Shown: positions 1-40,364 of the stretch, in pieces
How positions within the stretch are numbered: position 1 is the first letter of the stretch
Layout of the letters: every line of letters begins with the position of its first letter
DNA from: a virus
Taxonomy: Duplodnaviria > Caudoviricetes
DNA length: 40,364 nt
IMG/VR virus record: IMGVR_UViG_3300025888_000017
Span: 1 to 40,364 of that record
Strand: one strand, 5' to 3'
Notes under the pieces: model-generated
The model's database searches: none
The model's input: only the letters and a program-made list of their open reading frames with translations
Told to the model about the DNA's origin: nothing
Program-made: the position numbers and the translations under genes

Positions 1-36
1 ACGAAATCAATTTTAAATGGTACTAGAGGAGACAAT

Positions 37-162
37 ATGTTCAATCAACTGACTAACTACGGTATGCTCGATGCAATAGTCCTAGACTGGTCTATTCATA
101 GCCTGAAGTACCGAGCCTATAGCTATGGGTATGTGTGGCAGAGATTTATCAGAGACATTTAA
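37..162 (+). CDS. Small hypothetical protein (41 aa, MFNQLTNYG...)
   Basis: GAGGAG RBS upstream; TAA stop overlaps the ATG at 162. Confidence 0.55.
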   Translation: MFNQLTNYGMLDAIVLDWSIHSLKYRAYSYGYVWQRFIRDI

Positions 163-818
163 TGAAAAAAATAATCCTTCACCTTTGCGCCGATACTGGC
201 AGCGACACCAAACCCTACGATGACGACCCAGACTATACCGTCATCAAAGTCGGCTCAGATATTGGGGTAGAGAACTTCCACCCACCGCAGGGTGTGTGGG
301 GTATCATCGCAAATCCAGTCTGTCTAGAGTTCTCAACCGCTCGAAAGGGCGGTAAAGCTCGTAATCCAGATGAGGGTATGTTTTTAGTCAAGGAGTGTAT
401 CCGTATCATCAGAGAAGTCCAGGAGTTTCAAGTGACTAATGACCTGAAGTTTTGGGTGATAGAGAATCCAGCCACGGGCGCACTACGCCACAGACTAGGT
501 AAACCAAGACTTACATATCAACCGTGGGAGTATGGTAGCCCCTGGACGAAGAAAACGTCGCTATGGGGAGAGTTCAACATACCTGCGAAGAAGTTTGATA
601 AATGGTCTGACGTGCCGCAGATAGACGGTCTGTATATCCGTAAGAATTCCCATAATAGGGAGGTACGAGTGCCGAAACCATCACTCGCGTTCATGCACAA
701 AGGGCACAAGAAGTTTATTAGAGAGTTCGACGTATTCGACAATATCGACAGCGACATGGAGTTCCGCAGTTTATGCAGCCAGAAGTTCGCACGGGCATTC
801 AAAGACGCCAACCCGTGA
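162..818 (+). CDS. Divergent short C5-cytosine DNA methyltransferase-like protein
   Basis: Motif I-like ILHLCADTGS, motif IV-like IIANPVC, motif VI WVIENP, YGSPWTKKT; start placed at ATG 162, coupled to the upstream stop. Confidence 0.7.
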   Translation: MKKIILHLCADTGSDTKPYDDDPDYTVIKVGSDIGVENFHPPQGVWGIIANPVCLEFSTARKGGKARNPDEGMFLVKECIRIIREVQEFQVTNDLKFWVIENPATGALRHRLGKPRLTYQPWEYGSPWTKKTSLWGEFNIPAKKFDKWSDVPQIDGLYIRKNSHNREVRVPKPSLAFMHKGHKKFIREFDVFDNIDSDMEFRSLCSQKFARAFKDANP

Positions 819-853
819 TATGATATAGATACTGACAATTCGGCAGAAGAGAG

Positions 854-880
854 AAGTCACCAAGATTAGGTGGCTTTTTT
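854..880 (+). terminator. Intrinsic terminator
   Basis: AAGTCACC-aagatta-GGTGGCTT followed by a T-tract. Confidence 0.75.
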
Positions 881-891
881 CATAATATACC

Positions 892-946
892 TTGCGTTTA
901 CTAAAACCGTATGCTATATTAAGAGTATCAGCAAAGCAAAGAAAGG
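892..946 (+). promoter_or_regulatory. Early sigma70 promoter PE1 with conserved leader
   Basis: TTGCGT-17 nt-TATATT with extended TG (GTATGCTATATT), then CAAAGCAAAGAAAGG leader/RBS. Confidence 0.8.
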
Positions 947-952
947 TACAAG

Positions 953-1267
953 ATGTTCAACTCAGAATTAGTACAAGATATCATGTTCAGAAACCAGAGG
1001 CTCGGTAAACTACTTGGCACAGAAGAGACAAGCAATTGTTGCTCGGCTGGGGTTTATAATCCTAGCTGTGAGGGCAACGAGGGGGTCTGTAAAGATTGTG
1101 GCGAACACTGCTCAATCGTACGCACCATAGACATTGACTATATCCCTACTGAGACAACCCTAGAGCCGACATTCAAACTGTTCTTCGCTCGTATCAACGG
1201 GAAATTAGCTTATATGAAAATGGGACGCTATGAATATCGAATCCGTAAGATGATAGGGAGTAGGTGA
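953..1267 (+). CDS. Hypothetical protein with Cys-rich (SNCCSA...CKDCGE.C) putative Zn-binding module
   Basis: ORF with GAAAGG RBS; Cys module shared with the next gene. Confidence 0.75.
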   Translation: MFNSELVQDIMFRNQRLGKLLGTEETSNCCSAGVYNPSCEGNEGVCKDCGEHCSIVRTIDIDYIPTETTLEPTFKLFFARINGKLAYMKMGRYEYRIRKMIGSR

Positions 1268-1536
1268 TGGATAAACAAATCATAAGTTATAAAATGAGTG
1301 ATTGTATGAATGGAGAAGTACAGGCAGCTATCGACGATGGTTGGCAACCGTATGGCAATCCGTTTGATAATGGTGCTGGATATTGCCTACAGCCAGTCGT
1401 TAAATATGCTGAGGAACAAACGCCTAAGATGAGCAACTGTTGCAGCGCAGCCGTTTCAGACCCGAGTGGTGAAGGCATAGAAGGGCGCTGTAAAGATTGT
1501 GGCGAGATGTGCCAGATTGTGAGCGAGGAAGAATAA
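1264..1536 (+). CDS. DUF1737-like protein with C-terminal Cys-rich module
   Basis: VQAAIDDGWQPYGNPF...QPVVK resembles DUF1737; second copy of the SNCCSA...CKDCGE module. Confidence 0.65.
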   Translation: MMDKQIISYKMSDCMNGEVQAAIDDGWQPYGNPFDNGAGYCLQPVVKYAEEQTPKMSNCCSAAVSDPSGEGIEGRCKDCGEMCQIVSEEE

Positions 1537-1537
1537 T

Positions 1538-1903
1538 ATGAGAGAAATTAAGTTTAGGGTCTACAGCAGAAGTGATGGAAGTATACAGACAGTATTTTAC
1601 CAGACCGTTGAAATCAGTAGTAGACAAGGATGTTTTAACGGTTTTCCCGACAGTCTTGCCCTTTGCCAATACACAGGTCTTAAGGACAAGAACGGGGTCG
1701 AGATATACGAGGGAGACATCCTCGGTCTTATTCATAAAAAGCATGGTCTACAGAATACTAAAAAGGTTGTTTGGGATGATACCAATGCTTGCTTTGACTG
1801 GGAAGACGCAAACGGCGACAGTTTTCCTGATGGGTTCACTGGTTTCTATGATGAATATTCCGTCATCGGCAACATCTACGAGAATCCGGAGTTACTATCA
1901 TGA
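1538..1903 (+). CDS. YopX family protein
   Basis: MREIKFR...QYTGLKDKNGVEIYEGDI...VIGNIYENPELL signature. Confidence 0.92.
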   Translation: MREIKFRVYSRSDGSIQTVFYQTVEISSRQGCFNGFPDSLALCQYTGLKDKNGVEIYEGDILGLIHKKHGLQNTKKVVWDDTNACFDWEDANGDSFPDGFTGFYDEYSVIGNIYENPELLS

Positions 1904-2220
1904 CCGCTCCTGACATCAACGCCATCAAGCGTAATATCCTACTAATCATCCAGGATAGCCCAGAAGCGGCGAATGATAAAGCCCTCCTGTACTCAATATA
2001 CTGGACAACCTACGACGGCTGGAACGATCGAAATGATCCACTAGTCTCTAAGTTGAGGCGATGCACTCGACCGGCTACGATTGACCGTAGACTCCGAGAA
2101 CTCCGTGAGGCTGGATTGATTCAGCTATCACCAGAGCGCGAGAAGGTAATATACTCGGCATTTAATAACGAACGAAATAATAAAAGTAAACATGTTGCTA
2201 TTAGCTGGATGGAGGACTAA
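1900..2220 (+). CDS. Hypothetical protein, possible winged-helix DNA-binding protein
   Basis: RPATIDRRLRELREAGLI resembles a wHTH recognition helix; ATGA overlap with the previous gene. Confidence 0.55.
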   Translation: MTAPDINAIKRNILLIIQDSPEAANDKALLYSIYWTTYDGWNDRNDPLVSKLRRCTRPATIDRRLRELREAGLIQLSPEREKVIYSAFNNERNNKSKHVAISWMED

Positions 2221-2221
2221 C

Positions 2222-2437
2222 GTGGTCGGATCAAAAACTGGCGGAGCTAAACTCCGAGAAACTATGATAACCAAGTTCGGGACGGAAGAAGCATGGAGAG
2301 CCTGGATGCGTACTAACTCCGCAAAGGGCGGAAGCAAGACGGGGATCATCAAAGGATTCGCCAGCCCGACAGTAGACGCTCAGGAGATGGGGCGACTTGG
2401 TGGAAAAAAGAGCCGTCGCGGAAAGGGAACTAAATAA
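2222..2437 (+). CDS. Small basic KGG-repeat-like protein
   Basis: GTG start after GGAGG; SAKGGSK and GRLGGKKSRR motifs. Confidence 0.7.
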   Translation: MVGSKTGGAKLRETMITKFGTEEAWRAWMRTNSAKGGSKTGIIKGFASPTVDAQEMGRLGGKKSRRGKGTK

Positions 2438-2571
2438 TGCGTCAACTACTACCATTTATAATCGCAGGACTAGTATTACTAAGTGTATTTATCTTTCTCC
2501 CCGCGATTATTCAGGAGAGAGACTACCGACGATGGGTGAAGCAAATGAAGAATGAGGGGAGAGAATTATGA
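2437..2571 (+). CDS. Small membrane protein (44 aa)
   Basis: MRQLLPFIIAGLVLLSVFIFLPAII...; start and stop overlap both neighbours. Confidence 0.65.
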   Translation: MRQLLPFIIAGLVLLSVFIFLPAIIQERDYRRWVKQMKNEGREL

Positions 2572-2957
2572 CACGAGAAATCAAGTTTAGGGCATGGGAC
2601 ACAATAGCAAAAATGTGGCTCCCTAGCGACTTTATTCAAGACTCACTCTGTGTGGGCGTGCCTAACGAGCCAAAGAATGGGGTATTTATCATCCATAAGT
2701 GGAGGAATAGTCTTCAAATCACACAGTATACGGGTTTTCAAGATAAAGACGGCGTTGATGTATATGAGGGCGATATTGTTAAGTTTACAGAAATTACTCG
2801 TGGCTCAACAGGTGAACGGGTGTCGTGGAAAACGGTCGAAGTAAAACTTTGGATTGATGAGGAAGCAGGAGAATTTTATCTGTATCCACGGGTGAATAGC
2901 ACCACAGGGGTCATGGGCAACATCTACGAGAACCCCGAACTACTGGAGAAGAAGTGA
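2568..2957 (+). CDS. YopX family protein (second paralog)
   Basis: REIKFRAWD...QYTGFQDKDGVDVYEGDIV...GNIYENPELL. Confidence 0.92.
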   Translation: MTREIKFRAWDTIAKMWLPSDFIQDSLCVGVPNEPKNGVFIIHKWRNSLQITQYTGFQDKDGVDVYEGDIVKFTEITRGSTGERVSWKTVEVKLWIDEEAGEFYLYPRVNSTTGVMGNIYENPELLEKK

Positions 2958-4087
2958 AATATTTTAGTACCTTTACCGGTATAGGAGGATTTGAAATTGG
3001 AATTGATAATGCACACAAACATGTCGGGCAACAGAACACTACACCCAATAACGATGTGCCTACGGAGTGGGGCATCGACACACTACCAACTTGTGTTGGT
3101 TATTCCGAAATCGACAAATACGCAATTAAAGTATACGAAAGGCACTTCCCTAATGTTAGAAACTACGGAGATATTACAAAAATCAACGCAGACACCCTCC
3201 CCGACTTCGACTGTCTTGTTGGCGGATTTCCTTGTCAGGCATTTTCAATCGCTGGAAAGAGAGCAGGATTTAACGATACCAGAGGGACGCTATTCTTTGA
3301 CTTGGCGAGAATACTTAAGGTCAAAAAACCTAGACTATTCGTTTTTGAAAACGTCAAAGGACTGCTTAGTCACGACAACGGAAACACTTTTAGAACTATC
3401 ATCTCCACGATTGATGAGTTGGGGTACGATTGTCAATGGCAAGTGCTTAACAGCAAAAATCACGGAGTCCCCCAAAACCGAGAGCGCGTTATCATTGTCG
3501 GACATCTTAGAGGAACACCCCGACCCGAAGTATTTCCTATCACGGGAGACCACACAGAAGATTCTAAAAGACGTATTGACGCGGCAGGAATCAACAATCC
3601 TTCACGGGGTTATGAAATTAGACGAGACGGACTCGCAAGTAGCCTAAGAGCTACCGAGATGGGTAGTAAAAACTTCATTGCCGATATTAGGCAACTCAAC
3701 CATCCGACACACTCGAATGACAGGGTTTATGGCGAAGATGGTATATCGCCATCACTAAATACAATGCAGGGTGGGTTGCGGCAACCATTCATAGCACCAG
3801 TATTGACCCCAGACCGACTAGTAAAGCGGCAGAATGGCAGACGTTTCAAGGAGAATGGAGAGCCGAGCTTCACGCTAACTGGACAAGATATACACGGGAT
3901 ATATGACGGTATAAAAATCAGACGCCTAACACCCCTCGAATGTGAGCGACTACAGGCGTTCCCCGACAACTGGACGGCACTCGACCAAGAGGGACGACCC
4001 ATCTCTGATACTCAACGCTACAAGATGTGCGGAAATGCAGTGACCACTAATGTGATACGCGATGTGTTTGAAAGGATATTGCTATGA
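2954..4087 (+). CDS. DNA (cytosine-5)-methyltransferase, Dcm/HhaI-like
   Basis: FTGIGG (I), GGFPCQAFS (IV), ENVKG (VI), PQNRER (VIII), RRLTPLECERLQAFP (IX), YKMCGNAV (X). Confidence 0.95.
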   Translation: MKYFSTFTGIGGFEIGIDNAHKHVGQQNTTPNNDVPTEWGIDTLPTCVGYSEIDKYAIKVYERHFPNVRNYGDITKINADTLPDFDCLVGGFPCQAFSIAGKRAGFNDTRGTLFFDLARILKVKKPRLFVFENVKGLLSHDNGNTFRTIISTIDELGYDCQWQVLNSKNHGVPQNRERVIIVGHLRGTPRPEVFPITGDHTEDSKRRIDAAGINNPSRGYEIRRDGLASSLRATEMGSKNFIADIRQLNHPTHSNDRVYGEDGISPSLNTMQGGLRQPFIAPVLTPDRLVKRQNGRRFKENGEPSFTLTGQDIHGIYDGIKIRRLTPLECERLQAFPDNWTALDQEGRPISDTQRYKMCGNAVTTNVIRDVFERILL

Positions 4088-4266
4088 CTCAGCAAAACTT
4101 TGACGTTATGCCCTGTGGTGAATGTGGAAATCCTATGTACGTCTTCGACGATAACGAAAACAACACTAGATGCGACAGTTGCATCGCCGAACAAGACCCA
4201 GAACGAGTTGCAATATTAACTGTAGAGTTTGAACCAGATTTAGAAAGGGGTGATGATGAAAATTAG
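4084..4266 (+). CDS. Small CxxC...CxxC zinc-finger protein
   Basis: CGEC...CDSC; overlapping start/stop. Confidence 0.65.
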   Translation: MTQQNFDVMPCGECGNPMYVFDDNENNTRCDSCIAEQDPERVAILTVEFEPDLERGDDEN

Positions 4267-4453
4267 CTATGACCACTTCAAGGCAAAAACCATTGAAGCC
4301 CAAGAGGTAATCACAAAGGCAAAGGATATGCGAGCCGTCTCGGACGATTTCGCTGACGGCTTCCATAGGGCGATGTGGGAAGCTCGGGAGATATTCATGA
4401 GGCTCGAAGATGATTTGGGCGAATCTGAGGGAACGGAGCAAACAAGTGAGTAA
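4250..4453 (+). CDS. Hypothetical protein
   Basis: ORF in a tightly coupled early operon. Confidence 0.6.
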   Translation: MMMKISYDHFKAKTIEAQEVITKAKDMRAVSDDFADGFHRAMWEAREIFMRLEDDLGESEGTEQTSE

Positions 4454-4658
4454 ACCAGTGTATGAATATGACAACACCGCAATAGAAATTGTGGTTGATG
4501 AGTTTAGCGCCGAGTACCATACGTGCGGTTCACATCAGATATTGCTAACAGTCAAGATGGATATGGATAGTATTAATAATATGCTGGAACAATTCGGTAT
4601 GGGACCTCTGACGCCAGACGCATCATTTCCGCCAGAGGAGCAAACCAATGAAGACTGA
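4446..4658 (+). CDS. Hypothetical protein
   Basis: GTG start after GGAG; coupled to neighbours. Confidence 0.6.
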   Translation: MSKPVYEYDNTAIEIVVDEFSAEYHTCGSHQILLTVKMDMDSINNMLEQFGMGPLTPDASFPPEEQTNED

Positions 4659-5076
4659 TATGACCGCTATCCCCACGAATGAAATACAGATACTCGAATT
4701 GATTGACGCATGGTATCACGAACATACCCGTCATCATCTGGTAGACGTAGACCCAAGCGTGTTTGATAATCTCATAAAGCCCGTCGCCCAACACTCCCAC
4801 AAAGCAGTAGAAGAGTTTGCGGAGAAGCTAAGAAAACAGGCAGAGCTTGTGTGGTTGTCCGATGAAGATAAAGAACTTGTCGTACCTGTCTCAGCCATAA
4901 CCGAAGCATTAAAAGGAGAAAGTAAGATGAAACACGATAAGTATGATCCATACAAGCCAACCGCAAAGAAGGCGATTGAAATATTGAAAATGAACCTACC
5001 GCTAGAGGAGTTAGGAATCTTGCATACTTTGCTGGGAGAGTATCTTAATAATTTCTCGACAAAAGAGGGAGAGTAG
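4648..5076 (+). CDS. Hypothetical protein (possibly two fused genes; internal start at 4927)
   Basis: ORF with internal AAAGGAG-ATG. Confidence 0.6.
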   Translation: MKTDMTAIPTNEIQILELIDAWYHEHTRHHLVDVDPSVFDNLIKPVAQHSHKAVEEFAEKLRKQAELVWLSDEDKELVVPVSAITEALKGESKMKHDKYDPYKPTAKKAIEILKMNLPLEELGILHTLLGEYLNNFSTKEGE

Positions 5077-5078
5077 CC

Positions 5079-5375
5079 GTGAATAAACCACAGACAATCG
5101 ACGAGATACTGAACAATCTTGGTGCGTCAAATGTACCCGAGACAGACGGTAAATACTCAGAGGTAGACCCGACAAGCATTGAGTTTGTTAAGTCAGCTAT
5201 CCTCGAAGCGGTGAACGGTATAATAGGCGACGATGAGAGCGTAGCTGACGCCATGAACAATTATCCAGGCGGTCGTGATTTTCATGCCCTAGGAAATATT
5301 GCGGCGACAATATCAAAACGCAACGAACTCCGTGCCGAACAGCGAGCTATTTTAGATGGAGGAAAGAAGAAATGA
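5079..5375 (+). CDS. Hypothetical protein
   Basis: GGAG RBS; C-terminal RNELRAEQRAIL type motif common in small phage early proteins. Confidence 0.65.
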   Translation: MNKPQTIDEILNNLGASNVPETDGKYSEVDPTSIEFVKSAILEAVNGIIGDDESVADAMNNYPGGRDFHALGNIAATISKRNELRAEQRAILDGGKKK

Positions 5376-5560
5376 GTAAAGTATATTATATCGATGTGAA
5401 TTGTATAGGTCATCAAATATATAAAGTTGTTGGAGCTGATAGTGAGGATAGGGCGATAGAAGCCGCTGAAAAAGCATATCAGTGTGGCGAAACACAGGCT
5501 GAATATAATGAAACGCTTGACTCCTCGTATGACGATTCAGCAGTGGAGATAGAGTTATGA
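5372..5560 (+). CDS. Hypothetical protein
   Basis: GGAGG RBS, ATGA overlap. Confidence 0.65.
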   Translation: MSKVYYIDVNCIGHQIYKVVGADSEDRAIEAAEKAYQCGETQAEYNETLDSSYDDSAVEIEL

Positions 5561-5988
5561 CCCCATCATCTACACCCCTAGGTACGTTCTCTGGAGATGG
5601 CTCAAACATACCACGAGCAAGCGTTACCGTTACTGGTCTCGACCTAGAGAAGTTATCGAAACAAGGGTCACGGGGGTCATCACCTACACCACAAGATGAC
5701 TATCTCGAGAAGATGGCTATAGAGGCTAAGGTAAGGGAGTTTTGGGTAACTGCTGATGGCGAACCTAACATAAAAGATTTTGTTGAGTATCTACACGCAG
5801 ACCGCAAAGCCTACGGCGACCAACGTGCTCAAAAAGCCCATGAAGATGGATATAGAGAAGGGGCGATTGATATAGCTCGGAGGATAGCTATTAGCGGTAA
5901 TCCAGCATATACAGCAACAAGATTTGTCGCTGAACTTATTCCAGCTAATACTATACTCAATAAGGCTGAACTCAAGGAGAAAAAGTGA
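5557..5988 (+). CDS. Hypothetical protein
   Basis: GGAG RBS; overlaps both neighbours by 4 nt. Confidence 0.6.
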   Translation: MTPSSTPLGTFSGDGSNIPRASVTVTGLDLEKLSKQGSRGSSPTPQDDYLEKMAIEAKVREFWVTADGEPNIKDFVEYLHADRKAYGDQRAQKAHEDGYREGAIDIARRIAISGNPAYTATRFVAELIPANTILNKAELKEKK

Positions 5989-6539
5989 GATACAAAACAA
6001 TATATGCTGACCCACCGTGGAAGTTGCAGTCTATGTCAGATACCTCGTGGAAAACGGGTAGAATGCCCCTTGAGAGCAAGTATCCCCTAATGAAGCTGAA
6101 GGACATTCAGGCTCTTGACGTGGCTAGCCTAGCAGACGACGATTGTTCGCTGTTTCTCTGGTGTACTCAGTCAACGCTGCAGGACGCCCTAGACACCATG
6201 AAGATATGGGGATTCAAATACCACGTAGTCATAACATGGGATAAGGGAGGCGGCTTCAGCTTGTGGGGATTCCACCGACGTACCGAACTGTTGTTATACG
6301 GCTACAAGGGAAAGATAAATGTGAACCAAAAGGGCAAATATATACCTACCCTATTTACTGAGAAAAAGACACACCACTCGGCAAAACCACAAGTCGCGTA
6401 CGAAATGCTCGAATCAAATACGCCCGAACCACGACTAGAAATGTTTGCTCGTATAAAGCGACCAGGATGGCATACGTGGGGTAATGAACTAGAAAACGAA
6501 GTTGAACTCAATGCTAAGAGGGAGAAAGACAATGAATAA
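5985..6539 (+). CDS. MT-A70 family N6-adenine methyltransferase
   Basis: YKTIYADPPW, LFLWCT, WGFKY, TELLLYG, HSAKP, RLEMFAR..RPGW..WGNE. Confidence 0.93.
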   Translation: MRYKTIYADPPWKLQSMSDTSWKTGRMPLESKYPLMKLKDIQALDVASLADDDCSLFLWCTQSTLQDALDTMKIWGFKYHVVITWDKGGGFSLWGFHRRTELLLYGYKGKINVNQKGKYIPTLFTEKKTHHSAKPQVAYEMLESNTPEPRLEMFARIKRPGWHTWGNELENEVELNAKREKDNE

Positions 6540-6747
6540 AAAACTACTTACTGACCAATCACTGCGAGATGATATATATTGTCAAATGATGTTTATAGCG
6601 GGGGGTATCGCGTTCTATGGTATTTCTACGGATAGGGTAAGAACCCTAGTCGAAGACCAAATAGACCTACTTATGCCTGTTATAAAGAAACATGTCAAGC
6701 GACACGTCAAGGCTACTAAAGAGAATAAGAAAGAGGATTTGAAATGA
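6532..6747 (+). CDS. Hypothetical protein
   Basis: GGAG RBS before ATG 6532. Confidence 0.6.
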   Translation: MNKKLLTDQSLRDDIYCQMMFIAGGIAFYGISTDRVRTLVEDQIDLLMPVIKKHVKRHVKATKENKKEDLK

Positions 6748-6854
6748 GCGACTTTTGGCAAGGATTTTTACTTGGAGCGTTTGCTCTGTTCGCGCTTGCG
6801 GGCATAGTTGTCGGTATAAAAGTATGGTTTGACGATAGAGACGCATGGCTATAA
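6744..6854 (+). CDS. Small membrane protein (36 aa)
   Basis: MSDFWQGFLLGAFALFALAGIVVGIKVWF...; GAGG RBS. Confidence 0.6.
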   Translation: MSDFWQGFLLGAFALFALAGIVVGIKVWFDDRDAWL

Positions 6855-6973
6855 ACCCAAACCTACCCCCAGATCACGCTGAGATCGCCCGTATAGCTAG
6901 AGAGAGAATACAAAAGATGCTGGGGAAAAAGGTGACAACAGAGACAGAACAGAGTATAATTAAAGGATAATAT

Positions 6974-7174
6974 ATGAAAACCAAAGAAATTGGAGTACAG
7001 GGTTTCAGGGCGATTTACTATAAGGGCAAGCCTATTAGTCACGACACCGTAACATCAACCGAGAATGTTATAGTCGCCTGCAATAGACTACATGCTCACT
7101 ATCTAAGATGGAGATACCGGAAAACCGGGCTAAGGGTTGTTGTAGAGAGATGGCTTGACTACCGAGATGTTTGA
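6974..7174 (+). CDS. Hypothetical protein
   Basis: AAAGGA RBS. Confidence 0.55.
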   Translation: MKTKEIGVQGFRAIYYKGKPISHDTVTSTENVIVACNRLHAHYLRWRYRKTGLRVVVERWLDYRDV

Positions 7175-7242
7175 AGTAATAGTCATAGTTCTTCTTATCC
7201 TTATATTGCTAGATAGGTATTAGTATTATAATATACAGATAT

Positions 7243-7575
7243 ATGGATACTGAAAAACCGAAAAAAGATTCAGTCAAGCAAAATGGAGGTGCTCGTCCAG
7301 GTGCAGGACGTAAGCCAGGCGGAGAGAATGAGGCGACCAAGTTCAAACATGCCGCCATCAAGAAGTTCCGCGAGCGAGTAGCCCAGAACGCCGATAGACT
7401 ATTCAATGCACAGGTATCACTTGCAACGGGTATGCAGGTGCTTTTTGTTGTCCACACAGACTCTAAGGGCGTAAGGCGTAAGCCAGAGATGATTACAGAT
7501 AAAGAGCATCCGCTTGTGGTGACCCCCGGGACCGTGATCACTCAAATATCACTCGACGAGGAAGGGGAATACTAA
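7243..7575 (+). CDS. Small-terminase-like protein, possibly C-terminally truncated
   Basis: N-terminal GGARPGAGRKPG motif typical of TerS-like proteins; position upstream of terL. Confidence 0.55.
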   Translation: MDTEKPKKDSVKQNGGARPGAGRKPGGENEATKFKHAAIKKFRERVAQNADRLFNAQVSLATGMQVLFVVHTDSKGVRRKPEMITDKEHPLVVTPGTVITQISLDEEGEY

Positions 7576-8078
7576 TGTCTAAGAACCTAGGCGGCAGACC
7601 ACTCAAATTCAAAGACGAAAAGGAACTATCACAGAAGATAGACGCCTACTTCAATAGGTGTGATCCCCACGTGGAACACGCAACCGAATGGCTTGACGCA
7701 AGAGACAAGGGCGGCAAGTTGCTGAATGACGACAATGGCCTTCACTACCTCACAGAAGTAACTCATACCATAATGACAAAACAGATACCATACACCATTA
7801 CGGGCCTAGCCCTGGCCCTAGATACGTCACGAGAAACACTACTTGACTACGAGGACAGGGACGGGTTTTCTGACACTATAAAAAAGGCTAAGTTACGCTG
7901 CGAGCAATACAATGAGCAAATGCTCTTCTCGACGACCCCCACGGGAACCATCTTTAACCTAAAGAACAACTACGGCTGGAAGGATAAAACAGAAGTTGAC
8001 AATACGCTACATGGCGACGTGCGGTTCATCAACGATCTACCACGACCAAAACATATCAACGATGATATAAAGGACTAA
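7575..8078 (+). CDS. terS: Terminase small subunit (DNA-packaging gp3-like family)
   Basis: GRPLKF...KIDAYF...PYTITGLALALDTSRETLLDY...IFNLKNNYGWKDK. Confidence 0.85.
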   Translation: MSKNLGGRPLKFKDEKELSQKIDAYFNRCDPHVEHATEWLDARDKGGKLLNDDNGLHYLTEVTHTIMTKQIPYTITGLALALDTSRETLLDYEDRDGFSDTIKKAKLRCEQYNEQMLFSTTPTGTIFNLKNNYGWKDKTEVDNTLHGDVRFINDLPRPKHINDDIKD

Positions 8079-8162
8079 ACTTGGTGCCAGAATATTGCAC
8101 TCCGTATAAAACACAGTTAACAGATACCGTAGGTGTTAAACCTAACATCACGGATGATATAA

Positions 8163-9518
8163 ATGACTGAGATTCGTGTTCCAGACTACATAGCCAGCCC
8201 CAAACAGGCCGTATTTCATACTATGGTGGCAGACGAGAAACTATACGGTGGAGCGGCGGGTGGGGGCAAGACGGCGGCACTGGTAGCCGAGGCTGTTACA
8301 CTAGCCCTGGAATATCCGGGCATACCCATAAACCTATTCCGTCGTACTATACCCGAACTCAACAAGACCATTAAGGTAGAAATCATTAGACAGTGCGGGG
8401 CATACATTAGGGCCGGTCACATGACCTGGCGCGGCTCAAGCGATGGCGAGAACGAGGGTAGGTCTTATGTATTTGACAACGGCTCTAGCATTATATTGAA
8501 CTACTGCGACACCGACGCGGACATATACCGCTATCAGGGGTCTGAGATGCCCGTAATAGGCATAGATGAACTGACGCAATTCCCGATGACGTGGGTAGAG
8601 TACCTACTGACCCGTAACCGCACATCAAATCACAAATGGCCCACACTATTCATGGCCGGTACAAACCCTGGAGGGATAGGACATGGTTGGGTTAAGGCGC
8701 GGTACATAGACACGGCCCCCCCAGGGACAATCAACGAGGTACATTTGCCCGATGGTTCAGTTAAGACGACAGTATTCATACCAGCCACGCTAGACGATCA
8801 CCCAGACGAGAAGTTCAAGAGGGACTACAACAAAGTCCTACAGGGCATATCCGATCCACAACTGCGTCGTGCGTTACGATATGGTGACTGGGATGTGTTC
8901 GCGGGGCAGGTCTTCAGTGAGTTCAGAAGAGACATACACGTTATTGATCCGTTTGAGATACCGACCCACTGGCAGAGATGGCGAGCGATGGACTACGGCA
9001 ACAACAACGCTGTCGGTTGGTTCGCTAAAGACCCAGCCAGTGAACGCATTTATATGTACCGAGAGTATCGAACGACAGAGTTTCTCGATATTACTACAAA
9101 GGCAAGGAACATCACTCAATTTGAAGCCGGTGAGAACGTATCCTATGGACTGGCCGATCCGTCCATATGGGGGGGTGCTGGCGATCACAATACGGGCAAG
9201 AGCGTGGGCGAGATGTTTGCGGCCGATGGCGTCAAATGGATTCCGGCCAACAATGATCGCAAGGCTGGACTGGCCGTTGTCCACGATAAACTAGGAATTG
9301 GGGCGGATGGACTGCCAAAGATGCAGTTCTTTAGTACTTGTGTATCGACTATTCGTACCCTACCGTCGCTACCCTACGATAAGATACGAGTAGATGATGT
9401 TGATACTAAGGCCGACGATCACGACTACGACATGGTTAGGTATGGGTTGATGGCACAGGTTCAGAAAGCACCACACAAAGAACGTCAACATCATGAAAGG
9501 CTGAAGTTTCATGTCTAG
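8163..9518 (+). CDS. terL: Terminase large subunit
   Basis: Walker A YGGAAGGGKT, Walker B IGIDE, GTNPGG coupling motif, nuclease DYG...DPS...DDHDYD. Confidence 0.96.
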   Translation: MTEIRVPDYIASPKQAVFHTMVADEKLYGGAAGGGKTAALVAEAVTLALEYPGIPINLFRRTIPELNKTIKVEIIRQCGAYIRAGHMTWRGSSDGENEGRSYVFDNGSSIILNYCDTDADIYRYQGSEMPVIGIDELTQFPMTWVEYLLTRNRTSNHKWPTLFMAGTNPGGIGHGWVKARYIDTAPPGTINEVHLPDGSVKTTVFIPATLDDHPDEKFKRDYNKVLQGISDPQLRRALRYGDWDVFAGQVFSEFRRDIHVIDPFEIPTHWQRWRAMDYGNNNAVGWFAKDPASERIYMYREYRTTEFLDITTKARNITQFEAGENVSYGLADPSIWGGAGDHNTGKSVGEMFAADGVKWIPANNDRKAGLAVVHDKLGIGADGLPKMQFFSTCVSTIRTLPSLPYDKIRVDDVDTKADDHDYDMVRYGLMAQVQKAPHKERQHHERLKFHV

Positions 9519-9771
9519 TATTAGCCCCACCATTTCCCATGGCAAGTTGATAACCACCACTTCGTACTATGATGGTGCGGTTGCCTCACAAAAGCAGGAG
9601 TTAGAGGTTAGTGTTTATTCCAGCCGAGAGACAATCCTAAAGGACATCATCGACGCACTGGGTTGCATTACATCGGGCGAGTCAACCAAACTAGAGTTAT
9701 GTATCAAGGTAGACCAGAGACAGCGATACCAGTTGGTCAAGAAGTGGCGCGTTGGAGGGGGTGCAGAATGA
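9511..9771 (+). CDS. Hypothetical protein
   Basis: ORF overlapping the terL end. Confidence 0.6.
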   Translation: MSSISPTISHGKLITTTSYYDGAVASQKQELEVSVYSSRETILKDIIDALGCITSGESTKLELCIKVDQRQRYQLVKKWRVGGGAE

Positions 9772-10031
9772 GAGTTACTATAGGCAGAGATCTATTGGAT
9801 ATTAGCGAATGGGCTGGCAAGAAGCAACGGCTACAGACATCTATTGAGTCTGAGGTATATCGGAGACACCTAGACGATACGTTACCCTACAAGCTGATCA
9901 TGACGGACGAACAGTATGAGATGCTCAAGAACACCATAGAGTTTGGCGAGAAGGGTGAGTGGAGGTATCGACTACCGCACGACCGCATCTATACGACAAA
10001 TTACAACTGCATGGAGATTATCATAAAATAA
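9768..10031 (+). CDS. Hypothetical protein
   Basis: ATG 9768 after GGAGG, ATGA overlap. Confidence 0.6.
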   Translation: MRVTIGRDLLDISEWAGKKQRLQTSIESEVYRRHLDDTLPYKLIMTDEQYEMLKNTIEFGEKGEWRYRLPHDRIYTTNYNCMEIIIK

Positions 10032-10034
10032 CCA

Positions 10035-10063
10035 TAGACGTTTACACCCAAAAGTAGTATAAT
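10035..10063 (+). promoter_or_regulatory. Sigma70-like promoter for the head operon
   Basis: TAGACG-17 nt-TATAAT. Confidence 0.65.
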
Positions 10064-10120
10064 GTCCACAGAATAACCCAGAGAACTGCCAATGCGCAAA
10101 TCTGAAATAAGGATTTGCGC

Positions 10121-12319
10121 ATGGCTTTTTTGAAAAAAACAGATCTCAAGACGCTTTATAGCGAAAGTAAAACCGACGCCCACCTCTGGCGATCTCAGTA
10201 CGAAGAATACGAACGCCTGATGGACAACGGACTAATGGAGGGTTTAGACTCTAACCTCCCCGAAGTCAACGATGGTAGCCTAGCCGCTGCCTTATTCAAG
10301 TTACCTAAACGAATCGTATCCAGTAAACTCTCTGGTACATTCAAGTCTACCGACCGAGATGAGGGCTGGATAAGCGAACTAGCTAACATGGTCTGGCAGA
10401 AAGACATCATACCCTACGCCAACACGCAAGCGCCATTCGTCAGGAAGTGGAAAGATGCTGTTCGTAAAGCCGCAGGCTATGGGTCAGTCCCACTGGTTAC
10501 CCTATTTGTTGAATCAGAGGGCAAACGACACGCTGACTTTATCGTTGCCCAGCCCCAAGACGTTACCATGGAGCCGGGCAAAGTATCTGACTACGACTCA
10601 GACGTGATGTTCTGGGACATTTACTACTCGAAACTCCAACTAGAGAACATGATCGAGCAAGCCAAGTCTGAGAAGCCAGCCAAGGGCAAGCAGACTGTTA
10701 ATAAATGGAATGTCCCCGCCCTAGAGAAGATCCTTGCAAGTAACGGTACACAGTCACGCGACGGACAGGACGAACCCAAACAGAACGGCGAGAAGGTTAG
10801 GCCTGTCGGGTTTAAGTTCTGCATAGCCGTCCAAAAAGGCGCAGACGCCCCATTCTATATGTATCACTCGAACACCAATGAAACCGTCCGAGAGTGGAGC
10901 AACCCAGACCCAACGGGCGATTGTGGTATTCACTTCCTATATTGCTACCAAGACATGGTTAACCCATACGGAATTGGGATTGTTAAGTTAGCTGGTGGTA
11001 CGCAGAACGTATTAGATTACTTCCGTAAAGCCGATGTTCTAGCCACGCAGACGGGCATACGACCACCAGTTGCTATCGAGGGCAACGAAGATGACGTAGA
11101 TCTCGACTCCATTGTTTATGAAGAGAACGCCATCTGGTTCACGGGCGGTGCTAAAGTTGTCCGCCAAGAACTAGCCAACGGTATCTACCAGGCGCTACCT
11201 GAAAGAATCATGATGTACAAGACCTCACTTAATCAACTCATCCCCCTAGGAGACACGAGCGCAACAGCCCAAGGTTCGGGCGATCCAACCCAATCCAAAA
11301 CTCCAGCCGGTGTGAAAATGCAAGCCGCCTCTCTCTCAATAGATGATGAAGATTTCAAAGACAACCTTTATGTTACCTATGAAGCCGTCGCAAAGTCCAT
11401 GATAAACGTCCACTTTGCCAACATGGAAGGCACGGACTTGATGAAACTGTCTGACGACGAGCGCGAAATCCTACAAAAAGGCGGGCTAGAGTTTCCACAG
11501 AGTCAAGACGGTGAAGTGTCTAACCAACTAGAGATTAAGTGGGACACCGTTAGGGCCATGTTTGACTTTGAGATAGACCCAGAGGTTGATAAAGCCAAAG
11601 ATGATGCCGACAAACTCGAAGGATTGACACGAGTAGCCGAACTGTCCGCTAGTGATCCTACCTTTGCCCAAGACCTTCAGGCAGTTGGTAAGAAGTTCAA
11701 CAAGGGCGAACTGTACGCCGATATGGTTAAACTCACGACCGATAATGATAAGATCATCACCGATATTGGCCCAGAAGACAAAGCGGGACAGGTAGACCAG
11801 AACGGACAGCCGATGCAACCATCCATTGACCCAACAACTGGACAGCCAATGCAACAGGGACAACCACCAGTAGGCGGGCAACCACAGCAGCCCGTAACTC
11901 AAGGTCCTAAACTTCCAAGCGAGTCACTGAACTATAAAGACGCCCCAGAAGACATCAAGCGTCAAATCGAAGCCCAGGCTGGTATGTCACCGTCACAGAT
12001 GACATCACCCGTTCAGGCGGCAGTCGATCAGAAGCAACAGCAACTAGACCAATCCGCCCAGCAACAGGGGCACAGTCAAGCCCTAGATATGGTTAATGCC
12101 GCACAACCCCCACAAACGACCGCACCTAATGCCCCACAAGGCGCTCCAGCACAACAAGGTGGACAAGATGTCACACCCGAGATGCGGGCCAACATAGATG
12201 CTGTGATGAAACAATATGGCGTTGATGAGAACACCGCCCTTACCGCACTAGCCGCCGAGCATGCGGGATTCCCCGTCCAAGACGTAATCGCTGAAATGCA
12301 GAGGAGGACACAGGGATGA
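10121..12319 (+). CDS. Portal protein (P22-like, with Gln/Pro-rich C-terminal tail)
   Basis: Position after terL, ~730 aa, PYGIGIV and KTPAGV motifs, low-complexity Q-rich C-terminus. Confidence 0.8.
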   Translation: MAFLKKTDLKTLYSESKTDAHLWRSQYEEYERLMDNGLMEGLDSNLPEVNDGSLAAALFKLPKRIVSSKLSGTFKSTDRDEGWISELANMVWQKDIIPYANTQAPFVRKWKDAVRKAAGYGSVPLVTLFVESEGKRHADFIVAQPQDVTMEPGKVSDYDSDVMFWDIYYSKLQLENMIEQAKSEKPAKGKQTVNKWNVPALEKILASNGTQSRDGQDEPKQNGEKVRPVGFKFCIAVQKGADAPFYMYHSNTNETVREWSNPDPTGDCGIHFLYCYQDMVNPYGIGIVKLAGGTQNVLDYFRKADVLATQTGIRPPVAIEGNEDDVDLDSIVYEENAIWFTGGAKVVRQELANGIYQALPERIMMYKTSLNQLIPLGDTSATAQGSGDPTQSKTPAGVKMQAASLSIDDEDFKDNLYVTYEAVAKSMINVHFANMEGTDLMKLSDDEREILQKGGLEFPQSQDGEVSNQLEIKWDTVRAMFDFEIDPEVDKAKDDADKLEGLTRVAELSASDPTFAQDLQAVGKKFNKGELYADMVKLTTDNDKIITDIGPEDKAGQVDQNGQPMQPSIDPTTGQPMQQGQPPVGGQPQQPVTQGPKLPSESLNYKDAPEDIKRQIEAQAGMSPSQMTSPVQAAVDQKQQQLDQSAQQQGHSQALDMVNAAQPPQTTAPNAPQGAPAQQGGQDVTPEMRANIDAVMKQYGVDENTALTALAAEHAGFPVQDVIAEMQRRTQG

Positions 12320-12645
12320 CAGAACGGGTAGGCAGAGATGACAGTCTTTTATACTCGGGTGCTACTAGTGCCAGCTTTGCTAGGCCAAAAGTTCAAGAGC
12401 TAGTCCAGGCGAAGCGAGAAGAAGCCAAAAAGAAACGACAGGTGCTAAAACCAGCCGGTGAGATTCTAGTCGCTGAGATCAATAAAGAACTAAACGATCT
12501 GATGTTCGGGCCATACGTTGACGAGGATAAAATGACCGACGATGAGTTTAGGGTTGAACGTCGAGCCAGACGACTCACGGTTGAGAAGATCAATGCTATT
12601 AAGGGCAGGCTGACTAATATCTTGCGGGACAACAAACTTATATGA
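12316..12645 (+). CDS. Hypothetical helical head-region protein
   Basis: ORF between portal and scaffold. Confidence 0.7.
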   Translation: MTERVGRDDSLLYSGATSASFARPKVQELVQAKREEAKKKRQVLKPAGEILVAEINKELNDLMFGPYVDEDKMTDDEFRVERRARRLTVEKINAIKGRLTNILRDNKLI

Positions 12646-12827
12646 ACGAAGAACCAGAAGAAGTAGAGCAAGAACCTACCGTCGAGTACCAACTGGACTT
12701 GAATAACTTGCCGAAAGTAACTCACCGATGGGTGAAGAGGGGGATCGTCGTTAGTTGCGAGAATGCTGGACACCCCAGCCACCGTCATTTCCTAACAAAC
12801 AAAAGGGATATTGCGCCGGAGCTATAA
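12642..12827 (+). CDS. Hypothetical protein with HRW...C...H..H motif
   Basis: ORF with ATGA overlap. Confidence 0.6.
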   Translation: MNEEPEEVEQEPTVEYQLDLNNLPKVTHRWVKRGIVVSCENAGHPSHRHFLTNKRDIAPEL

Positions 12828-12938
12828 AGACCCCAACGGGTTTATATCTCCAGCGGAGAACCTCTTTCTCCAACGCTCGCACCGTACTGCTAGACCAGAT
12901 TAAGGGCGTTCGGTCTGCCCACAACAAAAGGAGTGATA

Positions 12939-13715
12939 ATGGCAGATAATACTGCACCAGTAGAAGACACATCAGACGATGACGTATCTCTCGAGGATAT
13001 GGATCTGAACTTTGATGATGTAGCGGATGACGAATCCGAATCAACTGTGTCCGAAGACAAACCAGAGGATAAAACCGAAGACGAGTCAGCGGAAAAAGAA
13101 TCTGAGGAAGAAGCCGTAGACGAGGAGGCGCAAGCCGACGAATCAACAGAGACAACCGAAGAGGAATCTGACGAGGACAAGCAAAAGTCTTTCAACAATG
13201 AAATGGCTCAAAAGCGAATCCAAGAGCGTGAACAGCGCAAGGCCCAAGAAGCACAGCAGAAAGACCAGCAACAGGAGTACATATCTGAAGCGGGTGACGA
13301 TGACGTGCAAACGGCTGTCAGGCAACTGCAAGTCGATGCTTACAACAATAAGGTCGAAGGCAACACCAACAAGCTAACGAATGGCTATGAGCGAGCAGTA
13401 AAGGACTTTCCGATACTGTCAGACCAGACACCAGAGATACAAGCCGAAGTGAACGCCGCCATTGACGCATTCCAATCAATACACGTCAAAATCGACCAAT
13501 GGGGCAACCCAAGTGAAGTAAGTGGAGATTTGTATAAATATTTACAATCTAAAGCCGATTCTATTGAACGCTTAACCCAAATCGGTGCAAGGAAACAGGG
13601 CGACGACAAGATCAAGGAGAAATCCAAGGTCATGACACCACCCTCCAAAACACCGAAAGAACCTAAGACTGACCCCGATATGGAAGGGTTTGACGAGGAG
13701 GCTAAGCGCTGGTAG
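12939..13715 (+). CDS. Capsid scaffolding protein
   Basis: Highly acidic N-terminus, coiled-coil, directly upstream of the capsid gene; AAGGAG RBS. Confidence 0.8.
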   Translation: MADNTAPVEDTSDDDVSLEDMDLNFDDVADDESESTVSEDKPEDKTEDESAEKESEEEAVDEEAQADESTETTEEESDEDKQKSFNNEMAQKRIQEREQRKAQEAQQKDQQQEYISEAGDDDVQTAVRQLQVDAYNNKVEGNTNKLTNGYERAVKDFPILSDQTPEIQAEVNAAIDAFQSIHVKIDQWGNPSEVSGDLYKYLQSKADSIERLTQIGARKQGDDKIKEKSKVMTPPSKTPKEPKTDPDMEGFDEEAKRW

Positions 13716-13737
13716 ATGATGAGAAAAGGACACTAAA

Positions 13738-14574
13738 ATGGCAATTCATTTAGCAACTAAGTTCGAGACGAAAACCTCTGAACTATTGCGAGTGCGCTCG
13801 AAAAGTAAAGCATTCACTAACCAGGATTACTCTTGGGACGGTGTAAACGCGATCATTGTTTCGACGCTAACAGACCCAACAATGGGCAACTACGACAAAA
13901 CCGCCCAGGGCAACCGCTATGGTGCTGCAAGCGAAATTGAAGACACTCAGCAAACATGGACCCTAGCAATGGACCGTGCATGGACAAAGACAATCGACAA
14001 GGCTAACTTCCAGGATTCAATGATGATTCGCAAACCAGGCAAGTATCTTGCACAAGCAACAAAGAATGTGCTTGTACCAGAAATTGATGCCTACGTCTTC
14101 CAGGCAATCGTTACGGCTGGTGCTGTGGCAAACCGCGACGACATCGTTGCTGACGCCGCTACTACCGCCTCTAACGCTTTCACAAACTTCCTAGCGCTTA
14201 ACGCTAACTCAACTGACAACGAAGCACCTGAAGAGGGTCGCGTTGCTGCTATGACAGCCGCTTACTACAACTTCCTTAAACAAGGTGGTTTTGTACTCGA
14301 TAGCGACAAGGGACAGGGAATGTTGCAGAGTGGCTCACTTGGAAGGGTTGACAACGTAGAAGTCTTTGTCGTGCCTTCTAACCGCCTTCCTGCTAACTGT
14401 GACTTGATTATCAGTCACCCAAGCGTTTGTGTAGCTCCTGAAAAACTAGTAGATTACACACTTCACTCTAACCCAGTTGGCGTAAGTGGTGATGTCCTAG
14501 AGTACCGACACCGCTACGATGCCTTTGTTGATACCAACAAAGTCAACAGCGTTGCCATCCACATGACCGCCTAG
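13738..14574 (+). CDS. Major capsid protein (HK97 fold)
   Basis: DYSWDG...IV....MGNYD...RYG...EIEDT.Q..TL..DR...TID pattern of phage MCPs; strong RBS and highly-expressed-type codon use. Confidence 0.85.
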   Translation: MAIHLATKFETKTSELLRVRSKSKAFTNQDYSWDGVNAIIVSTLTDPTMGNYDKTAQGNRYGAASEIEDTQQTWTLAMDRAWTKTIDKANFQDSMMIRKPGKYLAQATKNVLVPEIDAYVFQAIVTAGAVANRDDIVADAATTASNAFTNFLALNANSTDNEAPEEGRVAAMTAAYYNFLKQGGFVLDSDKGQGMLQSGSLGRVDNVEVFVVPSNRLPANCDLIISHPSVCVAPEKLVDYTLHSNPVGVSGDVLEYRHRYDAFVDTNKVNSVAIHMTA

Positions 14575-14618
14575 AGCAGATAACTAACCCCGCCTAATGG
14601 CGTGAAAGGACACTAAAA

Positions 14619-14798
14619 ATGTCAGATATTAAACCAAATAGACTAGATGAAGTTCGCGCAATGGCTATCTACAACACTGAAAAGCGTTTCGCAGAGGCCA
14701 AGGAAAAAGAGGAAGAGAAGGCTAAGTTGGAAGTAATTGCAACTAAAGTGGCTAATTCTCGACAACCAGCAAAGACCCTAGTAGAAAAGGATAAATAA
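14619..14798 (+). CDS. Small charged protein (59 aa), missed by the ORF track
   Basis: RBS AAAGGACACTAAAA identical to that of the capsid gene; MSDIKPNRLDEVR... Confidence 0.75.
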   Translation: MSDIKPNRLDEVRAMAIYNTEKRFAEAKEKEEEKAKLEVIATKVANSRQPAKTLVEKDK

Positions 14799-14800
14799 TT

Positions 14801-15178
14801 ATGGCTATTGATTCAACAGGAGTCAACTCGGTCGGGTATGGCTTCCGAACTAAAGAAACTATCACAGCCGCAACACTGACTACTGACTTGAACGACAGTG
14901 GTAAGGTTCTAAACTTTACTGCCGCTGCCGTCACGGTCACGCTACACGCCGTAGCGGCCGGTGAAACGCTGACTCTACGAGTAGGTGCAAACCCACAAGT
15001 GTTGACAGTCAGCCCAGATGCTGGTGATGGTATCAAGGGTTGTGACGCAACCGGTACGGACAACAAGGACATTGTATTTACTAACCAACCAGTCGGCAGT
15101 TATGTCACTTTGGTCGGTGGTAACTCAACAGCCTGGGTCATTCAATCAGTTAGTGGCGCATTTTCAATAGAAGCCTAA
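14801..15178 (+). CDS. Putative head decoration/fibre protein
   Basis: DSGKVL...VTL...YVTLVG...WVI beta-rich module. Confidence 0.65.
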   Translation: MAIDSTGVNSVGYGFRTKETITAATLTTDLNDSGKVLNFTAAAVTVTLHAVAAGETLTLRVGANPQVLTVSPDAGDGIKGCDATGTDNKDIVFTNQPVGSYVTLVGGNSTAWVIQSVSGAFSIEA

Positions 15179-15292
15179 TAGTAAATTAAATTGAAATCTA
15201 CCTAAAGTATCACCGATTCAGTAGTCATAGACCAGAACTGAACGATCACAATAGGTCATTCATAACCAAAGAAAGTATAAAGGAGCAATAAA

Positions 15293-15760
15293 ATGCCAAA
15301 GTTCGTAAGACAAGGGGACAACACCCTTATAGGAAACAACACCTTCACGGGTACTAATACGTTCAGTGGAACAACTAACTTTACTGGAACACTGGCCTCG
15401 ACCGGTGGTCAGACCAAAGTTGTGGCCCAGAGCGCTCTTGTTGGAGCGACAGTTGTCTTGACAGCTGCCGACTCAGGCAAGGTGCTTATCAACCGTTCAA
15501 CGAGTGGTACGCCATCTTGGACACTACCAACGAACGCCGCTGGCCTGTTCTTCACCTTTGTAGTGGCTAACGTCACCGCTGGATTCACCGTCACGGGTGG
15601 AACCGTTAAGGCTAAGACTAGCGCCGCTGGAACCGCTATCAGTGGTACAACTTTGACGAATACTCAGGGTACAGCAGTTGTCGGTGATACGATCACCCTA
15701 GTAGCTGATGGTACTAACTGGGTCATGACGGCTCAATCAGGTATCTTCGCGGCCGCTTAA
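15293..15760 (+). CDS. Putative head decoration/fibre protein (paralog of the previous gene)
   Basis: NTFTGTNTFSG repeat plus DSGKVL...TLP...ITLVADGTNW module. Confidence 0.65.
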   Translation: MPKFVRQGDNTLIGNNTFTGTNTFSGTTNFTGTLASTGGQTKVVAQSALVGATVVLTAADSGKVLINRSTSGTPSWTLPTNAAGLFFTFVVANVTAGFTVTGGTVKAKTSAAGTAISGTTLTNTQGTAVVGDTITLVADGTNWVMTAQSGIFAAA

Positions 15761-15819
15761 CAGTAAACTTAATAGCCCCGTAGCAATAAGGCTATGGGGT
15801 TGCAGGAAAGGAGAATACA

Positions 15820-16332
15820 ATGCCAGCCATCGGGGAAATCCTCAACATGAAGTACAACAAGGCTTCAAAGACGCAAACATTGACAGGAAACAATACAACC
15901 GTTTCAACACCGTTATTTCACATAACAGGTACGGTTCATATCAGTCAACTATATTCGGTTGTAACAACCGTTCTAGGATCTGCGGTTACGGCCGCTTACT
16001 GGAGAATCAACGACCAAACAGCCCAAGTAGCTATATCTTTGGCAACGGGTACAACGTTATCTAACGCACCAGTTGGATCGTATCTTTCGCGCCATAGTAT
16101 TGTAAGTGTCGCTTTAATTTATACAAGTTCTGCCGCTGGCGCTGTTAAAGACACGGTAGCCGCAACTGCTGCCGAAACATTTATGCCGTTTGTTGTTAAT
16201 CAAAAGACTGGCGGAGTACAGACAGATATAGAGTTCACATACTCAACAACCAACACCCCCACCACTGGAGTAATTCAACACTTTGTTGAGTGGCAGCCAC
16301 TCTCGGCGGATGGTTTTGTTAGTAGCGTCTAA
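15820..16332 (+). CDS. Putative structural beta-sandwich protein
   Basis: Thr/Val-rich; AAAGGAG RBS; inside the structural operon. Confidence 0.6.
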   Translation: MPAIGEILNMKYNKASKTQTLTGNNTTVSTPLFHITGTVHISQLYSVVTTVLGSAVTAAYWRINDQTAQVAISLATGTTLSNAPVGSYLSRHSIVSVALIYTSSAAGAVKDTVAATAAETFMPFVVNQKTGGVQTDIEFTYSTTNTPTTGVIQHFVEWQPLSADGFVSSV

Positions 16333-16386
16333 TAATAAACACAGTGGGTGGCGATAATTCAGTCACCACCCCATAACGGAGTAAAC

Positions 16387-19035
16387 ATGAACGTAGACAA
16401 ACTGGCTCAAATCAATAAGACAAACGCTGATAATCAGTTATCGACTAAACGGCACGATGATATTTTACAAGCATCCGTTAATACGTCGAATACAGTATTG
16501 TCAGCGACTGCCTCATTGATTCAATATCTCGAAGGCCATATACAAAAGTCTGAAGTTATCAATCAACTCACCTCTATTGATACACCCGATGCCCTAGAAG
16601 TTATCCCCTATATCGAAGCCCTACACGCCACCATTAGGGCACATAAAGACACCGACCTGACCGAACTCACCAAGTTAATGACCGATATGTTGGCTGAAAC
16701 CAAGGCAATTCCCAAAGACCACATGAAGATGCCGGAAATGAAGATGGTTGACTACTCCGACCAGCTCAAGTCACTAAAAGAAGCCATTATAGCCGTCGGG
16801 CAGTTCGTAAAAGACCAAAAGACCGTCGTAGAAGCCCCCGTAGTCCACGTTGACGCACCAAACGTAAATATACCGCCCACTGACCTCAAACCTCTACAGA
16901 AGGATATTAAGGGTGTTGTAGACGCAATCAAGAAAATAATCATACCTGAATACAAAACGGACAATGCCAAGGTTGAAGGGTTAATCACCAAGTCAAACAA
17001 ACTATTGAAAGAACTTATCGACAAGCCGGTCAGCTCGGGCGGTGGCGGTGGCGGACGCGCCACACCATATCAGGATAGTAACGGCGTTCCAGCATTTGTA
17101 GAACTCATAAATGGTAAAATTCCCGTTGACGCTACGATTACAGTTCCTCCAGTTACCATAGATACCACCGGACTAGCAACAGATGCTATTCAAACTAATG
17201 GAACGCAAAAGACTCAAATAGTAGACGCTGGTGGTGATGCCGTCACTGTTACTGGCGGTAAACTAGACGTAAATGTCACGATTCCTCCTGTTACCATTGA
17301 CACGACCGGTTTAGCAACAGACACCCTTCAGACATCTGGCAACTCATCTCTCACTACAATAGCGGGCAAAGACTTCGCAACCGAAACAACCCTCGCTCTT
17401 ATAAAAGCCAAAACCGACAATATAGACGTAGCCCTTTCGACCAGAACGAAGGCCGCCGATACTCAAAAGACCCAAGAACAAAATCCGATCACCAACTTCG
17501 CCAATGAGACGGGTGGTAACCTAGCTGCGATTAAAGCGAAGACCGATAATATCCCAGTTCAAGGGCAAGCCCTAGCTACGGGTTCACTACCGGTCGTATT
17601 GACTGCGGCACAGGTATCTACTCTCACCCCCCCCGCCGCTATAACGGGTTTTGCCACAAGCGCCAAGCAACTCCCGGACGGGCACAATGTAGTTGTGACC
17701 TCTATGCCAGCGGTATCGGTTGACACTACTGGGTTGGCGACCTCTGCCAAGCAAGATACTGGCAATACTTCCACTGGTTCGATAGATACTAAAACCCCAG
17801 CATTAGGGCAAGCACTTGCGGCCGCCTCTGTGCCTGTTATTTTACCGACTGCGACAATAACTACTCTTACGCCCCCAGCTGCGATCACGGGCTTTGCAAC
17901 TTCCGCAAAACAGTTAGCCGACAACCATCAAGTAACGGTCTCAAATATCGCAAGCGCTCCCGTAATAACTGGATTCGCTACTGAAACGACTCTCGGAACA
18001 GTACACGGACACGTTGACTCGATTGATACGAAGACGCCCGCACTTGGTCAGGCACTCGCCGCCGCATCTGTGCCCGTCGTATTAACCTCTGCTCAGATGA
18101 CCACCCTTACGCCGCCCGCACAAGGATTAACGGATACACAACTAAGAAATACTGCTGTCCCAGTCTCACTTGCTTCCGTACCATCTCATGCCGTTACCTT
18201 TACGGGTTCAACTGATGTGGCAACACAAACTACTCTCGCCGCCATGAACGCCAAGATGGTTACGGGCACAGATATAGGCGATGTAACAATAAACAACTCC
18301 ACTGGAGCGGCGGCTGTCAATATACAAGATGGCGGTAATACAATAACGGTAGATGGCACGGTCGCAGTAACAAACGCAGGAATTACCACAATCGCTGGTG
18401 CGGTTACGGGCACAGAAATGCAAGTCGATGTTCTTACGATGCCTACCGTAACAGTAAATGCTCATGCCGTCACGAATGCGGGCACTTTTGCTGTTCAATC
18501 TACTAATCAAGCAAACTCGGGGGTGGACATCGGAGACGTAACGGTCAACAACTCAACGGGTGCGAGTGCGGTCAACATCCAAGACGGAGGAAACTCCATC
18601 ACGGTTGACGGTACTTTTTACCAAGCGACTCAGCCAGTATCTTTAGCCTCAATGCCATCCACCCCAGTAACGGGCACATTCTATCAGGCAACCCAGCCCG
18701 TTTCACTTGCGACAAATACTCCTACGATTGCCACGGGTACAAATGCCATAGGAACAGTCGGCACAACCTCGGCGGCGGTGAATGTTAATCAGGTGACCGT
18801 TAATACTGCAGCCGTACAGTTAAGTGCGGCATCGACCGTACCGACTAACGGCATTATCGTACAGGCGCTATCAACCAACGCCGCCACACTATTTGTTGGT
18901 GGATCGGGCGTGACGACCTCTAATGGGTTTGAACTGTCACCAGGACAGGCTATGTCGTTTACCTGCAATCTTAATACGCTGTATATACGTTCAGCCGCCA
19001 GCACAACAGATAAGGTTTGTTACAATGTCCAGTAA
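16387..19035 (+). CDS. Large repeat-rich fibre/spike-like structural protein
   Basis: Helical N-domain, poly-Gly linker, repeats IDTTGLAT, KTPALGQALAAASVPV, TLTPPAAITGFATSAKQ, DIGDVT.NNSTGA.AVNIQDGGN.ITVDG, FYQATQPVS. Confidence 0.7.
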   Translation: MNVDKLAQINKTNADNQLSTKRHDDILQASVNTSNTVLSATASLIQYLEGHIQKSEVINQLTSIDTPDALEVIPYIEALHATIRAHKDTDLTELTKLMTDMLAETKAIPKDHMKMPEMKMVDYSDQLKSLKEAIIAVGQFVKDQKTVVEAPVVHVDAPNVNIPPTDLKPLQKDIKGVVDAIKKIIIPEYKTDNAKVEGLITKSNKLLKELIDKPVSSGGGGGGRATPYQDSNGVPAFVELINGKIPVDATITVPPVTIDTTGLATDAIQTNGTQKTQIVDAGGDAVTVTGGKLDVNVTIPPVTIDTTGLATDTLQTSGNSSLTTIAGKDFATETTLALIKAKTDNIDVALSTRTKAADTQKTQEQNPITNFANETGGNLAAIKAKTDNIPVQGQALATGSLPVVLTAAQVSTLTPPAAITGFATSAKQLPDGHNVVVTSMPAVSVDTTGLATSAKQDTGNTSTGSIDTKTPALGQALAAASVPVILPTATITTLTPPAAITGFATSAKQLADNHQVTVSNIASAPVITGFATETTLGTVHGHVDSIDTKTPALGQALAAASVPVVLTSAQMTTLTPPAQGLTDTQLRNTAVPVSLASVPSHAVTFTGSTDVATQTTLAAMNAKMVTGTDIGDVTINNSTGAAAVNIQDGGNTITVDGTVAVTNAGITTIAGAVTGTEMQVDVLTMPTVTVNAHAVTNAGTFAVQSTNQANSGVDIGDVTVNNSTGASAVNIQDGGNSITVDGTFYQATQPVSLASMPSTPVTGTFYQATQPVSLATNTPTIATGTNAIGTVGTTSAAVNVNQVTVNTAAVQLSAASTVPTNGIIVQALSTNAATLFVGGSGVTTSNGFELSPGQAMSFTCNLNTLYIRSAASTTDKVCYNVQ

Positions 19036-19047
19036 AGGAGATAAATA

Positions 19048-20658
19048 ATGCCAATACTTCCATGGGGAGCAAAACCAGGTTCAAGTGGTGCGGTAAATCT
19101 AACTGGCCCCATTACTTCAGTTGGAGCGACTACATCTATCGCCTCTCAGACAGGTACGGGCACTAAGTTTGTAGTAGATACTTCCCCAGTACTCACGGGA
19201 ACCCCCTCAACTCCAACTCCAACCGCAGGAGACAGCACAACCCAAATAGCATCAACGGCTTTTGTCCAACAAGCGGTCAGAAGTACCCCTGGAAAAGAAG
19301 CATCAAATTATGCAACAACTGCAGCCCTTCCAACAGTAGTTTATAGTAATGGGACAGCAGGCGTAGGCGCCACTCTTACGGGTGTAGCTATGGGTGCTAT
19401 TGGTATCGACAGTGGCTCTCCATCGGTCGGGCAGCGTATCCTTGTAAAAAACCAAGTATCGACCTTCCAAAACGGTATCTACGACGTAACCGCAACGGGT
19501 TCGGGTATAGCGGTCTTTGTCCTGACTCGTTCGTTAGACTTCAACCAGACAGGAGATATTAAGACGGGCGCCACGACCTATGTTGTTTCTGGCACTGTTC
19601 TCGCCGCCACGACTTGGGATGTAAGTTCTGCCGATAGTCCAGCAATAGGGACTGATGCAATTACCTTTATTCAAAGTGCCGGACCCGGCTCTCTCATAGC
19701 AGGAACGGGTATCTCTATTTCAGGCAATACCGTAGCGATCAATACGACCACTACGGTAGATAAAACTACAACTCAAACTCTGACTAATAAAACACTAACT
19801 AATCCGGTAATACTTGACGGTGCTAATACATTTGGTACATTTACCGTTCCTGGAATGTCACAATCAAAAATTACAGCGAATACTAGTAACGTACTGATTG
19901 TTGGTTCTGCTTCGGGAATGACTGAAGCGCTTCGTATTGCTGATGGTACAGATATTACAAAACTTATATCAATAGGTTTATCCGGAGCTACTACTAGTAC
20001 TACTACAACTATAACAGCCTCTCAGACAGCCAATAGGACACTAGCTTTACCTGATGCCACCGACACCCTGGTAGGCAGGGCCACCACAGACACACTAACT
20101 AATAAGACACTAACTTCGCCTACTCTAACAACGCCAGCTATCGGTGCAGCCACGGGCACATCACTCAGCGTCTCAGGTCAACTTACCTCAACCGTAGCTA
20201 CGGGTACATCACCACTAGCCGTAACCTCAACTACAAAGGTAACTAATTTAAATGCTGAGACGGTCGATGGGTTCAATGCCTCAGCTACGCCGACAGCTAG
20301 TACGATACTGGCGTTAGATAGTAATACAAAATTACCTGTCGCATTAAGCCCATCTATTCGACAAGTTGGGTGGAATTACACAACAAATGGAGGTTCATCA
20401 GGTAATGGAAGTGTAACGGTAACGTTCCCGACAGCATTTGCAACCGCCCCAAAAGTCTTAGCCTGTTTATTAGGATATAAAACTGGTGGCGCACCATCAT
20501 CTCCAAGCGATTTTACAGGAGCGTTCGGAGGTGGTGGTACAATGCCAATACTATTCGTCACAAGTATATCAACTACTGTATTTACCGCAAATATAAACTC
20601 GGTTACTGGTAATTTTGGTGCAAGTTATAATGGTTTTAGCTGGATAGCGGAATTATAA
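19048..20658 (+). CDS. Tail/head fibre with C-terminal H-type lectin-like receptor-binding domain
   Basis: TQIASTAFV, LVKNQ....NGIY, TLTNKTLT repeats, VTFPTAFATAPKV. Confidence 0.75.
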   Translation: MPILPWGAKPGSSGAVNLTGPITSVGATTSIASQTGTGTKFVVDTSPVLTGTPSTPTPTAGDSTTQIASTAFVQQAVRSTPGKEASNYATTAALPTVVYSNGTAGVGATLTGVAMGAIGIDSGSPSVGQRILVKNQVSTFQNGIYDVTATGSGIAVFVLTRSLDFNQTGDIKTGATTYVVSGTVLAATTWDVSSADSPAIGTDAITFIQSAGPGSLIAGTGISISGNTVAINTTTTVDKTTTQTLTNKTLTNPVILDGANTFGTFTVPGMSQSKITANTSNVLIVGSASGMTEALRIADGTDITKLISIGLSGATTSTTTTITASQTANRTLALPDATDTLVGRATTDTLTNKTLTSPTLTTPAIGAATGTSLSVSGQLTSTVATGTSPLAVTSTTKVTNLNAETVDGFNASATPTASTILALDSNTKLPVALSPSIRQVGWNYTTNGGSSGNGSVTVTFPTAFATAPKVLACLLGYKTGGAPSSPSDFTGAFGGGGTMPILFVTSISTTVFTANINSVTGNFGASYNGFSWIAEL

Positions 20659-20724
20659 CCCTAACTAGAAAGGTAGTATAGGGGTCCACCCGTTAGCGCG
20701 ACTTCCTTCGCGTTAATTATCCCA

Positions 20725-20761
20725 TTTATTTATTGTTCAAAGTGTGGTACAATGTGGATAA
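20725..20761 (+). promoter_or_regulatory. Extended -10 promoter for the ejection-protein operon, with overlapping DnaA box
   Basis: TGTGG-TACAAT (20748-20753) directly followed by TGTGGATAA (20753-20761). Confidence 0.55.
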
Positions 20762-20849
20762 ATAGAGGCTCCTCATCGCAGGAATCTACAGACTCAACTG
20801 AATCTTCAGAGGTCGAAAGCAACTCAACTTTCAACTTTGGAGATTTTTT

Positions 20850-21977
20850 ATGGCATATAGCTATCAACTCAAACCGACTGGAGTAAACTACTTCCAAGAC
20901 GGTAATCCTATTACTAATACACAGTTCGGACAGGGAACGGGCATTGACTATGGCGCGCTGGAAACAGCGGCAAACAAAGCCATCGGTGGTCAGATAGGTG
21001 GCACAATGGGTGCTTCTATGGGCACAAGCGGTCCAGCCGTTGATCCGAACTTCTGGGCTATGCGCTCAGTTGACCAACCAGCACAAGACACGGGCGGCAC
21101 GGGTGGTTATAGTGGCTATGCTTCGGGTGGCAGTACGGGTGGTTCCGTAAATACTTCGGGCGCAACAGTCGCCCAAAACAACGCCTACCTAGACGATCAA
21201 GCCAACCAACTCAGAGACCTACTATCCCGCACTAACACGGGCCTAGATCAGGGTATGTCTCGAATCGGTAGTGAATATGGACAACAGGTCGGTAACGCTA
21301 ACGCTGACAAAACTAAGCAACTCGGCGTCTACCAAGACAATCGGGTTACTCAGAATACGGATAAACAAAACGGCTTCAACACCGCTAATAAGAACGCCAA
21401 CAACGGCTATCGCAGTCTCTCACAGATAATCGGACGAGCCAGTGGTACGGGTTCATCGGCCTTTAAGGATATGCTACCAAACGTCATCGGTACAGACCTT
21501 TCTTCAAAACGCCAAGGTATTACTGATACTTACGGGGCTAACCTACGGGGCATTGATAAGTCACAGAACGACTACCTGTCTAGCTTTGAACAAGTCCTAC
21601 AAGACCTCGCCAACCAGAAGAAAAATAACGAGAACACGCTGAGCACGGGCATTGAGACCCAGCGACAGGGCATTAACTCACAACTAGCCACTAACGCCGT
21701 GCAGAAGGTACAGAATAACGGTGGTGGCTATGCACAGGTTCAAGCAGCCCAAGCACCCTACCAGACGGCTATCGACAACTCACGAAACACCGTACAGAGC
21801 TTCTTCGACCAATTCCGACCAAACTACGCACCAAAGACAGCGGCGGCGGCTACACCAGACCTGGCAGCTTATCAGACAGATCGTAGCACCGTGAACGCAC
21901 AGAACCAGGGGATTGATAGCACCAACCCATATGCCAGCTTACTCCGTCGCCGCCTCACCGAGGGCACAGTAGCATGA
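20850..21977 (+). CDS. Putative ejection (internal virion) protein
   Basis: Gly/Gln/Asn-rich helical protein upstream of the giant ejection protein. Confidence 0.65.
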   Translation: MAYSYQLKPTGVNYFQDGNPITNTQFGQGTGIDYGALETAANKAIGGQIGGTMGASMGTSGPAVDPNFWAMRSVDQPAQDTGGTGGYSGYASGGSTGGSVNTSGATVAQNNAYLDDQANQLRDLLSRTNTGLDQGMSRIGSEYGQQVGNANADKTKQLGVYQDNRVTQNTDKQNGFNTANKNANNGYRSLSQIIGRASGTGSSAFKDMLPNVIGTDLSSKRQGITDTYGANLRGIDKSQNDYLSSFEQVLQDLANQKKNNENTLSTGIETQRQGINSQLATNAVQKVQNNGGGYAQVQAAQAPYQTAIDNSRNTVQSFFDQFRPNYAPKTAAAATPDLAAYQTDRSTVNAQNQGIDSTNPYASLLRRRLTEGTVA

Positions 21978-22423
21978 TGGACATTTTCGGACAACTTAGA
22001 AAACTTTTAGGGATCGGCGACCAGCCACAGGCTAAGCCAGGATATGCAGCAACACCACAACAGCAGGTAAGCGCACCGCTTGAACAGGCATACGGCAATC
22101 ACAGTGGGTTCCAAAGAATGCCCGATGGACGAGCAATGGTTGGCGGTCAAGTATATCCAGCAAGCGCCCAAGAAGATAACTTTACATTCGACAGCAAACC
22201 CCCGTTCAAATATCAGGGCCAACAGACCCCCGGAACAGTAAATGGTCACACTCCAGCCCCGGGCTACTACAATCAGGCGGTTCAGTACAACAACGACATG
22301 AATAGCGGGAACTTCAACGGACAAGATCCAGGTAACTTCGGCTATCCAGCAGATAATGGCCTGAACTTCAGCCAAACACCCACAACAAGCTTTGAAAATA
22401 TACTAAAACAACTTAGACGCTAG
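21974..22423 (+). CDS. Low-complexity Gln/Pro/Gly protein, putative ejection protein
   Basis: ORF in the ejection cluster. Confidence 0.55.
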   Translation: MMDIFGQLRKLLGIGDQPQAKPGYAATPQQQVSAPLEQAYGNHSGFQRMPDGRAMVGGQVYPASAQEDNFTFDSKPPFKYQGQQTPGTVNGHTPAPGYYNQAVQYNNDMNSGNFNGQDPGNFGYPADNGLNFSQTPTTSFENILKQLRR

Positions 22424-22434
22424 GGGGTCAAACA

Positions 22435-25400
22435 ATGTTCGATCTGGCGAAGTTTCTCGGCGACACCTTCGGCTGGAACAAGCCTCCCGTTAAGAGTACC
22501 CCACAGCCAGCGTCAACAGCCCAAAAGCTCAACTTCAATACAACCCAGCCCAGCACTACGGCGCGGGTTCAAAGTCAGCTCGCCACAACCGCCCCCGCCT
22601 CTCCCGTCTCAGGGATAAACCTACAGACGTGGAATAAGATGACACCGCAGGTCCAGCAGAACCTCATCAAAAGTGATGCGAGCGTAAAGAGCGCGCAGGC
22701 AAATGTGTGGAATCCTGGAGCAATCGCAAACGATCTCGGTAATACTGCCCGCGCCACGGGAGACTGGACGAATACAAATATCGTTCAACCCGTCGTAACA
22801 GACGCACAGAAAGCCTATCACACCGTAATGGTCCCCGTCGTGGGAATCCAGGGTATGATAAACTCTAATGCTTTCGGTGGAGCATATAGTAAGCAACTCG
22901 GCAACCTAACTGAACAACAGGTAAATAATGAGCTAAACCAGTCGCTTGTACCCCAGGACGTTGCAAGTGGTAAGGCTTCCCCAGCACAGTTCGGTGCAGA
23001 CTTTACTAAAACGGGCGTTCACTATGCACCATACTTCGTCGGTGGAGTAGGGGGAAAGACACTGGACACGCTCGGTAATGTGGTTGCCGATAAGGTTGCG
23101 GGTAACGTCACCAGTAAATTAGTCGGTGGCGCGGCCAAGATCGGCGCAAGTAGTGCCGTATCTGTCCCCACATTTGCTGGATTAAACGCACTAGATCAAG
23201 GGCTAAACGCGATAAGCAACGGCGGACAGACCGGATTCGACCCAGGACAGGCGACCGTAGCTGGACTACAGGCTGGTGCTATGACGGCAGCGGGCGGAAT
23301 AGCTGGAGCTGGACTTAAAGTAGGCGCTGGAGCAACCACCAAATTAGTCACTGGCATAAAAGACGCACAGACTAGCCCAACCGCTCAGGCTGGATTCGCT
23401 AAAGTACCTGGCGGAAAAGCACCAGTAGACCCTGCCCCACAAGTAACGCCATTATCGAAAGCGGTTGATAATTATAAGCAAGAACCCCTGGGCAGCACAA
23501 ACACCAAGTCGATAGACAATTTAGTAAAAGAATCGTCTACGCCACAGGGTAGAGCTACAACTAAATCTCATGTTGATACTATTCCGAAAAATGCCGACGG
23601 TACGGTAACTGTTTACCGAGTCGGCGATGTTCGAGACGGTAATATGTCTACTACACTTGATCCGGGCATGGCACAAGTACTCGCGAAAGAGCGAGCGTCG
23701 CAGGGTCTATCGAGTGGTGTAACTAAAATGGACGTAAGCCCAGACTCTATCAAGGCCGTCGTCCCGGGTATCGAGAGTGAAGTTATTATCAATCAGTCTA
23801 CCCCACAAGTAAGTAAGACACCCTCCCTCAAGAATGGAGTCACTAAATCTCAGATACCAGCACCAGAAGCACCTAAGTTTGCAAAGATACTAGCAAAAGA
23901 TACTGCGACACAAGGTTTGCCTATCGTCGGATCAAACCTAGGCGCACCAAAAGCCATTCCAAAAGAAAGTATACCCCCGCGAACGCCAGAAGTCCCAGGG
24001 CAATTAAGCCCAGTATCATCAAAATTGGTAAGAACTGCACAACCATCAGCACAAGGTAGTTCATCTACTCCTAATATAAGCACCAACGACTATATTAAGC
24101 AACAGTTTAAGGCCCAAGAAGCCGCTCGAAAAGCTGGCGATAATGGGCTTATCTCTAAACTGCATAACGACGCCAACGTAAAGTTCCTAGACAGCTTCTC
24201 CCCCATTGAAAAGACAATGAACGCGGCCATCAAAAATGGCGCAGATATACCGCTTAGTAAAAACATCACCCCCCAGATTGACCGAGCACTTCGCGCCGAC
24301 TCAATCGCTGGACAATACATCAAGGATAACGGACTGGCGAAGGTTATTCAGAATGTACCAGATACAAAAGCCCTCGATCAATACCTCATCGCCAAACACG
24401 CAGTAGACCTCGAAAAGAATGGCGTAAAGACGGGTCGCAACCTAAGCGCAGACGCTAAACTCGTGGAATCACTCAAGGGAACCTATGAGCCACACGCCCA
24501 AGCAGTCATGAAATATAACCAGGGTCTACTTGATAAAGCCGCCAGTTACGGACTTATCTCTAAAGACACCGCTACTATGCTCAAGGCGAAGTACCCCAAC
24601 TATGTGCCCGCTAATCGTATCTTCGGAGATGGTGAACTAACGACATTCAAGGGTAACGGAAGCGGTAAAGCCTCCATCTCTACGCAGTCAGTGGTTAAGA
24701 AGATTAAGGGATCAGCTCGCCAGATTGAAAGCCCGCTCTCGTCAATCGTCAATAAGACGAATGATGTTATCTCGCAGGGTGAGCGCAACAAAGCCGCCTC
24801 AATCCTCGCTGACTATAGAAAACTACCCAACAACCCGTTCAACCTGAGAGAGTTAGGGCCAAGCGAAATTGTCGGCACAAAGTCAACCATCTCCTACCTC
24901 GACAACGGAAAAGTTCGTCGATTTGAGACGACCCCAGAAATTGCCGCCGCCGCCAAGTCTCTCAATAAAGAACAGATCGGAATCATCGGAAAGATTGTCC
25001 GTATCCCGACCCGTATTCTTCGCCTCGGTGCAACGGGGGTAAACTCAGGGTTTGCTCTTGCAAACGTCACAAAAGACGTTGTATCGGCCTTTATCAACAC
25101 CGAACACCCGTTCAGGACATCAGCACTTAATCCGTCAGCCCTTAAACAAGCCGGGTCTGCTGCGCTCTACCACGGTGGTAAATCATACGCCGAACTCGTC
25201 CGACAGGGTGCTGGTGGAACATCGTTTGACATCGCCCGAAATGCGCCAGTTGCAAACATCAAGAATATCCGTGCAAATAAAAACGTAGGCACAAAAGCCC
25301 TCTATACTGTTACGCATCCCGCCGAACTCATCAGGGCTGTCGAGAATACAATCGGACGCTCCGAGGAGTTCACCCGCGCACTCCAGTACTTCGGCAACAA

Positions 25401-27387
25401 GGACACCGCCCTCAAGCAAGGAATGAGTAAGGCCGACGCAGTTACCTACGGTGCAAACGCCGCCCGAAACAATACGGTCAATTTCGCGCGCCACGGCGAA
25501 TATGGCGCAGTCCTCAATAGTGCCCTCCCATACCTTAACGCGGGCATACAAGGCTCCAGGACGCTTCTGAGGAACATAAAGAACCGACCCGTCCAAACTC
25601 TCGCTAAAGTTGCGGTAATAAGTATCCTCCCCGCCATGACGACAACGGCCTGGAATCTCAGCGATCCAAAGCGAAAAGCGGCCTATGACGACATCAGCGA
25701 CTATGAAAAACAGGGCAACTTAATCATCGTCCCAGATAATCCAGTCAAAGACCAAGCCACGGGTAGGTGGAATGTAATTAAGATACCCGTATCACAGGAA
25801 ATTGCCAACCTCAACAACATCGCTCGTAATTCCATAGAGACGGCATACGGTAACAATACCCTGAATATAGCATCAGTTCTGGGTGATTTAATCGGTACGA
25901 CCACCTCAATCAACGCACAGAATCCACGCCAGATAGCTAACCAGGTAGTACCCCAAGCCCTGAAGCCCGTTATAGAGAGTGTCCAAAACCAGAACCTCTT
26001 TACGGGTAATCAAATCGTGCCAGATAGTCAAAAGAACCTACCCGCCAATGAGCAGTATGGCCAGTACACCAGCGGTACGGCAAAAGTCCTCGGCAACCTC
26101 ACTAATACGTCACCGCGCATGATCGACAATACCATCCGAACCGCAACGGGCGGTGCTGGTCAAAATGCCGTATTTGCGAGCGATAGCGCCCTTGCTGGAC
26201 TAGGTGTGATTAAACCGTCCGAAGTCCAGGGGAAGAATATACAGAGTTCTATCACAGACAGGTTCAATAGTGCGGCGGCTAAACCCGTGTCAGATACGAT
26301 AGCGCAGTCATACGACACGATGAGACAACAACTCATTAACACGCCCGAATACAAAGCCCTCAACCAGGCGGATAGAGCAAAAGCCCTCAATAGGCTTCAA
26401 ACCGATGTCGCCGCCCTAGGATATGCAAAAAACGATGCCGCTAACCCAGGGAACGGGTATACACCGAAGAACCTCACCGCGAACCAGATCGCCCTTCAGA
26501 ATGGCAGTAAATCAGTCGCAAGCTATACCACAACAAGTGCAAATGCCGATCCCGCATCAACTTATCAAGCGCACCTAGCGTCCTACAATCAGGGCATAAA
26601 AGATGGCACAATCACTGGCCCAGACGCATTGACTAAACAAAACTCGCTAAACAAAGAAGCCGTCACAAGCCAATATCCAGCCGAAGTAAAAGACTTCTAC
26701 AACCTATCTAACGCTGATAAAAACGCCTACTTCCAAAAAGACCCGGCCAAAGCTCAACAACTATACGATCAGTCTAAACAGATGGATAGCCAACTTACGG
26801 GTACTACTACTGCAACTACCAAATACAAAACCCAGCCAGTCGAACAATGGCGCGATCCAGTATCTAAAGTATTTCCTGCAAGCGAAGTCACTAAGATGCT
26901 GTGGGTTATTCAACATGAATCTGGTGGCAATTCTCAGGCCGTAGGAGATGGTGGGGCCGCCTATGGATTATTCCAAGACCAGCACATCCCATCGGGTTCA
27001 TCAGTCGATACACAACTACAAAACGCCTTCAAACTGTACACGGCCAACAAAGCGGCGGGTGGCACGGGCTATGGAGACTGGGGCGAGGGCACTACCTACA
27101 ACGGCCAGAAGTTTGGAGCATTAGGCAACAATCCATACCCAGGCGATGCGGCAGCCCTGGCTTATCTGGCAAGCGCAAAGGGCAGTACGGCTAGCGGGAC
27201 AGCGGGCAGTACAACTAAAAAATCTACAGGCACATCAACGGTTAAAAAAGCATCAACCGCCAAGGTCGCAAAGATTGACTACGCCTCACGGATTAAGGCC
27301 ACCAATGCCTCGAACCTTAAATACGATACGGCACTAAGAAACTTACTGAAGGGCAAGAAAATAACCAGAAAGGTAGCTAAAGCATGA
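22435..27387 (+). CDS. Giant polyvalent ejection protein (ART-like, LPD38-like and lysozyme/SLT-like domains)
   Basis: 1650 aa; VYR...STT...ESEV ART-like motif; YEKQGNLII...IKIPV LPD38-like region; HESGGN..A.GD.G..YGLFQ transglycosylase motif. Confidence 0.8.
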   Translation: MFDLAKFLGDTFGWNKPPVKSTPQPASTAQKLNFNTTQPSTTARVQSQLATTAPASPVSGINLQTWNKMTPQVQQNLIKSDASVKSAQANVWNPGAIANDLGNTARATGDWTNTNIVQPVVTDAQKAYHTVMVPVVGIQGMINSNAFGGAYSKQLGNLTEQQVNNELNQSLVPQDVASGKASPAQFGADFTKTGVHYAPYFVGGVGGKTLDTLGNVVADKVAGNVTSKLVGGAAKIGASSAVSVPTFAGLNALDQGLNAISNGGQTGFDPGQATVAGLQAGAMTAAGGIAGAGLKVGAGATTKLVTGIKDAQTSPTAQAGFAKVPGGKAPVDPAPQVTPLSKAVDNYKQEPLGSTNTKSIDNLVKESSTPQGRATTKSHVDTIPKNADGTVTVYRVGDVRDGNMSTTLDPGMAQVLAKERASQGLSSGVTKMDVSPDSIKAVVPGIESEVIINQSTPQVSKTPSLKNGVTKSQIPAPEAPKFAKILAKDTATQGLPIVGSNLGAPKAIPKESIPPRTPEVPGQLSPVSSKLVRTAQPSAQGSSSTPNISTNDYIKQQFKAQEAARKAGDNGLISKLHNDANVKFLDSFSPIEKTMNAAIKNGADIPLSKNITPQIDRALRADSIAGQYIKDNGLAKVIQNVPDTKALDQYLIAKHAVDLEKNGVKTGRNLSADAKLVESLKGTYEPHAQAVMKYNQGLLDKAASYGLISKDTATMLKAKYPNYVPANRIFGDGELTTFKGNGSGKASISTQSVVKKIKGSARQIESPLSSIVNKTNDVISQGERNKAASILADYRKLPNNPFNLRELGPSEIVGTKSTISYLDNGKVRRFETTPEIAAAAKSLNKEQIGIIGKIVRIPTRILRLGATGVNSGFALANVTKDVVSAFINTEHPFRTSALNPSALKQAGSAALYHGGKSYAELVRQGAGGTSFDIARNAPVANIKNIRANKNVGTKALYTVTHPAELIRAVENTIGRSEEFTRALQYFGNKDTALKQGMSKADAVTYGANAARNNTVNFARHGEYGAVLNSALPYLNAGIQGSRTLLRNIKNRPVQTLAKVAVISILPAMTTTAWNLSDPKRKAAYDDISDYEKQGNLIIVPDNPVKDQATGRWNVIKIPVSQEIANLNNIARNSIETAYGNNTLNIASVLGDLIGTTTSINAQNPRQIANQVVPQALKPVIESVQNQNLFTGNQIVPDSQKNLPANEQYGQYTSGTAKVLGNLTNTSPRMIDNTIRTATGGAGQNAVFASDSALAGLGVIKPSEVQGKNIQSSITDRFNSAAAKPVSDTIAQSYDTMRQQLINTPEYKALNQADRAKALNRLQTDVAALGYAKNDAANPGNGYTPKNLTANQIALQNGSKSVASYTTTSANADPASTYQAHLASYNQGIKDGTITGPDALTKQNSLNKEAVTSQYPAEVKDFYNLSNADKNAYFQKDPAKAQQLYDQSKQMDSQLTGTTTATTKYKTQPVEQWRDPVSKVFPASEVTKMLWVIQHESGGNSQAVGDGGAAYGLFQDQHIPSGSSVDTQLQNAFKLYTANKAAGGTGYGDWGEGTTYNGQKFGALGNNPYPGDAAALAYLASAKGSTASGTAGSTTKKSTGTSTVKKASTAKVAKIDYASRIKATNASNLKYDTALRNLLKGKKITRKVAKA

Positions 27388-28226
27388 AAGTTTCAGAATG
27401 TATGACACAGACCAATTTTGCATATCGGGGGTCGGATGACGATGTTCCCGTTGCGGGGACACCCGATCACTCGCTTTGGATGGGCACGATCAATCGCAAG
27501 ATACAAGAGTTCGCGGGCGACACCAAACACACGTGGTCGTCACTATTCAACCTAGACTCACCGAATGAGTTAGGCACAGTAGCGACTACGGGAACTACGA
27601 CCCTAACGGGTACGAGTACATATTTCACCGACTACCAGCCCGGCGATAAACTGACAGTAGACGGCGAGACTGAACGAATCATTGACACAGTTACGAGTGA
27701 CACGGTTTTAACGGTTACGGTAGCATTTACCAACACCGTGACGGCTAACACTTTCACCCACACAACGATAATCAAGACAGGCGTACAATCATACAACTTA
27801 CACCGTAACTTCATAAATCCATCAGATTTTGTAACCGTTTCGGCGACGCAAGACCACAACTACCAAGTAGATAAACCTCAAGAACGTGATCAGAATGATG
27901 TTTACATTACGGGAATAGATCCTAAAGCGATTACATTCTATGCGGATATTCCCGCAAGTGTTGTTGGTGGTGAATTACAGGTACCTGGCTATTACAAACC
28001 ACTCGACCTTACGGACGACACAGACGTTATACCATGTGATGACCCTTACTGGGTCGTTTATGCTGTTGCGTCGGAGTTGAGTTTTAATGATTTGACATAC
28101 GAAGCCAAAACCCCAGCCCTCAATGCCAAGGCGAACAATCTATATCACCAGATGGTGACGAACAACCGGCGCGGAACCCCCAGGGTCTTGAAAACAAATG
28201 TCAATAGGATACCAGGAGTAAGATAA
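27384..28226 (+). CDS. Putative head-tail adaptor (tail tubular A/gp4-like) with Ig-like insertion
   Basis: Helical N- and C-termini around a Thr-rich beta insert; precedes the nozzle-like gene. Confidence 0.6.
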   Translation: MKVSECMTQTNFAYRGSDDDVPVAGTPDHSLWMGTINRKIQEFAGDTKHTWSSLFNLDSPNELGTVATTGTTTLTGTSTYFTDYQPGDKLTVDGETERIIDTVTSDTVLTVTVAFTNTVTANTFTHTTIIKTGVQSYNLHRNFINPSDFVTVSATQDHNYQVDKPQERDQNDVYITGIDPKAITFYADIPASVVGGELQVPGYYKPLDLTDDTDVIPCDDPYWVVYAVASELSFNDLTYEAKTPALNAKANNLYHQMVTNNRRGTPRVLKTNVNRIPGVR

Positions 28227-30226
28227 TGCCATTCGATTACCCTTCAGTACCACAGAAGTCAAACCGCAAGGTTATCGACATATCACAAAACACTTTCGCC
28301 AAAGGGTATATTTCCACGTTCGATAACTCAAGACGACCACGCGACTCACTGTCAGATATGACAAATGTGTCGCTCGAACAGGACGGCGTAGCGCGCCCTA
28401 GGCCACCGCTAGTCCTTTATGGTACACAACCCGCCTATACGGTCGTAGGACGCGGTAACTACCGCTATAACGGCTCCAGGGGGCTACTATTCATGTTCGT
28501 TGTGGCTGGGGTCGGCACAATCTACAGTCAGGTTGATGGCGGGGTATTTACGCTAATCGGTGGGGCGAATGCCTACGATGACGAAGCATGGGCTGGTTTC
28601 AGACAATCTAAGAACCGAGTCTATGTGTTTAACGGGGTGAACAACACCACCTACATTGACCTTACTACGATGGCGACGGTGGAATATACCGCCCTGGCTA
28701 CGCCTGCCGCACCAACTCTCGTAGCCGCCGCTGGTCTTACGTCAGGTACAAAACCCTATAACTATTACTACAGGGTTACGGCCAACAACGCAGTAGGCGA
28801 GAGTACGCAGTCAGCGGCTTCAACGACTATAAACGTCAATGCGATAAGGGATAACTGGACGGCCACGAATAGTGTGGCGGTTTCATGGTCTACGGTGGCG
28901 GGGGCGACCTCTTACACGATCTACGGCGGTGACGACCCGAACCTACTGTATGAGATCATAACCCTATCGGGCCTGACGACCCTCACATTTACAGATGATG
29001 GTTCGCTCACGCTTAATCCGTTCAAGACCTCCCCTGCCTCAAACTCAACTCAGGGCGCGGTATTTACCTGGATGTACGTCGATGCCCGTAACGCCCAGAT
29101 ATACGGCATTACCTCAGATAATAAACTGTACTACGCCGCTCCTGGAACGGGTGACTTTAGTTCACTTAACGGAGGTGGTTACACGACGATTGACGAGGGT
29201 GGCGACACGCAACTTAATTTCGTGGACGGGTTCAGGACGGGTAAGGGTGATCCTGTCATCACGACATCATCACGGGGAGCGGCTGGTAAGGGAAAGCTAA
29301 ACCACGTTACCTTTGACTCAGTTACTTACGGCGATCAGGTCATATTCTATCCTAACGTGATGGAAGCTAACGGGCAGGCTAGCACTTACGCACCACGGGC
29401 AACCGTTAAGGCGGGGGATTCATTCTATTACCCCACTGGCGATGCCTTCAAGTCCACCGGAACTTCACAGAATATAATGAACATTCTAACGACTACCTCA
29501 ATTTCACAGGTTATCGTACCCGACGTAGATAGATTAAGTCTCGGCAGTTTGGATAAAGCCGTTGGTGTCGAATACCAGAGTAAAATATACTTCTCGCTAC
29601 CCGTCGGTTCAACCGAGAATAACGAGATATGGATTTTAGACCTATCGAGGAAGGGCGCCTGGACGCTTCGCTGGACGGTTGCCGCTAAAGACATCTGGCT
29701 GTACGAGGATAGTCAAGGAATAAGCCACCTATGCGTACTTGTCAATAACGAAATACTAGAGTTCACAAGGGCTGGCTCACAAACCACCACAGACAACGGG
29801 GTTCCGTTTAAGACTCGTTGCGCCTTTTCGTCTCTAGTCTGGGATAAAGACGGACTATCACTAGGAAACTTACGACATCAATACTTCAAACTCCTACAGC
29901 CCAGGGGAAGTATAGTCACCAACGCCTACGGTCTTACGAAACGTGGCGCGACCCGTTCAACGGGCACAGACCACTATTCGGTGGACGTTTCATTCACTGG
30001 GATCGGACAATGGGACTACTCGGGCGACTACCTGTATGGCGGTAGCGTCGGTGCGGTTGATACCTACGCTAAGAGTATCGCCGTGTTAGACACTAAACCG
30101 AAGGGGCTGATGAACCAGGCCGACTGGGAGGTTATCACCGAAGAAGCGGGGTGTGACTACCTACTGAGTTCAGTATCAACTAGGGGTATGTCGAATGAAG
30201 ACCTCATATATAGGGGCCTGGGGTAG
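28226..30226 (+). CDS. Putative tail nozzle/stabilisation protein (P22 gp10/T7 gp12-like) with FN3-like insertion
   Basis: 666 aa beta-propeller-like; YYYRVTANNAVGES...VSWSTVAGATSYTIY FN3-like insert. Confidence 0.7.
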   Translation: MPFDYPSVPQKSNRKVIDISQNTFAKGYISTFDNSRRPRDSLSDMTNVSLEQDGVARPRPPLVLYGTQPAYTVVGRGNYRYNGSRGLLFMFVVAGVGTIYSQVDGGVFTLIGGANAYDDEAWAGFRQSKNRVYVFNGVNNTTYIDLTTMATVEYTALATPAAPTLVAAAGLTSGTKPYNYYYRVTANNAVGESTQSAASTTINVNAIRDNWTATNSVAVSWSTVAGATSYTIYGGDDPNLLYEIITLSGLTTLTFTDDGSLTLNPFKTSPASNSTQGAVFTWMYVDARNAQIYGITSDNKLYYAAPGTGDFSSLNGGGYTTIDEGGDTQLNFVDGFRTGKGDPVITTSSRGAAGKGKLNHVTFDSVTYGDQVIFYPNVMEANGQASTYAPRATVKAGDSFYYPTGDAFKSTGTSQNIMNILTTTSISQVIVPDVDRLSLGSLDKAVGVEYQSKIYFSLPVGSTENNEIWILDLSRKGAWTLRWTVAAKDIWLYEDSQGISHLCVLVNNEILEFTRAGSQTTTDNGVPFKTRCAFSSLVWDKDGLSLGNLRHQYFKLLQPRGSIVTNAYGLTKRGATRSTGTDHYSVDVSFTGIGQWDYSGDYLYGGSVGAVDTYAKSIAVLDTKPKGLMNQADWEVITEEAGCDYLLSSVSTRGMSNEDLIYRGLG

Positions 30227-30284
30227 ATTATGACATTGACCCAAAGCATAAATAATTCAATAACGAAAGGTAGGGGAAAATAAA

Positions 30285-31076
30285 ATGGTCGCACTCTCAA
30301 CAAATTATTTCACTAAAGTAGGAATCGGTACGGCAACCACGCTGGCCGCTCCCGGCCATACGATAGGTGGAACGACACTAAACGTAGTCAGTACATCTAA
30401 CTGGCCAACCGACACAGGCGTAATCTTTGCGATGGACGCTACGACAATCGTAAGCGGAGTAGAAACTCGCACGGCCGGAACATATACGGAGTTTGAGGGT
30501 GTCGTTACTGGCGCTACCACCATCGGTTCGCTCGTACTTCGATACGGCTCAGATCAAAACTATACCGCCGGTTCAGCAACCCGTGTTTACATACCAGTCA
30601 CCAACTCAGAGGTCAACAGACACGTTGACGGTATCCTGGTCTCTCACAATCAAGACGGTACGATAAAAACTGGACTTGATCTCGGCACTCCATCGGCACT
30701 TGTTTTAACTAATGCTACGGGGCTACCTTTTGCTGGTCTTCTCTCGACTATCTTTAGCGGACAAGTTTTATCTCAGGCTAACGCTGGGACTGCTGGTGGC
30801 ACTATGCATTACATAAATCTTGGTGGAATTAAATTATTGTGGGTTATTACGGCAGTTCATGCGTCTGCTGCTGCTGGTGCTGTATATACTATAACTCTTC
30901 CAACTTCTTTCTTCTCAACCATTCAACAAGTATCATCTGTGGCTATAAACATGGTAGACGATGCTAGACAATACGTTTCTATTACTGCGGCGACCGCAAC
31001 AACCGTAACTGTTGACCTAGTGTCGCCATCTGGTAATTACACAACGAGTGCATCAGTACTGGTAATAGGAACATAA
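30285..31076 (+). CDS. Tail fibre/baseplate-like protein with gp53-like C-terminal domain
   Basis: YINLGGIKLLW...YTITLPTSFFSTIQ; Thr-rich. Confidence 0.65.
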   Translation: MVALSTNYFTKVGIGTATTLAAPGHTIGGTTLNVVSTSNWPTDTGVIFAMDATTIVSGVETRTAGTYTEFEGVVTGATTIGSLVLRYGSDQNYTAGSATRVYIPVTNSEVNRHVDGILVSHNQDGTIKTGLDLGTPSALVLTNATGLPFAGLLSTIFSGQVLSQANAGTAGGTMHYINLGGIKLLWVITAVHASAAAGAVYTITLPTSFFSTIQQVSSVAINMVDDARQYVSITAATATTVTVDLVSPSGNYTTSASVLVIGT

Positions 31077-31079
31077 GTA

Positions 31080-31631
31080 ATGACCGAAAATACCACATGG
31101 ACCGTAGAAACCCTGAAAGAGTCAATAGACCAAAGGTTTGCCGATAACCAAAAAGCCGTTGAAACAGCCCTCGTCGGTCAGGAAAAGGCGGTAAACGCCG
31201 CGCTATTGGCGGCTAAAGAGGCCGTTATCAAGGCAGAAATATTGACTGATAAAAGATTCGATGCGGTCACTGAGACCGTGACACAGGTAGCCGACCAGAC
31301 TTCAGACCTGTTACCTCGTGCCGAATATGTTGCCAATCATAAGGCGCTAGACGATAAAATAGTCGTTGCTACCGATGCTATCAATAGAAGTAGCGGCGAT
31401 AAGAACCTATACGCCACCAACGCCTTTGTCACGCAAACCGTTAATCAGGCTATCGGTAGTTTGGAAACTAAGATGGAGGCTATTCTTACCCCATTAGTTA
31501 GTTATGTATCGGCACAAAAAGGTGCTACCCAAAACTCGCAGTTGACTATGGGTAAGATACTTGGAACGATTACTGCAACAGGAGTAGTTATCGGTATCCT
31601 TATATTTTTATTGAACTATGTAATTAAATAA
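31080..31631 (+). CDS. Coiled-coil protein with C-terminal transmembrane helix
   Basis: C-terminal GVVIGILIFLLNYVI; precedes the endolysin. Confidence 0.7.
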   Translation: MTENTTWTVETLKESIDQRFADNQKAVETALVGQEKAVNAALLAAKEAVIKAEILTDKRFDAVTETVTQVADQTSDLLPRAEYVANHKALDDKIVVATDAINRSSGDKNLYATNAFVTQTVNQAIGSLETKMEAILTPLVSYVSAQKGATQNSQLTMGKILGTITATGVVIGILIFLLNYVIK

Positions 31632-31641
31632 AGGAGGAAAT

Positions 31642-32472
31642 ATGTGGACTCAACTCGTAGGCGCAAGCTGGAACATACCATACGTCGGAGGCTGGTGTCT
31701 CAAGTATGTACAGGACGCCTTTGAAACAGATCATCCCTACCCGAGTGCTATGGACGCCTGGAATGCGGGTAATGGAAACCACGCTGGCGAGCTTCCGCCC
31801 GCAGGAGTAGCCGTTCCCGTCTACTTCAAGCTTGGTAGTGTCCCCGAGGGGCATGTCGCCATCTCCCTTAGCAACGGAACCGTTGCGAGTTCATCACTCC
31901 CAGGAAGCAACGCAGAGGGGTTTATCTACCCCAATCTTCAGGCGCTCATAGATGATTACGGAAAATATAACGGTGGTTGTACTTATCTCGGATGGAGCGA
32001 AGATGTCGGTACTGAGCGAGTGGTTGCGCCCATCGAACCCGTAGTGGTGAACGCTACTCGCGCACAGGTGATTGCTGACTATATCGAGCTAATCGGACGA
32101 GACCCAACTGGCGTCGATGAAGGCGGAATTGCCCACTATATGCAATTCCCGAACGATGTTGTGCGGAATAGCCTATACAGATCTGATGAGCGCAAGGTTG
32201 TGATGGATCAACAGGCCATCGCCGTTGCTAAGGCTATCGCGGATAAACAAGCCGCCGACGCCGAAACCGCCCGACTAGCCGACCTTGCCACCCAGAAGGC
32301 TGCACAGGACGCCCTAGACGCTCAGAAGCTCATAGACGCACAAACCGCCGATGCTAAGGCTCGCGCTGACACAACGGCTCAGGCGACGTCAGATCATTCA
32401 TTCATTTTGTGGCTTCAAAGCCTAATAAAGCAATTTAACGAGTTCATTACGAACTTCAGAAAAGGAAAATAA
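31642..32472 (+). CDS. Endolysin, CHAP/NlpC-like cysteine amidase with helical C-terminal domain
   Basis: GWCLKYVQDAF (catalytic Cys), GHVAI (His), YLGWSE; Ala-rich tail. Confidence 0.8.
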   Translation: MWTQLVGASWNIPYVGGWCLKYVQDAFETDHPYPSAMDAWNAGNGNHAGELPPAGVAVPVYFKLGSVPEGHVAISLSNGTVASSSLPGSNAEGFIYPNLQALIDDYGKYNGGCTYLGWSEDVGTERVVAPIEPVVVNATRAQVIADYIELIGRDPTGVDEGGIAHYMQFPNDVVRNSLYRSDERKVVMDQQAIAVAKAIADKQAADAETARLADLATQKAAQDALDAQKLIDAQTADAKARADTTAQATSDHSFILWLQSLIKQFNEFITNFRKGK

Positions 32473-32612
32473 TGCTTGAAACAATACTAATCATCCTGGT
32501 CATACTCTGGCTACTCGGGCTTATCTCGGGTATCGGTGGGGGACTAATTAACCTGCTACTCATAGTCGTTGCGGTTGTCGTAGTCCTCTATGTAATAAGA
32601 GAGAGGAAATAA
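32472..32612 (+). CDS. lmo0937/DUF5670-like small membrane protein
   Basis: MLETILIILVILWLLGLISGIGGGLINLLLIV pattern. Confidence 0.75.
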   Translation: MLETILIILVILWLLGLISGIGGGLINLLLIVVAVVVVLYVIRERK

Positions 32613-32613
32613 C

Positions 32614-32814
32614 ATGCTTTCGCGAATAATACTGGCGGTTGTCGTAGCGGTGGTGGTAACACTAGCCTGCTTCCTAGTAGGCGCAATCTTAACAACCCTA
32701 AAAGTCGATATAGCCGTTGTCATCGGGGCGTGGCTTCAGGTCTGGGGTAGTGTACTGGGAATACTTAGCGCATTGTGGTGGTATTTCGGTGGTTCAGGAA
32801 TATTCAAAAGATGA
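32614..32814 (+). CDS. Two-TM membrane protein
   Basis: Two hydrophobic helices; GAGG RBS. Confidence 0.7.
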   Translation: MLSRIILAVVVAVVVTLACFLVGAILTTLKVDIAVVIGAWLQVWGSVLGILSALWWYFGGSGIFKR

Positions 32815-32891
32815 TGGGCGCAATCTACCTACTAATCTTTCTCGTCATCGTTGTCGGAATACTAAACTTTTACTTCTATAAAAGGAGATAA
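32811..32891 (+). CDS. Single-TM peptide (26 aa)
   Basis: MMGAIYLLIFLVIVVGILNFYFYKRR; ATGA overlap. Confidence 0.5.
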   Translation: MMGAIYLLIFLVIVVGILNFYFYKRR

Positions 32892-32892
32892 T

Positions 32893-33078
32893 ATGCAAAG
32901 CAGATGGAAATCACCCGTTCTTTATACCAGCTTAATCGCCGCTCTAGCTTTAATACTGAAAGCCTTTGGTGTCATCGTGATTGATGATGCAACCCTCAGC
33001 GCCGTTACTAGCATTGTTCTAGGGCTATTAGTCGCCCTAGGGGTGGTTAACAATCCCACCTCAGCAACTTCACTATAA
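32893..33078 (+). CDS. Holin (phiLC3-like, 2 TM)
   Basis: RWKSPV....I......LGVVNNPT signature; AAGGAG RBS. Confidence 0.8.
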   Translation: MQSRWKSPVLYTSLIAALALILKAFGVIVIDDATLSAVTSIVLGLLVALGVVNNPTSATSL

Positions 33079-33106
33079 ACTTTTAATAAATATAAGGGGA
33101 AAAGTT

Positions 33107-33424
33107 GTGATTACCGAGTGTCCGAACGCCCACGAAGGTTGCTCATACTTTAATCGGTCAACCCCGGGACGGCTGACGGACACCCAGGAGCATGGATGTT
33201 TTGCTTCGACCGATCATCGAACCCCAAAGTTTATGGGAAAGGGAGCGACCGCCCTTGTCCGTAACTACATCAGGTCAACAGATAACCAACAACAACTGTG
33301 CCGAGACGAGCACGACCAAAAGACTGTCGAGGAGTGGGGAAACCATCCCAAACTCCCAGACGACCGCTATATGATCGACGCCCTTATCGCACTAAGAAAG
33401 GCGAGGAAACTCGGTGGAAAATAG
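33107..33424 (+). CDS. HNH-like endonuclease / Zn-binding protein
   Basis: C..C...TDHRTP...QQLCRDEHDQKT. Confidence 0.55.
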   Translation: MITECPNAHEGCSYFNRSTPGRLTDTQEHGCFASTDHRTPKFMGKGATALVRNYIRSTDNQQQLCRDEHDQKTVEEWGNHPKLPDDRYMIDALIALRKARKLGGK

Positions 33425-33599
33425 GCTCGAAACACAAAGGGATTACGAGGGAATTGAGCGAGCGATTAAGAGAATGGGGCTACAGGAGCTTCTCAGATAT
33501 AAATACCAACTATTCCTTGAGATAGAGGACAGGCAAATCATCATCCATGCGGCGGAAGATGAACTTGAAACCCGAGCGATGTGGGGAGAAATGTCATGA
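33414..33599 (+). CDS. Hypothetical helical protein
   Basis: GAGG RBS, coupled ORF. Confidence 0.6.
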   Translation: MENRLETQRDYEGIERAIKRMGLQELLRYKYQLFLEIEDRQIIIHAAEDELETRAMWGEMS

Positions 33600-34006
33600 A
33601 AGAGAAACGCCCTAAAGAAAAAGGCCCGAGCATCTCCTTTGATGTGAGTGGTAAAACGTGGACGCTCCGACCAGACAATGCGGAGCTGTTTTTATACTCA
33701 GAAATGCCCTTTATGGACAATTTCAGGGTGACAGACGGCAAGTCTACCATGAGGGCTTTCCGCGAATCATTCACCAACTTCGACGATATGTCCGAGTATA
33801 TGCAGGAATCTGGCTATACGGTGAACCCGCAGTTTTACCCAACGGACGCCATATATCAAGCCTATGTGAGAATAAACGGCCCACTCGAGGCTGAACCCCT
33901 GAGCGACCTTACGCCGAGAAAAGAGAGACAGATCAAGTTCGCCCGATATTTACTAGATCAAGAGATAGTAACGGCGGATAGCTTCGCCAGAGAGGTCGCA
34001 GAATAA
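33596..34006 (+). CDS. Hypothetical protein
   Basis: ATG 33596 after GGAG; stop overlaps the next start. Confidence 0.65.
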   Translation: MKEKRPKEKGPSISFDVSGKTWTLRPDNAELFLYSEMPFMDNFRVTDGKSTMRAFRESFTNFDDMSEYMQESGYTVNPQFYPTDAIYQAYVRINGPLEAEPLSDLTPRKERQIKFARYLLDQEIVTADSFAREVAE

Positions 34007-35058
34007 TGGAGAAGCCAGACGGACAACTATCAAAGACCTGGGAAGTTGCCATGCGAGGCAAGGACGGCGAATGGGACACCACCACTCTTCACTCCTATGA
34101 CCACGCTACAGACCCCCTGGAGGGCTTCCAGCCCGTTGAGGCGGCTAGGATTACTCCAACGCGCCGTAGACGCCAGAAAGTCCTCGCTAAACGTGTTCTC
34201 ATTTATGGTGATGGGCAGGTTGACTACCGCCGTATCATCGACCCCGTAACTGACGTACAAGAACTAGTACCCCTCCACGACGTAGCCATGCACCGCGTCA
34301 TCCAACAGCTAAACGCTAAATACCAGCCCGAGACTACCGTTAACCTAGGCGACTTCGCGGATATGTCGGCCTTCAGTCGTTTCCCTGCCGATAGTGACCA
34401 CTTCCATAAAACCCTCGGTCCCTCGATGAGATATATCCACGACTTTTACGCTCAGATGGTAGCTGATAACCCCAAAGGACACCATGTAGAGGTAGACAGT
34501 AACCACGCCATCCGTCCCAAAAGGCGCGTGCTTGAGGCCCTACCGACCATGCACGACTTTGTGCGCCCCGGCGAAGACTACCCGATGATGACGTACTTTT
34601 ATCTAGCCAACCTTGGTAAGTTAGGGATTGATTTTTATAGCGGGTACGGCGCGGCCGAGTTCGTCTACGGCGAAGAGAACCCGATAGTCTTTAAGCACGG
34701 CAATCACTCCTCCTCTACCCCCGGTGCTACTGTTAGAAAAGAGGCGGCCGAGAACCCCACCGTTAATGTTATCAGGGCACACGGCCACCACGATGAAGAG
34801 GTGCGCCGTACAACCCGAGAGGGTCGCCAACTTATCTATAAGATGATCGGTAGCAGTTGCTTGAACCGTGGTCCCGTTCCTGGTTTTGACTCAGCGGTAG
34901 ACGACCATAACCGCCCCGTAAAGAAATACACTAACCACCAGAACACAATCGCTATGCTAGAGGACTTCCAAAATGGTCGCTATAACCTCCACACGATAGA
35001 CGTTCAGGGGGGAGTTGGTTATTTTAACGGTGATGAGTTTGACGGTAACCAGATATGA
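34006..35058 (+). CDS. Calcineurin-like metallophosphoesterase
   Basis: GDGQ, NLGDFAD, SNH, KHG, HGHH metal-binding motifs. Confidence 0.8.
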   Translation: MEKPDGQLSKTWEVAMRGKDGEWDTTTLHSYDHATDPLEGFQPVEAARITPTRRRRQKVLAKRVLIYGDGQVDYRRIIDPVTDVQELVPLHDVAMHRVIQQLNAKYQPETTVNLGDFADMSAFSRFPADSDHFHKTLGPSMRYIHDFYAQMVADNPKGHHVEVDSNHAIRPKRRVLEALPTMHDFVRPGEDYPMMTYFYLANLGKLGIDFYSGYGAAEFVYGEENPIVFKHGNHSSSTPGATVRKEAAENPTVNVIRAHGHHDEEVRRTTREGRQLIYKMIGSSCLNRGPVPGFDSAVDDHNRPVKKYTNHQNTIAMLEDFQNGRYNLHTIDVQGGVGYFNGDEFDGNQI

Positions 35059-35374
35059 AATACTGGGTTTGGAGCCTATACTACCGAGCGACACTATATA
35101 TAGTTTGTCGTTTTCATAAGGATGAACCAGACGACACAGACTACTGGGACAGACCTAGCAGATCGTCCTAGCTTCTATCTCTTGGCGGATCTGTTTATGC
35201 GATTTGTCAAACTCGTAGTAGAGTTTAATTTTTGCTAATGATTCGATACTGATTACCCTATTCTATCACGAATTAGTCGGCTATTTCCGTATCGCCCATA
35301 TAAATACCACCACTTCAAAATATGTGATCAGTACAGTGATCAAACCGAGGATTGCATATATTACGATTTGTTTA

Positions 35375-35578
35375 TTAGTCTGTTTCATTATATGGTCTCT
35401 GGACTTCTGCTACGGGCGCAGCGACTTTTAATACTACGGCTACGTCCACATCCTCTGCACCGTTCTCCCTGAGCCAGTCAGCGGCTTTACGGGCGTTCAT
35501 AAGCCCCGTATATTCCTTTTGTCGATCCCCACCCTTATCGTCTATCCATCTGACGAGGAAGTTAGTTGGTAGTGACAT
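35375..35578 (-). CDS. Hypothetical protein
   Basis: Part of the leftward three-gene operon. Confidence 0.65.
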   Translation of the reverse strand: MSLPTNFLVRWIDDKGGDRQKEYTGLMNARKAADWLRENGAEDVDVAVVLKVAAPVAEVQRPYNETD

Positions 35579-35602
35579 TTAGTAAGTCCCCGTTTTCATA
35601 TA

Positions 35603-35881
35603 TCATGAATCAAACTCCCCGTCTTGCATTCGCCTGTCTGCTTCCGATAAACCCAGTGCTAGCAGGTCATTATGCATATCCATCTTGGGGAAGGCAACCT
35701 TAGTGGCAAAGTCGTGATAATGCCCAGAGCGACAACGCTTGACTATCTTCTCGTACTTAACTGGGTCTTTTTTCTCTAGCTCATCTGCCAGTGCGAACAG
35801 TTTAGTATGTGCCGTGTCCCCCACTGTGGAGACTCGCATTTCATCCTCAAACTTATCAAAAACCCCATCTAGTATGTTCAT
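35603..35881 (-). CDS. Hypothetical protein
   Basis: GHYHDF motif; overlaps the upstream leftward gene. Confidence 0.7.
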   Translation of the reverse strand: MNILDGVFDKFEDEMRVSTVGDTAHTKLFALADELEKKDPVKYEKIVKRCRSGHYHDFATKVAFPKMDMHNDLLALGLSEADRRMQDGEFDS

Positions 35882-36384
35882 AATTCGCCCCCATCCCGCA
35901 GTCTGTCCATTGTCTCTTGTTCCGCTGGTAGAAAATATACTTGCTCGTAGTTGCGGTCAGCGTCATCTAGGGCGCAGTCACCGCGAGTCTTATGGCTACC
36001 ACAAAATACTCTGTAAAGATTCCAGTCGTAAAGTGTTTCTTTATCACCACGGCTCGTCCATGCGTCTAGTCGCTTATATTTAACATCTGCTATGTTTGAA
36101 CAACTTTCTTGATCGCATAGGTAAGAGTCATCAATAAAGTCCCATCCATCGTTTTTATAAATTATTGCCCCGTCAAGGTAGCGAATCGCGTCATTAACAC
36201 TGGAGAACCCAAAACTACCGATACGGTGACCCTTATAGAACAGGTCGGCACTGGCGCTAATACGGTACTCATCCCCCGACATTTCGGACTCTTTCCAGCG
36301 GGGGATAGTCATAATTTTAACCTCATCCCATCTTTGACTATCTGGTCTTGTTGCTTTGTTTGCTATTACTTTACCATTACCCAT
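35878..36384 (-). CDS. Hypothetical Cys/His-containing protein
   Basis: ATG 36384 after GAAAGG; CDQESC...FCGSH..RGDC. Confidence 0.75.
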   Translation of the reverse strand: MGNGKVIANKATRPDSQRWDEVKIMTIPRWKESEMSGDEYRISASADLFYKGHRIGSFGFSSVNDAIRYLDGAIIYKNDGWDFIDDSYLCDQESCSNIADVKYKRLDAWTSRGDKETLYDWNLYRVFCGSHKTRGDCALDDADRNYEQVYFLPAEQETMDRLRDGGEL

Positions 36385-36390
36385 ACTTAT

Positions 36391-36445
36391 CCTTTCAGTT
36401 GCTTTATAGTATCCCCAATATAGCATACACTTACTAATAATTCAA
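36391..36445 (-). promoter_or_regulatory. Early sigma70 promoter PE-L with conserved leader
   Basis: Minus strand TTGAAT-17 nt-TATATT (GTATGCTATATT) then TAAAGCAACTGAAAGG. Confidence 0.8.
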
Positions 36446-36447
36446 GC

Positions 36448-36600
36448 TATAGTGCCCCCCTACCGCAGCTATCCTGAAGTTCCGAGGCAAAGCTTTTACT
36501 GTATTATCTACGACCGTTCAGTACCTCGCCTACTAGGTGATAATTTCCCGAGCTGTATAGACATCGCATTGGCCAGGTTGACGTAGTAGGGGGCATTATA
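36448..36600. other. Nested inverted-repeat element (structured RNA or ssDNA/origin structure)
   Basis: TATAGTGCCCCCCTAC / GTAGGGGGCATTATA outer arms; inner CAGCT/AGCTG, CGAGG/CCTCG, TACTG/CAGTA. Confidence 0.55.
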
Positions 36601-36707
36601 TCAGCGCCTGGACTTAACGTCATCTACAAACTCTTATTCAGTTTTAATGGCTGAGAACATTTTTAGTAAAAGTACTTGTGCAATAAAATAGATATGATAA
36701 CATAGAG

Positions 36708-36750
36708 ATAACTCATGTTAGTTAGGACGTTCCGTAAGGGCGTCCTTTTT
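36708..36750 (+). ncRNA. Putative ~45-nt counter-transcribed antisense sRNA
   Basis: TTGTGC-16-TAACAT promoter (36676-36703); ACTCATGTTAGTT seed; AGGACG..GTAA..CGTCCT-TTTT terminator. Confidence 0.55.
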
Positions 36751-36812
36751 CATACCTGATTTATTACCCCTCTACTTCGCTAGCACTCATGTTAGTTTTT
36801 CAAGTTACTCGT

Positions 36813-36841
36813 ATAATACACTAGAAATAATGGTTATGCAA
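36813..36841 (-). promoter_or_regulatory. Leftward sigma70 promoter driving a micro-ORF leader
   Basis: Minus strand TTGCAT-17 nt-TATTAT. Confidence 0.7.
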
Positions 36842-36843
36842 CC

Positions 36844-37010
36844 AAAAAACACGGCTATTCTGCGGTCTCCATAGTCAGAGATACCACAACCGTGTTAATT
36901 GTTTCGGTGGCGAGGGTGGGCAAGCCAGAGAATAGATAGAATTGTTATCTAGCGAGTGCGGAGGCACTGCTCATGCGATCAATGTGCGCCTAGTATCACT
37001 ACTGGGATAA
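36844..37010 (-). ncRNA. Putative ~165-nt multi-hairpin sRNA
   Basis: TTGTAT-16-TAAAGT upstream (37043-37016); several hairpins; long G-U-containing terminal hairpin followed by U6. Confidence 0.45.
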
Positions 37011-37051
37011 TTCATACTTTACTCGGTTATGGTTAAAATACAATACCAATT

Positions 37052-37149
37052 AGAAAAGAGACCGGAGTGGGCCGATCTCTTAAATGCCAGACGTCAAAGC
37101 AATGAAAAGTAATCGGAGACCCCGAGGGGTAAGAGAATACCGTCTAGCC
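37052..37149 (-). ncRNA. Putative ~97-nt trans-acting repressor sRNA antisense to early leaders
   Basis: GCUAGACG/CGUCUGGC closing stem, unpaired UUUUCAUUGCUUUGA, 10-bp terminator AAGAGAUCGG/CCGGUCUCUU+UUCU; G-U pairs favour the minus strand. Confidence 0.65.
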
Positions 37150-37154
37150 CCTAT

Positions 37155-37184
37155 ATAATAACATGGGTGTGGATAAGTATTCAA
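37155..37184 (-). promoter_or_regulatory. Promoter for the sRNA, with DnaA box in the spacer
   Basis: TTGAAT-18 nt-TATTAT with extended TG; TTATCCACA at 37176-37168. Confidence 0.65.
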
Positions 37185-37193
37185 TGGTAATGG

Positions 37194-37251
37194 TTGTATA
37201 TATGGTAAACGTATGCTATATTAAGAGATACAAAGCAAAGTAAATGAAAGG
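37194..37251 (+). promoter_or_regulatory. Early sigma70 promoter PE-R with conserved leader
   Basis: TTGTAT-17 nt-TATATT (GTATGCTATATT), CAAAGCAAAGTAAATGAAAGG. Confidence 0.8.
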
Positions 37252-37259
37252 TGAATATA

Positions 37260-37964
37260 GTGAAAGAAGAAGATAAATCAATCCAGGGCGAAGTGTTGCC
37301 AAAGCAACCCAAAAAATCTAAGGCGGAGATAGCACTAGACATACGCCAACAAGAGGTGAGGCTTGAGAAGGCTACAGCGGTAGCCACTACAACAACATCG
37401 GCCTTTAACCCTATAGTCTATAGCCAGATGAAACAACTAGCTACCGACCTGATACTAGGGGGCGCGACATCGGCAGACGCCAAGACGCCAGAGCAACTTG
37501 TAGTTAAACTACAGGCTGGATTTGAACTTGGGATGACACCAGTAGAGAGCCTGAATAGCTTATATATCGTCAGTGGTCGCGTCACAATATGGGGCGCAGC
37601 ACTAATTAAAAGACTGAGGATCGCTGGCTGGTCAGTAAACTATAAAGACGAGACGCCAGAGAAGTGCACGATTGTTGTATCAAAGGGCGATGACTTTATC
37701 GAGGATACATTCTACTTTAAGGACGCCCAAGACTCGGGTTATACATCGGGACAAAGCGGTCTAAAGGTAGGGTGGAAACTAGGACAGAATCGTAAACTTA
37801 AAATGCGCTACGGCGCGGCTTCACAGTTAGTCAAGACCTATTTACCCGAGGTGCTCGGAACGATTGCCGGTATCGCCGAGGTTGACGAAGACGCCCCGAA
37901 CCCTATTGAATCAGTAGAAGAGAAAAAAGCTAAACTGTTGGAGAAGTTAAATGAAAATAATTAA
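37260..37964 (+). CDS. RecT/Redbeta-like single-strand annealing protein
   Basis: GFELGMTPVESLNSLYIVSGRVTIW pattern; adjacent to a YqaJ exonuclease; GTG 37260 is better spaced from GAAAGG. Confidence 0.7.
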   Translation: MKEEDKSIQGEVLPKQPKKSKAEIALDIRQQEVRLEKATAVATTTTSAFNPIVYSQMKQLATDLILGGATSADAKTPEQLVVKLQAGFELGMTPVESLNSLYIVSGRVTIWGAALIKRLRIAGWSVNYKDETPEKCTIVVSKGDDFIEDTFYFKDAQDSGYTSGQSGLKVGWKLGQNRKLKMRYGAASQLVKTYLPEVLGTIAGIAEVDEDAPNPIESVEEKKAKLLEKLNENN

Positions 37965-38631
37965 GATCAGTCAATCTGGTGACCGCGAGAACTGGCTTGA
38001 ATTACGCAAGGGTGTAGTTACAAGCACTAAGGCTAAAAATGTTAAGCCACTAAGCCGTGGAACTTCATTACCTACGGGAATATATGAACTACTGGCAGAG
38101 AAGATAGCCATTTCAAAAGATGGCGAGCCAGAGCGCGACAGGGGATTACGACTTGAGAATGAAGCGTTACTGTTAACCCAGGAAAAATATAATCTAGATT
38201 TTGAGTTTGACGCTGGCATGTGGTTTAGTGACGACATGAAGCTAGCCGTCAGCCCAGACGCAAGCGAAGTTAGCGAGAATCCAACCTATGCGGGTGAGGC
38301 GAAATGCCTAGATACAAAAAATCACCTACAGGCGATCTTGAACGACTGGGAAGCAAAAAAGCAACCAGGGTATAGCCCGCTAGGTTCTCTCAAGATCGGT
38401 ACATCTGACTTCACGGCACAGGTGATTCAATACTTTGTGGTCAATCAAGACCTAGAGGCCCTATACTTCACGCTCTATGATGATCGTGTCGCTCTCGATA
38501 ATGTTACCCACTACGTCATAGTCATTAAGCGTGAACACGTCCAAGAATATGTGGACGGACAAGAGGCATACGAACGCGATGCCCTTAAAAGAGTATATGA
38601 GATGATTAAGACACTAAATGAGGTCAAATAA
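37951..38631 (+). CDS. YqaJ/lambda-exonuclease family protein
   Basis: WLELRKG.VTST, RG..LE..A, SPDA, EAKC, Q..QY. Confidence 0.88.
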   Translation: MKIIKISQSGDRENWLELRKGVVTSTKAKNVKPLSRGTSLPTGIYELLAEKIAISKDGEPERDRGLRLENEALLLTQEKYNLDFEFDAGMWFSDDMKLAVSPDASEVSENPTYAGEAKCLDTKNHLQAILNDWEAKKQPGYSPLGSLKIGTSDFTAQVIQYFVVNQDLEALYFTLYDDRVALDNVTHYVIVIKREHVQEYVDGQEAYERDALKRVYEMIKTLNEVK

Positions 38632-38954
38632 TGGAAGATCACAAGCCCAAACTATACGCTCGTCTCCGTGTAAAAACGGGCGAGTACACCGTAGACGATA
38701 AGACGAAAAACAGATACTCCGAGATCGGGGTGCTGTTTGCCACGCCCCACTTCTCGAATATGTACATGCAGATTGAAACCCTCCCAATCAGTAAAGACTG
38801 GGACGGGCGCATCTATGTGAATCCAGTTGAACCACCAAACGAACAGCCTAAAGAGGATCGTCCAATTAGTCAAATTGAAGCCCTAGAGATAGCCGGTGAG
38901 ATCAAGCGAAAAGATGATGAAGAGAAGATAGATCTTTCAGAAATACCCTTTTAG
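38631..38954 (+). CDS. SSB-like protein
   Basis: Acidic C-terminus IDLSEIPF; in the recombination module. Confidence 0.65.
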   Translation: MEDHKPKLYARLRVKTGEYTVDDKTKNRYSEIGVLFATPHFSNMYMQIETLPISKDWDGRIYVNPVEPPNEQPKEDRPISQIEALEIAGEIKRKDDEEKIDLSEIPF

Positions 38955-39001
38955 CATGACTGACGACACCATAACAGTTGAAGAGATCATCCAGTTTTTG
39001 C

Positions 39002-39499
39002 ATGAATGGAAAAACTCCAGTGTACAGAGTAACCAAAGATAGCACTACAAAGTCAGCAGAATGCCCCGTATGTCACAGTACGAGGCTTCTTCTGTCTGGC
39101 GGAAAGCTCAAGTGTACGAACTGCGGCGAACTGATTGGCGCAATATCAAATAACAAGTATGGCGCGAAGAAGACCGAATATAACGGGCATAGATACGACT
39201 CCCGTTTTGAGTCAGAGTGCGCCGAGATCCTCGACACCAGACTAATCACCAAAGACATAGCCGGTATTGATCGACAGGTAAAGATAGACCTTATCGCCTA
39301 TGGTGAGCACATCACAAATTACTTCATTGACTTCATTATCACCCACAATGACGGGCACAGAGAATATATCGAGGCAAAGGGGATCGAGACCGATTCATGG
39401 AAACTCAAGTTCAAAATGCTCGAAGCAAAGCTAAAACACGAAGAACCTGACGCGGAATTAACCCTTTGGAAGCAAAGATTATATAAAAAAGTCCGCTAA
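39002..39499 (+). CDS. DUF1064 family PD-(D/E)xK endonuclease with N-terminal Zn ribbon
   Basis: CPVC...CTNC; NKYGAKKT..NG.RYDS..E; Y.IDF; EAKG. Confidence 0.85.
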   Translation: MNGKTPVYRVTKDSTTKSAECPVCHSTRLLLSGGKLKCTNCGELIGAISNNKYGAKKTEYNGHRYDSRFESECAEILDTRLITKDIAGIDRQVKIDLIAYGEHITNYFIDFIITHNDGHREYIEAKGIETDSWKLKFKMLEAKLKHEEPDAELTLWKQRLYKKVR

Positions 39500-39504
39500 T
39501 AGTA

Positions 39505-39563
39505 TTGACTTTGATGTAACCGTATGCTATATTGGTGAGTAGGTCACAAAGCAATGAAAGACC
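39505..39563 (+). promoter_or_regulatory. Early sigma70 promoter PE3 with loop-displayed conserved leader
   Basis: TTGACT-17 nt-TATATT (GTATGCTATATT); GGTC-acaaagcaatgaaa-GACC hairpin. Confidence 0.8.
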
Positions 39564-39744
39564 GAACCAGCGACGGGATGCACACCCCCAAGCCACACAA
39601 AGGTATAAGGCACCGCTGGATAACCAAAATAAACAAAAGGAGAAATAAATGTTCTTGGTAAAACGCCACGACCAGCCAAATAAGATCAAGTTTATAAGCC
39701 TCTAAATGGCGAGTATAATCAAAATAGTACATTGAAAATTAAAC

Positions 39745-39873
39745 GATACAGGATGAAGTGCTGGTAGTAAGTTCAAGCGTGAATGAGGCTTGAGTAGGCC
39801 ATAGGTCGTCATTCTGAAACTACTATGAGGTGAATGCCTTTAAATGCTTGCTACTAGTACCTTGTCCTGTATC
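39745..39873 (+). ncRNA. Putative 129-nt structured RNA
   Basis: 28-position basal stem with one mismatch and several G-U pairs; internal hairpins with complementary loops GAAUGA/UCAUUC. Confidence 0.65.
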
Positions 39874-39907
39874 ACACCACAAAACTAATTAAGGAGAAAT
39901 CAAAGAG

Positions 39908-40108
39908 ATGGGTAAACCAAAAACAACAGAGCCGACAGTGCCGAAAGCACCTAAAGCCCCAAAAACAATCAAAGTAAGCACACTAGTCACCTGCGGAATC
40001 ATCCTACTCGGATTGATCGCCAGCTTTATCGGTGGGATTGTGGTATCCAATCACTACGCAAGCACCGTCCATGCCGAGGCTGTCAAAATATCTTTAACGC
40101 TGAAGTAG
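39908..40108 (+). CDS. Single-pass membrane protein
   Basis: AAGGAG RBS; basic N-terminus then a TM helix. Confidence 0.8.
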   Translation: MGKPKTTEPTVPKAPKAPKTIKVSTLVTCGIILLGLIASFIGGIVVSNHYASTVHAEAVKISLTLK

Positions 40109-40364
40109 TGCCCTCGGCTGAGCCTACTGTCAAAACTAAGGTCGTAGAAGCGCCCACAAGCGCAGTACATGAACAAGTAATAGAAACGCCCTCCGCGCCC
40201 GTTCTCGTGGCTCAGAGCGCCCCACAAGCGCCTGCGTCGAGCCATGAGGACTGGATGGCACAAGCGGGGATCGCAGAATCAGATTATAGCTACGTTGAGA
40301 CACTCATAGGGCTAGAGTCGTCCTGGAACCCGAACGCGGTCAATCCATCAAGTGGAGCCTGCTC
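40108..40364 (+). CDS. Lytic transglycosylase (SLT/Rpf/aggregation-promoting-factor-like), partial at window end
   Basis: Translated by hand: VPSAEPTVKTKVVEAP...HEDWMAQAGIAESDYSYVETLIGLESSWNPNAVNPSSGAC. Confidence 0.8.
   Translation, partial: MPSAEPTVKTKVVEAPTSAVHEQVIETPSAPVLVAQSAPQAPASSHEDWMAQAGIAESDYSYVETLIGLESSWNPNAVNPSSGAC

Follow-up and report, generated by a model that had tools for sequence, protein, structure and literature searches.

The 40,364-nucleotide stretch analysed here (the window) is predicted to encode a minus-strand small RNA antisense to several early leaders of the same phage, a reading that is well supported by comparison with related loci. The RNA appears to represent an uncatalogued antisense family, conserved in shape and with several predicted targets per genome, for which the comparative support is strong. 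Its likely role is that of a multi-operon antisense brake on early translation.

The window is the whole of a linear IMG/VR virus record (IMGVR_UViG_3300025888_000017) that is estimated to be complete. It ends inside an incomplete transglycosylase-like gene and no terminal repeat was seen in it, so the window is not a closed genome and some DNA is missing. Annotated genes comprise terminase, coat, holin, methylases, a RecT-like gene (37260–37964, plus strand), which is the first gene of a recT-exonuclease operon, a YqaJ-like exonuclease, and a resolvase. Three DNA methyltransferase genes are situated in the early region (135–818, 2954–4087, and 5985–6539). RecT-like protein matches among deposited phages are distant ones only, below 60% identity, and BLAST of 36450–37250 against plasmids and deposited phages gave no match. 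Among sequencing runs no RNA holder was listed, a result without bearing on expression. The RNA unit and the early promoter beside it are laid out as follows.

37155–37184, minus strand: predicted sigma-70 promoter of the RNA (promoter scan; same place in 14 of 15 loci), with the -35 box at 37184–37179, an extended -10 box at 37160–37155, and the predicted +1 near 37148.
37052–37148, minus strand: predicted small RNA of about 97 nt (fold z -3.2; layout kept in relatives).
37141–37148, minus strand: 5' arm of the closing stem (fold; layout of relatives; pairing-preserving changes in one run X3 contig).
37119–37130, minus strand: apical hairpin, one of two alternative folds, the other being 37125–37113.
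37095–37112, minus strand: seed, the mostly open 3' strand complementary to the leaders (swap test, unpaired probability).
37086–37093, minus strand: 3' arm of the closing stem (fold; layout of relatives).
37052–37081, minus strand: intrinsic terminator hairpin and U run (scan).
37194–37222, plus strand: rightward early promoter, back to back with the RNA promoter.

The original prediction described a minus-strand unit with its own promoter, closing stem, hairpin, and terminator, and all of these are present by promoter and terminator scans and by folding (-35.1 kcal/mol, z -3.2, with 0 of 200 shuffles as good). The terminator hairpin listed by the scan contains 10 pairs (37081–37056, minus strand). 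The two promoters are indeed arranged back to back, with -35 boxes (37184 and 37194) 9 bp apart. The seed, described as unpaired, is mostly open (mean unpaired probability 0.65, compared with 0.31 in the rest of the RNA), but part of it lies in a 3-bp helix of the minimum-energy fold. The Rfam search proposed together with the prediction gave no match at gathering score in the window or in 11 related loci, and no C4-type covariance row was returned at E≤10 for 36300–37400 or for loci L034–L036. No paper on this phage group was found in open-access text; the supplements of PMC10690425, on viral candidate RNAs, could hold a model.

A 12-nt promoter block is present in four copies in the window (909, 37211, and 39522 on the plus strand; 36428 on the minus strand) against 0.22 expected. 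The four leader motifs claimed to follow these shared promoters are all found, and correspond to four putative targets.

37231–37253, plus strand: Target 1, leader and ribosome-binding site of the RecT-like gene (duplex -18.7, accessibility-corrected -16.5).
932–948, plus strand: Target 2, leader of ORF 953–1267, behind promoter block 909 (-15.7; cognate RNA rank 1 of 19).
39547–39559, plus strand: Target 3, 13/13 match over the start codon of a 35-codon ORF (39554), behind block 39522 (-14.7; rank 1 of 19).
36389–36405, minus strand: Target 4, the weakest, leader of the leftward ORF 36384–35878, behind block 36428 (-12.2; rank 1 of 19).

Predicted duplexes of the seed with the four leaders have energies of -18.7, -19.0, -18.3, and -16.9 kcal/mol, and the leaders themselves are nearly unstructured (0 to -5 kcal/mol). 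Pairing with the adjacent leader (37231–37250) requires a 5-nt bulge. The motif at 39547 overlies the start codon of the 35-codon ORF instead of a GAAAGG site. Downstream of it, at 39569–39620, a possible 6-bp stem closes a long loop inside this ORF, and pairing of the RNA at the 39547 target might switch structure in addition to blocking the start codon. Further along, a promoter at 39691–39719 precedes a stretch of about 150 nt without an ORF (39727–39885), with apparent end-to-end pairing by eye, located before ORF 39908. An atlas search with the leftward ORF 36384–35878 returned only leads below 0.9.

The 8-mer of the leader motif occurs seven times in the window against 1.56 expected, the largest count in shuffles being six. 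One copy omitted from the original prediction, at 1796 on the minus strand, falls on the non-coding strand of a plus-strand gene and has a duplex energy of -18.8; single 8-mer copies are weak evidence. Two further copies are found within target genes.

37300–37307, plus strand: in-gene 8-mer, probably due to chance (duplex -10.7; not kept in relatives).
36351–36358, minus strand: in-gene 8-mer, unsupported (duplex -13.9).

The presence of these extra copies was predicted correctly, but they have no counterpart in relatives: across 16 loci the inner match is 5.1 nt for cognate and 4.9 nt for non-cognate RNAs, and a match of 8 is reached in the window alone.

Scans with the RecT-like protein and the exonuclease yielded 14 distinct close loci with upstream DNA. 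Duplicates were dropped (L033, identical to the window; L092 and L093, with the upstream region of L091; L096 and L014, the contig of L003; L114, the same as L113), as was L037, which is without upstream DNA. A DNA pattern scan with promoter block and motif gave 10 loci, none of which was taken as a relative. The layout is kept in 14 of the 15 close loci, the window included: a minus-strand -10 box, of the extended type in 12 of the 14 layout-positive loci, is positioned 37–58 nt from the early -10 box and back to back with the early promoter. In 13 of the 14 relatives and in the window the predicted RNA starts no more than 5 nt from the closing stem, and on the 3' side of an apical hairpin lies a large open strand matching the leader of the divergent gene. 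The exception, L034 (RecT identity 80%), has the -10 box and the stem and no leader pairing. On the 3' side of the stem, a separate terminator hairpin is seen in the window, L003, L089, L091, and L094, and a U-rich run in most others. The divergent gene varies (RecT-like, Erf-like, other annealing proteins, or small ORFs), and the RNA is therefore linked to the position and not to the gene.

The RNA cores themselves are barely alike (identity 0.60, compared with 0.54 for shuffled sequences). Predicted RNAs are about 45–100 nt long, with cores of 43–82 nt; the seed lies 9–20 nt from the 3' end of the stem and is more open than the rest of the RNA in 19 of 19 cases. The longest exact matches between seed and leader span 7–20 nt, and matches tolerate insertions of 1–5 nt. 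Most seeds include an anti-Shine-Dalgarno core, while the L095 seed instead covers the spacer and the start codon. A detector with criteria derived from the first loci finds the expected unit once each in 10 whole records (G000–G006, G233, G237, and G241); it gives one odd match in G243 and misses L112 at the strict cut. No unit was detected in nine coat-protein relatives (G231, G232, G234–G236, G238–G240, and G242), there were 0 strict matches among 147 candidates in 24 distant loci, and the unit is absent beside the gene in distant RecT relatives (approximately 31–51% identity). At either end of record G005 (C1:1–378 and 39846–40216) the locus is present, in two versions with 86% identity in which the apical stem differs and the loop and the bulge matching start codon and Shine-Dalgarno site are kept; these ends are probably two strains joined.

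The key evidence comes from crossing 15 RNAs with 15 leaders. In 13 of 15 rows the best leader is the phage's own (it comes third for L087 and eleventh for L034), and 13 of 15 columns are likewise led by the phage's own RNA. Mean energies across the 14 positive loci are -16.6 kcal/mol for cognate and -7.8 kcal/mol for non-cognate pairs, the common Shine-Dalgarno core making up part of each match. None of 200,000 permutations is as good, a count that is not a clean probability because the loci are related, although the effect of kinship, if any, would be to help non-cognate pairs. For five loci found afterwards the rank is 1 (G241), 1 (L112), 1 (L111), 2 (G233), and 3 (G237) of 19, the L111 pairing being weak (-8.2, column rank 5). 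The joint change of seed and leader that was to be looked for in relatives is observed.

Pairing extends beyond the adjacent gene in most phages. Matching leaders number four in the window, three in G004 and G005, two in G001, G002, G003, G237, and G241, and one in G006 and G233, which lack a second target; in the other 8 of the 10 whole records, promoter-proximal leaders besides the adjacent one match as well. When candidate starts are ranked in these records, the leading positions mostly belong to the first gene after a strong promoter. The rankings contain noise: among 435 candidate starts in the window, an antisense 48-codon ORF at -34079 stands above all four targets and two unrelated starts stand above the leftward one, which is found in the eighth row, and the G237 ranking is led by a short minus-strand ORF. 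A further 76 genes behind strong promoters were compared without selection on pairing: for 12 of them, some pairing weakly, the best of the 19 RNAs is the phage's own, against 4 expected (p 6e-4). In the window, the genes ranked first in this way are exactly the three other targets of the original prediction.

Taken as a trans-acting antisense RNA, the molecule probably closes the early operons together and serves as a delayed brake in the infection cycle. It would be made from its own promoter and be stable by virtue of stems holding both ends, and its open 3' strand would pair over the Shine-Dalgarno site or the start codon of the first gene behind each early promoter, thereby blocking ribosome loading; the effect may spread down each operon by polarity. 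We infer repression rather than activation because either the Shine-Dalgarno site or the start codon lies within the paired region and the leaders are nearly unstructured. On entry both back-to-back promoters would fire, early proteins would come first, and early translation would close as the stable RNA accumulates, a delayed shut-off that would scale with genome copy number. A second phage entering with an identical leader would likewise be silenced, and related phages with diverged seed–leader pairs would be largely blind to each other's RNA.

It is interesting to speculate whether the same RNA and pairing could be the sole repressor of a non-integrated, plasmid-like prophage and define immunity groups, a form of the original prediction adjusted to the missing integrase, which we regard as unlikely. 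A broader scenario, in which the phage group swapped repressor protein and integrase for an RNA-run switch, a single RNA of conserved shape silences all early operons, a fast-changing seed sets the immunity groups, and neighbouring small RNAs run a plasmid-like replicon that is dormant outside the chromosome, is equally doubtful. A sole-repressor role would fit the position of the RNA, which has the lysis genes on one side and the early operon on the other and points away from the latter, and the seeds are largely specific to their own phage. The claim that the window holds no CI-like gene agrees with the absence of a CI-type family or integrase among its 58 ORFs and of HTH_3 and S24 matches in the window or in G003, which has terminal repeats; it is qualified by the window not being a closed genome. 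HTH_3 is likewise missing from the two integrase-bearing relatives, both without detected RNA, and its absence therefore does not discriminate. One targeted operon moreover encodes a candidate protein regulator.

1900–2220, plus strand: probable winged-helix protein (weak Pfam HTH_24; atlas leads; structure model).

The model of this ORF has a pLDDT of 76.7 and a middling best Z of 7.7 among mostly winged-helix chains, a Foldseek search returned nothing at E≤0.001, and homologues are found in several relatives. Since it models as a probable winged helix, the notion of an RNA-only repressor is weakened. A multi-target antisense RNA is well supported by the co-variation, then, while the proposal that it replaces the protein repressor fares less well.

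Searches for integration and partition genes also speak against a sole repressor. Tyrosine integrase (PF00589) is found in 0 of 13 RNA-bearing related records, all of which except G003 are linear and may be incomplete, and neither resolvase (PF00239) nor ParA (PF13614) was found in the five records tested for each. Integrase is present in 0 of 8 near-complete RNA-bearing records (window included) and in 2 of 8 without detected RNA, numbers too few to claim mutual exclusion of RNA and integrase. The integrases without detected HTH_3 or RNA lie in G231 (C1:20382–21332) and G235 (C1:38311–39435 and 2937–3835); other G235 genes look by eye like Lsr2 and Mrr, a possible hint of an actinobacterial link. 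One RecT relative belongs to a Saccharibacteria bin, and homologues of the exonuclease or coat protein were found in 0 of 221 genomes of that candidate host class, which likewise counts against the sole-repressor proposal. A dif-like site scan gave three loose matches in 21 records, none in the window.

In favour of a dormant replicon, the leftward module consists of a replication initiator in three relatives and, in 7 of 20 loci, of a promoter-repeat-terminator-repeat unit; a plasmid state is therefore possible. In the window this unit (36678–36841) comprises a plus-strand promoter, a 13-nt motif (36711), a terminator (36724–36752), and, 74 nt further, a second motif copy close to where a convergent minus transcript is predicted to begin. 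The same layout with different repeat letters is recognized by script in the window, L085, L087, L088, L090, L095, and L113, and by eye in L003, L034, and L036. It resembles an antisense pair of the plasmid copy-control or par kind.

Several other elements were observed in this region. A conserved non-coding element (window 36515–36685, minus strand; L003:9315–9480, L090:8700–8895, L113:5570–5720) is 83% identical to L003 over 191 nt and without Rfam match. It folds better on the minus strand, with 20 pairs, 4 of them with two-sided changes, and a conserved loop across four sequences. It occupies the place of the replication initiator in other relatives, and is possibly an origin or primer RNA; inspection by eye for a coding frame in this 170-nt element led to rejection of that reading. 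The first leftward promoter-hairpin unit is succeeded by a second one (window, about 36845–37033, minus strand; L035:573, L086:9222, L088:5099, L090:9206, L091:1998), and L091 has a run of several such units. Pieces of this window stretch are well kept in contigs of three runs. The short word carried by the second unit is conserved in about 10 loci rather than co-varying, which suggests a host target or a protein site. Short tandem DNA repeats beside a 95–106-codon ORF replace the initiator in L084 (1100–1480), L112 (570–1040), and L111 (5067–5387), and may form a minimal origin; two of the small repeat-adjacent ORFs were scanned and had no PHROG match. In the complete record G003 no long initiator-like ORF was found in the stretches listed, and a chaperonin-like gene, by eye, lies directly before the terminase genes (C1:3012–4574).

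A different view of the motif is that of an asymmetric DNA operator for a phage protein, such as that of ORF 1900–2220, with the copy at 37095–37108 being another site. Asymmetric, oriented operators exist in other phages, the 12-nt block is common to all four window promoters, and a probable winged-helix gene with homologues in several relatives is available. Nevertheless, we give the operator only a slim chance. The copy in question is part of the open strand in a conserved fold that has a promoter to itself, and the motif varies freely and takes insertions between the sites of one phage. In the first nine positions of the closing stems, with the register taken from the minus-strand fold, there are 105 Watson-Crick pairs, 13 G-U pairs on the minus strand, and 2 A-C pairs (G-U on the plus strand), which favours a minus-strand RNA by 13 to 2. 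In the single run X3 contig (depth 2.3) the core 37086–37145 is unchanged and the flank is different; there the -10 box is at about the same distance and the 5' arm pairs only via minus-strand G-U. Counting the other way, the minus strand folds better than the plus strand in only 9 of 14 cores. Among co-targeted promoters of relatives, the leader is more alike than the upstream sequence in 16 of 17 pairs, a lenient comparison because the pairs were chosen by pairing. The direction of wobble between seed and leader is not decisive: it is 19:16 in the first scoring and 12:4, 11:2, 5:2, and 7:1 in four later ones, with a non-cognate baseline of about 0.6, and since it leans the right way only under stricter scorings chosen afterwards, it is not relied on.

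Slightly less probable still is that the RNA is real and functions for the most part as a generic anti-Shine-Dalgarno decoy for host or late messages, local duplication having produced the match to early leaders as a by-product. The anti-Shine-Dalgarno core of most seeds and the average of -7.8 for non-cognate leaders would be accounted for in this way, but the seed flanks follow the leaders of the phage's own genome, including ones several kb distant, and the L095 seed lies over the spacer and start codon and not over the core. An AT-rich intergenic terminator with ordinary Shine-Dalgarno similarity can practically be dismissed, since although single 8-mers do arise by chance (the copy at 1796), it is contradicted by the swap test, the layout in 14 of 15 loci, the loci found later, and the strong-promoter test (12 of 76).

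In the antisense brake, one leader word at several early promoters is kept matched to a single RNA. An RNA family of this sort would be missed by sequence searches, since its letters follow the target and only shape and position persist. The 19 natural RNA–leader pairs form a crossable set that would allow a direct test of how RNA-based immunity groups diverge, and they might serve as orthogonal translation switches. Should the RNA maintain dormancy as well, phages classed as lytic because they lack integrase and CI would need re-examination.

Known phage antisense RNAs share parts of this arrangement. In the text available for P22 sar, lambda OOP, and aQ, each RNA is antisense to one target gene (ant, cII, and Q, respectively), blocks translation or triggers decay of an early regulator, and serves a protein-repressor switch (PMC12197685); blocking of early genes is also proposed here, with several targets. 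Divergent promoters at the start of the early operon, as in lambdoid switches, are found in the window too. The P1/P7 C4 RNA represses the ant antirepressor operon that contains it, alongside the C1 protein (accessible part of PMC8198154). Like C4 and the N15 CA RNA (cited in PMC7567579), the RNA described here would be an antisense RNA acting on a phage early operon, but in contrast to C4 there is no antirepressor among its predicted targets, which are recombination genes and genes of unknown function, and no Rfam match. The P4 CI RNA is, in the portion of the source available, processed from the transcript it controls, pairs with the flanking seqA and seqC, and causes premature termination (PMC4825925). 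CI provides RNA-based immunity and, as here, is a small structured RNA pairing with short leader sites of its own element (accessible text of PMC4825925), the pairing being predicted in the present case. Open strands of a folded RNA matched to short leader sites, as in C4, CI, and CA, are thus seen in the predicted pairing and co-variation; processing from the regulated transcript is not, since in sequence the RNA has its own promoter on the opposite strand, with targets on up to four separate transcripts, some kb away. It shows neither an Rfam match nor co-transcription with its targets, and these tests place it outside the C4/CI kind.

SviR, the IIR transcript of Vibrio cholerae PLE satellites, is overlooked by the statement that each known phage RNA acts on one operon; from the available parts of its description it appears to be the closest tested precedent, with P1 C4 and P4 CI further off. 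In those parts, a single SviR seed base-pairs with 5' UTRs belonging to several operons of the element itself (10.1101/2022.04.08.487710; PMC7567579), and pairing overlaps the orf12.1 ribosome-binding site and lowers expression of a GFP fusion (10.1101/2022.04.08.487710). SviR is 210 nt long, highly conserved across PLEs, flanked by inverted repeats, and equipped with a second seed for the helper phage (as given in 10.1101/2022.04.08.487710; PMC7567579). Both are stand-alone RNAs with a promoter and a terminator, and both use one seed for several leaders of their own operons, here by prediction and in 8 of 10 whole records. As far as the SviR sources go, three differences stand out. The phage RNA is about 45–100 nt, whereas the conserved SviR is about 210 nt; its shape is kept and its sequence is not, the seed diverging with its targets; and it lies back to back with the promoter of its first target in a phage with its own virion genes, whereas SviR belongs to an integrated satellite. 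Relative to the published SviR text available, antisense pairing with several own leaders is already known, and what differs is the size, the back-to-back promoter, and the seed that diverges together with its targets.
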